Positions 1 through 64,000 of a stretch of 64,000 bases of DNA are shown here, piece after piece. The notes beneath the pieces were generated by a model that saw only the letters and a list, made by a program, of their open reading frames with translations, was not told where the DNA came from and made no database searches. The DNA is from an uncultured Acidobacteriota bacterium (lineage in GTDB: Bacteria > Acidobacteriota > UBA6911), in the NCBI GenBank assembly GCA_963843575.1, contig CAWJKZ010000016.1, forward strand, positions 32,001-96,000. The letters run 5' to 3'. How positions within the stretch are numbered: position 1 is the stretch's first letter; each line of letters begins with the position of its first letter. The translations under genes were made by a program, and so were the position numbers.

Positions 1-1167
1 CATCAGGTTCGCCGAGATCCCGAAGGCCTCCATCCCGATGAAGCTCACCAGCATCGAGAGCGGGATCACGGCGGCCACGATCAGGGCGCCTCGGATGTTC
101 CCGAGGAACAGGAAGAGGATCACCATGACGAGGACGCCCCCCTCGACGAGGTTGTTGCGCACCGTCCCGATCGTCCGGTCGATCACTTCCGACTGGTCGT
201 AGAAGGGGTTGAGGCGCACGCCCGAGGGGAGGGTCTTCTGGATCTCGGCGATGCGGGCCTTGACCCGCTGGATGACGTTGTTGCCGTTCTCCCCCTTCAG
301 CATGATGATCATGCCGGCGACGGTTTCGCCGTTGCCGTCGCGCGTGACCGCGCCCTGGCGCGGCATGGCGCCGACCTGCACCTCGGCGACGTCGCGCAGG
401 TAGACTGCGGTGCCGGAATGGCTGGTGAGCACGATGCGGCCGAGCTCCTGCGCGTCGCGCGCGCGTCCCAGGCCGCGCACCGTGTACTGCTCGGAGGCGT
501 GCTCGATGAAGCCGCCGCCGAAGTTGTCGTTGTTGTCGCGCAGCCGCTCGAAGACGTCGCGCAGGGTCAGCCCGTAGCTGCGCAGGCGTACGGCGTCGAC
601 GACGACGTGGTACTGGCGCGTCAGCCCCCCCCACGTGTTGATCTCGCTCACGCCGGGGACGGCGCGCAGCTGGTACTTCAGCTGCCAGTCGTGCAGCGTC
701 TTGAGGTCCATGGCCGAGTGGCCGCTCCCCTCGAGCGTGTACTGGTAGATCTCGCCGAAGGCCGTGGCTACGGGCCCCAGGGCCGGCTCGAGTCCGGCCG
801 GGATGCGCCCGCGCGCCTCGAGCAGACGCTCGTTGACCAGCTGGCGGGCGAAGTAGACGTCCACCGAGTCCTCGAACACGATCGTGACGATCGACAGCCC
901 GAGCTTCGAGATCGAGCGCACCTTCTCGGTGCGTGGCAGCCCCATCATCGCGGCCTCGATGGGGAACGTCACGAGCTGTTCGACCTCGACCGGGGCCATC
1001 CCGGGCGCTTCCGTGATGACCACGACCTGGTTGTTGGTCAGGTCCGGGAAGGCGTCGATGGGGAGGCGCGCGAGCGCCCACAGCCCCAGGCTGATCAGCC
1101 CGGCCAGGCCGACGAGCACGAACAGGCGGTGCTGCAAGTGGAAGTCGATGATTTTGCGGAGCAACAT
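1..1167 (-). CDS. czcA: CusA/CzcA family heavy-metal efflux RND permease (5' part; runs off the window start)
   Basis: Translated by hand from ATG 1167: MLRKIIDFHLQHRLFVL...LPIDAFPDLTNNQVVVITEAPGMAPVEVEQLVTFPIEAAM...SISKLGLSIVTIVF...LGPVATAFGEIYQY...PFYDQSEVIDRTIGTVRNNLVEGGVLV. The start overlaps the stop of the adaptor gene. Confidence 0.9.
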   Translation of the reverse strand, partial: MLLRKIIDFHLQHRLFVLVGLAGLISLGLWALARLPIDAFPDLTNNQVVVITEAPGMAPVEVEQLVTFPIEAAMMGLPRTEKVRSISKLGLSIVTIVFEDSVDVYFARQLVNERLLEARGRIPAGLEPALGPVATAFGEIYQYTLEGSGHSAMDLKTLHDWQLKYQLRAVPGVSEINTWGGLTRQYHVVVDAVRLRSYGLTLRDVFERLRDNNDNFGGGFIEHASEQYTVRGLGRARDAQELGRIVLTSHSGTAVYLRDVAEVQVGAMPRQGAVTRDGNGETVAGMIIMLKGENGNNVIQRVKARIAEIQKTLPSGVRLNPFYDQSEVIDRTIGTVRNNLVEGGVLVMVILFLFLGNIRGALIVAAVIPLSMLVSFIGMEAFGISANLM

Positions 1168-2405
1168 CAGTCCTCGGACACCTGGCTCTTCAGCAGTTCG
1201 GATTTCAGGAGAAAACTCCCGCCGGTCACGACGCTTTCGCCGGGCTTGAGCCCCTCCAGCACCTGGGTCTCTTGCCCGGACTGCCGGCCGACGGTGATCG
1301 GGCGGGCGCGAAACTGCGTGTCACTCTCCCGCACGAAGACCGTCGCCTGCCCGTCGACGTCCTGCACTGCTTCAGTCGGGACGAGCACGGCCTCGCGCAT
1401 CTCGCCGACCTCCAGCGACACCGTCGCGTACATCTCCGGCTTGAGCCTCCCGTCGGTGTTGCGGGCCTCGCACCTCACCTCGACCGTGCGGGTTTCGGGG
1501 TTGAGGCTGTCGCCGATGTGGGTGATCCGGCCGGGGAATACCGTGTCGCCGTAGGCCTGGACCGTGATGTCGACGACGCGGCCGACCTTGAGGGCGGAGA
1601 GGTATTTCTCGGCCACCTCGGCGTTGACCCACAGCACGCTGAGGTCGCTCACGACCATCAGGTCGCTGGCGGGCGAAACGACCGCCCCCGGGCTGCAGAA
1701 GCGCTTCAGGACCGTCCCGGCGATCGGGGCCAGCACGGGCACCAGTTCGTCCTCCTCGAACTCGCCGGGCTTGCCCGGCTTGGCGTACTCCTCCTCGGCC
1801 CCCTCCGCCGAAACGCCGAGGTGCCGCAGGTGCTCCTCGATGCGGTTGATCTCGGCCTGGGCCGACGCGATGCCGAGCTGGGCGCTGTGCATGTCGGTCT
1901 CGGTGCGCTGGACCTGCTCCAGCGAGGCGGCCTTCAGCTCGTACAGCCGGGCGGCCCGGTTGCGCGCGTTGGTGGCGAACTCGAGCTCCCCCTGGCGGCG
2001 TCGGAGCTCGGCCATCGCCTTGGCGTACTCGGCGCGGGCGTCGTGCACCTCGTGGCTGTGAAGCCGCGCCAGTAGCTTCCCCTGCGTGACGCGGTCGCCA
2101 ACGTTCGCGTACACCGCAATCACCCGCCCGTCCACGATGGAACCGATCCGGGACGTGAGGTTTTCGTTGACCCCGATCCGGCCCGTCACCTGCAGGACCT
2201 CGGGCATGGGCGCCAGCCTGACCGCCTGCCACCGGATCCGCCCGTCGCGGACCGGGGCGGCGTCCACCCTGACCAGCTTCGGGTCGCGGGGGGCCGGGGT
2301 CGCGGCGGCCGGGGGGGCTTCGGCCGGCCGGGTGCCGCACGCGGCGAGCAACGTCAGCGCAAGCGCCGGCACCGCAGACAAGAAACTGATCCTATGGCTG
2401 AACAC
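1167..2405 (-). CDS. czcB: RND efflux periplasmic adaptor (CzcB-like membrane fusion lipoprotein)
   Basis: Lipobox LAAC, lipoyl/hairpin MFP motifs (VGDRVTQG, APIAGTV, RLKPEMYA, GLKPGESVV); lies between the TolC and RND genes. Confidence 0.9.
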   Translation of the reverse strand: MFSHRISFLSAVPALALTLLAACGTRPAEAPPAAATPAPRDPKLVRVDAAPVRDGRIRWQAVRLAPMPEVLQVTGRIGVNENLTSRIGSIVDGRVIAVYANVGDRVTQGKLLARLHSHEVHDARAEYAKAMAELRRRQGELEFATNARNRAARLYELKAASLEQVQRTETDMHSAQLGIASAQAEINRIEEHLRHLGVSAEGAEEEYAKPGKPGEFEEDELVPVLAPIAGTVLKRFCSPGAVVSPASDLMVVSDLSVLWVNAEVAEKYLSALKVGRVVDITVQAYGDTVFPGRITHIGDSLNPETRTVEVRCEARNTDGRLKPEMYATVSLEVGEMREAVLVPTEAVQDVDGQATVFVRESDTQFRARPITVGRQSGQETQVLEGLKPGESVVTGGSFLLKSELLKSQVSED

Positions 2406-3684
2406 GTGGCAGTCCCTCCACCGGAACGACGTTTTCCACCCCGACCGAACTCTCCAACTCGGCCTGGCTGAGCCGGTACTCGATCTGGGTGCGGGTGAAC
2501 AGAAGCCGGACCTCGTTGCGGACGCGCTGGGCGTCCAGCAGCCGCAGCAGGTCGGCCCCCCCCTGCTGGTAGGCCGCCAGCGAGATGCGCCAGGACTCGT
2601 CCGCTCGCTCCACCATCCCCTTCTCCAGCTGGCCCAGCATGGCGGCGCGGCGGCGCAGCCCGGCCAGCGCCGCCGCCACCTCCGCGTCGATCTGCGCCAG
2701 GACGGCGCGCTGCGCGTGCTCGGCCCGCTCCACCTCGGCCAGGCTGTGGACGATGTTCCCCTGGTTCTTGTTGAAGACCATCAGGGGCACCGAGAGGCCC
2801 CCGAGGAGCGTGTCGAACCCGGCCGTGCGCTTGTACCCGAACAGCACGTTCCAGTCGGGCTTGGCCAGGGATTTCTGCACGTCACTCTCGGCACGCGCCC
2901 GGGCGACCTGGGCCTCGGCCAGTTGCGCCTCGGCCCGGCGCGTGTGCGCCAGCCCGACGAGAGCATCGCGGTCCTGCGGCGGCCCCGCCGGGGGCGGCGC
3001 CGGGGAGTCCGCCAGCCGCAGCGCCTGCGTCGGCCCAGGCAGCCCCATGGCACGGACGAGCTCGGCGTGCGCCCGGTCGACGTCCAGCGCGGCCGCGCTC
3101 TCGGCCAGGCTGAGGCGCTCGCGCTCGAGCAGCACCTTGATCAGGTCCGCCTCGGCCGACGCCCCTTGCTCGACGCGCGCCCGGTGGTAGTCGATGATCT
3201 GCTGGAAGTAGCGCCCGTTCTCCTCCATGAGCTCCAGCTGCCTCTGAGCCAGCAGGCCGCGCAGGAAGGCCTGCCGCACGTCCTGACGCACCTTCCAGCG
3301 CAGCGCCTCCAGCTCGACCTCCGCGATCCTGGCATCCCGGCGCGCCAGCTCGGTCCGAAGGAAGCGCTTCCCACCGCGCTCGACCGGCTGCGCGACATAG
3401 GCGAACAGATCCAGTTCCTGCAAGGGGCGGAATCCCGGATTGCCGGCGAAACGCCAGTTTTCCGACTGGAGGAAAATCTCCGGGTTCGGCCGCAGCGCGG
3501 CCTGGCTTTCGAGCCCCGCGACCCCGCGCACCCGCGCCGCCGCCGCCTGGAGCGTGGCGTGGCCGGCGAGCGCGAGCTCAACCGCCCGGTCGACGGTCAA
3601 CTCGGCAGGAGCGGGCGACTGCTCGGCCCGGACGGCGACGACGAACAACAGCAATGCTACGAGCCGGGCAACCAGCGCTCTCAC
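2392..3684 (-). CDS. TolC family outer membrane efflux protein (CzcC-like)
   Basis: Probable GTG start at 3684 after AAGGAGG; signal peptide; OEP repeats (LRPNP, QPVERGGKR, LSVPLMVFNKNQG, AYQQG..DLLRLLDAQR). Confidence 0.88.
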   Translation of the reverse strand: MRALVARLVALLLFVVAVRAEQSPAPAELTVDRAVELALAGHATLQAAAARVRGVAGLESQAALRPNPEIFLQSENWRFAGNPGFRPLQELDLFAYVAQPVERGGKRFLRTELARRDARIAEVELEALRWKVRQDVRQAFLRGLLAQRQLELMEENGRYFQQIIDYHRARVEQGASAEADLIKVLLERERLSLAESAAALDVDRAHAELVRAMGLPGPTQALRLADSPAPPPAGPPQDRDALVGLAHTRRAEAQLAEAQVARARAESDVQKSLAKPDWNVLFGYKRTAGFDTLLGGLSVPLMVFNKNQGNIVHSLAEVERAEHAQRAVLAQIDAEVAAALAGLRRRAAMLGQLEKGMVERADESWRISLAAYQQGGADLLRLLDAQRVRNEVRLLFTRTQIEYRLSQAELESSVGVENVVPVEGLPRVQP

Positions 3685-4143
3685 GGTAAGGCCTCCTTGA
3701 TCCGGCCCAGAATACCGGACGCGGACCCCGTCCGGCAGCAAAAATCGAGGCGCCCGCCAAGGAAAACATCGCGGTGTAGCTCAGGACGAAGGCGATGTCG
3801 GCGTATGGAGAACCTCCCGCGACCGGTTCGCCGACGGACGCCGAGGGAAGCGCCGACAAGGTGAGCGGCTCGGCGCATGTCGGCGTACGGAAAGCCCTGC
3901 GCGGCCGGTTGTGAGCCTGTTGCCTTCGGCGGCAGGAGCTGGAGATGTGTGAGAGAATGTGGCGCGCGTACCGGGCGATCTGGGCGTCCGCATTCACGAT
4001 AGGAGGGGCCGGCAGTTGTCACTGGCCATCCGGCATCGTACGATCCATGTATGACGTCGGCGCGACCCGTACTTTAACGCAGGTTCTCAGGGTTGTGACT
4101 CGCGGTCCGTCCAACCCCGAGGCGAAACGACCGGAGGAGAAGC

Positions 4144-6519
4144 GTGAACGGGAAATCGGTATCCGTCGTTGTCCTGGCTGTTTCTCTCACGTCCGCCACG
4201 GCGTGGGTCTCGCCCTCGCAACACGATTCGATTGCAGAGGCGATCGGAAACCTCGATCCCCGCGTCCTCGCGGACGTGCCGGGCGAGCGGCTCACCCGGA
4301 TGCTGGAGGATCATGCGCGTCAGGGGATCGCAGTCGCCAACCGGCGTTCCACGGATCAATGGCGACAGGTCTCCACACCGGCGCAGTGGGTACGGTTCCG
4401 GCGCGAAAAACTGGACGCGCTGTGGACCTCGCTTGGACGTTTCCCGGAGATCGCCGCAAACCTGAACACACGCACGACCAGGACGCTCCCTGGCGAGGGA
4501 TATGCCGTCGAAAACCTGGTTTTCGAAAGCCGCCCCGGCTTGTGGGTCACGGCGAATCTCTACCGTCCGGAACCGGCGCGGCAGTCTATGGCGGGGATCC
4601 TGCTGTGCCACAGCCACCACAATCCGAAGTCACAGGTGGAACTGCAGGACATGGGGATGACCTGGGCGCGCGCCGGCTGCCTCGTGCTCGTCATGGACCA
4701 ACCGGGCCACGGCGAACGACGGCAGCATCCTTTCACTTCCGAGCGAGATTATCCCGGCCAGTTTCCAGTGGGGAGGCAGGACTATTACTTCCGCTACAAT
4801 ACCGGCATTCAGCTGCAGCTGATCGGCGACAGCCTGATGGGGTGGATGGTGTGGGATCTGAGGCGCGGGGTGGACCTGTTGCTGTCACGCGCGGGGATAG
4901 ATCCGAAACGCATCGTCCTCATGGGTTCCGTGGCAGGAGGTGGCGATCCCGCCGCGGTCGCTTCGGCCCTGGACGACCGAATCGGCGCCGCGGTTCCTTT
5001 CAACTTCGGCGGTCCCCAGCCGGAGACGCCCTTTCCCCTCCCGGCGGACCCGGAAAATACATTCAATTATGCGGGCAGCGGCAGCTGGGAATCGACGCGC
5101 AACCTGCGGCTCTCGTGCCGTGACGGTTTTCTGCCGTGGGTCATCATCGGCAGCATCGCGCCGCGCAGGCTCGTCTACGCCCACGAGTTCGGCTGGGACC
5201 GGGAGAACGACCCTGTCTGGAACCGGCTGCAGCGGATCTACGCGGATTTCTACCGATCCCCGGAGGTCCTCGACTACACGAGCGGTTTCGGATTGCTGGC
5301 GGGTCGTCCTCCCGAGGCCTCGCACTGCAACAACATCGGGTTACCCCACCGGCAGCGCATCCACGCGGCCCTGCAAAGGTGGTTCGGCATCCCTTGCGGC
5401 CCGGCGCAGGAATACCAGAACCGGCTCCCGGACGGGGACCTGCAATGCATGACGGGCGCCCTGGCGGCCGAACTGAAACCGCGATCGCTCCAGTCGCTCG
5501 TCTCTGAGGTGGGGCGTGCAAGAGCCCTGCAGCACCGGGGACAGGGCCGCGATCTCACGCCTGCGGCGCGGACTCAGCGATTGCAGGGCGAGTGGAGAGC
5601 CCTCCTGGGCGATATCGAACCCGGCCAGCCGCGGATCATCAGGTCGAGCACGAGTGTCCTCAACCGTCTGCATGTGGAGCGGGTGGAACTCGAGACAGAA
5701 CCTGGCATCGTCGTTCCAGTCCTCATCCTGAGATATGGGCCCGGCCGCGTCCCCAGACCCGTCGTCGTTGCGCTCTCGCACGCGGGCAAGGCCGCATTTC
5801 TGCGGGAGCGTGCTGCGGCTGTATCCGGATTGTTGAGAGGCGGCGCTGCCGTCTGCCTGCCCGATCTGCGGGGCACCGGCGAGACGAGTCCGGACAGTTA
5901 CCGGGGGCGGAGCAGCGATGCTACCTCGGTGGCTGCCACGGAGCTGATGCTGGGTGGGACGCTGGTCGGTGCACGCCTGCGTGATGTCCGAAGCACGCTC
6001 CGCTCTTTGCGTTTGCGACCGGATCTCGATGCCGGCCGCATTGCCGTGTGGGCCGACTCATTCGCTTCCGTCAACCCGCCCGGCCGCGATCTGAGAGTTC
6101 CCCTCGGAATCTCCAACGAACCGTCGCTCTCCGAACCGGATGGACCGCTGCTGGCCTTCCTGAGTGCCCTGTTTGAAGCAGACGTGAAGACGGTTTATGC
6201 CCGCGGCGGCTTGACGGGATTCGAGTCGGTGCTCCACAGTCAGTTCTGCTACCTGCCTTACGACACCGTCATTCCCGGCGTCCTGACCGTCGGCGATCTC
6301 TGCGACGTCGCCGCGGGCCTGGCACCGAAGCGCCTGAGGCTGGAAGGATTAGTCGACGGGCTGAATCGTCGCGTGGATCTGCCAACGGCAAGATCGATCT
6401 ACCAGCCCGCCCTCCAGTCCTACCAGGCGGCGGGTGCTGCCGCCAATCTAGTGGTGGGCGACCCTGCCGGGGACGCCGACGTTGCCGAGTGGATACTCCA
6501 CGGCCTGAAACGCAGGTAG
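4144..6519 (+). CDS. Secreted two-domain alpha/beta hydrolase (acetylxylan esterase-like)
   Basis: Signal peptide; VENLVFESRPGLWVTANLYRP, DQPGHGER, GWMVWDLRRGVDLL; second hydrolase half with ETEPGIVVP and DLRGTGET. Confidence 0.75.
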   Translation: MNGKSVSVVVLAVSLTSATAWVSPSQHDSIAEAIGNLDPRVLADVPGERLTRMLEDHARQGIAVANRRSTDQWRQVSTPAQWVRFRREKLDALWTSLGRFPEIAANLNTRTTRTLPGEGYAVENLVFESRPGLWVTANLYRPEPARQSMAGILLCHSHHNPKSQVELQDMGMTWARAGCLVLVMDQPGHGERRQHPFTSERDYPGQFPVGRQDYYFRYNTGIQLQLIGDSLMGWMVWDLRRGVDLLLSRAGIDPKRIVLMGSVAGGGDPAAVASALDDRIGAAVPFNFGGPQPETPFPLPADPENTFNYAGSGSWESTRNLRLSCRDGFLPWVIIGSIAPRRLVYAHEFGWDRENDPVWNRLQRIYADFYRSPEVLDYTSGFGLLAGRPPEASHCNNIGLPHRQRIHAALQRWFGIPCGPAQEYQNRLPDGDLQCMTGALAAELKPRSLQSLVSEVGRARALQHRGQGRDLTPAARTQRLQGEWRALLGDIEPGQPRIIRSSTSVLNRLHVERVELETEPGIVVPVLILRYGPGRVPRPVVVALSHAGKAAFLRERAAAVSGLLRGGAAVCLPDLRGTGETSPDSYRGRSSDATSVAATELMLGGTLVGARLRDVRSTLRSLRLRPDLDAGRIAVWADSFASVNPPGRDLRVPLGISNEPSLSEPDGPLLAFLSALFEADVKTVYARGGLTGFESVLHSQFCYLPYDTVIPGVLTVGDLCDVAAGLAPKRLRLEGLVDGLNRRVDLPTARSIYQPALQSYQAAGAAANLVVGDPAGDADVAEWILHGLKRR

Positions 6520-6635
6520 CCCGGGTGGCTTCCAACGCGTGGCCGCGACTCACGCGGGGAGGTCGTTCGGGCACAGGCGGGCTGGATGCCGGGCCCCCTC
6601 GCAGCGTCCGGGCCGGCTCACACGGGCGGCGTAAG

Positions 6636-7101
6636 TCAGCGAGGTTGATCGCCCACCCCTGGCGTGCGGCTGACCTTTTCGGCCAGCTCCATGACGCGAA
6701 GAAGGTTGCCGCCGAGAATCTTCCGGATGTCGTCCTCCGAATAGCCCTTGCGGAGCAACGCCTCGGTGATTTTCGGCAGCTTCGAGCAATCTTCCAGCCC
6801 GTCCGGCATGTTGGCCCCGTCGAAATCGGACCCGAGTCCGACGTGGTCGGGGCCGGCAAGGCGTACAACGTGATCGATGTGTTCGATTATCCTTTCCCAA
6901 CTCACGTGCGGCAGCGTTCCCTGCTCGGTGAGGAGGCGTTCGCGTCTCGACATGGCGCGACCCGCACACTCGCTGTCCTCGCCGCACGACTTGACGATTT
7001 CCTCCATCTGAGCCACGACGCCCCCGACCGCACTCTCATTAGCGTCGTTGTAGGCCTGGTCGAGGAAGCTCTTCTCGTAATTGATTTGAATGACGCCGCC
7101 C
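6636..7101 (-). pseudogene. 3' fragment of a membrane dipeptidase (peptidase M19), 5' end replaced by a repeat element
   Basis: GGVIQINY...EHIDHVVRLAGPDHVGLGSDFDG...GLEDCSKLPKITEALLRKGYSEDDIRKILGGNLLRV is the M19 C-terminal third. Similarity stops at about 7100, where a MITE-like end begins. Confidence 0.8.
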
Positions 7102-7192
7102 CTGTCAATAGCAATCTCCTGTCTTGGGTTGCCGCATGATCTGTTGGCTCGGGAGCCGTCAGCAAAATGTGAAATTATTCTTGCGCGAGCCC
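7099..7192 (-). mobile_element. MITE family A, partial copy (one end)
   Basis: Reverse complement GGGCTCGCGCAAGAATAATTTCACATTTTGCTGACGGCTCCCGAGCCAACAGATC... matches 56692-56785. Confidence 0.8.
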
Positions 7193-7314
7193 TGAGGACC
7201 CTCGCGGCGCGGGCCCGCGGGCGGTATTGATGGCCCACGGGGGAAGCGGTATGGTTTGGGCAGAATTTCTTCCCACGCCCTAATGCGGCAAGACGCTTCG
7301 AAGGGATCACGGCA

Positions 7315-10300
7315 TTGGCGGCACTTCGCATCGAAATGTTGGGTGGCTTCTGTATCACTCACGGGGACAAAACGGTCACGACCGTCAATACCAGCCGCCT
7401 GCAATCCCTGCTGGCGTACCTGGTGCTCAAGGGCGCGGCCGGTCAGTCGCGCGAGCACCTTGCGTTCCTGTTCTGGCCGGACTCCTCGGAGTCTCAGGCA
7501 CGCACAAACCTGCGGCAACTCCTGCACCACCTCCGCTCCGGTCTGCCGGACTGCGACACCTACATGGAAGTTGGCTCCCGTGCTCTTCGCTGGAGGAGCG
7601 ACTCGGACTTTTCGTCCGATGTAGCGGAATTCGAGCGCGCCGCATCCGCAGCCCAGGTCGAAGAGGCCGGCCACAATAACTCGCGTCCTCTCCGGGAACG
7701 CCTCGAAAGCGCTGCCCGGCTCTACCGGGGCGACCTGCTCCCGGGTTTTTATGACGAGTGGATCCGGGCGGAGCGCCAGCTGCTGCGACAGAGCTACATC
7801 GGTGTGCTCACCCGGTTGATCGCTCACCTCGAGAAGGCGGGGGAATATCCTGCCGCCATTTCGTACGGCGAGCGGCTGCTCTCCTGCGATCCGCTGAGCG
7901 AAGCCAGGTATCAGACCCTGATTCGCCTGCACGCTCTGAACGGGGACCGGGCGGCGGCGACGCGCGCATACCATCAGTGCGTCGCCGCGCTGCGGAGCGA
8001 ACTGAACGTCGAGCCGGGGATCTCCACGCGAAAGCTCTACGAGGAGATGGCGCGGCTTGCTCCGGCACCAGCTGTAGCGCAAACCTCCGAATCCGGGTCG
8101 CCCAATTCCTGCTTGCCCCTGGTGGGGAGGCGGAAAGAGCTGAATCGAATCCTGGACGCGTGGCACACCGCGGCCGGCGGCCGGGCTCTCTTTGTGCTCA
8201 TTCTGGGCGAGTCCGGCATCGGGAAGACGCGTCTGGCCCAAGAAGCGATCAGCGAAGTGGGCCAGGGATCCCACGCGGCGTACGCGCGCTGTTATGCGGC
8301 GGAGCACGATCTGGCTTATGCGCCCGTGACCCACTGGCTGCGAAGCGAGCCGATCCGGAGCGGCATCTCGAGGCTCCCAGAATCCGACCTAAGCGAGCTG
8401 GTGCGGGTCGTTCCTGAACTTCTGAGGGAACACCCCGGGCTTGCACCTCCGCAGCCGCTGGCCGAAGGGTGGCATCGACGCCGTTTCCTTGAGATTCTGG
8501 CCCGCGCGGTGCTCGATGCGGCTCAGCCGCTCCTGCTGGTGCTGGACGACCTGCACTGGTGCGACCCGGAGACGTTGGAGTGGCTGGAGTTCCTGCTCCA
8601 CTTCGACCCGAAGGCGAAGCTGCTGGTCCTGGGCGCCACGCAAGCCGAGGAGATCGGCGGCAGGCATGTTCTTCGGCCGCTGCTCGATCGGCTGATCAAG
8701 GAAAACATCGCGAGCGAGATTGTGCTTCCGGCGCTCGACAGAGACGAGACCGCGGCCCTTGTGCGACACGTGTCCCGTGAGAAACTCGACAGCCGCTCCA
8801 CGGAGCGCATCCATCACTACACGGAAGGGAATCCCCTCTTCGTGGTGGAGAGTGTGCTGGCCGGACTGGCCACTGCGGCTGACGGCGAGAACCGAGGCGA
8901 GGCGGATAGATCGCCCCCGGGCCTGGACGCGCCCCTCCCGCCGAAGGTGCGAGCGGTGCTGGCCTCCCGCCTGGCCCAGCTATCCCCGCCCGCTCGCGAC
9001 GTGGCGGGGGCAGCCGCTGCGATCGGCCGCGCCTTCGGTTTCGAGCTGCTTCTCAAAGCCTGCACACTCAGCGAGGCCGATCTGATTCCTCTTGTCGACG
9101 AACTCTGGGAACGGCGGATCATTCGCGGCGCGGGTCAGGGACTGTATGATTTTTCGCACGACAAGCTGCGCGAAGTCGCCTACGAGGAAGTCGGTCCGGG
9201 GCGAAGAACGTTGCTGCACCGCTCGGTGGCGGAAGCTTTCGAAGCGGCGGACAACGCGGAGGCGGCGACCGCGCAGGTCGCCGGCCATTATGAGCGGGCC
9301 GGCATGCCGGCCCGGGCTATCCCGCACTACGTCAAGGCGGCGAAGTCGAGCAGGACCCGCTATGCGGACAAGGACGCCATCGAATATCTGACCAGGGCCC
9401 TGCACCTTCTCCAGACGCTGGCTCAGACCCGGAAGCGCGACGAACAGGAACTGGAGATCCTGGTACTGCTGGGAGCGGCGCTGGTGTCCGTCCAGGGATA
9501 CGCGGCAACCGAGGTTGGGCGGGTCTACGACCGCGCGCGCCTGCTGTGCGAGTTCCTGGACGCACGACAGCCCTATTTCCCGGTGCTCTGGGGATCGTGG
9601 GTTTTCCATGTCGTGAGGGCCAGCTTTCAGACGGCCAGGGAATTCGCCAACCGCTTCCGCCATCTCGCGGAGGACGGCGGCAACCCGACCCTCGCTGCCG
9701 CCGGCCACTTCATGATGGGGTGCACGCTGTTTCACGTCGGCAAGACCGCCGAGGCACGCAGCCACTTCGCCGACGCCCTTGAGCGCTATGACCCGCAGCA
9801 TTACCCGTTTCTGCTGCACGAGTACGGGCCGGAACTCGGCGTGTTCTGCCAGGCCTACCTGGCGCACTGCCTTTGGATCCTCGGCTGCCCGCAACAGTCC
9901 CTCGATCGAATCTCCCGCGCGGTGACCCGGGCCCGCGAGCTCGACGATCCATTCAGCGTCACCCTGGCGCTTGTTTACTCCGCCATGCTCCACCAGTTTC
10001 TTGGGAATCCCGGCGAGTCACGGGACCTGGCAGAACAGGCCGCAGCCCTGTGCGACGAGCACGGCTTCCGATACTACCAGGCGTGGCCGCCCATAATCAG
10101 GGGCTGGGCCATGGCCGCCTCCGGCAGGGCAGAAGAGGGGGCGGCCATGATCGGCGAAGGAGTGGACAGTCTCAGGCGAATTCAATCACGACTTCGGGAA
10201 CCGTATTATCTCGGCTTGCTGGCACACGCCTGCATCGCCGCGGGCCGATCGGACGAAGCCTTGAAGCACGTCAGAGACGCCTTCGCCGCTATCGAGCACG

Positions 10301-10617
10301 GCGGGGAAACCTGGGCGGAGGCCGAGATCCACAGGGTCAGAGGAATGCTCCTTCAGGACCAGGGTGACGCGCGGGGTGCCGAACAGAGTTACCAGCGCGC
10401 CTATTCGCTCGCCAGTCGACAGGAGGCCCGTTCGTTTGCACTCCGTGCCGCCATCTCGCTGGTCAGGTTGTGGATAATGCAGGGCAAGCGCATTCAGGCA
10501 CAAAGGCTCGTGCGGGAGGTGCACGACAGGTTTGCCGGGCAGGCGGAGGCCCCGGATCTGGCGGAGCTGGATTCTCTGCTGGGGGGCGCGACCCGGCACA
10601 GGCGCTGGCGTGAGTGA
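7315..10617 (+). CDS. AfsR/SARP-family transcriptional regulator (wHTH-BTAD-AAA ATPase-TPR)
   Basis: LRIEMLGGF, LLAYLVL, LFWPDSSESQARTNLRQLLHHLR, LYRGDLLPGFYDEW (BTAD), Walker A GESGIGKT, Walker B LLVLDDLHW, YDFSHDKLREVAY, TPR C-terminus. Confidence 0.9.
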   Translation: MAALRIEMLGGFCITHGDKTVTTVNTSRLQSLLAYLVLKGAAGQSREHLAFLFWPDSSESQARTNLRQLLHHLRSGLPDCDTYMEVGSRALRWRSDSDFSSDVAEFERAASAAQVEEAGHNNSRPLRERLESAARLYRGDLLPGFYDEWIRAERQLLRQSYIGVLTRLIAHLEKAGEYPAAISYGERLLSCDPLSEARYQTLIRLHALNGDRAAATRAYHQCVAALRSELNVEPGISTRKLYEEMARLAPAPAVAQTSESGSPNSCLPLVGRRKELNRILDAWHTAAGGRALFVLILGESGIGKTRLAQEAISEVGQGSHAAYARCYAAEHDLAYAPVTHWLRSEPIRSGISRLPESDLSELVRVVPELLREHPGLAPPQPLAEGWHRRRFLEILARAVLDAAQPLLLVLDDLHWCDPETLEWLEFLLHFDPKAKLLVLGATQAEEIGGRHVLRPLLDRLIKENIASEIVLPALDRDETAALVRHVSREKLDSRSTERIHHYTEGNPLFVVESVLAGLATAADGENRGEADRSPPGLDAPLPPKVRAVLASRLAQLSPPARDVAGAAAAIGRAFGFELLLKACTLSEADLIPLVDELWERRIIRGAGQGLYDFSHDKLREVAYEEVGPGRRTLLHRSVAEAFEAADNAEAATAQVAGHYERAGMPARAIPHYVKAAKSSRTRYADKDAIEYLTRALHLLQTLAQTRKRDEQELEILVLLGAALVSVQGYAATEVGRVYDRARLLCEFLDARQPYFPVLWGSWVFHVVRASFQTAREFANRFRHLAEDGGNPTLAAAGHFMMGCTLFHVGKTAEARSHFADALERYDPQHYPFLLHEYGPELGVFCQAYLAHCLWILGCPQQSLDRISRAVTRARELDDPFSVTLALVYSAMLHQFLGNPGESRDLAEQAAALCDEHGFRYYQAWPPIIRGWAMAASGRAEEGAAMIGEGVDSLRRIQSRLREPYYLGLLAHACIAAGRSDEALKHVRDAFAAIEHGGETWAEAEIHRVRGMLLQDQGDARGAEQSYQRAYSLASRQEARSFALRAAISLVRLWIMQGKRIQAQRLVREVHDRFAGQAEAPDLAELDSLLGGATRHRRWRE

Positions 10618-10634
10618 TCCCCCCGGTATCCCGC

Positions 10635-10742
10635 GAACGCCTTCAGAACGTCCGCCCTCCGTGCTTCCGGGACTGCCGGCTGAAAATTTCCTTCCACAGA
10701 ACGCTCTGCAGAACGCTCCCGGAACGCCACGGGTTCTACACT
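10635..10742 (+). promoter_or_regulatory. Putative SARP operator (GAACG direct repeats) and -10 box of the FAD oxidase gene
   Basis: GAACG(C/T) at 10635, 10646, 10699, 10711 and 10722 (11-12 bp spacing within each group); TACACT at 10737-10742, 8 bp after the last heptamer. Confidence 0.6.
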
Positions 10743-10781
10743 CTCGACTGCAAGGTAAGAAATCAGGAGAGGAGTGAACCC

Positions 10782-12167
10782 ATGTTGAACAAAGAGAAGA
10801 TCCAGGAACTGAGATCCAAACTGGCCGGTGAGCTGATTGAACCCGGCGAAGCGCGCTACGACGGCGCCCGGAAAGTGTACAACGCGATGATCGACCGGCA
10901 CCCTCGCATCATTGCCCGCTGCGCCGACGTCGCAGACGTCATCGCCGCGATCGATTTCGCCCGGAGCAATGGCCTGCTGGTCTCCATCAGGGGAGGAGGG
11001 CACAACGCGGGAGGGCTTGGCGTGTGCGACGACGGGCTGGTGATCGACCTCTCGCTCATCCGCTACACCCATGTCGATCCCGAAAACAAAACCGTGCGGG
11101 TGGGCGGGGGGGCCACGTGGCGCGAAGTCGATCACGCTACCCACGCCTTCGGGTTGGCAGTCCCCACCGGGATCATCTCGAGCACCGGCGTGGGAGGCCT
11201 CACGCTGGGGGGAGGTCTTGGGCACCTCACGAGGAGCTGCGGCCTGACGATCGACAACCTGGTTTCGGCCGACCTGGTGCTGGCAGACGGCAGGTTCGTG
11301 ACCGCGAACGAGTGGCGCAACGAAGACCTCTTCTGGGCTATACGCGGTGGGGGCGGAAACTTCGGCGTCGTCACATCCTTCGTGTTCAAGGCTCACCCGG
11401 TGCACACCGACTACGCGGGACCGATGCTCTGGCATCTGGACCGGGCCGCGGACGTGATGAAGTGGTACCGCCAGTTCATCGCCACCGCATCGGAGGAGAT
11501 CACGGGCTTCTTCGCCTTCATGACGGTGCCCCCGGGACCGCCCTTCCCGGAGCAGCTTCACCTTAAAAAGATGTGCGCGATAGTCTGGTGTTACACCGGA
11601 CCGCTCGAGAAAGCGGAACAGGTGTTCCAGCCCGTGCGCGCCCAGCTGCGGCCGGAGCTGGACCTGGTGGGGCCGCTGCCGCACCCCGCCCTGCAGGGCA
11701 TGTTCGACCCGATCTACCCGCCCGGCTTGCAGTGGTACTGGAAGGCCGACTTCGTCAACGAACTGAGCGACGAGGCGATCGCGCTGCACGTGAAGCACGG
11801 ATCCGAGTTGCCCTCCATGTGGTCCACCATGCACCTGTACCCGATCAACGGGGCTGCGCGCCGCGTCGGGAATCACGAGACGGCCTGGAGCTACCGCGAA
11901 AGCACGTGGGCCGAGGTCATCGTCGGCGTGGACCCCGATCCGAAAAACAAGGATCGCATCAGCGAGTGGGCGCGCCGGTATTGGGAGGCCCTGCATCCCT
12001 ATTCGGCCGGCGGCGCCTATGTCAATTTCATGATGGAGGAGGGCGACGACCGCATCAGGGCGACGTACCGCGACAACTACGAGCGGCTGGCCGGGATCAA
12101 GGCAAAGTACGACCCGACCAACTTCTTTCGCGTCAACCAGAACATCAAACCCGCGACGGCCGCGTGA
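10782..12167 (+). CDS. FAD-binding oxidoreductase (FAD_binding_4 + BBE domain)
   Basis: ATG 10782 after GGAGAGGAG; RGGGHN covalent-FAD motif, GVGGLTLGGG, DLFWAIRGGGGNFGVVTSF, AYVNF, KAKYDPTNFFRVNQNI. Confidence 0.9.
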   Translation: MLNKEKIQELRSKLAGELIEPGEARYDGARKVYNAMIDRHPRIIARCADVADVIAAIDFARSNGLLVSIRGGGHNAGGLGVCDDGLVIDLSLIRYTHVDPENKTVRVGGGATWREVDHATHAFGLAVPTGIISSTGVGGLTLGGGLGHLTRSCGLTIDNLVSADLVLADGRFVTANEWRNEDLFWAIRGGGGNFGVVTSFVFKAHPVHTDYAGPMLWHLDRAADVMKWYRQFIATASEEITGFFAFMTVPPGPPFPEQLHLKKMCAIVWCYTGPLEKAEQVFQPVRAQLRPELDLVGPLPHPALQGMFDPIYPPGLQWYWKADFVNELSDEAIALHVKHGSELPSMWSTMHLYPINGAARRVGNHETAWSYRESTWAEVIVGVDPDPKNKDRISEWARRYWEALHPYSAGGAYVNFMMEEGDDRIRATYRDNYERLAGIKAKYDPTNFFRVNQNIKPATAA

Positions 12168-12807
12168 AAGACAGGGGCAGCCGCAAAACGATTTCGGTTT
12201 GTGGCTGCCCCTTCTCCAGGCGCGCAACTGCGCCTGCGGGTCAGGGGGCGCCGCGACGGCTTGATCGCCTGATTGCCGGTGTGCCGCCACTGGCGGTCGT
12301 AGCCAGCCGGGAGAGGACGGGCAAGACAGGCTGCCACACCCGAGCACCGTCACGCACTGGACGTGCGACGCCCCGGGTCGCGTCGACGCGGTCCGTCGAG
12401 CGGATCGCGATGCGCGAGCCCAGCGGGAGCGAGACCGTGGAGCGCCGGACGTCGGCTGACGACGACGGCGCGCCCTCAAAATAGAAGTCGGGTGGACCGC
12501 CGTGGCGTGACATTACCCGGGGGGGGGCCGCTCCGGCACAGGGATCCGTTTCTGGCTGGAGGCCTGCGAGAGAATTCCTTCTCCGGCAAGATCGTCCCGG
12601 GCGTAGAATCCTGCCAGTAATCGGCCCAGGGTGCGGAGCAGTCCCGACGGGCGCTGCGAAGGTGACCGCGGCCCCGTTCACAAGCCCCCGGCGCCCTCGG
12701 GGTCTGAACGCATCTCATTGGGTTGCGCAGTGCGGCTCTGCGTCGACAGCGCGGCAGTCGAGCGCTATTGACGCGGGTGCGAAACAACCCGAATTCGAGG
12801 CGTAACG

Positions 12808-13578
12808 ATGACGCTGGCAACGGGTGCTCGCCTCGGACCCTACGAGATCGTGACCCCCCTGGGCGCCGGCGGCATGGGCGAAGTGTACAAAGCGTGCGAC
12901 ACCCGCCTCGGCCGCAACGTGGCGGTCAAGGTGCTGCCCACGCACCTCTCGGCGAATCCCGAGGTCCGTGCCCGGTTCGAGCGCGAGGCGCGGGCGATTT
13001 CCCAGCTCAACCACCCTCACATCTGCTCCCTTCACGACATCGGCCGGCAGGGTGATATCGATTTCCTGGTGATGGAGTACCTGGAGGGACAGACGCTGGC
13101 TGCGCGTCTCGAGAAGGGGCCGCTTCCGCTTCCGGAAGTGCTGCGCTATGGAGTCGAGATGGCGAACGCGCTGGATTGCGCGCATCGCAACGGGATCGTG
13201 CACCGCGACCTGAAGCCTGAAAACATCATGCTGACCAAGGGCGGGGCGAAGCTGATGGACTTCGGTCTTGCACGCCCTTCCCGACTGGCGCCGGTGGCCG
13301 GGGGGCCGAGCGAATCGCCGACGGGGAGCCGTCCGATCACGACGGAAGGCGCGATCGTCGGAACGTTTCAGTACATGGCGCCGGAGCAGCTGGAAGGGAA
13401 GCAGGCGGACGCGCGAACGGACCTGTGGGCACTGGGCTGCGTGCTGTACGAAATGGCGACCGGGAGGCGGGCAGGCGTGCGCGTGTCCAATTTTCACACC
13501 ACGCGCGATGCACGCAGCTACGCTTACGGCTACCTGCGGGTCCTCGACGAGCTCTATCTCGTGGAGGGCCTGAGATAG
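12808..13578 (+). pseudogene. Ser/Thr protein kinase with a large in-frame internal deletion
   Basis: LGAGGMGEVYKA, VAVKVL, HRDLKPEN, DFGLA, GTFQYMAPEQ, DLWALGCVLYEMATG, then an abrupt switch to ...SYAYGYLRVLDELYLVEGLR*; subdomains X-XI are missing. Confidence 0.75.
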
Positions 13579-13891
13579 GGACTGTTGCATCGTGCGGAGG
13601 GCAGGCACAACCCCGGGCGCCCCTCCGCATGAACAGGGCGTGAGCCCGCAGGCAACATCGTTTGGAAGGCAAGGGACCTCACGTTGAACGCCGCTCACTC
13701 CCGGAATCCCCGCGAGAACCTCGGCCGCAACGAGGCGATCTCCCGTTCCCGGAGCGACGACGTGTCCGCCGCCAACCCGTCCCGGTGTAAAATCAAAGGC
13801 CGCGACGATACGAGGTCCTCCGAAGTGCGGTCGGAGCGGTGTCGCTAACCACCGTCACCGCGTTTCCTCGCGTCCACGGGCTAGGAAGGCG

Positions 13892-14790
13892 ATGCCAATG
13901 GTGGTCGGGATGGTCGGGAACATACAGCGGTACTCGCTGCAAGACGGGCCCGGGATCCGCACGACCGTCTTTCTCAAGGGGTGCCCGCTGCGGTGCCGCT
14001 GGTGCCACAACCCAGAGTCGCGGTCGCCCGAGCCGGAGATCATCGTCCACGAGGCGCGCTGCGCGCGCTGCGGCGAGTGCGCAGACGTTTGCCCGACGGG
14101 GGCGGCCGAGCCCGGGAGCGCAGCCGGGGCGGCGTGCGCACGGTGCGGCGCCTGCGTGGAGGCCTGTCCGACCGGCGCGCGCAGCGCGACCGGCAGACCG
14201 ATGGCCGTCGAAGCCGTGATGACGGAATTGCAGAAGGACACGGTTTTCTTCGACGAGTCCGGGGGCGGGGTCACGATTTCCGGGGGCGAGCCGTTGATGC
14301 AGCCGGCGTTCCTCGGCGCGCTGCTCCTCGCGTGCCGCGGCCGCGGCCTCCACACGGCCGTGGACACCTGCGGCTACGCGCCGCTCGAGGATCTGCTCGA
14401 GGCCGCGCGGGCGGCCGACCTGTTCCTCTACGACCTGAAGTTCGCGGACGACGCGCTCCACCTGCGGTATACCGGGGTCTCCAACGCGCCGATCCTGGCT
14501 AACCTCGAGGCGCTGGCGCAGGCCCACGGCCAGATATGGCTGCGGATCCCGCTCATCCCCGGCGTCAACGACGGCGACGGCGAGCTGGACGCCATGGCCC
14601 GGCTCGCCCGCTCCCTCCCGGCCGTGCGCCGGGTGAACCTCATCCCTTATCACAGGGCCGGCATCGCGAAGTACGGCCGGCTCGGCCGGGATTGCCCGCT
14701 CGCGGAAATCGTCCCCCCGGCCCCGACCGGCTCGAGGCCGCGGCGGCGCGGTTCAGGGCCTTTGGCGTGCACGCACAACCCGGAGGTTGA
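13892..14790 (+). CDS. Glycyl-radical enzyme activating enzyme (radical SAM with ferredoxin insert); one frameshift near 14715-14725
   Basis: [33 protein letters not shown], two CxxCxxCxxxCP motifs, [19 protein letters not shown]. The natural C-terminus ([21 protein letters not shown]) continues in another frame after a C-run. Confidence 0.88.
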
Positions 14791-14795
14791 ATCCA

Positions 14796-17159
14796 GTGAA
14801 CGCTCGAACCGCAAGACTCAGGCAGCAGAGCCTGGATGCGAAACCCTCGATATCGCCCGAGCGCGCCGTCCTGATCACCGACTTCTACCGGGCCAACGAG
14901 GGACGCTATTCGGTCCCCGTGATGCGCGCGCGGGCCTTTCACTGGCTCTGCGAACGCAAGAGCGTCTTCATCGGGGACGGCGAGCTCATCGTCGGCGAAC
15001 GCGGCCCGGCGCCCAAGCAGGTCCCGACGTTCCCGGAACTGACCTGCCACAGCCTTGAAGATCTGGAGATACTCGACAGCCGCCCCAAGACCAGCTACGC
15101 CGTCGACGCCGCCTGCCTGGCGGCCTACCGGGACCGCGTCATCCCGTACTGGCGCGGCCGCAGCATGCGGGACCGCATCTTCGACCAGATGGCTCCCGAG
15201 TGGCGGCAGGCTTACGACGCCGGGATGTTCACGGAGTTCATGGAGCAGCGCGCCCCCGGCCACACGGTCCTGGACGGCAAGATCTACGGCAAGGGGATAA
15301 CCGGCTTCAAAGAGGACATCGCCCGGGCGATCGGCGCCCTCGATTTCATGGCAGATCCTGCCGCCTGGGAAAAGAGGGAAGAGCTGCGGGCGATGGAGAT
15401 CGCCTGCGACGCCCTGGTCCTGTACGCGGAACGGCACGCGGAGCTGGCGCGCGTCAGGGCGGCCCATGAGCCCGACGCCTCGCGGCGCGCCGAACTGCTC
15501 CGGATCGCCGAGGTTTGCACCCACGTTCCGGCGCGCCCGCCGCGCGATTTCCACGACGCCCTGCAGCACTACTGGTTCTGCCACCTCGCCGTGATCACCG
15601 AACTCAACGGGTGGGACGCCTTCAACCCCGGGCACCTGGATCACCACCTTGCCTCCTTCTACCGCCAGGGCCTCGCGGCCGGCACCCTGACGCCCGACGC
15701 GGCGCGGGAGCTGCTCGAGGCCTTCTTCATCAAGTTCAACAACCACCCGGCCCCGCCGAAGGTCGGGGTGACGGCGGCCGAGAGCGGGACCTACACCGAC
15801 TTCGCCAACATCAACATCGGCGGGCTGCTCGCCGACGGCTCCGACGGCTCCAACGAGATCTCCCACATGCTGCTCGACATCGTCGACGACATGCACCTGC
15901 TGCAGCCGAGCACCAACATCCAGCTCTCGCGCAAAAACCCCGACGCTCTCCTGAAACACGCGCTGCGTGTCGTCCGCAAGGGCTTCGGCTTCCCCTCGGT
16001 GTTCAACGCCGACGCCGTCGTCGCGGAGCAGCTCAGGCAGGGGAAGACGCTCGAGGACGCGCGGGCCGGCGGCTGCAGCGGGTGCGTCGAGGTCGGCGCG
16101 TTCGGGAAGGAAGCCTATATCCTCACGGGCTACTTCAACCTCGTCAAGGCGCTCGAGCTTGCCTTGCACGACGGCGTCGACCCGCGCTCCGGGACAAGGG
16201 TCGGGGTGGGGAGCGGCGCGGCCGGGTCCCTGCGGAGCTTCGACGACGTTTTCCTGGCCTTCGAAAACCAGCTGCGCCACTTCGTCCGCGTCAAGATCGC
16301 CGGAAACCGGCTCATCGAGCAGATGTACGCGCGGCTCATGCCCGCGCCCTTCCTGTCGGTCCTCACCGACGACTGCATCTCCAGGGGCGTGGACTACAAC
16401 GCGGGCGGCGCGCGCTACAACAACACGTTCATTCAGCTCGTCGGCATCGCCAGCCTCACCGACAGTCTCTCGGCCATCAGGCAACTCGTGTTCGAGGAGC
16501 GTCTCCTGGCGCTGGAGGACCTGGTCGCGGCGCTCGACGCCGACTTCGCGGGGAACGAGCCCCTTCGGCTGCGCATGGTCAACCGTACCCACAGGTACGG
16601 CAACGACGACGACTTCGCCGACGAAATCATGGTGCGGGCGTTCCGGGCGTGCTTCGACGCGATCGACGGCCTCCCGGACTCCCGCGGCGGGAGGTACCGC
16701 ATCGAGATGCTCCCCACCACCTGCCACGTCTACTTCGGCTCCGTCACCGGCGCGACGCCCGACGGGCGCCAGGCCGGGCTTCCCCTGTCCGAAGGGATCT
16801 CCCCGGTGCAGGGTGCCGACCGCCACGGGCCGACCGCCGTCATCAAGTCCGCCGCCAAGATGGACCACCTGAAGACGGGCGGGACCCTCCTCAACATGAA
16901 ATTCACGCCGTCGCTCGTGGCCGGGGAGGACGGCATCGCCAAGTGGGCCAACCTGGTCCGGGCCTACTTCAGATCGGACGGGCACCACGTCCAGTTCAAC
17001 GTCGTCCGGGCCGCCACCTTGCGCGAGGCGCAGACGGCCCCGGAAAAGCACCGCGACCTCATCGTCCGGGTCGCCGGCTACAGCGACTACTTCTGCGACC
17101 TGTCGCCCGAGCTGCAGGAGGAGATCATCGCCCGCACCGAGCACGATGCCCTGCAGTAG
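14796..17159 (+). CDS. hypD: Glycyl radical enzyme, trans-4-hydroxy-L-proline dehydratase-like
   Basis: [36 protein letters not shown], Cys loop [21 protein letters not shown] and Gly loop RVAGYS match the HypD signature as I recall it. Probable GTG start 14796 after GGAGG. Confidence 0.85.
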
Positions 17160-17264
17160 CGCCGCAGTCGACACAGTGAACACCTTCGGAGTTCACCTGC
17201 GACCGGCACAGGTGGTACCCTAGAGGGCGACAGTGCGCCACCCGGCTGTCTCCAGGAGAACGCG

Positions 17265-18005
17265 ATGAAATGTGCCCGCAGGCTGGCGGCTACGGCCGCG
17301 CCGCTGATGTTGCTCTTCGTCACAGCCGTCCCACGCCCCGCCCACGCCCAGTTGCAGCTATTCCACAGGTCGTGGGAGGTGTCGTTTTTCGGCGGCGGCA
17401 GTTTCCTCGGCGAACGGTCCTACCCGACGGCCGTCACGGGCTCGGCCACGGCGTCGGTGCGCGACGTCGGGCTGCGCTACGGGTCCGGCTACCTCGTCGG
17501 GGCGAGCGTCACGCAAAAGCTCTCGCGCCACGCGGGGGCCAGCCTGGAATACACCTTCGCCAACCAGCCGCTCGAGTTTGCCGCTCTCCTCGACCAGCCG
17601 GCGTCGCTCGGGATGAGTCACTCCATCCACAGGGTTGCCTACGACCTGACCTACTATCCGCTGGATCCCTACGCGAGGATCCGACCTTACGCGTTCGCCG
17701 GCCCGGGCCTGTCGTTGTTTCGCGCCACCCGGAAATCCGTCGCCGAAGGCTCCGCCCCTGACACGCGGCTGAGCAGCTCCTGGAAGGCTACGGTAAACTG
17801 GGGCGGCGGCGTCAAATACCTCCTCATGGATCACTGGGCGGCCTCCCTGCAGTTCACCGACTCCGTATCCGGAGTCCCCGGGTACGGGTTGCCTTCGACT
17901 GCCGCCGCTTCCGGCGGCTCGCTCGTTCCCGGTTTCCGGCCAAAAGGGTTCCTGCACGACAAGATCGTGACCCTCGGTATCGTCTACCAGTGGGACGACC
18001 GGTGA
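17265..18005 (+). CDS. Outer-membrane beta-barrel protein (OmpA/OmpW-like 8-strand)
   Basis: Signal peptide (AHA-Q), amphipathic strands WEVSFFGGGSF, IRPYAFAGPG, VNWGGGVKY, terminal LGIVYQW. Confidence 0.7.
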   Translation: MKCARRLAATAAPLMLLFVTAVPRPAHAQLQLFHRSWEVSFFGGGSFLGERSYPTAVTGSATASVRDVGLRYGSGYLVGASVTQKLSRHAGASLEYTFANQPLEFAALLDQPASLGMSHSIHRVAYDLTYYPLDPYARIRPYAFAGPGLSLFRATRKSVAEGSAPDTRLSSSWKATVNWGGGVKYLLMDHWAASLQFTDSVSGVPGYGLPSTAAASGGSLVPGFRPKGFLHDKIVTLGIVYQWDDR

Positions 18006-18147
18006 GGGCTTCGGCATCGGCCGGAGACCCCCCGAGCCAAGTGCGTTCCCGTCCAAACTCTTGAATCCAATTCTCCGGATGGGCGCCCTCACGCCGTGGT
18101 ATTCGCAAGGTTAATAGACTAGAGTACAATAACTTATAGTTTAGGCA

Positions 18148-18170
18148 CACTAAGTGCTAGCACCTTAGTG
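18148..18170. promoter_or_regulatory. Near-perfect palindrome in the AT-rich TBDR promoter region
   Basis: CACTAAGTGCTAGCAC(C)TTAGTG, immediately downstream of AT-rich 18110-18145 (TAGACT, TACAAT, TATAGT). Confidence 0.45.
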
Positions 18171-18259
18171 GCGTACCGCATTCTCCCCCCGGGTACGTCC
18201 TGGCATTTTGCCCCCCCGAGCTGCCCCCCAGCATCGAACCGCAATCTGAGGAGAAGAGT

Positions 18260-21200
18260 ATGTTGCAGAACCGTTATCGCAGGTTGCTGCTGGCGGTGAC
18301 AGCAGCACTTGCGATCACGCTATTGCCTGCGGGACTGGCGCTGGCGCAGAGCCAGAACGGGACCCTGAGGGGAATAGTGAAGGACACGTCAAGCGAGGTC
18401 ATCCCAGGCGCCACCGTGACCACCGTCAACGAAGCCACGAACGACAGCCGGACGATGGCGAGCACGTTGGACGGGACATTCAATTTCCCCGGTCTCCAGC
18501 TGGGCGATTACACGCTGACGGTGGAGCTGGCCGGGTTCAGCAAGTACGTCCAGACGCACGTGTCTGTGAAGGCCAACCAGGTGACGGACGTGACCGCCAC
18601 GATGCAGCTCGGCCAGGTGACCAACACGGTCGAGGTCACGTCGGGTTCCGACATGGTTCAGACAAGCACCACGCAGGCCGGCGGCACGATCCGTGACCAG
18701 GCCGTGGAAGAGGTGCCGAATCCCACACTGGACGGCTCACCTCTGAACCTGGCGATCATTTTCCCGAACACCACTACCATGCCGGGTGGTGTGGCAGGGC
18801 AGGGTGGCTCGGTTGGTGGGAACCGTCCGCGCAACAACAACTTCACCATCGACGGGGTCGACAACAACGACGTCAGCCTGACGGGCCCGCTCGCTCCAGT
18901 TATCCAGGACGCTGTTTCCGAGTTCAACCTGCTGACCAACATGTTCAGCGCCGAGTTCGGGCATTCGACCGCAGGTCAGTTCAATATCCTGACGAAGTCC
19001 GGCACGAACGATATCCATGGGAATGCTTTCGTATTCGGGCAGAACAAGAAACTCAACGCGTACGACAATCTGACCAAGGCCGCGATTTCCGACCGGCTCG
19101 CGTCCGGGCTGCCGGCAAAACCGAGATACGACTTCGCCCGGGTGGGCGGCACCGTCGGGTTCCCGGTGATCCGCGACAAGTTCTTCATGTTCGGGGCGTA
19201 CCAGTACCAGACGCGCGGACGGGAAGCGACGGGTGTTTCCGTCCTGGCCCCTACCGCTGCCGGTCTGTCCACTCTCAACTCCCAGGCTGCAAATGATGTC
19301 GTCCGAGGATATCTGGCCCAGTTCCCCATCGCCAGCACAGCGACAGACTCGGTCTTTGTCAACGGTCAGGCAATCCCGGTCGGAACCTTCCAGGCCTTCG
19401 CGCCCGACTATTTCAACCAGCACGACTTTCAGATCAACGCGGATTACAATGCGGGATCTCACCAGCTGCGCGGCCGTTTCCTCTACGACCGCTATCGGGC
19501 GCCGTGGATCAATCCCAACCTGCCGCTGCCACAATTCACGGGCGACAATGCCGACGACAACCGCAAGGTCGCGTTCACGGATGTCTGGACCATCAACAGC
19601 CGCTGGGTGAACGACTTCCGGCTATCGTATTCACGTGATGTCAAGAGCTTCGGAGTTCCCTCGACGTTCGCCAACTTTCCAAACATCGAGATCAACACGC
19701 TCGGGCTCGATGTCGGGCCGGAAGCAAACGCTCCACAGTCCAGTATTCAGAACGCCTACCAGGCTCTCGACAACGTGGCCTGGACCAGAGGAAGCCACTC
19801 GTTGAAGTGGGGATTCGAATACAGGAACTGGATCGCGCCCTCGGACTTCCTTCCCCGCGAGCGCGGGGAGTGGAGTTACGTCGACTTCAGCCAATTCGTG
19901 AGCGACCTTGTGCCGACCGGGGGCAACGGAGCCCTGCGCGGCGCCGGGACCGGCTTCTTCGCCGGCAACCAGCAGGCTTTCTACACGTTCGCCCAGGACG
20001 ACTGGAAGGTCACGCCGCGTCTGACCCTTAACTTAGGCCTGCGGTACGAGTACGTCACAAATGCGCGGGACGCGAGTCTCCAGGCGCTGAATTCGATTGC
20101 CAGCGTGCCGGGACTGTTCGACTTCCGTGTGCCGAAAACTGACAAGAACAACTTCGGCCCGCGCATCGGCCTTGCATGGGATCCGTTCGGCACGGGGCGG
20201 ACCTCGATCCGCGCCGGCTTCGGCACGGCCTACGACGTTTCGTTCCAGAACCTCGTTACCCTGCAGCTGCCTCCGCAGTTGCAGACCGAGCAGAACGCCG
20301 GCCTGACCTGCTCTCTGCCCAACGCTCCCTCCTGGTGCGGTTCGGGTCAGGGATTCCTCGCGGGCGGCGGACTGCTCAGCGTAAATGTGCCTCCGACTAC
20401 GGTTGAGGAAGCCCGGGCAGCGACGCAGGCCATCATCGTGGACCAGCACGCCCCGAAGACATTCACCTGGATGCTGAGTGTCCAGCGCGAGTTCTTCAGG
20501 AGCTGGCAGGTCGAACTCAGGTACCTGGGCACGCGCGGCCTGAACCTCCCGGTTCAAATGCGGATGAACGCCATTTCGGTATTCGAGTCGCATCCGGAAC
20601 TCGCGCTGACCACCTATTTCGACCCGTCGCAGGTCCCCGCGAGTTTCCCGGAGACGGCGCCGACTCTCGAGGCATTCCAGAATGCCCAGGATCTGCGCTA
20701 TTCGAGCCTCGGGTTCGTCGGCGGTTTCGTAACAGCCTTCCAGCCCATAGGAAGTTCGATCTATCACGGCGGCGCGATTGACGTAAACCGCCGGCTGGCC
20801 AACCACGTCTTCCTGAAGGGAAGCTACACCTTCTCGAAGACGATCGACAATGCCACCAACGAGCTGTTCACGAGCCGGGTGAACCCGCGCAGACCGCAGG
20901 ATTCCTACAACATGCGGAACGAGCGCGGGCTCTCGGTATTGGACCGGCCGCACAAGTTCGCTATGGGATGGCTGGTCGAGGTTCCGAACCCGAATCTCGG
21001 GAACTCATTCCTCAACGAGATCGTCCATGGGTGGCAGATCAACGGCACGTACCTGGCCGAGTCCGGCCAGCCGATCACCCCTCTGTCACCCGTCGATACG
21101 ATGGGGACCTTTGACGCCGCGGGCGCGCGTGCCTTCGAGAATCCGAACGGCACTGTGCGGACAGGGAGCGATGTCAACTTCGTCCTGCGGAATCCGGTGA

Positions 21201-21604
21201 CAGGAGCCAGCTCCATCTGCAACCCGGCCACATCAGATTGCCCGGGATCCCAGGTGGTTGCTTATGTGGCTCAGAATCCGAGTGCGCGGTTCGTGGTCGC
21301 GCAGCCCGGCTCCTTCCCGAATTCGGGACGCAACATCCTGCGCGCCCCGGGGTTGAACAACTGGGACCTCTCGTTCTTCAAGAACACCTACCTCACGGAG
21401 ACCAGGTATGTCCAGTTCCGCGTGGAGCTGTTCAACGCGTTCAACCATCGCCAACCGGCCCTCGGTGCGGGTACGGTGTTCCAATTCACCGACAACGCCC
21501 TGAGCACGACATATGCCAACGCGGCCAGCCCGCTGTTTCTCAATGCGAGCCAGTTCAGCGGCGGAAACCGGTCGATCCAGCTCGCGCTGAAGTTCATGTT
21601 CTAG
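18260..21604 (+). CDS. TonB-dependent receptor, Oar-like, with N-terminal carboxypeptidase-regulatory-like domain
   Basis: Signal peptide, GTLRGIVKDTSSEVIPGATVT, NNFTIDGVDNND, FSAEFG, TKSGTN, QDDWKVTPRLTLNLGLRYE, FRVELFNAFN, terminal QLALKFMF. Confidence 0.9.
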   Translation: MLQNRYRRLLLAVTAALAITLLPAGLALAQSQNGTLRGIVKDTSSEVIPGATVTTVNEATNDSRTMASTLDGTFNFPGLQLGDYTLTVELAGFSKYVQTHVSVKANQVTDVTATMQLGQVTNTVEVTSGSDMVQTSTTQAGGTIRDQAVEEVPNPTLDGSPLNLAIIFPNTTTMPGGVAGQGGSVGGNRPRNNNFTIDGVDNNDVSLTGPLAPVIQDAVSEFNLLTNMFSAEFGHSTAGQFNILTKSGTNDIHGNAFVFGQNKKLNAYDNLTKAAISDRLASGLPAKPRYDFARVGGTVGFPVIRDKFFMFGAYQYQTRGREATGVSVLAPTAAGLSTLNSQAANDVVRGYLAQFPIASTATDSVFVNGQAIPVGTFQAFAPDYFNQHDFQINADYNAGSHQLRGRFLYDRYRAPWINPNLPLPQFTGDNADDNRKVAFTDVWTINSRWVNDFRLSYSRDVKSFGVPSTFANFPNIEINTLGLDVGPEANAPQSSIQNAYQALDNVAWTRGSHSLKWGFEYRNWIAPSDFLPRERGEWSYVDFSQFVSDLVPTGGNGALRGAGTGFFAGNQQAFYTFAQDDWKVTPRLTLNLGLRYEYVTNARDASLQALNSIASVPGLFDFRVPKTDKNNFGPRIGLAWDPFGTGRTSIRAGFGTAYDVSFQNLVTLQLPPQLQTEQNAGLTCSLPNAPSWCGSGQGFLAGGGLLSVNVPPTTVEEARAATQAIIVDQHAPKTFTWMLSVQREFFRSWQVELRYLGTRGLNLPVQMRMNAISVFESHPELALTTYFDPSQVPASFPETAPTLEAFQNAQDLRYSSLGFVGGFVTAFQPIGSSIYHGGAIDVNRRLANHVFLKGSYTFSKTIDNATNELFTSRVNPRRPQDSYNMRNERGLSVLDRPHKFAMGWLVEVPNPNLGNSFLNEIVHGWQINGTYLAESGQPITPLSPVDTMGTFDAAGARAFENPNGTVRTGSDVNFVLRNPVTGASSICNPATSDCPGSQVVAYVAQNPSARFVVAQPGSFPNSGRNILRAPGLNNWDLSFFKNTYLTETRYVQFRVELFNAFNHRQPALGAGTVFQFTDNALSTTYANAASPLFLNASQFSGGNRSIQLALKFMF

Positions 21605-21647
21605 TGACGCGGTGCACACGGGGAGACCCTCTCCGCGCGTGCGGAAT

Positions 21648-21700
21648 AAACCCCCACCGGTGGCGGGCCTGATCCCGCCGCGGTGGGGGTTTCCATTTTC
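21648..21700 (+). terminator. Rho-independent terminator-like hairpin after the TBDR
   Basis: AAACCCCCACCG...CGGTGGGGGTTT followed by CCATTTT. Confidence 0.6.
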
Positions 21701-21754
21701 GCCAGGCAAACGACTTCCGATGAGCGCTGCGGTACAATGTGCGCGGGAGGCCCT

Positions 21755-23310
21755 ATGGCGACGACATCGACATCGACCGCGCTGCTTTCCAGACTGAGCA
21801 TCGGAGAGGTCAACCCGGGCGCCTGCTCCGGCCCGGACCGCTGGATCACCGATCCGGAGGGCAAACTGGCGGTTTCCTTCAACCCGAGCACGGGCGAGCC
21901 GATCGCCAGGGTCGCGCTGGCGACGGCTGCATCCTGCGACCAAGTCGTCCGGGACGCCGCCGCGGCTTTCGAGTCCTGGCGTATGATCCCGGCGCCCAAA
22001 CGGGGCGACGTGATCCGCGATCTCGGCAACGCCCTGCGCGACCGCCAAGGAGCCGCTGGGCGATCTCGTCAGCCTGGAGATGGGCAAGATCCGCGCCGAG
22101 GGACACGGCGAAGTCCAGGAGATGATCGACATCTGCGACTTCGCGGTCGGGCTGTCGCGCCAGCTCTACGGCCTGACGATGCGCGTCCGAGCGGCCCGGC
22201 CACCGCATGATGGAGCAGTGGCACCCGCTCGGCGTCGTCGGGGTCATCACCGCCTTCAACTTCCCGGTGGCCGTCTGGTCGTGGAACGCCGCCATCGCCG
22301 CCGTCTGCGGCGACCCCGTCGTCTGGAAGCCCGCCGGCCCCACGCCCCTGACCGCCGTCGCCGTGCAGCACATCGCCAACCGCGTCATGGCCGACCACGG
22401 CCTGCGCGGCATCTTCAACCTGGCCATCGGGCCGGGCAGCGCCGTGGGCGAGCGCCTGCTGAAGGACCCGCGGCTGCCGCTGATCTCGTTCACGGGCTCC
22501 ACCCTCGTCGGCCGGCACGTGGCCGAAGTCGTCGCGCGCCGCTTCGGGCGCACGATCCTCGAACTCGGCGGCAACAACGCCATCATCGTCGCCGAAGACG
22601 CCGACCTCGACCTGGCGACCCGCGCCATCCTGTTCGGCGCCGTCGGCACCGCGGGCCAGCGCTGCACCTCGACCCGGCGCATCATCGTGCACACGTGCCA
22701 TCGCGAGGCAGCTGACCGAGCGCCTGCAAGGGCGCCTACGCGCAGGTCCGCATCGGCGACCCGCTCGATCCCGCCACCCTCATGGGCCCGCTCGTCACAC
22801 CCGAGGCGGTCGACGACATGATGGCAGCCATGGAACAGGCGCGTGCCGAAGGGGGCGAGGTGCTCTGCGGCGGACGCCGGCGCCCCGACATCGGACCCCA
22901 GTTCGTCGAACCGACCATCGTCCGAATGCCCGCACAGACCGAGATCGTCAAACGGGAGACCTTCGCCCCGATCCTCTATCTGCTCGAATACGACGCCTTC
23001 GAGCAGGCCCTGAGGCTGCACAACGATGTCCCGCAGGGGCTCTCCAGCGCCATCTTCACCGGGAGCGTGCGCAAGGCCGAGGAATTCCTGTCGGCCCGCG
23101 GCTCCGACTGCGGCATCGCCAACGTCAACATCGGCACCTCCGGCGCCGAGATCGGCGGCGCCTTCGGCGGCGAGAAGGAAACCGGCGGCGGCCGCGAGTC
23201 CGGCTCCGACGCCTGGAAGGCCTACATGCGCCGCCAGACCAACACCATCAACTGGTCTACCCACCTGCCCCTTAGCCCAAGGGATCAAGTTCGGGGACGG
23301 ACCGGGCTAA
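21755..23310 (+). CDS. Aldehyde dehydrogenase family 7 (antiquitin / piperideine-6-carboxylate dehydrogenase-like); several frameshifts
   Basis: ATG 21755 after GGAGG; [107 protein letters not shown]. Frame breaks near 22045, 22185, 22700-22735 and 23275. Confidence 0.85.
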
Positions 23311-23543
23311 ACTATTTGAATACAGTTACTTATGGAAAAAATAGACCCAATAAGCCCTCTTATTTTGCGATTTTTGCCTCTCCTTTTCGCGTTTAAGGGC
23401 TCCTTTCGCTGCCGGCTTTCCCGATTATCGCCCGGAAGCCCTTATTCGCGAAAAAGAGGCCCCAAAATCGCAAATAAGGGCCTCTTTTAGCCTCATTTCT
23501 GCGGTAACTCTTGTTAACAAGAAGTTTGTTCTGGTCCGTCCCC
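23293..23543. mobile_element. MITE-like family C: 251-bp AT-rich element with long imperfect inverted arms
   Basis: Ends GGGGACGGACC (23293) and GGTCCGTCCCC (23533-23543). Arms share GTTAC...CTTATT(T)GCGATTTT...TTTTCGCG..TAAGGGCT. A further left end lies at 39323. Confidence 0.7.
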
Positions 23544-24577
23544 TACTTCCTGGCGAGGATTATCGGGGAGTGCCACTCGATGTCGGCGGTTTCAACGTGT
23601 TGGAACCCCGCCTCCTGCAGCCAGCGCCGGTACTCGGAGACCGTGTAGGTGCTCCCCTTTTCGGTGTTGACGAGCATGTTGAGCGCGAAGATGGCGGCAA
23701 ACGGCGGGCCTGTCCGCTCCTCGTTCGGGATCATGTCGATGACCACCATTTCGCCGCCGTCGCGCAACGCCCGGTGCAGTCGACGGAACAGGTCCCGTGA
23801 CGATTCTTCGCCCTCGGAGTGCACGATGTTGCCGAGCAGGGCCACGTCGTAGCGTTGCTCTCCGAACTCGACGCGCTTCAGGTCGCCCGGCAGGAAGTCG
23901 TACTGGGCTTCGACCCCGTGTCGGCGCAGTTGCTCGCGCGTGACGTCGAGCATCCGCGGGTAATCCTGGGCGGTGACGCGCGCCCCGGCGTCCGCCTCGG
24001 CGAAAGCGATCCCCCAGACGCCCGACCCTGCGGCGACGTCCAGGATGCGCAGTTGACCGCGCCCGTTGCCGGCGCCGAGCAGCCGGGCGATCCGCTGCGC
24101 GGGTTCGCGGTGGACGATGTGCAGCCCCCGGACCAGCTTCGGGAAGAACTCCTCGGCCTCCTTCTGCGTCTCCACCCGACGGTAGGGGCGGTCGGTGCGC
24201 ACGCTTTCGGTCAGGCTCCCCCAGGAGTCCCACAGCGACTCCATGGTCAGGAAATCGCCGAGACAATCGGGGCTGGCCCGCACCATGTACTGCGCCGCGA
24301 ACGGAGTAAGGGAATACTGGTCGCGCTTTTTCTCGAGCAACCGCATCGCAGTCAGCGCGTCGAGCAGCATCCGGATACCGCGCTCTGCTGCCCCCGCCGC
24401 GCCCGCGATGCGTGTGGCGGTCCTGTGCCCGTCGTATATCCTGGAGAACACGTCCAATTCCACCGCGCTCATCAGGATGCGGGCCGGAGCGAAGCCGAGG
24501 TGAAGTTCCATCAGCTGCGGCATGCCGAACTCCTGCTGCCTGCGAGCGGACGGCTGCTCCTCCTGTCTTGTTTTCAT
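23543..24577 (-). CDS. Class I SAM-dependent O-methyltransferase with dimerisation domain
   Basis: ILMSAVELDVF, ILDVAAGSGVW, FLPGDL, LLGNIVH, ALNMLVNTEKGSTY. Confidence 0.85.
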   Translation of the reverse strand: MKTRQEEQPSARRQQEFGMPQLMELHLGFAPARILMSAVELDVFSRIYDGHRTATRIAGAAGAAERGIRMLLDALTAMRLLEKKRDQYSLTPFAAQYMVRASPDCLGDFLTMESLWDSWGSLTESVRTDRPYRRVETQKEAEEFFPKLVRGLHIVHREPAQRIARLLGAGNGRGQLRILDVAAGSGVWGIAFAEADAGARVTAQDYPRMLDVTREQLRRHGVEAQYDFLPGDLKRVEFGEQRYDVALLGNIVHSEGEESSRDLFRRLHRALRDGGEMVVIDMIPNEERTGPPFAAIFALNMLVNTEKGSTYTVSEYRRWLQEAGFQHVETADIEWHSPIILARK

Positions 24578-24701
24578 GGATACCCCCCTGTCTTTTGGAT
24601 GGGGCCGCCCGCCCCCGAGCGGCGAGCGGCAGCTTTCCGCAGCAGGATAGCAAAGCGCGCGGCGCCGTGCCGGTGAATGAATTCACATCGAGCGCAAAGT
24701 A

Positions 24702-26162
24702 TTACCGGTTGGCCAGATGGTAAGCGGCGGCGAGGCCGATGCGTGCGGCGTCGGCCATGATGTCGGGATTGACGCGATAGATGGTGTCGCCGGTCCGGTG
24801 GTATTCCAGGTGGGGTCCGTTGGACGAGAAAGAAAGGCAGGGGATGCCGCGCTCGAAGAACGGGGCGAAGTCGCTCCCCTGCACCCCGAGTCCCCGGATC
24901 GCGGAGGTGCCGCGCAGGGTGCCGGCCGCGGCTCCGGCCTGGGCGAGGGCCTGTTGCAGCTCGGGCCGGCCGTCGGTGTAGCCGCAGCCGATGCTGTCGC
25001 CGGCCCCGACCATATCGAAGTTCAGCATGGCCAGCGGCGGCCCCAGCCCCGCGGGAAAGTGCGCCGCCAGGTACCGCGATCCCTTCAGGCCGGACTCTTC
25101 GGCGCCGAAGAGCGCGAAGACCACGGACCTTTTCGGCTTGAGCGGCATGCCGGCGAGCGCCCGGGCGATCTCCAGGACGGCGGCGGTGCCGCTGGCGTTG
25201 TCGTTGGCGCCCGGGAACAGCAGGCTCGTTATGGTGCCGCAGTGATCGGCGTGCGCGCCGACGAGAACGTATTGTCCGCCCAGGGCGGGGTCGGAACCGG
25301 GCACGATCCCGACGACGTTGAACCCGGTCCCCTGCGGGACGTGCCTGGTCCGGACGGCGAGGCGCACGCGCGTGGAGGTGGCGAACGACAGCGGCTTCCT
25401 GTACTTCAGCAGGTCCGCACGCAGCGACTCCGCCCGGAAGCCGCGCGGGGCGAGGATCGTGTCGGCCACCTTGCGGCTCACGACCGCTGGGGTGAAGTCC
25501 TGGATCCAGTCGCCGTTCGGGTTGGCGATCGGGTCGTCGTAGATGTAGATGACCCCGAGAGCCCCCTTGGCGTGCGCGCGGGCCATGCGGGTCCGGTGCT
25601 CGTCGTGGTCCCGGTAGCGGGGATCGGAGTGGTCCGGGGTGCCCCGGAAGCAGAGCACGAACTTGCCGCGTAAGTCGAGGCCAGCGTAATCGTCGTAGTC
25701 GATTTCGGGGGCGCTGATGCCCCAGCCCGCGAAAACTATTTCTCCCGTGCGGTCACCCGTGTCGCTGAACATCAACGGAAGGAAATCCCGCCCGGGCTCG
25801 AGCTTAACCTCCCCGGGTTCAGGCCCCTGCGCGGGCGGGAACAGGGTCATGGCGCACTCCTCGACCGAAGTGTGCTGCATCGGGAAAGCCTGCAGATAGG
25901 TGCCCCCGTCTCCGGCCGGCTGCAGTCCCCATTCCCGCATCCGACTAGCCATCCAACGGGCCGCGCCGGCGTAACCGGCGTCGCCCGTCAGGCGCCCCGC
26001 GAACTCGGGCGAGGCGAGCCTGCGGCAGGTCTGGTAGACGACGGCGCTGTCGACCGCGCGCAGGGCGCGGTCGACGGGCGTCTCGGCCAGCGACGAGGCG
26101 AGCGTGCAGAAGAGGAGGAGCAGCAGCGCCCCGCCGGGGCGCTGCGCCGAAGGGAAACGCAT
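24702..26162 (-). CDS. M28 family metallopeptidase with PA domain
   Basis: True start ATG 26162 (MRFPSAQ... signal peptide); LASPEFAGRLTG, VFAGWGISAPEIDYDDYAG, VGAHADH, GANDNASG, FGAEESGL, NFDMVG, SDFAPF, YHRTGD. Confidence 0.88.
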   Translation of the reverse strand: MRFPSAQRPGGALLLLLFCTLASSLAETPVDRALRAVDSAVVYQTCRRLASPEFAGRLTGDAGYAGAARWMASRMREWGLQPAGDGGTYLQAFPMQHTSVEECAMTLFPPAQGPEPGEVKLEPGRDFLPLMFSDTGDRTGEIVFAGWGISAPEIDYDDYAGLDLRGKFVLCFRGTPDHSDPRYRDHDEHRTRMARAHAKGALGVIYIYDDPIANPNGDWIQDFTPAVVSRKVADTILAPRGFRAESLRADLLKYRKPLSFATSTRVRLAVRTRHVPQGTGFNVVGIVPGSDPALGGQYVLVGAHADHCGTITSLLFPGANDNASGTAAVLEIARALAGMPLKPKRSVVFALFGAEESGLKGSRYLAAHFPAGLGPPLAMLNFDMVGAGDSIGCGYTDGRPELQQALAQAGAAAGTLRGTSAIRGLGVQGSDFAPFFERGIPCLSFSSNGPHLEYHRTGDTIYRVNPDIMADAARIGLAAAYHLANR

Positions 26163-26167
26163 CGGTG

Positions 26168-27703
26168 TCAGCCCGCGGTGGAGACGGGGTCTGAGAAGTC
26201 GCGACACGCCGCGTCGTATTCCTTCCACCAGCCGCGCAGGACGTCCATGTCGGTGGCGCGCGGCTCGTCGCCGCCGCCCGACAGGTTCAGGTACTCGCGC
26301 AGCAGCGGCCGGAAGTGCGGGTGGGCGCACCTGTCGATGATGTCCTCGGCCCGGTGCCGGGCCGAGCGGATCTCGGTGTTCAGCGCGAAGCCCTGCTCGG
26401 TCACGACGCACTTGATGTCGTGCTCGGTGTGGTCGATGTGCCGCACGTACGGCATCACGCAGCTGACGGTCCGGCCGTCCTTCAGCCTCCGGATCGACGG
26501 CGTGTGCACGATGCTGATGTAGGCGTTGCGGAAGAAGTCGCCGCTGCCGCCGAGCCCGTTGACCACCCGCGAGCCGTCGACGTGCGTCGAGTTGACGTGG
26601 CCGTAGATGTCCACCTCGATCGGCGTGTTCATCGCGATGACGAACAGCCGCGAGATGATCTCGGCGCGAGTTGGAGAGCCACATCGGCCGCAGGACCAGC
26701 TTGTCGCGGCAGCGCGCGAACAGCCGCTCGAACTCCGCGCGCGCCGGCGCCGAGAACGAGACCGCCGTCGCCGAGGCGCAGTCGAACTTGTCGTCGTCCT
26801 CCACGTAGCGCATCATCCCGTCCTGGAACACCTCGGTCCAGAACCGGATCTTCTGGAAGGGGGACTCGTAGAGCTCGCCGACGATGGCGTTGGCGACGTT
26901 GCCGACGCCGGACTGGATCGGCGGCAGGCGCTTGCCCCAGTTGTACTGCTTGCGGCAGCGGAGCAGGAAATCGATCACGTTCTGGGCGATCTGCCGGTCG
27001 ATCTCCTGGGTGGGCTTGAAGCTGACCGGGTAGTCGGGCTGGTTCGATTCGACGACCGCCACGACCTTGCTCTTGTCGATCTCCACGTAGGGGGTGCCGA
27101 CCCGGTCGCTTGACGTTGATGATGGGGATCGGCCAGCCCACGTGCGGGTGCACCGCCGGCACCACGATGTCGTGGAACCCGGTGTAGTCCGGGATCGCCG
27201 TGTTGACCTCGAGGACGATCTTCTTCGCCATCGTCAGCGCCTCGGCCGAGATGCCGACCGACGAGGACAGGATCACGCTCCCGTCCGGCCGGATCCGCGA
27301 GACCTCGACCACCGCCAGGTCGATGTCGCCGTAGAAGCCGTACATGAGGTTGCGCGCGAACATCGAGAGGTGGACGTCCGTGAACTCCATCTGCCCGGAG
27401 TGGATCAGCTTGCGCGAGGCCGAGGACGACATGTACGGCCCGCGCTTGCCGACGAACGGCGCGATCGGGATTCTCGACCTCCTCCGACAGCGAGGCCCCG
27501 CTGAAGAGTGCGATTTTCGTCTTGGCGCCGGTCTGTTCCAGGTGCCGCGCCAGCGCGGGTATGAATGCCTTGGGCTCGCCGGACTTGGTGAAGCCGCTGA
27601 TGCCGATCTGGTCGTGGTTCTTCACCACCTTGACCGCCTCCTCCACAGGCATGAGCTTGCCCAACAACTCGGTACACTCGACTCGATCACTTATGTTTGT
27701 CAT
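26168..27703 (-). CDS. Acetyl-CoA hydrolase / succinate CoA-transferase family (AarC/Ach1-like); three frameshifts
   Basis: ATG 27703 after GAGGAG; [82 protein letters not shown]. Frame breaks near 27468, 27105 and 26668. Confidence 0.85.
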
Positions 27704-27898
27704 GTATGACTCCTCGACCCTCGTCTTGCCGCAACCACACGGGTTATGAATGAATTCGGGGACTGTCTCCCGCGGGGAATGATCATAGAGGAAGCGGCCG
27801 AAAGCAACGAAAATCTGAAGCGCGCGCACCCACCCCAAGTCACGCTGCGCGGCGGGTTTCCCCCGGCGAAAACGGGCCGTTCGGCGGGCGGCCGCGGA

Positions 27899-28399
27899 TC
27901 AGTCCGTCCGGGAGGCCAGCGCCACGCGGGTGCGGTTGACAATCAGGTAGCGCAGGTCCCGGATCGGTCCGGGGACGCCGCCTGCCAGGCCGAAGAAGCC
28001 GGCGACCTCGGGCGAGTCCACCACGATGAACCGGTTTGCGCCGAGGTCCGCAAAAAGCCTCCGGCCGACCCTGCCCGTGACCGACAGCCCGGAGCGGCAC
28101 GCCAGCTCGAGCCTTATGCCGGTCAGTTCACGGTCGGCGTCGGCGGCCAGCGCCCTGAGCCCCTCGTCGCCCCCCGCCTCGACCAGTTCGTGGGCGAGCA
28201 GCACCTCGTCGACCTTGACCAGCGCCGCGCCCGGCCCGTCCGGCGCGCCACCCCGGTGGCGGACAATGGTGGCCTCGTCCACCTCAAGGAACGCGCGCGG
28301 GGTGGCGTTGAGAAAATCCGTGAGGCGCCGCCCGCCGGTCGCCACGTGCCCCCGGATCAGGAAGTCGTCCGTCACGAGAAGGTCTTTGACGTATCTCAA
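27899..28399 (-). CDS. Hypothetical protein (DUF6812-like tandem small beta domains)
   Basis: Follows the AKR gene by 6 bp; FLIRGHV..GGRRLTDFLN...FLEVDEA pattern. Confidence 0.55.
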   Translation of the reverse strand: MRYVKDLLVTDDFLIRGHVATGGRRLTDFLNATPRAFLEVDEATIVRHRGGAPDGPGAALVKVDEVLLAHELVEAGGDEGLRALAADADRELTGIRLELACRSGLSVTGRVGRRLFADLGANRFIVVDSPEVAGFFGLAGGVPGPIRDLRYLIVNRTRVALASRTD

Positions 28400-28405
28400 G
28401 CCCGG

Positions 28406-29401
28406 CTACGCCCAGAAGATCTCGGGAATCCGGGTCGGCCCGTCCAGGTGCCCGACCAGCCTCTTCTCCAGCGGGGCCCGCGACGGGTCGAGGTTGCGCC
28501 GCAACTGCTCGACCTCGGCCGGCTTGAGCGGTTCGAAGCCCCGGGCGATATCGGTGTTCTGGTCGATGTGGTCGACGGCGGGCATGCCGATGACCGCCGC
28601 CGTGACGGGCAACCCCATCGAGTAGCGCAACAGCAGGCCGATGTCCGCCTTGCCGGGCTCGTGGCCAACCAGGAACTCCTGCCCCGCCACCTTCATCGCA
28701 ATGACACCCAGCTTCTTCCTGTTGGCGGCCGGGAGGGCGAGCTCCTCGAAACGCCCGTTGCGGCTGGCGTTGAGCGCCATCTGGGCACAGTTCAGGTCGT
28801 GCCGCTCAATCGCCTGCGCGAGGACCGCGCCGTCGGTGTGGCTCGTCATCCCGATGAAGCGGGTGAGCTTCCGCTCGCGCGCCTCCAGCAACCCCTTCAG
28901 GGCCCCGTCGGGCGCCTCGATCTTCGCCAGGTCCTCCGCCTTGCCCAGGCTGTGGATGTGGACGAGGTCCACCTGGTCGACCTGCAGGCGCTTCAGGCTC
29001 GCCTCGAGCCTGCGCAGAAAACCGTCCCGCGTGCGGTCCGGGATCTTCGTGGCCAGAAACACCTCTTTGCGGCGCGACGGCATGAGCTTGCCGACCCTCG
29101 TCTCGCTCTCGCCGTCACCGTAGGAAAAAGCGGTGTCGACGTACGTGATGCCCAGGTCGATCCCACGGTTGAGCGCGGCCAGCGCCTTGTCCTCCTCCTT
29201 GTACATCAGCCAGCGGCTCCCGCAGCCAAAGGCGAGTATCGAGACGCTCACTCCCGTGGCCCCGAGCACACGGTGTGGGAGCGTTTTCTTGGCCGGCGGC
29301 TCGGCCCCGGCGTTCTGCGCGAAGACTTTCAACCCGGCGCCCGCGGCGGTGCCCGCGGCGACCCGTTCGAGGAACTCACGGCGAGACTGTTCTTTGGTCA
29401 T
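28406..29401 (-). CDS. Aldo/keto reductase with Tat signal
   Basis: SRREFL Tat motif; LGATGVSVSILAFG, ITYVDTAFSYG, VFLATK, SLKRLQVDQVDLVHIH, RFIGMTSH, IAMK. Confidence 0.88.
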   Translation of the reverse strand: MTKEQSRREFLERVAAGTAAGAGLKVFAQNAGAEPPAKKTLPHRVLGATGVSVSILAFGCGSRWLMYKEEDKALAALNRGIDLGITYVDTAFSYGDGESETRVGKLMPSRRKEVFLATKIPDRTRDGFLRRLEASLKRLQVDQVDLVHIHSLGKAEDLAKIEAPDGALKGLLEARERKLTRFIGMTSHTDGAVLAQAIERHDLNCAQMALNASRNGRFEELALPAANRKKLGVIAMKVAGQEFLVGHEPGKADIGLLLRYSMGLPVTAAVIGMPAVDHIDQNTDIARGFEPLKPAEVEQLRRNLDPSRAPLEKRLVGHLDGPTRIPEIFWA

Positions 29402-29447
29402 GACCCCTCCGGCAAGTGCTGCAGTGTCTGCCGGGCATTATAGCGCC

Positions 29448-29544
29448 GGGAGCCAGGAGCCGGAAGCCGGAAGCGGAAGCCAGAAGCGAGGCGACGCAGT
29501 GAGCGCCGTCGCGGGAGTGGCTTCCGGGCTTCGGGCTTCCGGCT
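29448..29544. repeat. Inverted arrays of GGAAGCC-like heptamers in the divergent AKR/amrS intergenic region
   Basis: GGAGCCA GGAGCC GGAAGCC GGAAGC GGAAGCC AGAAGC ... GGCTTCCG GGCTTCG GGCTTCC GGCTT. Confidence 0.6.
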
Positions 29545-29574
29545 TTGACATCGGCGCGCCGGCGGGACTATAAA
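29545..29574 (+). promoter_or_regulatory. Sigma70-type promoter of amrS (nearly leaderless transcript)
   Basis: TTGACA (29545-50), 18 bp, TATAAA (29569-74); ATG at 29585 with no SD. Confidence 0.6.
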
Positions 29575-29584
29575 CGGACCCGAC

Positions 29585-30784
29585 ATGCCCAGGATTTCAC
29601 GGCGCGATTTCATGATGACCGGCTCGGGGCTCGGGCTCCTGGCCGCGGCGGGCTCCGGAGGGTTCGGTTTCGCCGACCGGCTGGACGAGATACTCCGGTC
29701 GGCTCCGAAGGCGCGGTACTGGGTCTCGACCGCGTCCGGGCCCGGGCACTGCCGCGACTGTCACGCCGGGGAGGCGGCACCCGGGGCGAGCCCTCACGAC
29801 CGGCGCCGCACCATCGTCCGCTGTGGACTGTGCGCGCAGCGCTGCACGCTCGCGCCCGGAGAACGCGGCAAGTGCCGGGCCCGGATGAACGTGGCCGGCG
29901 ACCTGCGCAGCCTCGTCTACGGCCGGCCGGTGGCGGTCCACGTCGACCCGATCGAGAAGAAGCCGTTCTACCATTTCCTGCCGGGGTCGGCGGCGTTTTC
30001 CCTCGCCACGTCCGGGTGCCCGCTGCGCTGCAAGTTCTGTCAGAACTGGCAGATCTCGCAGTCCAGCCCCGAGGACCACGACGCGCCCTTTACCCCACCG
30101 GGGGCGGTCGTCGAAAACGCCGCCGCCCGCAAGGCGCCGGTCATCGCCTTCACCTACAACGAACCCACCGTGTTCGCCGAGTACCTGACCGACATCGCGC
30201 GGCGGGCGCGGCCGCAAGGGATCCGCAGCGTCATGGTCAGCTGCGGCTTTGCGCAACCCGAGCCGCTCGCCGAGATCTGCGGCGTCCTCGACGCGATCAA
30301 GATCGACCTGAAGGGGCTCGGCGAGGCTTTCTACCGCGACGTGTGCGGTGCCGAACTTCAACCCGTGCTCCGCACCATCAAGCAGATCGCCTCGACACGG
30401 AGCGTCCACCTCGAGATTGTCAATCTCGTGGTCCCCACTCTCAACGATTCCGAGCCCATGCTTCGGGCGCTCGCGGAGTGGGTCATGGGGGAGGTCGGCC
30501 CCGACGTCCCCCTCCACTTCACGCGGTTCCACCCGGACTACCAGCTCCTGAACCTCCCGCCCACGCCCGTCTCCACGCTGGAGCGCGCCCGGGAGATCGC
30601 GCTCGCCCGGGGGCTCCGCTACGTCTTCGTGGGGAACGTGCCCGATCACCCCGGCAACCACACCTACTGCCCGGGCTGTGGGAAGATCGTTATCAGGAGA
30701 AACGCTTTCTTCGTGCTCGAGATGCACCTGAAGGGCGGCAAATGCCGGTTCTGCGGCAGGGCCGTCGCAGGAGTCTGGTCCTGA
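29585..30784 (+). CDS. amrS: AmmeMemoRadiSam system radical SAM enzyme with Tat signal and extra CxxCH
   Basis: CGLCAQRC...GKC, DPIEKKPFYHFLPG, GCPLRCKFCQNWQISQ, AFTYNEP, IDLKG, PLHFTRFHPDY, YVFVGNV, C-terminal CPGC/CRFC. N-terminus SRRDFM; CRDCH at residues 56-60. Confidence 0.92.
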   Translation: MPRISRRDFMMTGSGLGLLAAAGSGGFGFADRLDEILRSAPKARYWVSTASGPGHCRDCHAGEAAPGASPHDRRRTIVRCGLCAQRCTLAPGERGKCRARMNVAGDLRSLVYGRPVAVHVDPIEKKPFYHFLPGSAAFSLATSGCPLRCKFCQNWQISQSSPEDHDAPFTPPGAVVENAAARKAPVIAFTYNEPTVFAEYLTDIARRARPQGIRSVMVSCGFAQPEPLAEICGVLDAIKIDLKGLGEAFYRDVCGAELQPVLRTIKQIASTRSVHLEIVNLVVPTLNDSEPMLRALAEWVMGEVGPDVPLHFTRFHPDYQLLNLPPTPVSTLERAREIALARGLRYVFVGNVPDHPGNHTYCPGCGKIVIRRNAFFVLEMHLKGGKCRFCGRAVAGVWS

Positions 30785-30821
30785 GGGCCCCGCCGGCCGC
30801 CGGCGCACAGAAAGGAAACGC

Positions 30822-32351
30822 ATGTCTGGCACCCCCCGAGCCCCGCTCGCCATCCTGATGTTGGCCTGTGCGGCCTGCGCCGCCGGCGAAGCCCCCGGCA
30901 CGCGCCCGCCCGCGGTCGCGGGCCAGTTCTACCCGGCCGAGCCCGAGCGCCTGAGGCTGGCGATCGAGCAGTTCATGAAGAGCGCCGTCGCGCCCCTGCC
31001 CGGCGAAAAGCCGGTGGCGCTCGTGGTCCCGCATGCCGGTTACGTGTACTGCGGGCAGATCTGCGCGGACGCCTACCGGCAGGTCGCGGGACAGAACTTC
31101 GACGTGGTCGCGATCCTGGGGACCAACCACACGGCCGGGGGCTTCCGCGGCATCTCCGTCTACGCGCACGGCGCCTTCCGGACCCCGCTCGGAGACGCTT
31201 TGGTCGACGAGGAAGTTGCGGCGCGGCTGCTGGCCGCGGACCGGGACTGCACGTCCGGCGGGCAGCCTCACGTCCGCGAGCACTCGGTCGAGGTGCAGGT
31301 CCCGTTCGTGCAGGCGCTCTTCCCGAAGGCCAGGATCGTACCTGTCGTCGTCGGCGAACCGGACCTCGACATGTGCTCCAAGTTCGGCGGGGCGCTGGCC
31401 GTGTCCCTGAAAGGCCGCCGGGCGCTCGTCGTGGCCAGCTCGGACCTGTCCCACTACCCCGCGTACGACGATGCGGCGAGCGCCGACCGGCAGATCCTGG
31501 AAGCGATGGCAGGCCTGTCCCCGCGCAAGCTCGACGAGGTCGCGCGCGCACTGCGCACCAGCGGGGTGGCGAACCTCGAAGTCGGGGCGTGCGGCGAGGC
31601 GCCTGTCCTTGCGGCGATGAGCGCCGCGAAGGCGCTGGGCGCCCGCCGCGGCGTCGTGCTGAGCTACGCCAACTCGGGGGATACGCTCCTGGGCGACCGC
31701 TCCCGCGTGGTTGGCTATGGCGCCGTCCTGTACAGCGCCAACGAGGGCGGCCCGGACGTGCGCATCCTGAAACCCGCGCCGCCCCCGGCGGCCCAACCCG
31801 GCCCCCTGCCCGAATCGGATCGCAGGGCGCTCCTCGTTTTTGCCCGCGAGGCCATCCGGCGCTACCTCACCACCCAGACGCTCCCGCTCGCCCGGGGCTT
31901 CAGCCCGACCCTGTCGTGCCCCCGGGGTGCCTTCGTGACCCTGAAGAAAGGCGGGGTGTTGCGCGGCTGCATCGGCCACATCCCGCCGGAAACCCCGCTG
32001 GCCCAGACCGTCGGGGCCATGGCCGCGCAGGCGGCCTTCAACGACCCGAGGTTCCCGCCGCTCACCGCGGGCGAGTTCGCCCAGATCCAGATCGAGATCT
32101 CCGCCCTGACGCCTCCGCACCCGATCCGCGACCCCGACGAGATCGAGCTCGGCCGCGACGGAGTGATCCTGTCCAAAGAGGGGAAATCGGCGGTTTTCCT
32201 CCCCCAGGTCGCCACCGAGAACAAGTGGGGGCTCGACGAGATGCTCGACAACCTCTGCCGCAAGGCCGGCCTGCGGCCGGGGAGCTGGATGCAGGGCGCC
32301 CGCTTCTCCGTGTTCCAGGCGGAGGTTTTCAGCGAAGCGGACCTCCCGTGA
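30822..32351 (+). CDS. amrB: AmmeMemoRadiSam system protein B (Memo) fused to protein A (AMMECR1), with N-terminal signal peptide
   Basis: RPPAVAGQFYP, PHAGYVYCG, GTNH, EHSVEVQVPF, ASSDLSHY, ACG, YANSGD, VVGY (Memo); GAFVTL..LRGCIG, DPRFPPL, IEISALT, GRDGVI, FLPQVA, LCRKAG (AMMECR1). Confidence 0.92.
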   Translation: MSGTPRAPLAILMLACAACAAGEAPGTRPPAVAGQFYPAEPERLRLAIEQFMKSAVAPLPGEKPVALVVPHAGYVYCGQICADAYRQVAGQNFDVVAILGTNHTAGGFRGISVYAHGAFRTPLGDALVDEEVAARLLAADRDCTSGGQPHVREHSVEVQVPFVQALFPKARIVPVVVGEPDLDMCSKFGGALAVSLKGRRALVVASSDLSHYPAYDDAASADRQILEAMAGLSPRKLDEVARALRTSGVANLEVGACGEAPVLAAMSAAKALGARRGVVLSYANSGDTLLGDRSRVVGYGAVLYSANEGGPDVRILKPAPPPAAQPGPLPESDRRALLVFAREAIRRYLTTQTLPLARGFSPTLSCPRGAFVTLKKGGVLRGCIGHIPPETPLAQTVGAMAAQAAFNDPRFPPLTAGEFAQIQIEISALTPPHPIRDPDEIELGRDGVILSKEGKSAVFLPQVATENKWGLDEMLDNLCRKAGLRPGSWMQGARFSVFQAEVFSEADLP

Positions 32352-32392
32352 ATTTTGGAAGCCGTGCAAGTTGACCTGCACGGCCCACGCCC

Positions 32393-32608
32393 AAAACATG
32401 TGGGTCCGGGCTTCAGCCCGGACGCAGTTTGCGGTCGCTGTTGAGTGCAGACTTCATCACATTGGGCAGATCAAAAGATGTCCGGGCTGAAGCCCGGACC
32501 CACTTGTTTTACGGGCAGGGCGGGTGGTTTAACCGTTGGATGGCCTCTTCAATGCAGGCTTCATTACCTACGGCAGATCAAAAGGCGTCCGGGCTGAAGC
32601 CCGGGCCC
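32393..32608. repeat. REP family 1 cluster (GTGG-GTCCGGGC-TTCA-GCCCGGAC): inverted doublet plus third copy
   Basis: Copies at 32393-32423 (+), 32480-32510 (-) and 32587-32608 (-); degenerate IS-like end TTAACCGTTGGATGGCCTC at 32529-32547. Confidence 0.85.
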
Positions 32609-34774
32609 GCGAGCTTTGCGTTCGCGGTTGGCCTGGTCTCGATCCTCGCGCAGGTCGTGATCCTGCGCGAACTGAGCGTCGCTCTCTACGGCGTCGAACT
32701 AATCTACGTCCTCGCCCTCGGCGCGTGGCTCCTCGCGTCGGCCTCCGGTGCGCTGCTCGGCCGCTCCGTCCCGCGTGCGGCCGGGCGCCCGCTTTTGCCC
32801 GCCACTTTCGTCCTGCTCGCCGCGGCACTGCCGGCCGACATTGCCCTGGCGCGCTCGGTGCGCCTCATGTTCTCCGGGGTGCCGGGAGCCTTCCTTCCTT
32901 TTGCGGCGCAGCTGGCCGCGCTGGCTCTCGTCGTGTTTCCTGTGGCCCTTCCTCTCGGGGCCCTGTTCCAGTGGGCCGCGGCGGCAGGCATCTCCGGCGG
33001 CGGCACGCTGGCGCGCGCGTATGCGGTGGAGAGCCTCGGGGGCGTGTGCGGCGGCCTGCTCGCCACCGTGCTCCTCGCCCTGGGGGCGGGCAACCTGGCG
33101 TCGGCCCTGGTGTGCGCCCTGCTGTCGGTGGCGGCGGGCCAAATCCACCTCCCGGGGAACCGTTTGAGGCTCGGCTGGCCCAATCCCGTTTCGATGGCGG
33201 TGGCGGGCGTGCTTGCCCTGGGGCTGTGGTTCTCGGACGCGCTGGACTTCCGCAGCACGGCCTGGACCCACCCGAACCTGGTGGAGATCCGCGACTCGCC
33301 TTACGGCCGCGTCACCGTCGAGCAGCTCGGGGGCGAGTTGTCGGTGTTTGAGAACGACGCGCTCTCGTTCAACACCGAGGGGACGGAGGCCGAGGAGTTC
33401 GTCCAGCTCGCCGCCCTGCAGCACCCGGCGCCCGAATCCGTCCTCATCCTCGGCGGGGGTATTGAAGGCCTCGTGCGCGAGATCCTGTCACACCGGCCCC
33501 GGAGGGTGGTGGACGTGGAGCTGAACCCGGTCCTGGAGCGAGTCGTGCGGTCGAGGCTCCCGTCAGGGCTTCGCAAGGCCGAACTCGACCCCGCGGTGGA
33601 GTTCAGGCTCGAGGATCCGCGCGCCTACCTGCGGCACGAGGGGCCGCCCTTCGACCTCATCCTGGTCGGCATGCCCGAGCCCTCCTCCGGGCAGGCAAAC
33701 CGTTTCTACACGCGCGAGTTCTTCGCGCAGTGCCGCGCCCGCATGACCCCGGAAGGCGTGCTCGCCCTCCGGCTGGCTTCGTCCGAGAACCTCTGGACAC
33801 CGCAGATCGCGCAGCGGGCCGGCAGCATCCACGGCGCCCTGCGCTCCGTCTTCCGGGACGTGGTCGTGGTCCCGGGATCGACGAACGTCCTGGCGGCTTC
33901 CATGACCGCGCTCTGCCGCGATCCGGAGGTCCTCGCCGCCCGGCTCGCCGAGCGCAGGCTGTCGCTGCGGCTCGTTTCTCCCCCCTACCTCCGCTACGTG
34001 TTCACCAACGACCGCTTCGGCGAGGTCGCCGGCCTCCTGGAGCAAAGCTCCGCCCCGGTCAACAGCGATGCCCGACCGGTCTGCTATCAGTACACGGCCA
34101 TGATCTGGTTGTCGAAGTTCTTCCCGAGCTTCGCCGCCATGCAAGCGCGCGGTTTCCCCCCCTGGTGGTCGGCGGTGCTCTGGTCGGCGGGCGTCCTGGC
34201 GCTCGCGGGCCTCGTGGCAGCCTCCCGCAGGCCCCGGGCCCGGCGGCTGCTGCTCGTCGGCTCTGCCGGGCTGGCCGGTACGGTGCTCGAGACGGTGCTC
34301 ATGCTGCGCTACCAGGTCACCAGCGGGGTGCTCTACCAGAACCTCGGTGTCCTGCTGATGAGCTTCATGGCGGGACTCTGGGCGGGTGCGGCGGCGGTCG
34401 ACACGCCCCTGGCCCGCGCCGCCGGCCGGGACGCGTGGCGGGCGCTGCTGAGCCTCTCGGCCCTTCTGCTGCCGGCGCTGGTCTGGTGGCAGATCCACGC
34501 CGGGGTGGAGGCCGGGCTCGTCGCCATCGGCGCCGAGCTCGCGGCCTCCGGCTTTCTCGTGGCCGGCTTCTTCGCCTACGCGAGCCTGGAGCAGGGTGTC
34601 GACCAGGCCGAGCTGGCCGCGCCGCTGTATGCCGCGGACCTCGCCGGCGGATGCCTCGGCACCCTGGCGGCCAGCCTGGTGATGATCCCCGTCCTCGGCC
34701 TCGCCCAGACCGCCGCCTGGCTCGCCGGCTTGGCCGTTCTCATGTCGCTCTGGACGCGCAGGCTCTCGAGATAA
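32552..34774 (+). CDS. Polytopic membrane protein with spermidine-synthase-like SAM-binding domain (fused MFS/spermidine synthase type)
   Basis: About 7 N-terminal TM helices (QVVILREL..YGVEL, AYAVESLGG), then DSPYGRV, VLILGGGIEG, VDVELNP, DPRAYL, NRFYTREFF, VNSDARP, then about 6 TM helices (LYAADLAGG). Start uncertain (32540 or 32552). Confidence 0.8.
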   Translation: MQASLPTADQKASGLKPGPASFAFAVGLVSILAQVVILRELSVALYGVELIYVLALGAWLLASASGALLGRSVPRAAGRPLLPATFVLLAAALPADIALARSVRLMFSGVPGAFLPFAAQLAALALVVFPVALPLGALFQWAAAAGISGGGTLARAYAVESLGGVCGGLLATVLLALGAGNLASALVCALLSVAAGQIHLPGNRLRLGWPNPVSMAVAGVLALGLWFSDALDFRSTAWTHPNLVEIRDSPYGRVTVEQLGGELSVFENDALSFNTEGTEAEEFVQLAALQHPAPESVLILGGGIEGLVREILSHRPRRVVDVELNPVLERVVRSRLPSGLRKAELDPAVEFRLEDPRAYLRHEGPPFDLILVGMPEPSSGQANRFYTREFFAQCRARMTPEGVLALRLASSENLWTPQIAQRAGSIHGALRSVFRDVVVVPGSTNVLAASMTALCRDPEVLAARLAERRLSLRLVSPPYLRYVFTNDRFGEVAGLLEQSSAPVNSDARPVCYQYTAMIWLSKFFPSFAAMQARGFPPWWSAVLWSAGVLALAGLVAASRRPRARRLLLVGSAGLAGTVLETVLMLRYQVTSGVLYQNLGVLLMSFMAGLWAGAAAVDTPLARAAGRDAWRALLSLSALLLPALVWWQIHAGVEAGLVAIGAELAASGFLVAGFFAYASLEQGVDQAELAAPLYAADLAGGCLGTLAASLVMIPVLGLAQTAAWLAGLAVLMSLWTRRLSR

Positions 34775-34779
34775 GCCGT

Positions 34780-34958
34780 AAAACAAGTGGGTCCGGGCTT
34801 CAGCCCGGACGTCTTTTGATCTGATCTATGTGGCGCCGGGCGCACGTTACAGCGGCCGCAAACTGCGTCCGGGCTGAAAGCCCGGACCCACGTGTGTCTT
34901 GTTTGGATCGGGCAGATCAACCGTTGGACAGCCTCTCGAACCCGGACCCACTTGTTTT
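34780..34958. repeat. REP family 1 cluster: inverted doublet plus half-REP joined to an IS-like end
   Basis: REPs at 34780-34810 and 34867-34891; TCAACCGTTGGACAGCCTC (34917-34935) abuts TCGAACCCGGACCCACTTGTTTT. Confidence 0.85.
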
Positions 34959-34986
34959 ACGTTCCGGTGATGTAATCTTATCCGTT

Positions 34987-35715
34987 ATGCCGATTCTGTT
35001 CGCGGAGGGGTTGAGCAAGACCTACACGACGGGCGAGGCGGTTGTCGAAGCGGTTCGGGGTGTCGACTTGTCGCTCGACCCCGGGGACTTCGCGGCCGTC
35101 ATGGGTCCGTCGGGTTGCGGAAAATCCACGCTCCTGCACCTGTGCGGGGCCATGGACCGGCCCAGCGCGGGCCGACTCGAGCTCGACGGCACGCCTGTAG
35201 CGGGACTGGATGAGGAGTCCCTGACGGCGCTGCGGCGGCGCCGGGTCGGTTTCGTCTTTCAGTTTTTCAACCTCCTCCCAACCCTGACGGTGGGCGAAAA
35301 CATCGGGCTGCCCCTGCTGCTGGCCGGCGCGCCGCCGGCCCTGGCGGACGGGCGGGCCGCGCGGGTCGCCGAGCTGGTCGGCCTGGGCCACCGGCTGCGA
35401 CACTTCCCCCAGCAGCTCTCCGGGGGCGAGATGCAGCGGGCGGCGGTCGCGCGGGCGATCGTACACGAACCTGCCCTGGTCGTCGCGGACGAGCCGACCG
35501 GCAACCTGGACTCCGAGAACGGCGCTCGCGTGCTTGATCTCCTGGTGCGGCTGAACGCGGAGACGGCCGTGACGATCCTGCTGGCCACGCACGACCCTGC
35601 GATCGCCGCGGCCGCCCACCGGGTCCTGCGGATGAAGGACGGGCGCATCGAGAGCGTCGAGGAGCGGAGCGTCCTGCCGGCGGGGAGGCGGATCACACCC
35701 GTTGCGCCTCTTTAG
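34987..35715 (+). CDS. ABC transporter ATP-binding protein (LolD/MacB type)
   Basis: [39 protein letters not shown]; probable ATG 34987. Confidence 0.92.
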
Positions 35716-38272
35716 GCTGTTCATCCTGAGGCACCTCGGCAGAGAGCGGGCGCGTTCGGTCAGCGCCGTGTTCGGGTTTGCCCTGGGGATCGCCGTCATC
35801 GTCGCAATCCGGATGGCCAACGCCAGCTCGCTGCGCGGCTTCGAGTCGGCGCTCGACCTCATCTCAGGCAAGACCTCTCTCGAAATCTCGGCGCCCGGCG
35901 GCGTGGACGAGACGCGGATACCGGAACTCTCCTGGCTGGGTGACTATGGGACCGTGAGCCCGGTGGTGGAGGCAGACGCCCGGGTGCGTGCGGCCTCGGG
36001 CGGCGAAGTCGTGCGCGTCCTCGGGGTCGACATCCTCAGGGACAGGACGCTGCGCGACTATCGCCTGCTCGACTTCGGGGGAGGGCGGCAGCCCGACAGC
36101 CGCGAGTTCCTGGAGCTGCTCGTCGACCCGCATTCCATTATTCTGACGGCGCGATTCGCGGCGCGTTTCGGGCTCGCGGCGGGCCAGGAGGTGGAGATCA
36201 CGGCCGGCGACCGCGCGCAGAGGTTCACGGTCCGCGGCCTGCTGCGGGACACCGGGCCGGCCCAGGCGCTCGACGGCAACGTCGCCCTGATGGACGTCGC
36301 CGCCGCCCAGTGGGTGTTCGCGTCGCTCGGGCGGCTGACCCGGATCGACGTGCGCCTCAAGGACGGGATCGGCGTCGAGGAGGCGGAGCGGCGGATCGCC
36401 CCGCGGCTGCCGGCCGGGATGTCGGCAGACCGCCCCGCCCGCCGCGGGCGCGAGGTCGAAAAGATGCTGGCGGCCTTTCACTTCAACCTCTCCGCGCTCT
36501 CGTACGTTTCCCTGCTGGTCGGCCTGTTCATGATCTACAACACGGTTTCGGTCTCGGTGGCGGCGCGCCGCCAGGAGATCGGCAGCCTGAGGGCCCTCGG
36601 CGCCAGCCGCCGCACCGTGCTGCGCCTCTTTCTGGGCGAAGCGGCCGTTCTGGCCGTGGCCGGGTGCGGTCTCGGACTGCTGATTGCGCCGTACCTCGCG
36701 CGCGGCGCCGTCGCGCTCACCTCCACGACCGTCTCGGTTCTGTACCGCGGGGTGGTGTCGCCGCCGCCGGGGCTCGGCCCCTGGGACGCGGTCCTGGCCT
36801 TTTCCGTCGGCCTCCCGCTCGCGCTCTTCTCGGCGTCGGTCCCGGCGCTGGAGGCAGCCCGGGTCCCCCCGGCCGACTCTGTCCGGGGCGCCGACAGGCT
36901 CGAGACGCGACACCGCCTGCGGCTGCGCCACCTGTCCGTTCCGGCGCTGCTGCTGCTGGCCGGGTGGGAGCTGGCGCGACTGGGGCCGGTCGGCGGGCTG
37001 CCGGTCTTCGGCTTCTTCTCGGCGCTCTTTATCGTGTTTGGCGGCGCCGCCCTGACGCCGCTCGTCCTGTTCCTGCTCGCGCGGGCGGGCCGCCGGCCGC
37101 TGACGCGCCTCCTGAAGGTCGAGGGGATGCTCGCCCACGCCAACCTCTCCGGTTCCGTCCCCCGCCTGTCGGTGTCGGTGGCGGCACTCTCGCTGAGCCT
37201 TTCGATGATGGTCGCGATCGCCGTCATGGTGGGGAGTTTCCGGGAGACGGTGATTTACTGGGTGGGGCAGACGCTGCGGGCGGACCTCTACCTCGGCCCC
37301 GCGCTGCACGGAGCGGGCCGCCCGGCCGCGCTCTCCCCGGAAGTCGTGCGGACGGCCGCCGCGGACCCGGCGGTCGAGGCCGTCGACCCCTTTCGGCGCG
37401 AGGACGCTCCCTTCGCCGGCGGCACCGTCACGCTCGGCTGCAGCGACTTCGGCGTGCTCCTGGCGCGGGGGGGCCTCCTGTTCAAGAGCCCGCGCGACGG
37501 CCGCCGCGCCGCGCTCGCAGCCGCCGGCCACGAGGGTGTGGTCGTCTCCGAGAGTTTCTCCCTCAGGCACGGCTACGCCGACGGAGACTGGGTCGAGCTG
37601 CCGGCCCCCCGGGGGCGCGTCCGGCTCCGGATCGCCGCCGTATACTACGACTACTCGAGCGACCGCGGCGTCGTCCTGATGGACCGGAGCACCTGGTTGC
37701 GCCACTTCGGCGACGCCTCGCCCACGGGGATGGGGCTCTACCTGAAGGCGGGTTCCGACCCGGCGGCGGCGCGCTCGCGCATCCTCGGCGCCCTCGGCGA
37801 CAACCACCGCGTCTTCCTCAACACCAACGAGTCGCTCCGCCGCGAGGTGCTGCGCATCTTCGACAGCACGTTCGCGGTGACCTGGGCCCTGGAGGCCATC
37901 GCCATCTTCGTCGCGATCCTCGGGGTCTCCTCCACGCTCCTCACCCTGACCTACGAGCGGCGGCGGGACGTCGCCATGCTCCGGCTGATCGGCGCCGGCA
38001 GGCGGCAGATCACCAGAATGATCGTGACCGAGGCGGGCCTCCTCGGGGCCGCGAGCCAGGCCGTCGGCGTCTCCGTCGGGCTGCTGCTGTCGCTGCTGCT
38101 GATCTATGTCGTCAACGTGCAAAGCTTCGGCTGGACGATCCAGTTCCACCTGCCGCGCGCCTTCCTGATGCAGATGACGGCCGGGATCCTCGCGGCGACC
38201 GCCCTGGCTGGCCTCTACCCCGCGCGCCGCGCCTGCGGGTTCCGGTTGAGCGACCAGGTCGCGGAGGAGTGA
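35702..38272 (+). CDS. FtsX/MacB-like ABC permease (two periplasmic domains)
   Basis: [66 protein letters not shown]. Confidence 0.9.
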
Positions 38273-38277
38273 GGCCC

Positions 38278-39345
38278 ATGGCCCTTATACGCAACCTGGC
38301 CTGCGCGGCGCTCGCGTGCGCAGCGCTCGCGTCCAGCTTCGACGCCGCGACCTGGCGCCAGGCCCAGCCCGGCTACGCCTTCCAGTTCCCGCTCGACCAC
38401 CGGAGCCACCCCGAGTACAGGATCGAGTGGTGGTACTACACGGGCAACCTTCGCGCCGGGGACGGGCGCCGCTTCGGCTACCAGCTGACCTTTTTCCGCG
38501 TCGGCGTGGATTACAGCCCGGCGAACCCGTCGCGCTGGGCCGTGCGCGACCTGTTCATGGCGCACCTGGCCGTGAGCGACATCGACGGGGGGCGGTTCCG
38601 TTTCTCCGAGCTGCTCAACCGGGCCGGCCCGGGTTGGGCCGGCGCCGATGCGGAAACCTACCGCGTGTGGAACGAGGGCTGGGAGGCGCGGCTCGACCCC
38701 GCAGGCGACCACCGGCTGCGCGCCTCCGCCGACGGCATCGGCGTCGACCTGACGCTTGCTCCGGGCAAACCCCCAGTGCTGCACGGCGAGCGCGGCTACA
38801 GCCGCAAAGGGCCGTCCGCGGGCAATGCGTCGGAATACTACTCTCTGACCAGGATGCCGACCCGCGGCCAGCTGACTGTCGACGGCAGGCAGTTCGACGT
38901 GCAGGGCGCAAGCTGGATGGACCACGAGTTCGGCACCAGCTTTCTCGAAGGCGGCCAGACCGGCTGGGACTGGTTTTCCCTCCAGCTGGAGGACGGCCGC
39001 GACCTGATGCTGTTCCAGCTGCGCCTCGCCGACGGCTCGCGGAGCCCGTACTCGAGCGGGACGCTCGTGGACTCCTCGGGCGGCGCGTCGCCGCTGCGCG
39101 CCGACGAGTTCGAACTCCTGCCCGGCCGTGCCTGGAAATCGCCCGCCAGCGGCTACAGCTACCCGCTCGAGTGGCTCGTGCGGATCCCAGGGAAGAACCT
39201 CCATCTCACGGTCCGCGCCGCGCTCGACGATCAGGAGCTGCGCACCACCCGCTCCACCGGCGTGACCTACTACGAGGGCGCCGTCACCGCCCAGCACGCC
39301 CTCGGCTACCTGGAAATGACCAGGGGACGGACCCCAGGAAACTAA
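38278..39345 (+). CDS. AttH/CrtC-like lipocalin-fold protein (carotenoid 1,2-hydratase family)
   Basis: ATG 38278, signal peptide, [65 protein letters not shown]. The last residues come from a repeat. Confidence 0.85.
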
Positions 39346-39430
39346 GCGTTATCGATGCTTAAGCAAGAATGCAGTACGAAAAACGGGCCTTATTTGCGAT
39401 TTTCGACCCCTTTTTTCGGATTAAGCGGCC
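39323..39430 (+). mobile_element. MITE-like family C, left arm
   Basis: GGGGACGGACCCC...GGGCCTTATTTGCGATTTT...TTTTTTCGGATTAAG resembles the arms of 23293-23543. Confidence 0.6.
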
Positions 39431-39437
39431 CAACGGC

Positions 39438-39707
39438 GTCCGGGCTGAAGCCCGGACCCACTTGCTTTGCGTGCAGGGCGGGTGAGTTTGTGGGCGCTGT
39501 CGAGTGAAACTGTCGCTGAGTAGGGCAGACCTAAAGACGTCCGGGCTGAAGAGGCTGTCCAACGGTTGAGGTTCAATCCGGACGAACTGAAGTAATCTGG
39601 CGTGCGGCGCCTCGGCGCTACGCCGAATTGCGAGATGCGACCCTGCGACCTCGGCCTTTGGCGGCGCCGAGCCGCCGCACTTCCACAATCAACCGTTGGA
39701 CGGCGCA
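39438..39707. repeat. Nested repeat cluster: REP-1, half REP-1, then an element with GAGGCTGTCCAACGGTTGA ends containing a REP-2 doublet
   Basis: REP-1 at 39438-39468; GTCCGGGCTGAA|GAGGCTGTCCAACGGTTGA at 39539-39569; REP-2 doublet GTGCGGCGCCTCGGCGC...GGCGCCGAGCCGCCGCAC at 39602-39680; TCAACCGTTGGACGGC at 39689-39704. Confidence 0.8.
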
Positions 39708-39800
39708 GATCTTGTGGGTGCGCTGCGAAACTATTGAATCCGGCTGGGGGCGATCAGGCGTACACTGGCCGGCAGACAGATCCAGCCAGGGGGGGAGAGT

Positions 39801-40971
39801 ATGCTGAACAGACGCGCTTTCCTGGGCACCGCTTTGGGGGCCGGCGCCCTGCGAGCCGCGCCGCGCCTCGCGCGGCGAGCGCCCCGCCGATGAAGATCAC
39901 CGACGTCAAGTTCCTGCGCCTGCGGTATCCGGGCACGACGCCGCGCAAGCGCAACGCGACCATCGCAGCGGCGGCGGAGCGCCCGGCATGGCTCAACTCG
40001 AGGTCTACACGGACGCCGGGATCGTCGGGCGCAGCATACTCTCGGGGAGCGAGGAATTGATCCGGTCGCAACTTCTGCCGCGCATCCTGGGCCTGAATCC
40101 CTTCCACGTAGAGGCAATCTGGGACCGCATGTATCGGTACAACCGGAAGCCGGTGGCGAAGGGCCTCTACATTTCGGCCATGGGCTCGGTGGACCTCGCC
40201 GTATGGGACATCATCGGGAAGGCGCTGAAGCTTCCTGTGTGCGAGGTGCTGGGCGTGTACTCGGAGAAGATCCGGGTCTACGCCGCGGGCGGATACTACG
40301 AGGAGGGGAAGGGCGTAAGGGAACTCGTCGAGGAGATGGAGGGATACGTCCGGGAGGGCTTCCGCGCCGTCAAGATGAAGGTCGGCGGTGAGGCCATGCT
40401 GGCCGACGTGGAGCGGGTGCGGGCGGTGAGGGAAGCTCTCGGGCCGAAGATCGACCTGATGATCGACGCCAATAACCGGTGGAGTGCCTACGACGCGATC
40501 CGCTTCGGACGTATGGTCGAGAAGTACGAACCGTTCTGGTTCGAGGAACCGGTGGAGGCGGACGACTTCGCGGGCTGCGCCGAGGCGAAGCGCACGCTCG
40601 ACATCCCGATCGCCGCCGGGGAAAACGAGTTCACGCGCTGGGGGGCGCGCGACCTGATTCAGGCGCAGGCGGTGGACATCCTGCAGTGCGACACGGTGCT
40701 GGCCGGCGGCATCACCGAGATGCGGAAGATCGCCGCCCTCGCCTCCGCGTTCCACGTCCCCGTGTCGCCGCACGGCAGTCCGCACATGGCCGTGCATCTT
40801 CTGGCCTCGCTGCCGAACGCCATCGTGATGGAAACCTATCCCGCGGTCGAGAGCCGGTACAACCCGGCGCTGCCGCTCTTCCCCGTGAAGGACGGCTACA
40901 TCGACGTGCCCGGCACGCCGGGTCTGGGAATAGACCCGGATCCCGAGCTCGTCAGGAAGTACCGCGTCTGA
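39801..40971 (+). CDS. Mandelate racemase/enolase superfamily enzyme with Tat signal; two 5' frameshifts
   Basis: ATG 39801 gives MLNRRAFLGTALGAGAL; then MKITDVK; then VDLAVWDIIGK, AVKMKVG, LMIDAN, WFEEP, IAAGEN, QCD, VSPH, PGTPGLG. Confidence 0.85.
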
Positions 40972-41058
40972 GCCGTTCAACCGGGGGGCGAGGGCCGTCC
41001 GTTCCTACGTCTCGGCGCGATTCCCTCGCGGCCGTTCCTGCGTTACACTTCCGTCGCG

Positions 41059-42376
41059 ATGGTGGGAGGCATTCCTTCGGTATCTGGCCGCTTTCGGCTC
41101 ACGGTGCGCGCGTTGCGGCACCGCAACTTCCGCCTGTTTTTCGGCGGCCAGCTCGTATCGCTGATCGGCACCTGGATGCAGACGGTGGCCCAGTCGTGGC
41201 TTGTCTACCGCCTGACCGGCTCGTCGTTGCTGCTGGGCACGGTCGGGTTCTGCAGCCAGCTCCCGGTGTTCCTGCTCGCCTCGTTCGGCGGGGCTGTGGC
41301 CGATCGCCACAACCGGCACCGCGTGGTGATCGCGACCCAAAGCGCGTCGATGCTCCTGGCGCTGGCGCTGTCGTTCCTGACCCTGTCCGGGCACGTGCAG
41401 GTCTGGCACGTCTTCGTGCTGGCCTCGTGCCTGGGGATGGTAAACGCGTTCGACATCCCGACGCGCCAGGCGTTTATCGTCGACATGGTCGGGAAGGAGG
41501 ACCTGATGAACGCCATCGCCCTGAACTCGTCGATGTTCAACAGCGCGCGCATCATCGGGCCCGTCGATCGCGGGCATCCTGGTGGCGGCCATCGGCGAGG
41601 GGTGGTGTTTTTTCGCCAACGGCGTGAGCTACGTCGCGGTGATCGCCGGGCTGGCGCTGATGAAGCTGCCGCCGCGCCAGGTGGAGGCGAGGACCGGATC
41701 CACCCTGAGCCGGATCGTCGAAGGGTTTGCCTTCGTGCGCCGCACCGCCCCCGTGCGCTCGCTGCTGCTCCTGCTCGGCCTGGTGAGCCTGGTCGGCATG
41801 CCCTACGTCGTCCTGATGCCGATCTTCGCCGACAGGATTCTGCACGGCGGCGCCCGCGGGCTCGGGGTGCTGATGTCGGCCACCGGGATCGGCGCGCTGG
41901 TCGGGGCGCTGGTGCTGGCCTCCCGGAGTTCGGGGATCCGCGGCCTGGGCCGATGGGCGGCGCTGGCCAGTTCCGGCTTCGGCCTGAGCCTCGTGCTGTT
42001 CTCCGCCTCGAGGTCCTTCTGGCTCTCCGCGGCCCTGCTGGTGCCGGTCGGCTTCTCCATGATGGTGCAGATGGGGAGCTCCAACACCCTGATCCAGTCG
42101 ATGGTCCCGGACCGGCTGCGCGGCCGGGTGATGGCGGTCTATTCGATGATGTTCATGGGGATGGCCCCGTTCGGCTCGCTCCTGGCCGGCCTGCTCTCCG
42201 ACAGGCTCGGCGCCCCGCTCACCATCATGACCGGCGCCATCGGCTGCCTGGCCGGCTCGGCGATCTTCACCCTGCGGCTCCCCATGCTCCGCAGTCAGGC
42301 CAGGGACCTGATCGTTGCGCAGAACATCCCGGCCGGAGACCCGACCGGGGAGATCACCTCCCGGCTGGTCCCTTAG
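41059..42376 (+). CDS. MFS transporter (MFS_3/DHA3-like); frameshift near 41562
   Basis: ALRHRNFRLFFGGQLVSLIGTWMQTVAQSWLVYRLT, AFDIPTRQAF, NAIALNSSMFNSARIIGP, then continues in ORF 41582-42376 (LRGRVMAVY). Confidence 0.88.
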
Positions 42377-42415
42377 CGCTCGCGCCAAAGTGAGAACTTA
42401 TTCCTGCGCGAACCC
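42377..42415 (+). mobile_element. MITE family A right end
   Basis: CGCTCGCGCCAAAGTGAGAACTTATTCCTGCGCGAACCC is close to 56894-56932; sits directly after the MFS TAG stop. Confidence 0.7.
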
Positions 42416-42520
42416 TTGGACCTGCCCAGGACGGACTCCGGAGGTTTCGTGGGCTCGAAGAACCTCGAGGAGTTCCCCGTTCCGTGTTAAGGTAACGCCT
42501 TTCCTTGCGGAGCCTGGCGC

Positions 42521-44647
42521 GTGCGGAAGGTGATCGTTGCGGCCCTGGTGTGTCTGTGTGCCCGGCCCGTGGCCCGCGCGCAGGACGCCGTCACGGCGCC
42601 GCTGACCGGTACGCCCCCGAGAATCGACGGGCGCCTCGACGACGCGGCGTGGCGCACCGCGGCCCGCATCGATCGCTTCACCCAGCGCGAGCCGCGGCCC
42701 GGCGAGCAGGCGTCGGAACGGACCGAGGTGCTGATCTGCTTCGACCGCGACAACCTCTATTTCGCCTTCCGCTGCTTCGAAGGCGACCCCTCCTCGATCA
42801 CGGCCAAGGAAATGGCCAGGGACGCGGACCTCGGGCAGGACGACAGGGTGCAGATCATCCTGGACACCTTCCTCGACGGCCGCAACGGCTACTGGTTCCA
42901 GATCGGCCCCCGCGGCTCCATCGGCGACGCGCTCCTCAGCGAAAACGGCGAAATCCTCAACAAGAACTGGGACGGCCTCTGGCAGGGAAAGGCGCGCATC
43001 CACGGCCAGGGCTGGGACGCCGAGGTGGCGATCCCGTTTAAGACCCTCGCCTTCAAGCCCGGCACGAGCCGCTGGGGGCTCAAGCTCATCCGCAACATCA
43101 AGCGCAGACTCGAGGCCTCGTACTGGCCCACCGCAAACCTCGATACCTTCCGCTTCCAGGTCTCGGACGCCGGGACCCTGGAAGGGCTCGAAGGGATCAC
43201 CCAGGGGATCGGCCTCGCGGTGAGCCCGTACGCCCTGGCCGGCGCTGACAAGAAGCCGGGACTCTCGGCGGAGGCGGTCGGCGACGCCGGGCTGGACGTC
43301 TACCAGCGGATCACGCCTGGACTCGAGAGCGCCCTGACCCTCAACACCGACTTCGCCCAGACGGAAGTCGACGCGCGGCAGGTCAACCTCACCCGCTTCC
43401 CGCTTTTCTTCCCGGAGAAGCGCGATTTCTTCCTCCAGGGCTCCAGCTACTTCAGCTTCGGTCCCTCCGGCAACCAGCTCATCCCGTTCTTCTCCCGCCG
43501 CGTCGGGCTCGACTCGTCGGGCGACCCGATCCCGCTCGTCTGGGGAGCGAAACTCACCGGCCAGATCGGGCGCTGGAACGTCGGGGTGCTCGACGCCATG
43601 GACGACCGCGCAGACGGCCACCGCAATTTCGCCGTGGCCCGCCTCCGGCGCAACGTCGGCCACCAGTCCTCCGTCGGATTCATCGTGACGGAGGGAAACT
43701 CTTTTTCCGCCGACGGCAACGTTGTCGCGGGGGCGGACTTCAAGCTCGCCAGCTCGAGGTTCCGCCGAAACAAGAACATCTCCGTCTCCGGCTTTGCGCT
43801 CAAATCGACCACCGACGGGGTGACGTCCGACGACTGGGCGTTCGGCGCCGAGGCCGCCTACCCGAACGATTTCCTGAACCTCAGGCTCGGCTTCGACCAG
43901 ATCGGCGGCAACTTCAATGCCGGCGTCGGCTTCGTACCGCGCACCGGCATCCGCCAGCTCTATTCCCAGGGCCTTGTTGGCCCGCGTCCGCGGCGCTTCG
44001 GCATCCTGCAGATCCTGTCCGGGGCAGACCTCGACTACATCACGGACCTCGACAACCGCCTGCTCACGCGCCGGATAAACGTCGTTCCCGCCCAGGTCCG
44101 GTTCAATTCCGGTGACGAGGTCGCCTTCAAGGTGACCCCTCAGTACGAGTTCCTCGACCGCGGCTTCGACATCCAGCCCGGCCACCGGGTCCCCCAGGGA
44201 AGCTACACCTTCCTGCGCCGCTCGATCGAGTTCCTCGGCGCACAGCGGCGCAACCTCTGGGCGACGGCGGCCTACCGCTGGGGGAGCTTTTACGACGGCA
44301 CCCGCCGGGACGTCGCCCTGGCGGTCGGCTACAAGGTGCGGGTGCCGCTGTTCGTCGGCGCCGAGTACGAGCGCGACCGCGTCTCCCTCCCGGGCGGCCG
44401 CTTCGCCGTCAACGTCTCGCGCCTCAACGCCAACGTCCTGTTCAGCCCCGACATCACCCTGTACAACTATCTCCAGTACGACAACATCTCGCAGACGCTG
44501 GGATGGCAGTCGCGCTTCCGCTGGATCCTGAAGCCGGGCAACGAAGTGCTTTTCGTGTGGAATTCGCGCTCGCTCCGCCCGCTCGAGCACCTCGAGATCA
44601 CCGAGGCCTCCGCCCGCATCAAGCTGCGCTACAACTACCGTTTCTGA
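42521..44647 (+). CDS. CBM9-like N-terminal domain + DUF5916 outer-membrane barrel protein
   Basis: Signal peptide, PRIDGRLDDAAW, EVAIPFKTL, LNTDFAQTEVD, NLTRFPLFFPEKRDFFL, FFSRRVG, terminal KLRYNYRF. Confidence 0.85.
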   Translation: MRKVIVAALVCLCARPVARAQDAVTAPLTGTPPRIDGRLDDAAWRTAARIDRFTQREPRPGEQASERTEVLICFDRDNLYFAFRCFEGDPSSITAKEMARDADLGQDDRVQIILDTFLDGRNGYWFQIGPRGSIGDALLSENGEILNKNWDGLWQGKARIHGQGWDAEVAIPFKTLAFKPGTSRWGLKLIRNIKRRLEASYWPTANLDTFRFQVSDAGTLEGLEGITQGIGLAVSPYALAGADKKPGLSAEAVGDAGLDVYQRITPGLESALTLNTDFAQTEVDARQVNLTRFPLFFPEKRDFFLQGSSYFSFGPSGNQLIPFFSRRVGLDSSGDPIPLVWGAKLTGQIGRWNVGVLDAMDDRADGHRNFAVARLRRNVGHQSSVGFIVTEGNSFSADGNVVAGADFKLASSRFRRNKNISVSGFALKSTTDGVTSDDWAFGAEAAYPNDFLNLRLGFDQIGGNFNAGVGFVPRTGIRQLYSQGLVGPRPRRFGILQILSGADLDYITDLDNRLLTRRINVVPAQVRFNSGDEVAFKVTPQYEFLDRGFDIQPGHRVPQGSYTFLRRSIEFLGAQRRNLWATAAYRWGSFYDGTRRDVALAVGYKVRVPLFVGAEYERDRVSLPGGRFAVNVSRLNANVLFSPDITLYNYLQYDNISQTLGWQSRFRWILKPGNEVLFVWNSRSLRPLEHLEITEASARIKLRYNYRF

Positions 44648-44682
44648 GAGCCGCCCCGAACCCCTGCCGGTATCGCCGCCGG

Positions 44683-45070
44683 ATGAAGGTGCCGGCGCCG
44701 CGGCCCGCGACCGGAGCGGCCCCGGAAGCCGGAACGACCGGTGCGCCCGATTTCGTCGTGAAAAAGCTCGAGCTGAAGAGCGGCCGCGTCTCGCTCGGGT
44801 CCACCGCCTCGCCCAAGCGGAGCAACTACGAGGACTTGAACCTCCGGGCCACCGACGCCTCGTTGCAGGCCCAGTTTCCCTTCGAACTTTCCGCCCGGGT
44901 GCCCGAGGGCGGGAGCCTTGCCGTCGAGGGCAAGTTCGGGCCTGTCGACCGCGGCGGCGCCGAACTCACTCCCCTGGACGGCCGGATGACGGTCAGCGGT
45001 CTCGACCTGGCGCAAACGGGCCTTGTGGACCCGGCCGCCGGCATGGCGAGGTTGGTCGATCTCAAGGAGA
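44683..45070 (+). pseudogene. Internal fragment resembling an AsmA-family protein
   Basis: DFVVKKLELKSGRVSLG...YEDLNLRATD...FPFELSA...GGSLAVEGKFGP...TPLDGRMTVSGLDLAQTG; no signal anchor and no proper C-terminus. Confidence 0.45.
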
Positions 45071-45151
45071 CTACATGCCGTCGGCCGGACTCCGCAGCCC
45101 GCGGCGCGATCGTGTACAATTGTTTAGCGGTCTTTCGCCCGGGAGGAGTCG

Positions 45152-45820
45152 ATGCGAGCGGTGTTCCTTTTCGTTGCATTGATTCTCTACTATCCCTCTG
45201 CGGCGGCACAGCAGCCTGCGCCCTCGACCCCGGAGGAGATGCACCGCCTGCACCAGGATTCCGGGGCGTATATCGCGCTCCTGGAGGATCCGTCGCGCGA
45301 CGCCTACCAGAAACCCCACGAAGTGATCGCGGCGCTGCATATCAGGGAAGGGGAGGCCATCGCCGACATCGGGGCCGGCTCCGGCTACTTCACGCTTCGA
45401 CTGGCCCGCCATGTCGGCGAAAAGGGGCGGGTCTACGCCGTCGACGTCAGCCCCGACATGATCCTGCACCTGAACCGGCGCATCCGCGACCTCGGGGTGC
45501 GGAACGTGGAGACGGTTCTCGCCGCCCCGGACGACCCGCTGCTGGCGGACGCGTCGCTGGACCGCGTCTTCATCTGCGACACCTGGCACCACATCCCCGA
45601 TCAGGCCCGCTACCTCTCCCTGCTGAAGAGGCTGCTCAAACGGGGCGGCCAGATCGTCATGATCGACTACCAGAAGAGGGAATTGCCCGTGGGCCCGCCC
45701 GTCTCGATGAAGGTCGCCCGCGAGGACCTGTTGCGGCAGCTGAAGGACGGCGGCTTTCGGCTGGCGCAGGAACACGATTTTCTCCCCTACCAGTATTTTC
45801 TGGTGTTCGAGGCACAATGA
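45152..45820 (+). CDS. Class I SAM-dependent methyltransferase with signal peptide
   Basis: MRAVFLFVALILYYPSAAA-Q; IADIGAGSGYFT, VYAVDV, LKRGGQIVMID, FLPYQYFLVF. Confidence 0.88.
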   Translation: MRAVFLFVALILYYPSAAAQQPAPSTPEEMHRLHQDSGAYIALLEDPSRDAYQKPHEVIAALHIREGEAIADIGAGSGYFTLRLARHVGEKGRVYAVDVSPDMILHLNRRIRDLGVRNVETVLAAPDDPLLADASLDRVFICDTWHHIPDQARYLSLLKRLLKRGGQIVMIDYQKRELPVGPPVSMKVAREDLLRQLKDGGFRLAQEHDFLPYQYFLVFEAQ

Positions 45821-45921
45821 GGAGCCGCGCCGCGGCCGCGCCGCACGTTGCCACTGAAGAAGGCGGGGTCGAGCCGACCCCGCCCACTTGAGGCGATACA
45901 CTCAATTGGGGGGAGGCGGAC

Positions 45922-46839
45922 ATGACCACTCGACCGGTGAAACGGCTTTCCAAGGCGAAGCCGACCATCGAAGGCGCCGGGGTGCACCTGCACCGCGCGT
46001 TCGGTTTCGGCAACACCGCGGATTTCGATCCTTTCCTGCTACTGGACGATTTCCGCAACGACGTCCCGCAGGATTACCTGGCGGGCTTCCCGTGGCACCC
46101 GCACCGCGGGATCGAGACGATTACCTACGTGCTCGCCGGGACCGTGGAGCACGGCGACAGCATGGGCAACCGCGGCGTCATCGGCGCGGGCGACGTGCAG
46201 TGGATGACGGCCGGCAGCGGCATCATCCACCAGGAGATGCCGCGGGGGGACGCCGCGGGACGGATGCATGGGTTCCAGCTGTGGGCGAACCTGCCGTCGT
46301 CGCTCAAAATGACGGCGCCGCGTTACCAGGAGGTAAAGGCGGCCGACATCCCGGCCGTCCAGGACCCCGACGGCACGCTGGTCCGCGTCGTCTGCGGGCA
46401 GTTCCAGGGAATCGCCGGCCCGGTCGTGGGCATCGCAGCCGGCCCGGCCTATCTCGACGTGTCGGTGCCGCCGGGCCTGTCGAAGAGCTTTCCCGTAGAT
46501 GCCGCGCGCCACGCCTTCGCCTACGTTTTCGCCGGAGAGGGAAGGTTCTGCAACGTGTCCGGCCCCCTCTCGGTGCCCGCCGAAGGGGTCGGCTGGGCCG
46601 ACACCTCCCCTCCCGGACACGCCGGGAACCGCACCCTCGTCCTCTTTGACGGCGGCGACGAAATAACGGTGCAGGCGGGGAACGACGGCGTGCGCTTCCT
46701 GCTCGTGTCGGGAAAGCCGCTGGGGGAGCCGGTCGCCTGGTACGGCCCGATCGTCATGAACACGCAGCAGGAGCTCCGGCAGGCGTTCGACGAACTCGAG
46801 AAGGGGACGTTCCTCAAGACGGGCGCCCACCCGGTTTGA
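45922..46839 (+). CDS. Pirin family protein
   Basis: EGAGV, DPFLLLD, GFPWHPHRGIETITY, WMTAGSGIIHQE, FQLWANLP, EPVAWYGPIVMNT. Confidence 0.93.
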   Translation: MTTRPVKRLSKAKPTIEGAGVHLHRAFGFGNTADFDPFLLLDDFRNDVPQDYLAGFPWHPHRGIETITYVLAGTVEHGDSMGNRGVIGAGDVQWMTAGSGIIHQEMPRGDAAGRMHGFQLWANLPSSLKMTAPRYQEVKAADIPAVQDPDGTLVRVVCGQFQGIAGPVVGIAAGPAYLDVSVPPGLSKSFPVDAARHAFAYVFAGEGRFCNVSGPLSVPAEGVGWADTSPPGHAGNRTLVLFDGGDEITVQAGNDGVRFLLVSGKPLGEPVAWYGPIVMNTQQELRQAFDELEKGTFLKTGAHPV

Positions 46840-46869
46840 TGGCTGCGTCGGCGTCCCTGTGGCGACCGC

Positions 46870-47053
46870 AAAACAAGTGGGTCCGGGCTTCAGAGGCTGT
46901 CCAACAGTTGATTGTGGAGAGCGGCGCCTCGGCGCCACGCCGAATTGCGAGATGCGACCCTGCGACCTCGGCCTTTGGTGGCGCCGAGCCGCCGCACTCC
47001 ATTATTCCATCTGCCCTACACAGCGACCGCTAACGGCGTCCGGGCTGAAGCCC
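46870..47053. repeat. Nested repeat cluster: half REP-1, IS-like end, REP-2 doublet, half REP-1
   Basis: AAAACAAGTGGGTCCGGGCTTCA|GAGGCTGTCCAACAGTTGA at 46870-46911; REP-2 doublet 46915-47001 with the same spacer as 39620-39660; GTCCGGGCTGAAGCCC at 47038-47053. Confidence 0.8.
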
Positions 47054-47079
47054 TGCTCCGCTTGACGTGAAGGTTCGGG

Positions 47080-48408
47080 TCACCTGGGCAGCTTGAAGAC
47101 GCGCACGGCGTTGTCGCGCAGGAGCGCGCGGGCGTAGCCGACCGCCTCCCCTTCACTCCAGTAGCCGGCGAGGACCTTGTCGGCCAGCACCTTCGAGACC
47201 ACCTCCCGGCAGAGCATTGCGTGGGCGTAGGATCCCTCCGGGATGGAGTAGTCCCCCCCGAAGCCGAGGACCTTGTCCGCGGGCAGCGTCTCGATCGCCT
47301 CGTCCAGCAGGCGGCCCGCCCAGGCGGGCGAGATGACGTAGGTCCAGCACATGTCGATGGTCACGTTGGGCAGGTTCTTGGCCATGGCCAGGATGTGGCC
47401 GCCATACGGATACCCGCCGTGCATCAGCACGAACCGCGTCCCGGGGTGGCGGATGACGAGCGGCGCGAGAAGGGAAGGATCGGCCTGCCTGACGTCCCGC
47501 CCCGTGTCGTAAAACAGTCCCGTGTGAATCTGCAGCGGCATGTCGTAGCGCCCGCAATTGACGGCGATCCTGTCGAACATGTAGTCCTGCAGCGGCTTGT
47601 TCTGCGTCCAGTCGGGGCGGGCGGGCTGGCCCTTCCTCGGCTTGAGCTGGTTGAAGAGCGTCTCGGCCTCCGCGCGGTCCACCGGGCGGAAATCCAGGCT
47701 CCTCCTGTAGGCGACGGGGGATTTTACCGCCACGTAGCGGCCCTTGGCCTGCTGAAAGGCCTTGTCCAGCGCCTGCTCCCAGTCGGCGAGGGACTCGACC
47801 GTCACGCCAAGCTGCTTCTCGACCAGGCCGCAGGACTCGGGGAACACCAGGAACTGGTCGAGCTGGATCACGGCGCGGAAGAGCGCGGGATCGAGTTCGA
47901 GCCCCGCGGGCCCCACGTCGCAGATCGCCATGTCGATCCCGGCCTTGCCGCGCAGGATCCTCTCGTAAATGCCCGGTTTGCCGGCGTCGGCGATCTTGCG
48001 GGAAAGCTCGGCGCAGGTCGCCTCCGTGAGGTCCGTCACCCCGTAGAGGTCGCGCAGCGCCCGGAGGAGGGCGCGACCGTAGGCCGTCGTGCGCACGTTC
48101 GCCCAGTAAGGGGCCATCAGCGCCCACTTCCGTGCCAGCGGGACGGCCGGGTCGGCAAACTCCCGGTCCGACGAGGTCCTGTCCAGACCGTCCGCCCACA
48201 TGTCCGACGAGACGTAATGGAGCAGCCCGAAGACCGAGGGCGGCGACTTCAGACGCGCCGCTTCGGGAGAGAGGTGCTCGTGCGTGTCGACCATGCGGAT
48301 CGACCCGACGGTGTCCCGTATGCGTTCGCGCAAGGCGGCGTCCTGCGCGACGCCGGCCCCCGCGGCCGAGGCAAGGACCGCAAGAAGAGCGACTATGCTG
48401 ATCATCAT
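47080..48408 (-). CDS. Secreted amidohydrolase superfamily protein (Amidohydro_2 / uronate isomerase-like)
   Basis: ATG 48408 after GGAG; signal peptide; DTHEH, AVKS, QIHTG, FVLMHGGYP, IDMCW, KVLGFGGDY. Confidence 0.8.
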   Translation of the reverse strand: MMISIVALLAVLASAAGAGVAQDAALRERIRDTVGSIRMVDTHEHLSPEAARLKSPPSVFGLLHYVSSDMWADGLDRTSSDREFADPAVPLARKWALMAPYWANVRTTAYGRALLRALRDLYGVTDLTEATCAELSRKIADAGKPGIYERILRGKAGIDMAICDVGPAGLELDPALFRAVIQLDQFLVFPESCGLVEKQLGVTVESLADWEQALDKAFQQAKGRYVAVKSPVAYRRSLDFRPVDRAEAETLFNQLKPRKGQPARPDWTQNKPLQDYMFDRIAVNCGRYDMPLQIHTGLFYDTGRDVRQADPSLLAPLVIRHPGTRFVLMHGGYPYGGHILAMAKNLPNVTIDMCWTYVISPAWAGRLLDEAIETLPADKVLGFGGDYSIPEGSYAHAMLCREVVSKVLADKVLAGYWSEGEAVGYARALLRDNAVRVFKLPR

Positions 48409-48492
48409 GGCGGACTCCGGGGAATGTCGAGCCATCATAGCGCAACAAGGACGGGAGCCGGAAGCACTGCACTTCCGGCTCCCGTCTTCAAC

Positions 48493-49887
48493 CTATCGGA
48501 CACCCGGCTCGGTCATGGCGCGCAGGTCGAGGATCTGGTCGAGCTTCTCCGGGCTTGACAGCCCCCTGGCCAGCACGATCTCGCGGATGGACTTGCCCGA
48601 GGCGAGATACTCCTTGGCAACCTCGGCGGCGCGGGCGTAGCCAATGTGCGGGTTCAGCACGGTCACGACGCTCATGCTCCCCTCGGCATAGGCCCTGCAG
48701 CGTCCCTCGTCGGCCGTGATCCCGGAGACGCACAGGCGCACGAAGGCGTTGACCGCAGCGGCCACGATTTCCAGCTCGTGGAGCAGGTTCCAGGCGACCA
48801 CGGGCATCATGACGTTCAGCTCGAGCTGGCCCGCCTGCGCGGCGAGCAGAACCGTCGTGTCGCAGCCGATCGCCTGGAAGCAGACCATGTCGAGCATCTC
48901 CGCCATCACGGGATTGACCTTGCCCGGCATGATGGACGATCCCGGCTGCACCGGCGGCAGGACGATTTCGGCGAGGCCTGTCTTCGGTCCCGAACTCAGC
49001 AGCCGCAGGTCGTTGGCGAGGCGGGCCAGGTCCTGGGCGAGGTTGCGGACGGCGCCGGAGAGCTCGACAAAGGGGCGCAGGCTCTGCATGGCCTCGAAGT
49101 AGTCCCCCGCCGCGCGGAAGGCGGTGCCGAGCGCCCGGCTCAGCTCCCGCACCATCAGGGCCCGGTAGGACGGGTGCGCGTTAAGCCCCGTCCCCGCGGC
49201 TGTCCCGCCGATCCCGAGCTCGCGGCAGGCGTCGGCGGCGCGCTCGAGCGAGTCGCGGTGCTTCCCGGCGTTGTGGCCGTAGGCGCCGAATTCCTGGCCG
49301 AGCCGCACCGGGACGGCGTCCTGCAGGTGGGTGCGCCCGGACTTGACGACGGCGTCGAACGCCGCCGCCTTCGCGCCGAGCGCGTCCCGGAGCCCGCCGA
49401 GCGCGGCGGCCAGCTGCTGCGCGAGCGCCACCGCGGCGATCCGGATGGCCGTCGGGCAGACGTCGTTGGTCGACTGTGCCATGTTGACGTCGTCGTTAGG
49501 GTGGACCCGGCCGTACTCGCCCCTGGCGCCCCCCAGCAGCTCGATGGCGCGGTTGGCGATCACCTCGTTGGCGTTCATGTTGTGCGACGTCCCGGCCCCC
49601 GCCTGGTAGACGTCGACGACAAACCACTCGCGCAGCGCTCCGGCGAGGATCTCGTCGCACGCCCGCACGATGGCGTCCGCCTTGGCCCGGTCGAGCAGCC
49701 CCAGGCCGGAGTTGACGACGGCGGCTGCGCGCTTGACGTGCACCGTTGCCTCGACATAACCGGGCTTGGCCCGCAACCCGCTGATCGGGAAGTTCTCGAT
49801 CGCCCTCAGGGTCTGAATGCCGTAATATGCCCCCGCCGGCACCTGCCGCTCGCCGAGCGAGTCCCGCTCCGTCCTCGTCTCACCCAT
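48493..49887 (-). CDS. aspA: Aspartate ammonia-lyase
   Basis: RTERDSLG, YYGIQTLRAIENF, QAGAGTSHNMNANEVIANRA, HPNDDVNMAQSTND, KSGRTHLQDA, GSSIMPGKVNP, GQLELNVM. Confidence 0.88.
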   Translation of the reverse strand: MGETRTERDSLGERQVPAGAYYGIQTLRAIENFPISGLRAKPGYVEATVHVKRAAAVVNSGLGLLDRAKADAIVRACDEILAGALREWFVVDVYQAGAGTSHNMNANEVIANRAIELLGGARGEYGRVHPNDDVNMAQSTNDVCPTAIRIAAVALAQQLAAALGGLRDALGAKAAAFDAVVKSGRTHLQDAVPVRLGQEFGAYGHNAGKHRDSLERAADACRELGIGGTAAGTGLNAHPSYRALMVRELSRALGTAFRAAGDYFEAMQSLRPFVELSGAVRNLAQDLARLANDLRLLSSGPKTGLAEIVLPPVQPGSSIMPGKVNPVMAEMLDMVCFQAIGCDTTVLLAAQAGQLELNVMMPVVAWNLLHELEIVAAAVNAFVRLCVSGITADEGRCRAYAEGSMSVVTVLNPHIGYARAAEVAKEYLASGKSIREIVLARGLSSPEKLDQILDLRAMTEPGVR

Positions 49888-50025
49888 GCCGCACCTCCTG
49901 AGGGAAGTATATCCGCCCGGCCGCTTCGCCGCGCGTTCATCCGGCGGGGCCGGGTCCTTCCGCGTCGTTCAGCTTCTTGTGTTTTCGGGGCTGCCTTTCG
50001 ATCTTTCGGGGCGGAGCGGGGGCGA

Positions 50026-50054
50026 TTGACATTGCCCCCGCACTCGGTTACTTT
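50026..50054 (+). promoter_or_regulatory. Sigma70-type promoter upstream of the Nfu gene
   Basis: TTGACA (50026-31), 17 bp, TACTTT (50049-54); SD AAGGAG before TTG 50087. Confidence 0.55.
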
Positions 50055-50086
50055 CACCGTAGATGCCGTAAGATAAGGAGAAAGCT

Positions 50087-50683
50087 TTGGAAAAGGACAT
50101 CACGATCATCGGCGAGCCGACGGGCCAGCCCACAGTCTGCAAGTTCACGTTGGAACAACCGGTTTACCCCGGCGGGTCCGCGTATTTCGGCAAGCGCGAA
50201 GCAGCGAAGCTTTCTCCGCTGGCGCTGAAGATCTTCGAGATCCCCGAAGTGGAGAACATCCTCGTCGCGGAGAACGAGATCACGGTGACCAAATCGGGCT
50301 CCGATCCGTGGCCCGCCGTCGGCAAGCGGATCGGGGCGAAAATCCGCGAGCACATCCGCTCCGGCCAGCCCGCCGTCGCCGAGGAATTCGCCAGGAGCCT
50401 CCCTTCGGAGGGCGAAATCCGCAAGAAGGTCCTGCAGCTCCTCGAGCGCGAGATCAACCCGGCGGTGGGGATGCACGGCGGGTGGGTCGAGCTCATCGAC
50501 GTCAGGAAGAACTCCATCTATCTTCGCCTCGGCGGCGGTTGCCAGGGTTGCGGCGCCGCCAACGTGACCCTCAAGCAGGGCATCGAGAAGTCGATCCGCG
50601 ACATGATCCCGCAGGTCGGTGAGATCCTCGACACGACCGACCACGCCGCCGGCCGGAACCCGTACTACCAGCCGGGCCACTAA
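50087..50683 (+). CDS. NifU/Nfu family Fe-S carrier (Nfu_N + NifU C domain)
   Basis: SPLALKIFEIPEV..ITVTK; INPAVGMHGG; LGGGCQGC; TLKQGIE; DTTDHAAGRNPYY. Confidence 0.9.
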   Translation: MEKDITIIGEPTGQPTVCKFTLEQPVYPGGSAYFGKREAAKLSPLALKIFEIPEVENILVAENEITVTKSGSDPWPAVGKRIGAKIREHIRSGQPAVAEEFARSLPSEGEIRKKVLQLLEREINPAVGMHGGWVELIDVRKNSIYLRLGGGCQGCGAANVTLKQGIEKSIRDMIPQVGEILDTTDHAAGRNPYYQPGH

Positions 50684-50686
50684 CCT

Positions 50687-50744
50687 TTGAAGTGCGGCGG
50701 CGCCGAGGCGCCGCGCCCAAAGCGGCGTCGAGCCGCCGCACTCC
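50687..50744. repeat. REP family 2 copy (GGAGTGCGGC...GCCGCACTCC)
   Basis: TGAAGTGCGGCGGCGCCGAGGCGCCGC...AAAGCGGCGTCGAGCCGCCGCACTCCA; a further partial copy at 57491-57515. Confidence 0.7.
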
Positions 50745-50821
50745 AGATTGCAGAAATCAGGGCGGCTCCGGGCTCGCCCCGGTGTAGAATTCCCTCTCCA
50801 ACTCACGGGGTAGGGAAGCGC

Positions 50822-52378
50822 ATGCGGCCGATCATCAGCAATCTTGTGTTTGCAGCCTGGCTGGCCGCGGTGTGCCTGGCGGAGCCGAGCCGCGGCGCGC
50901 AGGAGAGGGCCGTGGGAGCCGCGGCCGACGAGCGCGCCTTCCGGGCTGCCGTCGAAGCCGCACCGGGGGTGCGCGTAGCCGCGATGCAGGCGTTTTTGGC
51001 GGACTACCCCGAGAGCGAGTATCGCGACGTCGTCTACCCTCAGCTCCTGGAAGCCCTGGCGGCCGACGGCGCTTCCGAGGAACTCGACCGGGCCGTCTGC
51101 GGCTACATCGAGGGGACGGCCGGCCAGGGTTCGGGCCGCGTGGCGCTCGCCTACGTCAGCGCGACGGACGTCCTGCTGCGCCACGACTCGCTCCCGGCAC
51201 GCCGAGCGGCCCTGATCGACCAGGCGCTTGGCCCCGTCGCGCAGGGAATGCCGGCCGACGTGCGGTCGCGCTTCCTCTCGCTCCTCAGCCGCACGCTGCT
51301 CCGCCACAAGGCCTACGACCAGGCCGCGAGCGCCGCCGGGCAGGCGCTCAAGGCGGCCATGCCCGACCCGCCAGGCGAGCTCTACTTCACGCTGGGCAAG
51401 ATCCACGAGGCCAGGGGGGACCACGACGCGGCCCTGGACGCCTACCTCGATGCCGGCTCCCGGCGGGGCCCACGCGAAATCCTGGAAGCGTTGCGGGACG
51501 CCTACACCAAGAAATACGGCAGCCTCGACGGGCTGCACGAGAAGCTCGACGCCCTCAGGCTGGCCAGGCCCAGGGCGTTCGACCCGGGCCGCTACGCGCG
51601 CCCGCCGGGGGACGCCGCCGCGTCCACCGTGCTCGTCGAGCTGTTCACCGGCGCCGAGTGCGGGCCCTGCGTCGCGGCCGACATCGCAGTCGGCGGCCTC
51701 CTCGACCGGTTTGACCGCGACACCGTGGCCGTGCTCCAGTACCACATCCACGCCCCGGGACCCGACCCGCTCGCCAACCCCGACAGCGTCCGCCGGTCCG
51801 AGTACTACGGCGTCGCCGGCACGCCGACCGGCTTCGTCGGCGGGACCGCCAGGGTCTACGGCGGCGGTGGCGCCGGCGCAGGGCCGCGGCTCTTCTCGAT
51901 GTACGCCGCCAAGATCGAACCGCTGATCCCGAAGCCCCCCCGCGCTCGTTTCGGCGACGTGAGGTTCGCCTCCGAGGGCGGCGCCGTGCGGGTGTCGGGA
52001 CGCGCCACGGTCGATGCCGGCGCCGCCCGGGACCGCCTCCGGCTGCGGATCGCCCTGGTCGAGGAGGTCGTGCACTACACCGGCGGCAACGGCGTCCACT
52101 TTCACCACTTCGTGGTCCGGAAGCTGCTCGGGCCCGAAAACGGCGCGACGTTCGACGGCGCCGACACCCTCGCCTTCTCCGAGTCGATCCCGCTCGAGGC
52201 GCTTTCGGGCTCGCTCAAAGCGTACCTGGACCGTTTCGAGAAGGAAGAGGAAACAGACCGCCCGGGCTTCCGGTTCGAAGAGAAGCCGGCCGTCGTCGAT
52301 CCCGGCAAGCTCGGGGTCGTGGTGTTCGTGCAGGACGACGGCACGAGCGAAGTCCTCAACTCCACATTCGCGCGCTGA
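50822..52378 (+). CDS. Exported TPR + thioredoxin-like (CxxC) / Omp28-related protein
   Basis: Signal peptide from ATG 50822; TPR helices; [44 protein letters not shown]. Confidence 0.7.
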
Positions 52379-52383
52379 AGGCC

Positions 52384-53553
52384 ATGAACGAATTCTACCG
52401 GATCAAGAGACTTCCCCCTTACGTCTTCAACATCGTCAACGAGCTGAAAACCCGCGCGCGTGCCCGCGGCGAGGACATCATCGACTTCGGGATGGGGAAC
52501 CCCGACCTGGCGACCCCGCACCACGTGGTCGACAAGCTGGTGGAGGCGGCGCGCAAGCCGCGCAACCACCGTTACTCGGCCTCGCGCGGCATCACCCAGC
52601 TGCGCCACGCCATCGCCGAGTGGTACGCCCGCCGCTACGACGTCCGCATCGACCCGGAGACGGAGGCGATCGCCGTCATCGGCGTCAAGGAGGGCCTCTC
52701 GCACCTCGCCCTCGCCATCGTCGAGCCCGGCGCGATGGCGCTCGTGCCCGACCCGACCTACCCGATCCACGCCTACTCCATGATCATCGCGGGGGCCAAC
52801 ATCCGTTCGATCCCGATGGTCGCCAACGCCGACCTGTTCGCCTCGATCGTCAAGGCCTACCAGGAGACGTGGCCGAGGCCCAAGTACATCGTGCTGTCGT
52901 TTCCGCACAACCCCACCTGCGCGACCGTCGACCTCGACTTCTTCGCGCGCATCGTGGCCTTCGCGCGAGACAACGACGTGATCGTCATCCACGACTTCGC
53001 CTACGCGGACCTGGTCTTCGACGGCTACACCGCCCCGTCGTTCATGCAGGTGCCCGGCGCGAAGGACGTCGGGGTCGAGCTGTTCAGCATGTCGAAGTCC
53101 TACAACATGCCCGGCTGGCGCGTCGGCTTCTGCGTCGGCAATCCCGGGATCATCTCGGCGCTGGCGCGCATCAAGTCGTACCTCGACTACGGCATGTTCC
53201 AGCCCATCCAGATCGCCGCGATCGTCGGGATGCGCGGCCCGCAGTCCTGCGTCGCCGACACCGTGGCCGTCTACCAGGGCCGCCGCGACGTCCTGGTGGG
53301 CGGGCTGAACCGCATCGGGTGGCCCTGCGAGCTCCCGCGCGCCACCATGTTCGTCTGGGCCCGGCTCCCCGAGCGCTACCGCGAGATGGGATCGCTCGAG
53401 TTCTGCAAGCTCGCCCTCGCCGAGGCCAAGGTCGCGCTCGCCCCGGGGATCGGGTTCGGGCCCCAGGGCGAGGGCTTCGTCCGGTTCGCCCTGGTCGAAA
53501 ACCAGAAGCGAACCCGCCAGGCGCTGCAGGGCCTGAAAAAGCTGCTCGCGTGA
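52384..53553 (+). CDS. alaC: PLP-dependent aminotransferase class I/II, AlaC-like
   Basis: [74 protein letters not shown]. Confidence 0.85.
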
Positions 53554-53580
53554 CCTGCGGGATTCTTCGAGTCCCGGATA

Positions 53581-53611
53581 TTAGGGTCTGTCATTCTGTG
53601 ACAGACCCTAA
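53581..53611. repeat. Perfect 13-bp inverted repeat (hairpin or minimal IS remnant)
   Basis: TTAGGGTCTGTCA-TTCTG-TGACAGACCCTAA. Confidence 0.6.
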
Positions 53612-53748
53612 GTACTGATGTTCACAAATGCGCCAACGTATTTGTCAGGACGCTGATGCGCGCGGATCCCCACAGATCGACCTGGCGACAGGCCGCGGTC
53701 GATCCGCGTGAATCCGTTGGACTGCGTACTTGGTTCCAGGTCGCCCCT

Positions 53749-54489
53749 ATGAACGATATCTACGTCGTGCTGCCGGCCTACAACGAGGCGGCCAACCTCG
53801 GCGCGGTGCTGGTGTCGCTGGGGAAGGCCGCGGCCGAGGCCGGGATGAACTACCAGGCGATCGTCGTCAATGACGGCAGCACCGACACGACCGGCGACGT
53901 CGTGCGCGGGCACGGCGGTCCGCTGCCGGTCACCCTGATCGAGCACGGCAGCAACCAGGGGCTTGGGGCCGCGATTCGCACGGGGCTGCTGGCCGCCGTC
54001 GACCTGGCCCACGACGAGGACGTTGTCGTCACCATGGACGCCGACGACACCCACACGGCGTCCACCATCGCCGCTATGGTCGCGCGGATCGGCCAGGGCT
54101 GCGACGTCGTGATCGCCTCGCGCTACCAGCCCGGGGCCGCGGTCGTCGGGGTGCCTCCCTCACGCCGTTTCCTGAGTTACGCGGCGTCGCTGCTGTTCCG
54201 CACCGTCTACCCGATCGCCGGCGTGAGAGACTTCACCTGCGGGTACCGCGCCTACCGCGCCGTCGTGCTGCGCAACGCGGCCCTGCGGTACCGCCACGAG
54301 TTCATCAACCAGGAGGGCTTCCAGTGCATGGTCGACATCCTGCTGAAGCTCAGCCGCATGGGACTCCGGTTCGGCGAGGTGCCGCTGGTGCTGCGCTACG
54401 ACCGGAAGGGGGGAAAGAGCAAGATGCGGGTGGGCCGCACGATCTGGAAGACGCTGGGGTTGCTCCTGAAGCGCAGGATGGGGTGGTAG
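53749..54489 (+). CDS. GT2 polyprenol-phosphate glycosyltransferase (DPM1/GtrB-like)
   Basis: VVLPAYNEA, VVNDGSTD, NQGLGAA, TMDADDTH, VIASRY, DFTCGYRAY, GGKSKM. Confidence 0.9.
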   Translation: MNDIYVVLPAYNEAANLGAVLVSLGKAAAEAGMNYQAIVVNDGSTDTTGDVVRGHGGPLPVTLIEHGSNQGLGAAIRTGLLAAVDLAHDEDVVVTMDADDTHTASTIAAMVARIGQGCDVVIASRYQPGAAVVGVPPSRRFLSYAASLLFRTVYPIAGVRDFTCGYRAYRAVVLRNAALRYRHEFINQEGFQCMVDILLKLSRMGLRFGEVPLVLRYDRKGGKSKMRVGRTIWKTLGLLLKRRMGW

Positions 54490-54491
54490 CC

Positions 54492-55148
54492 GTGCCGCCG
54501 CAGACGCCGGCGTTCGACCGGGGCTATTTCGAGTCGCAGTACCGGGACTACGCGCGGCAAAACCCGCCGCGCAAGCTCGACTTCTACGCGGCGCAGGCGG
54601 AGCGGGCGGTCGCGGGCGCCGCGCGGCCGCGCGTGCTCGACATCGGCTGCGCCTTCGGCCTGTTCCTGCAGAGGCTCGGCGGGCGCTGGGACCGCACCGG
54701 GGTCGACGCCAGCGCCTACGCCATCGGGCGCGCCCGCGCGACGGTCCCTGGAGTCCGCTTCGAGGTCTCGCCCCCCGGCGCGATGCCTGTCGAAGGGCCC
54801 TTCGACCTCGTCACCGCCTTTGACGTGCTCGAGCACGTCCCCGCGCTCGACGAGACTCTCGCCTGGATCGCCCGGAACCTGGCGCCGCGCGGGGAACTGC
54901 TGTTCGTGGTCCCCGTCTACGACGGGCCCGCCGGCTTTGCCGTGCGCCTGCTCGACCGCGACCCGACCCACGTCCACAAGCAGGGGCGGGATTTCTGGTT
55001 GCGCGCCGCGGCGCGGCACCTCGACCCCGTCGACTGGCTGGGCGTGTTTCGCTACCTGGTTGCGGGCCGCTTCTACGCGCACGCGGCCGGCCGCGCGTGG
55101 CGGCGTTTCAGCCCGGCGATCGCCTGCCGGGCGCGGCGGCGCCTGTGA
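54492..55148 (+). CDS. Class I SAM-dependent methyltransferase
   Basis: GTG 54492; VLDIGCAFG, GVDAS, FDLVTAFDVLEHV, DPTHV. Confidence 0.85.
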   Translation: MPPQTPAFDRGYFESQYRDYARQNPPRKLDFYAAQAERAVAGAARPRVLDIGCAFGLFLQRLGGRWDRTGVDASAYAIGRARATVPGVRFEVSPPGAMPVEGPFDLVTAFDVLEHVPALDETLAWIARNLAPRGELLFVVPVYDGPAGFAVRLLDRDPTHVHKQGRDFWLRAAARHLDPVDWLGVFRYLVAGRFYAHAAGRAWRRFSPAIACRARRRL

Positions 55149-56692
55149 GGGCCCGCGCCGGCGCGTTTCCCTGGCCGCGTGCCGCGGCGGCCGCCCTCCT
55201 CGCCTGGGCGCTGGCGCTGCACGCCCTCTTCTTTTTTTCGGCCGGCGCGCTCTGGCGCGACGAGGCCAACAGCATCCTCCAGGCGCGGCTCCCGACCTGG
55301 GGCGCGCTCTGGGAATCCCTGCGCTACGACTCCTTCCCGATCCTCTACCCGGCCTTGCTGCGCGCCTGGTCCGGCGCGGGCCCCGGGCCCTCCGACGCGT
55401 CGCTCCGGCTCCTCGGGCTGCTGACGGGGCTCGGGCTCGCCGCCTCGGTCTGGGTGGCGTGCCGCCTGCTCGGCTCGCGGTTCCCGGTCGTGGCGACGCT
55501 CCTGGTCTCCGCCGGCCCGCTCGTCGTCGGCGAAGCCGACAGCGTGCGCCCCTACGGGACGGGATTGCTGCTCCTGGTCTGGACCTGGGCGGCGCTCGGC
55601 CGCTGCGCCGCCGGCGCGACGGCCGGCCGGCTGGCGGCTGCCTCTGCGTGCGCCGTCCTGTGTGTCCAGGCCGGCTACACCAACGCCATTGCCGTCGGGG
55701 TCCTCACGCTGTGCGCTACCGTGGCGGCGCGCCCGGGCGCGCGCGGGGCGCTGCTGCTCCCCGGCGCCGCGGCTGCGCTTTCGCTCCTCCCCTACGTCCC
55801 GGCGCTGCGCGCGGCGGCCGGTTGGGCGGGCATCGTGCGGCAGCCGGTGGACTGGGCCGCTTTCTCGGGCCGCTTCCTCGACTGGCGCTCGCTCGTCTTC
55901 GCCGCCGTGTGGGCGGCCGCGTGCGCCCCCGCCGCGATCGCGGCGTTCCGGCGCCGCGGCGCGTCGCGCCGGGCGGCGGACGTCTACTGCGGGCTGGCGG
56001 CGGCCGCGGCCCTGCCGGCCCAGCTCGCCCTGGTCTGGCTGCAGGGTGTGCCGCCGTTCCCGCGCTACTTCCTCCCGGCCCTGGTTCTGCTCGCGCTCTC
56101 GGCCGACGTGCTCGGACGCGGCGCCCGCGGGCGCGCCCAGGTGGCCCTGGCCGCGGCCCTGCTGGTCGCCGCCCCCTCCTGGTCGGCGCTCAACCGGAAA
56201 CGCACCAACGCCGACGAGGCCGCGGGCCTCGTCGGCGCGGCGGCGGAAACCCGCGACCTCGTCGTGCTGTCCCCGTGGTTCCTCCACCCGTCGTTCCAGC
56301 GCTACTACCGCGGACGCGCGGAGTGGATCACGGCCCCCGTGCTCGAACATGCCCCCGTGATGCGCTACGACCTGGTCAAAAAGGCGATGCTGGGCGGCCC
56401 GGGCGACGAGCCCGCGCCGGTCATCGCCGCGGCCCTGGGGCGCGGCGGCGCCGTCTGGCTCGTGACGCAGCGCCGCTTCCGCTCGCCGCCGGGCGCCGAC
56501 GAAGCCCGCCCAGTCCCGCGCGACCCCCCCGACGGGCGCGACTACACGCGCTTCCGCGGCTACTGGGAACGCGGCGTCGAGCGGGAGCTCGCCCGCTGCT
56601 GTGCGGGCCGCGAGCAGCCCACCACCCCCGGCGCGCCCGTGTGGGAAGAGGAGGACCTGGTGGTCGTGCGCTGGACTGCGCGGCGCCCTTAG
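55145..56692 (+). CDS. GT-C fold (GT39/ArnT-like) membrane glycosyltransferase
   Basis: GTGA overlap start; LWRDEANS first-loop motif, PILY, EADSVRPY, PRY; multiple TM helices. Confidence 0.7.
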   Translation: MRARAGAFPWPRAAAAALLAWALALHALFFFSAGALWRDEANSILQARLPTWGALWESLRYDSFPILYPALLRAWSGAGPGPSDASLRLLGLLTGLGLAASVWVACRLLGSRFPVVATLLVSAGPLVVGEADSVRPYGTGLLLLVWTWAALGRCAAGATAGRLAAASACAVLCVQAGYTNAIAVGVLTLCATVAARPGARGALLLPGAAAALSLLPYVPALRAAAGWAGIVRQPVDWAAFSGRFLDWRSLVFAAVWAAACAPAAIAAFRRRGASRRAADVYCGLAAAAALPAQLALVWLQGVPPFPRYFLPALVLLALSADVLGRGARGRAQVALAAALLVAAPSWSALNRKRTNADEAAGLVGAAAETRDLVVLSPWFLHPSFQRYYRGRAEWITAPVLEHAPVMRYDLVKKAMLGGPGDEPAPVIAAALGRGGAVWLVTQRRFRSPPGADEARPVPRDPPDGRDYTRFRGYWERGVERELARCCAGREQPTTPGAPVWEEEDLVVVRWTARRP

Positions 56693-56932
56693 GGCTGGCG
56701 CAAGAATAATTTCACATTTTTGCTGACGGCTCCCGAGCCAACAGATCCTACGGCAGGCAACGATAGAAGATTTCTATTAACGGGGCCGTCAGCCCTCCGG
56801 GGCGCGGCGGCGGGCGGGCATCTGCGGCGTTGCCGCTCCTCGACGATGTCACCACATCGCCTGCGTCGCGGCGCCTTGCATCTGCCCGCCCGGCGCTCGC
56901 GCCAAAATGTGAACTTATTCTTTCGCGAACCC
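56692..56932. mobile_element. MITE family A, complete 241-bp copy with TIRs and TTA target duplication
   Basis: Left GGGCTGGCGCAAGAATAATTTCACATTTT; right (reverse complement) GGGTTCGCGAAAGAATAAGTTCACATTTT; TTA at 56689-91 and 56933-35. Confidence 0.85.
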
Positions 56933-57115
56933 TTAGATCCCCCGAAAATGCCCCTCCCGCGGGGCACATGGCGCAAATTCCTTTCAAAAACCCAAGAAAA
57001 TGGCCCTTTTCTCCAAATTGGCCATTGCATTTTCGCGGAATATCCGCAAAATGAGGCTGTCTTCGTATGATCGCGTTCGTTCATCTCGTCAATAGCTCAT
57101 TTCGGGGAGGGTTAA

Positions 57116-57415
57116 ATGGCTGGAAAAGTGATGACCAAGAGTCAACTGGTTGCTTCGCTTGCCGAGACGGCAGGCGTTCCCAAGAAGGTGGTGACTGACA
57201 TCCTGGAGGCACTCGCCGCGACGGCCTTGCAGCAAACCAAGAAGAACGGCCAGTTCGTCGTCCCGGGCCTCGGTAAGCTGGTGAAGTCGCAGCGCAAGGC
57301 CCGCATGGGCCGCAACCCGCAGACCGGCGCCGCCATCAAGATCCCCGCGAAGACGGTGGTCAAGTTCCGCGTGGCCAAGGCCGCGAAGGACGCCGTGGTT
57401 CCTCCGAAGAAGTAG
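57116..57415 (+). CDS. hup: HU family DNA-binding protein
   Basis: MTKSQLV, GLGKL, RKARMGRNPQTGAAIKIPAKTVVKFR; SD GGAGGG. Confidence 0.93.
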   Translation: MAGKVMTKSQLVASLAETAGVPKKVVTDILEALAATALQQTKKNGQFVVPGLGKLVKSQRKARMGRNPQTGAAIKIPAKTVVKFRVAKAAKDAVVPPKK

Positions 57416-57430
57416 CAGCCCGCCTCAGAC

Positions 57431-57478
57431 CGGTGGCGGGGTCCGCAGGACTCCCGCCACCGTCGTTTGTCTATTTTT
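57431..57478 (+). terminator. Rho-independent terminator after hup
   Basis: CGGTGGCGGG-GTCC-GCA-GGAC-T-CCCGCCACCG followed by a T-rich tail. Confidence 0.65.
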
Positions 57479-57596
57479 GCGCCGAAAATTCTGGAGTGCG
57501 GCGCCTCGGCGTCGCGTTCACTCACGTCCTACGGCCGGAATGCTCGGCGCCTCGGCGCCGTGGCGAGCAGACCCACCTGTTCTCCGCGGCTCGCGC

Positions 57597-58655
57597 TCAG
57601 CGCGGGAGGGCTTGCTTTCCCCCGGCCGCGTCCGACGCGGCGCGGAAGACTTCCATGACGTTCTCGTCCGGGGTGCCGTAATCCAGGTTCATGCAGCAGA
57701 GGCCCACGCCGCACAGGTCCCCGGCCGCCTCGAGCAGGTGCAGGACGTCGCGGCGTACGGCCGGAGCGTCCTTCTGCTGCAGGCGGACGGGGCTCAGCCG
57801 CAGGTTCATGAAGGCGCCGGGGAGCGCCCTGCGGCAGGCGGCGACGTCGGAACCCCAGCCGACGTCGAAGAAGGCGGCGGCGAGCGCGGCGTACTTCCCG
57901 GCGTACAGATGCATGTTGCCGCCGCAGTGGTGCACGCCGTAGGGCCTCAGGCGCGCCGCCAGCCGCAGCTCCGCGGGAAGGACGAAACGCTCGTACAGGG
58001 CCGGCGAGATCATCTCGACCGAGCAGCTGGCCTGCAGGAAGGTGCGCGGGTCGAAGCGCGCGATCGACCGGTTCACCGCAAGCGAGCAGGTGCCCGCGGC
58101 GCGCAAGAGGAATTCGGCCACTCCGGCAATGGTTTCCCCGACGACGTCGAACAGGTGCCGGACGACGGCGGGATCGTCGTATAAATCGGTGAGCAGGTCC
58201 TGGCCGCGCAGCTGCAGGGCGGCGTTCAGGATGCCGTCCGTGTTGAAGTCGCCGACCACGCAGCCGTACTCGATTTCGAGCGAGCGGGCGTCGGACATGA
58301 GCCTGTCCATGGGCCACGTGCGCTCGAGGGCCGGCGGGCGCAGCGCCATGACCTCCTTCCTGCTCATCAGGGCGGGCACGGGCCACGGGGCCGCATCATC
58401 CGCAAACCGGATCTCGAGGCCGAAAAGCGCCGGGATGACGAACCCTCCCGCCACGTACATCGAGCCGAGCACCGGTCGCGCCCGGGGATCCGGCGGCCCC
58501 CAGCCGAAGCGTTCGCGGAGGGCCTTCCGCATCCTGACGTCGTTGTCGATCCTGGCCTTCGCATCGAGATAGAAGGGCTCGGCAAACGAAATCCCGTGGT
58601 TGCGGCACCACCAGTTGGGATTGAACACGAACTCGATCGGGGGCTGTTCCGGCAT
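57597..58655 (-). CDS. Uroporphyrinogen decarboxylase-like (URO-D/MtaA-CmuA family) protein
   Basis: ATG 58655; GILNAALQLRGQDLLTDLYDDP, MISPALYERFVLP, GVHHCG, DVGWGSD, CCMNLDYGTPDENV. Confidence 0.8.
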   Translation of the reverse strand: MPEQPPIEFVFNPNWWCRNHGISFAEPFYLDAKARIDNDVRMRKALRERFGWGPPDPRARPVLGSMYVAGGFVIPALFGLEIRFADDAAPWPVPALMSRKEVMALRPPALERTWPMDRLMSDARSLEIEYGCVVGDFNTDGILNAALQLRGQDLLTDLYDDPAVVRHLFDVVGETIAGVAEFLLRAAGTCSLAVNRSIARFDPRTFLQASCSVEMISPALYERFVLPAELRLAARLRPYGVHHCGGNMHLYAGKYAALAAAFFDVGWGSDVAACRRALPGAFMNLRLSPVRLQQKDAPAVRRDVLHLLEAAGDLCGVGLCCMNLDYGTPDENVMEVFRAASDAAGGKQALPR

Positions 58656-58663
58656 GGGTCGTC

Positions 58664-60538
58664 TCAGGGGCGCTCGCCGGCCGGGTGCGACCGGAAAAGC
58701 TCCTGCAGGCTGTAGAAGGCCGTCTTGGGCGACCGGTAGGCGTCCACCACCCCCTTTGCGTTCCACCCGTGCAGGCGTCCGGCGAGGAAACGGCTCGGCG
58801 CGCTGCGGGTGTCGCAGAACTGCCACACGCACCCCCCCGAAATCCACTCCTGCTCGAGCCCGTACCGGCCCGAGTCGGCGACGTTGCGCGCCTGATATTC
58901 CTCGCTCCACTTGACGTTGCCCCAGTTGTGCCAGCCTGCCTGGGACTCGGCCCCGCCGAACTCGGTCAGGACGACCGGCTTGTCGGGAAACCGCTCGTGG
59001 ATCCGGTCGAGCAGCGCAAGGCTCTTTTTACCCTCCTCCTCGTCCAGGGTCGTGAAGGGGTCGTACCACTGGTACTGGGCCCAGTTGGTGCAGATGATGT
59101 CGATCAGGGCGGTCGAGCGGTCGGTCTTCGCTCCCCCGGTGACGAAGGTGACGAAATGGCTGCTGTCGACGCTGCGGGCATAGGCGACCAGGGATTGTAT
59201 GGCGTCGTAGCTCTTCGTGAAATCGGGCCACTCGTTGCCCAGGCTCCAGCTGAAAATGCTCGGGTGATTCATGTCCCGGTAGACCATGTCGCGGAACTGG
59301 TCTTTGATCAGCTGCTGGACGGCCGGATTGGAGAGCTGTTCGTACGTGTGCTGCCAGGCGGGGACTTCGTTCATGAAGACCAGTCCGTTCTGGTCGCAGT
59401 AGTCCAGCAGCATGTCGTCCGGGGGATAGTGGGACCGCACCGCGTTGGCCCCCATCCTCTTGATGATTTCGACGTCGTTCCGGAGGATGTGCGGCGCCAG
59501 GGCGGACCCCCAGTCCGGGTGGTCGTCGTGGTGGTTGGCGCCCATCAGCTTGAACCTCGAGCCGTTCAGAAAGACGGCGGGGCCCCTGGTGGTGAACGAC
59601 CGGATCCCTATCCGGGTGAACTGGTCGTCGCGGCCCTCCCCGAGCACGACGCGGGCGCCGTACAGGTAGGGGTCCGACGGGGACCAGAGATGCGGGGAGT
59701 CCAGGGCGACCCGGAACCGGACTTCCGGGCTGCCGCCTTCCAGGGAGTGCACCTCGGCATGGAGTTGCCGCCCGTTGATCTCGAATGCGATCCGCTCCCG
59801 GGCGTTGCCCCCGGCGAGGTTGCGCACGAACACCCGCACGTCGAGGGAGACCCGCGCCGGGGCGACCTCCGCGGGAACGACGTGAAAATTGTCGATGAAC
59901 AGGCCCGGCACCAGTTCCGCGTACACGGGCCGGAAAATCCCGCCGTACGGGAACCAGTCCACGCCGGCCTTGGGGACCGTCAGACTGCCGAGGCGGTTGT
60001 CCACCCGGACCGTTATCCGGTGCCTTCCTTTTCTCACGTTGCTCTTGACGAAGGAGAACGGAAGATATCCCCCTTCGTGGTCCCCGATGGCCTCGCCGTC
60101 GAGGTACACCCGGCACAGGTAGAAGACCCCGCCGAAGCGGATCCGCAGGAGCCCGTCCCGGGGCACGTCGAAGGTCCGGGAGAGCCACGCGGGCCCTTCG
60201 TATTGCCAGTAGCGGGCCTGCGTATTCCAGGACCCCGGGACCCAGAGCTGGGTCTCGGGGCGGGGAAACGCGCCGGCATACCCGCGCTCTTCGCCGGCGC
60301 CCTTCGGGTCGGTGACGAAATCCCACAAACCGCCCAGGGAGATCTGCTCGCGGCTCGTCGTCGTGCGGAAGAGGCGGCTCGCCATCGGGTCCTGCCCGCC
60401 GTCCCATTCGATCGCCGCCGGCGCCAGGACCGACGGGGGGATCTCCGGGAACCTCGTCCTGCCGTCCTGCCCGAAGCACAGGACGAAGGCCACGAAACTC
60501 GAAAGGAACACCGCACTCGAGGCGTTGATGCTGTTCAT
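58664..60538 (-). CDS. Glycoside hydrolase family 2 (beta-glucuronidase/galactosidase-like), secreted
   Basis: ISLGGLWDF, GDHEGGYLPF, DWFPYGGIFRPV, GANHH, NAVRSHYP, WSLGNE (acid/base), VLTEFG (nucleophile), WQFCD, NAKGVVDAYRSPK. Confidence 0.9.
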   Translation of the reverse strand: MNSINASSAVFLSSFVAFVLCFGQDGRTRFPEIPPSVLAPAAIEWDGGQDPMASRLFRTTTSREQISLGGLWDFVTDPKGAGEERGYAGAFPRPETQLWVPGSWNTQARYWQYEGPAWLSRTFDVPRDGLLRIRFGGVFYLCRVYLDGEAIGDHEGGYLPFSFVKSNVRKGRHRITVRVDNRLGSLTVPKAGVDWFPYGGIFRPVYAELVPGLFIDNFHVVPAEVAPARVSLDVRVFVRNLAGGNARERIAFEINGRQLHAEVHSLEGGSPEVRFRVALDSPHLWSPSDPYLYGARVVLGEGRDDQFTRIGIRSFTTRGPAVFLNGSRFKLMGANHHDDHPDWGSALAPHILRNDVEIIKRMGANAVRSHYPPDDMLLDYCDQNGLVFMNEVPAWQHTYEQLSNPAVQQLIKDQFRDMVYRDMNHPSIFSWSLGNEWPDFTKSYDAIQSLVAYARSVDSSHFVTFVTGGAKTDRSTALIDIICTNWAQYQWYDPFTTLDEEEGKKSLALLDRIHERFPDKPVVLTEFGGAESQAGWHNWGNVKWSEEYQARNVADSGRYGLEQEWISGGCVWQFCDTRSAPSRFLAGRLHGWNAKGVVDAYRSPKTAFYSLQELFRSHPAGERP

Positions 60539-60816
60539 CGGTCGACTTCCTCCAGCGCTACTACGCCCTCACTCCGGATTTTTGGCAAGCAGAATTTGCT
60601 GATAAAAGGGCTGGGTTCCGGGTGGTGGAAGAGAGTTCGAAAACCAGCCACGGAAGACACTGAAGAACACGGAAGACCGACCGTTTGAAATTCCGTGGAC
60701 AGCGGGTTTTTTGCAGGCAGAATCTGCGCCCCCTCGTGGGCGAGCCCACTCGCCCACGGACACGTGCGGAAGCGCGCAACTCTCCTGTCGATCAGCAGCA
60801 CCGCGCCCTTCGCGTA

Positions 60817-61305
60817 TCATCCTCCATAAAGTGTTTCCGTGTTGACCGGCAGGCCGAGCAGCTTCAGGTAGGTAAAGAGCTGCATTTTGTGATTTGTGAA
60901 GTGCTCTCGGAACAGGACGAGCATTCTCTCCAGCTTCCCGCTCCAGCCCCAGGGCGTTGAAACCACTTTTTCAGTGAATTCCTGCTCGCTCAGGCCGTCG
61001 ATAACGTCGCGTAGGCCGATCCTGTCCTTACGAATCCGTTCGAGCGCCTCTTGCACGCCGCATGCCGGCATATTCTCGAGTTTCATCCCCTCGACCATCT
61101 GCTCGGGCGTGAAAGGCCACTGGCCGGTGATGAGGCAGCGGACGTCGTCTCCCAGGCCATGGGAGATGTGTTCGATGACCTGACCGAGGCTCATGAAACC
61201 CGGTCCAGGCCGCCACTCCAACTTGTCCGCCGGCGCCATGCCGATGAGCGTTTCGGCGGGTTTATAGGCGTCCATCACCAACTCGTAGAAATCATTCTTC
61301 GTCAT
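60817..61305 (-). CDS. DinB/YfiT family protein
   Basis: LEWRP..FMSLGQVIEHI, EHFTNHKMQLFTYLKLLG. Confidence 0.85.
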   Translation of the reverse strand: MTKNDFYELVMDAYKPAETLIGMAPADKLEWRPGPGFMSLGQVIEHISHGLGDDVRCLITGQWPFTPEQMVEGMKLENMPACGVQEALERIRKDRIGLRDVIDGLSEQEFTEKVVSTPWGWSGKLERMLVLFREHFTNHKMQLFTYLKLLGLPVNTETLYGG

Positions 61306-61567
61306 GCCGCACCTCCTGCGAAAGCGCTTCGGCGATCAGATGATGGTAGTTGATTCGGTTTGAATTATGACACGGTTCGGTTGGCAACTCGCCGCATCAG
61401 TTGAGCTCAGCCGTTCAAGGTGGGACGAAGGCCAAGGCTCTTGGAGCCATATACCCAAGAAGCAAGGAACTGCCGCGATTTGCGTTATCTCCTCGAACGG
61501 GACTTCGAGGGATCCACCACAACGTTTTAAATCATTCAGGCGTAGTCGATCGCGTGTCGTGCGATCG

Positions 61568-62674
61568 TCACTCAGCTCTGCCGTGATGGCCCGTTTCGTA
61601 GTGAGCCTTCAAGAGGTCGCCGCCGAAGTCGTTCTGAAGGTCGCGCCACACTGAATGGATATGGTTTGCTTTGTCCTGCGTATCGTCGAGTTCAATGAGA
61701 AATGACGATGTCTGGATCCTGTAGTAATGAGGATCTCCCGGATTGATGCCGCCGGCCCAGGCGAAATACGAATCCCGTCCTGCGTGCTGGATTTGTTCTA
61801 CGCGCCGCGCCGCAAGCTCATCCGGCACATTGCGCGCGTACAGCTCCGCCAAGGCGCGCATGGCGTCGAACTGTTTTGAGTTCATTTTGCCGGCGCGCAG
61901 ACCCGAGGGCTGCCCCGCGAGGGCCGCCTTGCGGCTAGACGCGCTCAGGATGTCGCTGTACGCATTGGCATCTACGATGGCTGTCGCCCGGAGCGGCTCG
62001 TCGAGCATTCCAATCAACTCGAAACCCAAATCGTCTTCGGCCGACAGGACGCGCAATCCCCTGCGTGGACCCTGGCCCACTTCAGCAGGGTTCGAGCCGA
62101 AGAAGCTAGGGGCGTCCACCACCTGCCCGTTGCTCACGGTGAAATTCTGGCTGAGATGATGGCCTTCCACGCGCCATCCCCAAGTTCCGGACTCGGAAGG
62201 CGTGCCGAAGATCGTGAAGTTGTACTTCTCCGGGTCGCGCCGCTCGCCGCTGTCGTTCTCGAGCACCCTCAAGACCTCTTCGAGACTCATGATGGTGACC
62301 GCTTTGATGTAGCCGACTTGGCTGAGCCCGGATGCCAGGAGCGCGCTCGCCAGATGCTTCTGGTAGGGCGTCATCTCGCGAAGAGAAAGACCCTTGCGGT
62401 CCCTGGGTATGTAGTGCCAGTTCAGCCGCTCGTTATCAGTGAACGCGAAAGTTGTTTTGGCTTTCTGATCCTGTGTGAGTGCTGCCAGGAAGCGATTCGC
62501 GGATTCGGTCATGAGCGACAGTGCGGACGCGTGATGGCGTACGTTGGCCGCAAGTTCGTCACCGCGATCGCGACGGTGGTTCCGCACTTCGCTCGGACCG
62601 GAGGCCGTGGTGGTAACGCTACTTATGAGAGCGACGGATGATCCTAGGAACGAACGTCGTCTGATGCGGCACAT
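61568..62674 (-). CDS. DUF3500 domain protein with Tat signal
   Basis: ATG 62674 (RRRSFL); ERLNWHYIP, WGWRVEGHHLS, PSFFGSNP, FAWAGG..HYYRIQ, NHIHSVWRDLQNDFG. Confidence 0.85.
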   Translation of the reverse strand: MCRIRRRSFLGSSVALISSVTTTASGPSEVRNHRRDRGDELAANVRHHASALSLMTESANRFLAALTQDQKAKTTFAFTDNERLNWHYIPRDRKGLSLREMTPYQKHLASALLASGLSQVGYIKAVTIMSLEEVLRVLENDSGERRDPEKYNFTIFGTPSESGTWGWRVEGHHLSQNFTVSNGQVVDAPSFFGSNPAEVGQGPRRGLRVLSAEDDLGFELIGMLDEPLRATAIVDANAYSDILSASSRKAALAGQPSGLRAGKMNSKQFDAMRALAELYARNVPDELAARRVEQIQHAGRDSYFAWAGGINPGDPHYYRIQTSSFLIELDDTQDKANHIHSVWRDLQNDFGGDLLKAHYETGHHGRAE

Positions 62675-63374
62675 GTGATTCCTCTCTGCGCAAATGGATC
62701 TGCAAAGCCGTTGCGCGCCTGAGGTTCGCGTCTGCTTGTCGGGGTTCCCAGCTGAGTTCGCCGGGCATTTCCCTCTTCCCGAGTCGTATTTCCAGTGCTT
62801 GAGGTGAACGCGTCTCCATGATGGTACAGCAGCGAGACACGAAGGAGAATACGCGATCCACGACCACAACGAGCGCAACGAACCGCCACGCCAAGGTTAT
62901 CAGTCCGCCTCTCCGTCCGACCTCGGGGATCAGCTGCTCTCCGCGTCACGTACGTCATCTGAGTTGGCTCAAGTGACAGCAATCCCCTGGGAACGGTCCA
63001 GGAGCGGCGTGTCCGGGTAACGTCCGCGAAGGCGACTTCACGGGACTTACGCTCTCGTTGTAGCTCATTATTTTCAGACAGCACGTCTCCGGATAGCCCG
63101 TTAACCTTACAGGTGGCAGCGGATCTCAGTTTTCCGCGACGCCGTATCGGGGGGAGTCTCGCAGCCTTGTCTTTTAGATCTTCAAAGCTGCTGAAATCCG
63201 AGTGCCCTCAGAGGTATATTGGGCCGCTGCCCCACCCCCCTGGGTAACGGATCTGCGAAGCCAGCCCTCTGTGGCAGGGTTTCGCAGTTATCCACGAGAA
63301 AAGAGCATTCGGCGGCAGGTTCGCCTCATTGGTGAATACATCAGGTTCCGCCATGCCCGTTTAGGAGAGTTTTT

Positions 63375-64000
63375 ATGGCTGATTCGCATGGCGAGCCGGA
63401 GTTCAAGAAGAAGCGTCCTCGTAAGGTGAAGGAGATCAGGCATCAATCCTCGCTGACTGACAAAATGACCGACCTCAACCGCAATGCACCCCCTCAGGAT
63501 TGGCTCATCGGCGGGGGGAAAATGGGCGATCTGGTCCGCTCCCTGGACTGGTCCGCCACTCCGTTGGGCCCCCGGCACAACTGGCCACCGAGCCTGCGTA
63601 CAACCGTAAATACCATTCTCGCGACTCGATTCCCCATGTGCCTGCTCTGGGGCGACGACCTGATCATGATTTACAACGAGGGATATCGGATCATCGCGGC
63701 TGATAAGCATCCTCGGGCACTGGGCGGATCCAGTCGGGAGATATGGCCGGAGGTGTGGGAATTCAACAAGCCGATTTTCGAAAGGGTCATGACGCGTCGC
63801 GAAACCGTCTATCTGGAAGATCAGGTTTATTCGGTAGCCCGCAAAGGATATCTCGAGCAGGCGTTTTTCACGATCTGCTACAGCCCGGTCTGTGATGAAT
63901 CTGGCGATGTAGGCGGCACTCTGGTCACGCTTCTTGAAACCACGCAGCGAATAAAGGCTGAGGACTCGCTGCGCGCTGAACGGAAACAGGCCGAAGATGC
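63375..64000 (+). CDS. PAS-domain sensor (histidine kinase-type) N-terminus; runs off the window end
   Basis: Translated by hand from ATG 63375 after AGGAG: ...GGGKMGDLVRSLDWSATPLGPRHNWPPSLRTTV...FPMCLLWGDDLIMIYNEGY...KHPRALG..REIWPEVW...FTICYSPV.DESGDVGG. Confidence 0.85.
   Translation, partial: MADSHGEPEFKKKRPRKVKEIRHQSSLTDKMTDLNRNAPPQDWLIGGGKMGDLVRSLDWSATPLGPRHNWPPSLRTTVNTILATRFPMCLLWGDDLIMIYNEGYRIIAADKHPRALGGSSREIWPEVWEFNKPIFERVMTRRETVYLEDQVYSVARKGYLEQAFFTICYSPVCDESGDVGGTLVTLLETTQRIKAEDSLRAERKQAED

Follow-up and report, generated by a model that had tools for sequence, protein, structure and literature searches.

The closest described relative of the locus reported here is the canonical AmmeMemoRadiSam system, made up of AmrA/AMMECR1 (TIGR04335), AmrB/Memo (TIGR04336) and the radical SAM enzyme AmrS (TIGR04337), whose function is, to our knowledge, uncharacterised. 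In the window that we analyzed, a stretch of 64,000 nucleotides from an uncultured Acidobacteriota bacterium, the same three families adjoin one another, each exceeding its curated NCBIfam cut-off in profile searches; the three Cys of the radical SAM motif are all present, and matches to the AMMECR1 and Memo families cover almost the entire domains. Departures from the canonical system are the Tat-type signal and the inserted CxxCH of AmrS, the joining of AmrB and AmrA into one protein with an export signal, and a linked extra component, the 14-helix membrane protein SpeMem, which has a spermidine synthase-like (SpeE-like) domain. We found no published description of such an exported AmrS/AmrB-AmrA/SpeMem module in the literature. 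The three genes all lie on the + strand, and the features discussed below are as follows.

29585 to 30784, + strand: amrS, AmmeMemoRadiSam radical SAM enzyme of 399 aa with an N-terminal extension (TIGR04337, PF04055, Foldseek)
29585 to 29674, + strand: Tat-type signal of AmrS, about residues 1 to 30 (SRRDFM, then a hydrophobic stretch ending GFGFA)
29750 to 29764, + strand: CxxCH of AmrS (C56, C59, H60), invariant in alignment A1
30017 to 30040, + strand: radical SAM cluster motif of AmrS, C145-x3-C149-x2-C152 (invariant Cys in the alignment)
30822 to 32351, + strand: amrB-amrA fusion, 509 aa (TIGR04336, TIGR04335, PF01875, PF01871)
30822 to 30887, + strand: putative signal peptide of AmrB-AmrA, MSGTPRAPLAILMLACAACAAG (Memo match from residue 28 onward)
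32404 to 32606, no strand assigned: three REP-like palindromes (GTCCGGGCTKMAGCCCGG) between amrBA and the SpeMem gene
32552 to 34774, + strand: SpeMem, 14-helix membrane protein of 740 aa (AF2, hhalign internal repeat, PF01564)
33278 to 34141, + strand: SpeE-like domain of SpeMem, residues 243 to 530 counted from 32552 (PF01564, Foldseek 1uir)
33782 to 33799, + strand: S-E412-N413-L-W-T loop in the SpeE-like domain (conservation, complex model)

AmrS matches TIGR04337 with 366.7 bits (cut-off, 220) over residues 76 to 398, so that about 75 residues form an N-terminal extension, and it matches PF04055 with 53.4 bits. In the alignment, C145, C149 and C152 are all invariant and are followed by invariant Q153, N154 and W155. 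The best solved structural match to the AmrS model is a glycyl-radical activase, pyruvate formate-lyase activating enzyme (3cb8, 3c8f and 8fo0), with 3cb8 the closest (Foldseek E value of 7.4e-15, TM-score of 0.80 on the target). Activases likewise rank second, after TIGR04337, among its NCBIfam matches, all far under their own cut-offs (TIGR02493, 50 bits versus 231.75), and AmrS differs from these cytoplasmic enzymes in its extra N- and C-terminal Cys motifs. The CxxCH motif sits in an insertion of ~30 residues that separates the ARYW strand from the first Cys motif; it is kept in 34 of 58 loci with a twin-arginine signal and is lost in L018, L025 and L030. AF2 pLDDT falls below 50 on either side of it (residues 51 to 55 and 63 to 73). 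It may bind haem c, Zn or Fe.

The AmrS N-terminus reads MPRISRRDFMMTGSGLGLLAAAG. The initial annotation had described it as S-R-R-x-F followed by a hydrophobic stretch, and this description holds: an alignment of 30 sequences shows R6 and R7 without exception, and a regular expression finds the RR motif in 115 of the 120 closest homologues, the five misses being P0041, which has SRREF, and four sequences that start inside or past the hydrophobic stretch. AF2 pLDDT is below 50 across the signal, and the NCBIfam Tat-signal model TIGR01409 scores 12.6 bits, under its cut-off of 16.7. Among 80 related loci, we classed the AmrS signal as RR-Tat in 58, as a KR variant in 4, as Sec-like in 9 and as truncated in 2; the remaining 7 were flagged signal-less, although L022, with RRAFL, is probably a Tat case and L056 could be read either way. 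At the other five (L063, L067, L072, L076 and L078), AmrS has no signal at all, and its neighbours are an exported AmrB-AmrA and a SpeMem laid out in the same way. The nine Sec-type signals are very hydrophobic and would mean that an Fe-S enzyme is exported unfolded. Lineages of these two kinds do not fit a simple all-periplasmic picture. A script assigned 104 of the 150 nearest AmrS cluster representatives to no signal and 46 to Tat- or Sec-like signals, with at least two assignments wrong (P0282 and P0291 were called signal-bearing, though in both the first Cys motif lies as early as about residue 20). Judged by their N-termini, signal-bearing AmrS proteins are a large share of the family, and the module is common rather than peculiar to the source genome.

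Hydrogenase small subunits, Rieske proteins and NapG-type ferredoxins are Fe-S proteins exported by the Tat pathway. AmrS is likewise an Fe-S protein with a consensus-like S-R-R-x-F-L, which would permit export after cofactor insertion, and tatC was found in the source genome; unlike those proteins, AmrS would need SAM and a low-potential donor once exported. The periplasm is not known to hold a pool of SAM, to assemble Fe-S clusters or to offer a low-potential reductant, and a full-text literature search turned up no report of a radical SAM enzyme among Tat substrates. Radical SAM enzymes do serve a periplasmic function in the HXS antiphage system (Nat Commun 2026, PMC13128918). In that article, periplasmic localization is reported for the cleaved effector HxsA only, and the radical SAM proteins HxsB and HxsC, which were undetectable to its authors, are left unassigned. 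On that account the present system differs from HXS, the export signal here being on the radical SAM enzyme itself.

The signal-less and Sec-type AmrS proteins, the latter hard to square with an Fe-S enzyme, and the subthreshold TIGR01409 score would suit a module on the cytoplasmic face of the membrane. AmrS N-termini would then be tethers or nonfunctional Tat look-alikes, helices 7 and 8 of SpeMem would not span the membrane, only AmrB-AmrA would lie outside, and the encounter of AmrS with the SpeE-like domain would take place in the cytoplasm, which contains SAM and reductants. Against this, S-R-R-x-F-L is conserved far beyond the needs of any tether, and the Arg residues before the hydrophobic stretch predict an N-in, C-out orientation. 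The AmrB-AmrA fusion speaks in the same direction. Preceded by MSGTPRAPLAILMLACAACAAGE and the Shine-Dalgarno sequence AAAGGA, it matches TIGR04336 with 251.8 bits (cut-off, 26; residues 28 to 303) and TIGR04335 with 169.8 bits (cut-off, 99; residues 336 to 503), as well as PF01875 and PF01871. Nearly all related loci have the AmrB-AmrA fusion, each with a hydrophobic N-terminus, and 43 of 45 evaluable fusions have a signal-like N-terminus, in keeping with the Sec or lipoprotein-type signal that had been proposed at the outset. It is possibly a lipoprotein signal: 13 of the homologous fusions have a strict lipobox, as the pattern is given in PROSITE, and the window's protein fails that pattern because R6 is too near the Cys.

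The topology of SpeMem bears on the same question. SpeMem was first annotated as a protein of ~13 transmembrane helices. Its likely start is ATG 32552 or 32540 and not TTG 32429: the N-termini of homologues lie only a few residues ahead of helix 1, and the interval from 32404 to 32606 holds three REP-like palindromes. The AF2 model (pLDDT, 91.8; pTM, 0.92) has 14 helices, which corrects the count while leaving the spermidine synthase-like domain in place (PF01564, 47.9 bits against a cut-off of 22.9). Twelve of the helices form two homologous 6-helix bundles (hhalign internal repeat, probability of 97.6%, E value of 3.3e-12), and the SpeE-like domain is inserted between the two extra ones, helices 7 and 8. 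No Pfam family matched the helical blocks; clusters in the Atlas that include some MFS_1 proteins matched with a score of 0.83, which is a lead only. Inner loops, as assigned, carry more K+R than outer loops in 38 of 38 SpeMem sequences (mean, 13.5 versus 3.8), a count that orients the two bundles and not the SpeE-like domain, so that which side the domain faces depends on whether helices 7 and 8 really cross the membrane.

In the alignment rows printed, these two helices are as hydrophobic as the other twelve, and in the 13 more distant rows whose flanks were read, K/R residues lie beside them only on the inner-loop side; this charge pattern predicts that the SpeE-like domain is outside. P0266 and P0301, triple fusions with all three Amr domains behind one hydrophobic N-terminus, also argue against a cytoplasmic location, as do the AmrB-AmrA signals. 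A fragment, P0374, in which AmrS is joined directly to the N-terminus of a SpeMem-like protein, points the other way, as does the relation of SpeMem to membrane spermidine synthases, which are presumed to use cytoplasmic decarboxylated SAM. PRK03612 ("polyamine aminopropyltransferase") aligns to the N-terminal helical block and the domain of SpeMem (residues 79 to 450), under its cut-off (102 versus 472 bits), as is NF037959 ("fused MFS/spermidine synthase"; 26.4 versus 40). On balance, we regard the arrangement with AmrS and the domain in the cytoplasm as quite unlikely.

The SpeE-like domain shares the fold of soluble SpeE (PDB 1uir and 3anx), with a Foldseek E value of 2.3e-13 against 1uir and ~280 aligned columns that cover the full spermidine synthase fold, including the N-terminal beta domain. 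It retains the GGG motif, E323 and D355, the acidic ribose- and adenine-binding residues being conserved. In place of D-x-x-D-P it has G-M-P-E-P, and Ala replaces the Tyr of Y-H-E, so that Gly and Ala stand at the positions aligned with the Asp and Tyr that we take to be catalytic in solved SpeE enzymes. By its residues, then, the domain keeps the positions for adenosyl binding and has lost those for aminopropyltransferase catalysis, and the NCBIfam equivalog models for aminopropyltransferases all fall far under their cut-offs on SpeMem. SpeMem is further set apart from both soluble and membrane-fused SpeE proteins by its second homologous 6-helix bundle and its tie to AmrS.

Its complete fold and conserved adenosyl pocket would also be expected if SpeMem, rather than supplying SAM, were itself an envelope-modifying transferase that takes an aminopropyl- or aminocarboxypropyl-type group off an adenosyl-sulfonium donor and attaches it to an acceptor that is a lipid or an envelope component, with AmrS, AmrB and AmrA making or remodeling its acceptor or product. 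Polar residues conserved inside its helices (R39, E40, E49, E160 and D696) would accord with this, and Memo contexts are reportedly tied to aliphatic isoprenoid modification. The substituted catalytic positions and the failing equivalog models count against such a transferase, which would still require an adenosyl donor outside the cytoplasm, and we consider it improbable.

The ~200 bases between amrBA and the SpeMem gene, with their three REP-like hairpins, might suggest that SpeMem is a chance neighbour. A search for the palindrome located six sites (32404, 32480, 32587, 34791, 39438 and 47038), amounting to 11 strand-wise matches where 0 were expected; the third overlaps the first codons of the SpeMem gene, and the palindromes are also among the terminator-like hairpins listed. 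Linkage elsewhere contradicts a chance association. SpeMem adjoins AmrS in 43 of the 80 related loci, across many phyla; AmrB-AmrA or SpeMem is nearby in 35 of 47 well-flanked AmrS loci; and only AmrS, AmrB-AmrA and SpeMem recur around AmrS, every other family appearing in at most 6 loci. Full-length SpeMem is present in 55 of 151 sampled genomes of the phylum, and TIGR04337 is found in all 55 and in 54 of the 96 others (one-sided Fisher test, p = 7e-11, a significance overstated by the non-independence of kin). The two genes lie within 10 kb of each other in at least 24 of the 55 genomes, as read from the listed rows, and were not seen so close in 31, being far apart in at least one nearly closed genome (G017). 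With these figures and the complex model described below, the chance-neighbour explanation is already contradicted, and we give it almost no credence.

A model of AmrS residues 36 to 399 with SpeMem residues 237 to 536 docks the SpeE-like domain on the active-site face of AmrS with a complex score of 0.90, versus 0.02 for the best of three controls; the score is the model's own confidence and not a measurement. Of 80 solved complexes, 58 reach the mark applied to it, as do 2 of 110 mismatched pairs; these frequencies are approximate here because the analysis used its own alignments. Runs share at least 79% of contacts, with partner pLDDT of at least 88, and interface residues are conserved on both sides. 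The S-E412-N413-L-W-T loop is predicted to reach into the AmrS active-site opening, its lowest-error contacts being AmrS residues 117, 119, 141, 154, 156, 157 and 191; E412 is present in 35 and N413 in 32 of 38 SpeMem sequences.

The loop occupies, in the model, what would correspond to the peptide-substrate site of pyruvate formate-lyase activating enzyme. AmrS might thus be a protein maturase of SpeMem that modifies a residue of the loop within its active site. The activase matches noted above, with AdoMet and a peptide substrate bound in 3cb8, are in line with this, as are the predicted contacts of the nearly invariant E412-N413 with N154, Q156, I157, Y191, A141 and H119 around the cluster motif; one or a few turnovers would be enough, possibly with SAM exported bound to AmrS, making a periplasmic SAM pool unnecessary. 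The loop has no conserved Gly, however, and so is not a classical glycyl-radical site. Canonical systems also occur without SpeMem, in the 54 of 96 sampled genomes and in control genomes, and the family's general substrate must therefore differ; AmrB and AmrA are left without a role; and the complex model cannot separate a substrate loop from a docking loop. We judge maturation of SpeMem to be unlikely.

We favor, with a little more belief than doubt, the interpretation that the window holds one copy of a widespread three-gene envelope module that would carry out radical SAM reactions at the outward side of the cytoplasmic membrane. AmrS would fold in the cytoplasm with its Fe-S clusters and then be exported by the Tat pathway, and AmrB-AmrA would leave through its Sec or lipoprotein signal. 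SpeMem would be an MFS-like 6+6-helix protein whose two extra helices push the SpeE-like Rossmann domain to the membrane's outer face, where the domain, no longer an aminopropyltransferase, would still bind an adenosyl compound (SAM, decarboxylated SAM or a by-product). The AmrS active-site opening would dock on it, and SpeMem might supply, hold or remove the adenosyl cofactor or substrate. Sequence analysis shows family membership, signal conservation, linkage, co-occurrence, the internal repeat and the loss of SpeE catalytic residues; export itself, the outward side of the domain, the docking, binding or movement of SAM by SpeMem, and the substrate are inferred. A membrane lipid or envelope component as the substrate would be consistent with a lipoprotein partner. 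The envelope-located radical SAM pathway proposed in the initial annotation is thus supported computationally, by conserved signals, tatC, linkage, domain placement and the complex model.

The same genome has a separate AmrB and AmrA without a signal and a split AmrS-like gene elsewhere, and because of these further copies, the amr cluster is a specialised paralogous set. The window is one further member of a widespread module that is itself a variant of the known AmmeMemoRadiSam system, and its export would put the iron-sulfur chemistry of AmrS outside the cytoplasm, where such chemistry is unexpected.

Because their chemistry depends on SAM, on Fe-S assembly, and on a strong reductant, radical SAM enzymes are regarded as confined to the cytoplasm, and the components of the AmmeMemoRadiSam system are usually assumed, by convention rather than as a curated criterion, to be soluble cytoplasmic proteins without targeting signals. 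The module described here falls within this family, as AmrS scores above its cut-off and the adjoining gene encodes a fusion of AmrB (Memo) and AmrA (AMMECR1), each above its own. In contrast to the usual cytoplasmic picture, however, both AmrS and AmrB-AmrA carry signal-type extensions ahead of the region that their models match.

29585-34774, + strand, module of three co-directional genes in ~69% G+C DNA
29585-30784, + strand, amrS, 399 aa; TIGR04337, 366.7 bits against a cut-off of 220, match from residue 76
30822-32351, + strand, amrB-amrA, 509 aa; TIGR04336, 251.8 bits against a cut-off of 26, residues 28-303

The AmrA part of the fusion matches TIGR04335 over residues 336-503 (169.8 bits; cut-off, 99). 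The third gene encodes a membrane protein with a SpeE-like (spermidine-synthase-like) domain (PF01564, 47.9 bits; cut-off, 22.9), here called SpeMem. Its true start is most likely the ATG at 32552 (or 32540), from which we count residues, since homologs start a few residues ahead of the first helix and the interval 32404-32606 holds three REP-like palindromes.

The initial annotation had claimed that amrS begins with a Tat-type S-R-R-x-F followed by a hydrophobic stretch, and the sequence is as claimed. The first 75 residues open with MPRISRRDFMM and a mildly hydrophobic stretch to GFGFA; they also hold a conserved strand, A-P-K-A-R-Y-W, and an insertion that carries C56-x-x-C59-H60. Set against the Tat consensus S/T-R-R-x-F-L-K, AmrS reads S-R-R-D-F-M-M plus TGSGLGLLAAAGSGGFGFA, which is conserved in homologs, and the NCBIfam Tat-signal model TIGR01409 scores this N terminus at 12.6 bits, below its cut-off of 16.7. 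An RR-x-hydrophobic pattern occurs in the first 60 residues of 115 of the 120 best AmrS homologs; of the five that lack it, one has SRREF and four begin within the hydrophobic stretch or beyond it. Across 30 aligned sequences, R6, R7, P41, A43, W46, C56, C59, and H60 of the extension are invariant, as are C145, C149, and C152 of the radical SAM motif (CxxxCxxC), which is intact; the twin arginines, on whose conservation in close homologs the annotation had staked its reading, are thus retained. An NCBIfam scan of the 30 aligned AmrS sequences listed 25 families without TIGR01409 and so gives no Tat-model tally, and Pfam and NCBIfam searches at E values up to 10 returned nothing useful for the AmrS N terminus. 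The genome encodes TatC on contig C13 (TIGR00945, 211.1 bits; cut-off, 132.7).

We sorted the AmrS N termini of 80 loci, taken from one-genome-per-species contigs of many phyla, with a stricter classifier, a looser version having scored KR-type Sec-like N termini as Tat. This gave 58 RR-Tat signals, 4 T-K-R-x-F-L variants, 9 Sec-like signals, 7 AmrS proteins with no signal, and 2 truncated sequences. The nine Sec-type loci fit poorly with an envelope-located AmrS, since Sec would export an unfolded Fe-S enzyme. Among the seven scored signal-less, L022 is probably Tat-type, having RRAFL and a weakly hydrophobic stretch, and L056, which combines AmrS with a 14-helix SpeMem and a lipoprotein-type AmrB-AmrA, is ambiguous. 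The five loci with AmrS lacking a signal, which likewise do not fit, are L063, L072, and L076 (Nitrospirota-type) and L067 and L078 (Omnitrophota); the SpeMem layout is unchanged in all five, and a predicted exported, lipoprotein-type AmrB-AmrA lies beside the signal-less AmrS in each except L078. In L063, a stop codon a few codons upstream of amrS leaves no signal.

L063 7789-12762, module of signal-less AmrS, 14-helix SpeMem, and lipoprotein-type AmrB-AmrA

Among representatives of the 150 nearest AmrS clusters at 50% identity, script calls, at least two of them wrong, gave 46 with Tat- or Sec-like signals and 104 with none; P0282 and P0291 are false signal calls, since their first Cys motif lies near residue 20 and leaves no room for a signal. 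From these counts, signal-bearing AmrS is a large minority of the family and no peculiarity of this genome. Sixteen of the 104 are long AmrS-AMMECR1-Memo fusions, signal-less single chains of 900-1150 aa (P0271, P0294, P0296, P0305, P0308, and others). Two triple fusions, P0266 and P0301, have a hydrophobic segment at the start, and in P0242, P0252, P0253, P0255, and P0256 the AmrS domain is C-terminal in multi-helix proteins with no SpeMem match.

Elsewhere in the same genome, contig C10 carries unlinked copies of AmrB (278-aa frame) and AmrA (200-aa frame), neither with a signal, and a second, signal-less AmrS-like gene lies at C21:185060-186216 (1399-2555 of locus L003), split over at least two frames through either pseudogene formation or an assembly error. 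Given these other copies, the exported cluster appears to be an additional, specialized set.

L003 1399-2028 and 2109-2555, ORFs of the split AmrS-like gene on C21

The amrB-amrA start has a good Shine-Dalgarno sequence upstream and gives the N terminus MSGTPRAPLAILMLACAACAAG. Memo matches were found in 47 of the 80 loci, with Memo and AMMECR1 fused in nearly all, and among 45 evaluable fusions the N terminus is hydrophobic and signal-like in 43, in agreement with the Sec or lipoprotein-type signal originally proposed for this protein. Of the 45, 13 pass a strict lipobox pattern and many more show the variants P-x-G-C or C-C; our copy contains L-A-C and A-A-C and fails the strict pattern because R6 is too near the Cys.

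An AlphaFold2 model of SpeMem from a 38-sequence alignment (pLDDT, 91.8; pTM, 0.92) has seven helices, a domain of ~290 residues, and seven more helices, so that of the ~13-TM protein with a spermidine-synthase-like domain first described, the domain stands and the helix count becomes 7+7. Helices 1-6 align with helices 9-14 as homologous bundles of like orientation (hhalign probability, 97.6%; E = 3.3e-12; 174 columns). Two such six-helix bundles are the plan of the MFS, but SpeMem matches no MFS profile (NF037959, 26.4 bits against 40). Pfam searches of either helical block at E values up to 10 matched no family, NCBIfam searches of the blocks at the same limit gave nothing useful, and a Foldseek search with the whole model returned SpeE matches only, the helical part not being resolved against solved transporters. 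Atlas neighbors with 12-15% MFS_1 members (score, 0.83) are a lead only. The closest relative with a named source (82% identity, 1.6-Mb contig) has its SpeMem-like gene on record as P0123, of 838 aa, with PF01564 and ABC_tran; read-through or a frameshift into the ABC ATPase downstream may account for this.

By their K+R counts, the N terminus and even loops are inside: inner loops average 13.5 and outer loops 3.8, and inner exceeds outer in 38 of 38 sequences. This count alone does not place the SpeE-like domain, whose side is set by whether helices 7 and 8 span the membrane. Both match the remaining helices in hydrophobicity in the aligned sequences inspected, and in 13 more distant ones, signal-less lineages included, their K/R clusters are confined to the flank that they share with the inner loops, which makes it likely that the domain faces outside. 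The domain has a full spermidine-synthase fold (Foldseek to Thermus SpeE, 1uir, E = 2.3e-13) and retains the GGG motif, E323, and D355. Relative to 1uir, however, D-L-T-D-P has become G-M-P-E-P and Y-H-E has become A-E-E, replacing the Asp and Tyr that we take to be the catalytic residues of SpeE, and aminopropyltransferase models score below their cut-offs (TIGR00417, 60.9 against 249.55; PRK03612, 102.2 against 472). Judged from its residues, the domain looks like an adenosyl-binding module that has lost aminopropyl transfer.

Clustering of every ORF up to 7 kb from AmrS in 81 neighborhoods gave three recurrent families, AmrS itself, the AmrB-AmrA fusion, and SpeMem (43 loci), with every other family in at most six loci and two further recurrent clusters being antisense or off-frame artifacts of the module genes. 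The order AmrS, AmrB-AmrA, SpeMem holds in most loci of the clade to which our copy belongs. We then searched 151 genomes of the phylum (including G024, flagged as unpublished) with a SpeMem profile and found 56 matches in 55 genomes at 253.9 bits or more, most near the full model and the rest cut at contig ends; all other matches scored at most 168 bits and spanned the first bundle and the domain only, a clean split. A TIGR04337 match (E = 1e-40 or better) was present in 55 of 55 SpeMem genomes against 54 of the 96 others, G024 being among the 54 (one-sided Fisher P = 7e-11, which overstates the association because related genomes are not independent). Co-occurrence of AmrS with the membrane SpeE-like gene, a check that the annotation had proposed, is seen genome-wide in this sample. 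Among the matches listed, at least 24 of the 55 genomes have AmrS and SpeMem on one contig, no more than 10 kb apart, and in the remainder AmrS is distant or on a different contig, with G017 clearly unlinked. In a more distant Tat-type AmrS clade (L048, L054, L082, and L045; 45-47% identity), AmrS abuts or overlaps the SpeMem gene and AmrB-AmrA is absent within the locus, and AmrS and SpeMem may therefore be the tighter unit.

The module is flanked by the following elements.

28406-29401, - strand, aldo/keto reductase (PF00248, 82.5 bits), divergent from amrS
34828-39345, AttFGH-like set: ABC ATPase, permease, CrtC/lipocalin protein
32404-32423, 32480-32499, 32587-32606, 34791-34810, 39438-39457, and 47038-47055, intergenic REP-like palindromes

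The reductase, of a family that is usually NAD(P)H-dependent, would be an exported enzyme by its Tat signal MTKEQSRREFLERVAAGTAAGAG (TIGR01409, 17.0 bits; cut-off, 16.7). Downstream, the ATPase is LolD/MacB-like, the 856-aa permease has two FtsX/MacB modules, and the CrtC/lipocalin protein (PF07143 and PF17186) is predicted to be exported. We rejected the ABC ATPase, duplicated FtsX permease, and CrtC/lipocalin genes as members of the module, since they are not conserved with it, and the reductase likewise. The palindromes share the pattern GTCCGGGCT(G/T)(A/C)AGCCCGG, with zero copies expected by chance; three precede the SpeMem gene, one follows it, and one follows the CrtC-like gene, and by score they double as terminator-like hairpins.

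Complex modeling, proposed in the initial annotation, paired AmrS 36-399 with SpeMem 237-536 at a score of 0.90, whereas the best of three controls reached 0.02. Of 80 solved complexes, 58 attain the score mark, as do 2 of 110 mismatched pairs, a rough guide since our own alignments were used. Three runs had at least 79% of contacts in common, with a partner pLDDT of at least 88. To our knowledge, no complex of this type has been solved, which makes it unlikely that the score reflects one that the predictor had already seen. At the predicted interface, the loop S-E412-N413-L-W-T, nearly invariant (E in 35 and N in 32 of 38 sequences), sits beside the AmrS cluster motif and contacts N154, Q156, I157, Y191, A141, and H119, and most AmrS interface residues are invariant. 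The prediction supports, without showing, binding of AmrS to the SpeE-like domain. The closest fold to the AmrS model is pyruvate formate-lyase activating enzyme (3cb8, E = 7.4e-15), which binds a protein loop at the opening equivalent to the modeled one, and the strongest rival to the envelope-module reading favored below is that AmrS acts as a maturase whose substrate is the E412-N413 loop itself. Loss of this loop tracks signal-less AmrS only in part: it is lost in L056 and L063, kept in L067 and L078, and lost in L077, where RR is retained.

The CxxCH insertion occurs in 34 of the 58 RR-Tat loci and has been lost in three close relatives. For a c-type cytochrome reading, the motif is invariant in the clade alignment and the genome has cytochrome c maturation genes (PF01578); against it, the putatively exported AmrS has a Tat-type rather than a Sec signal, and other signal-bearing AmrS clades are missing the motif. 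The loop was modeled by AlphaFold2 with low confidence, which is uninformative as to packing as a metal site, and it is a candidate site for heme, zinc, or iron.

Memo gene contexts were reportedly analyzed by Burroughs and colleagues in 2019 (J Biol Chem), and membrane-linked contexts may already feature there, which may bear on novelty. In our full-text literature searches, neither an exported AmrS nor a SpeE-like partner was described, and there was nothing relevant on fused MFS/spermidine synthases. Excerpts of Iyer et al. 2007 (PMC2034487) place AMMECR1, radical SAM, and dioxygenase genes in a shared neighborhood, and excerpts of Kaur et al. 2020 (PMC7159879) refer to 'Memo-Ammecr1 systems', cited from Burroughs et al. 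2019.

Taken together, three independent lines, namely, the signals for export that both soluble proteins carry, an outward partner domain, and the predicted AmrS interface, incline us slightly toward an envelope-located module with a transporter-like SpeMem as its fourth component. That SpeMem supplies SAM is, in our view, rather doubtful. Less likely still is the fullest form of the proposal, in which many anaerobic and soil bacteria would carry out radical SAM chemistry in the periplasm, an MFS-like SpeMem would export SAM or recover its by-products and hand over to Tat-exported AmrS through its outward, retired SpeE domain, and, in this clade, a covalent CxxCH heme would be the entry point for electrons to the cluster. 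The predicted interface between AmrS and the SpeE-like domain names residues open to mutation. The Memo/AMMECR1/radical-SAM trio has human homologs linked to disease, and, if the envelope location is right, its substrate would be narrowed to a membrane or envelope component. A conserved, exported AmrS with its own membrane partner would then imply that SAM has a path through the membrane, and would change where radical SAM chemistry is sought.
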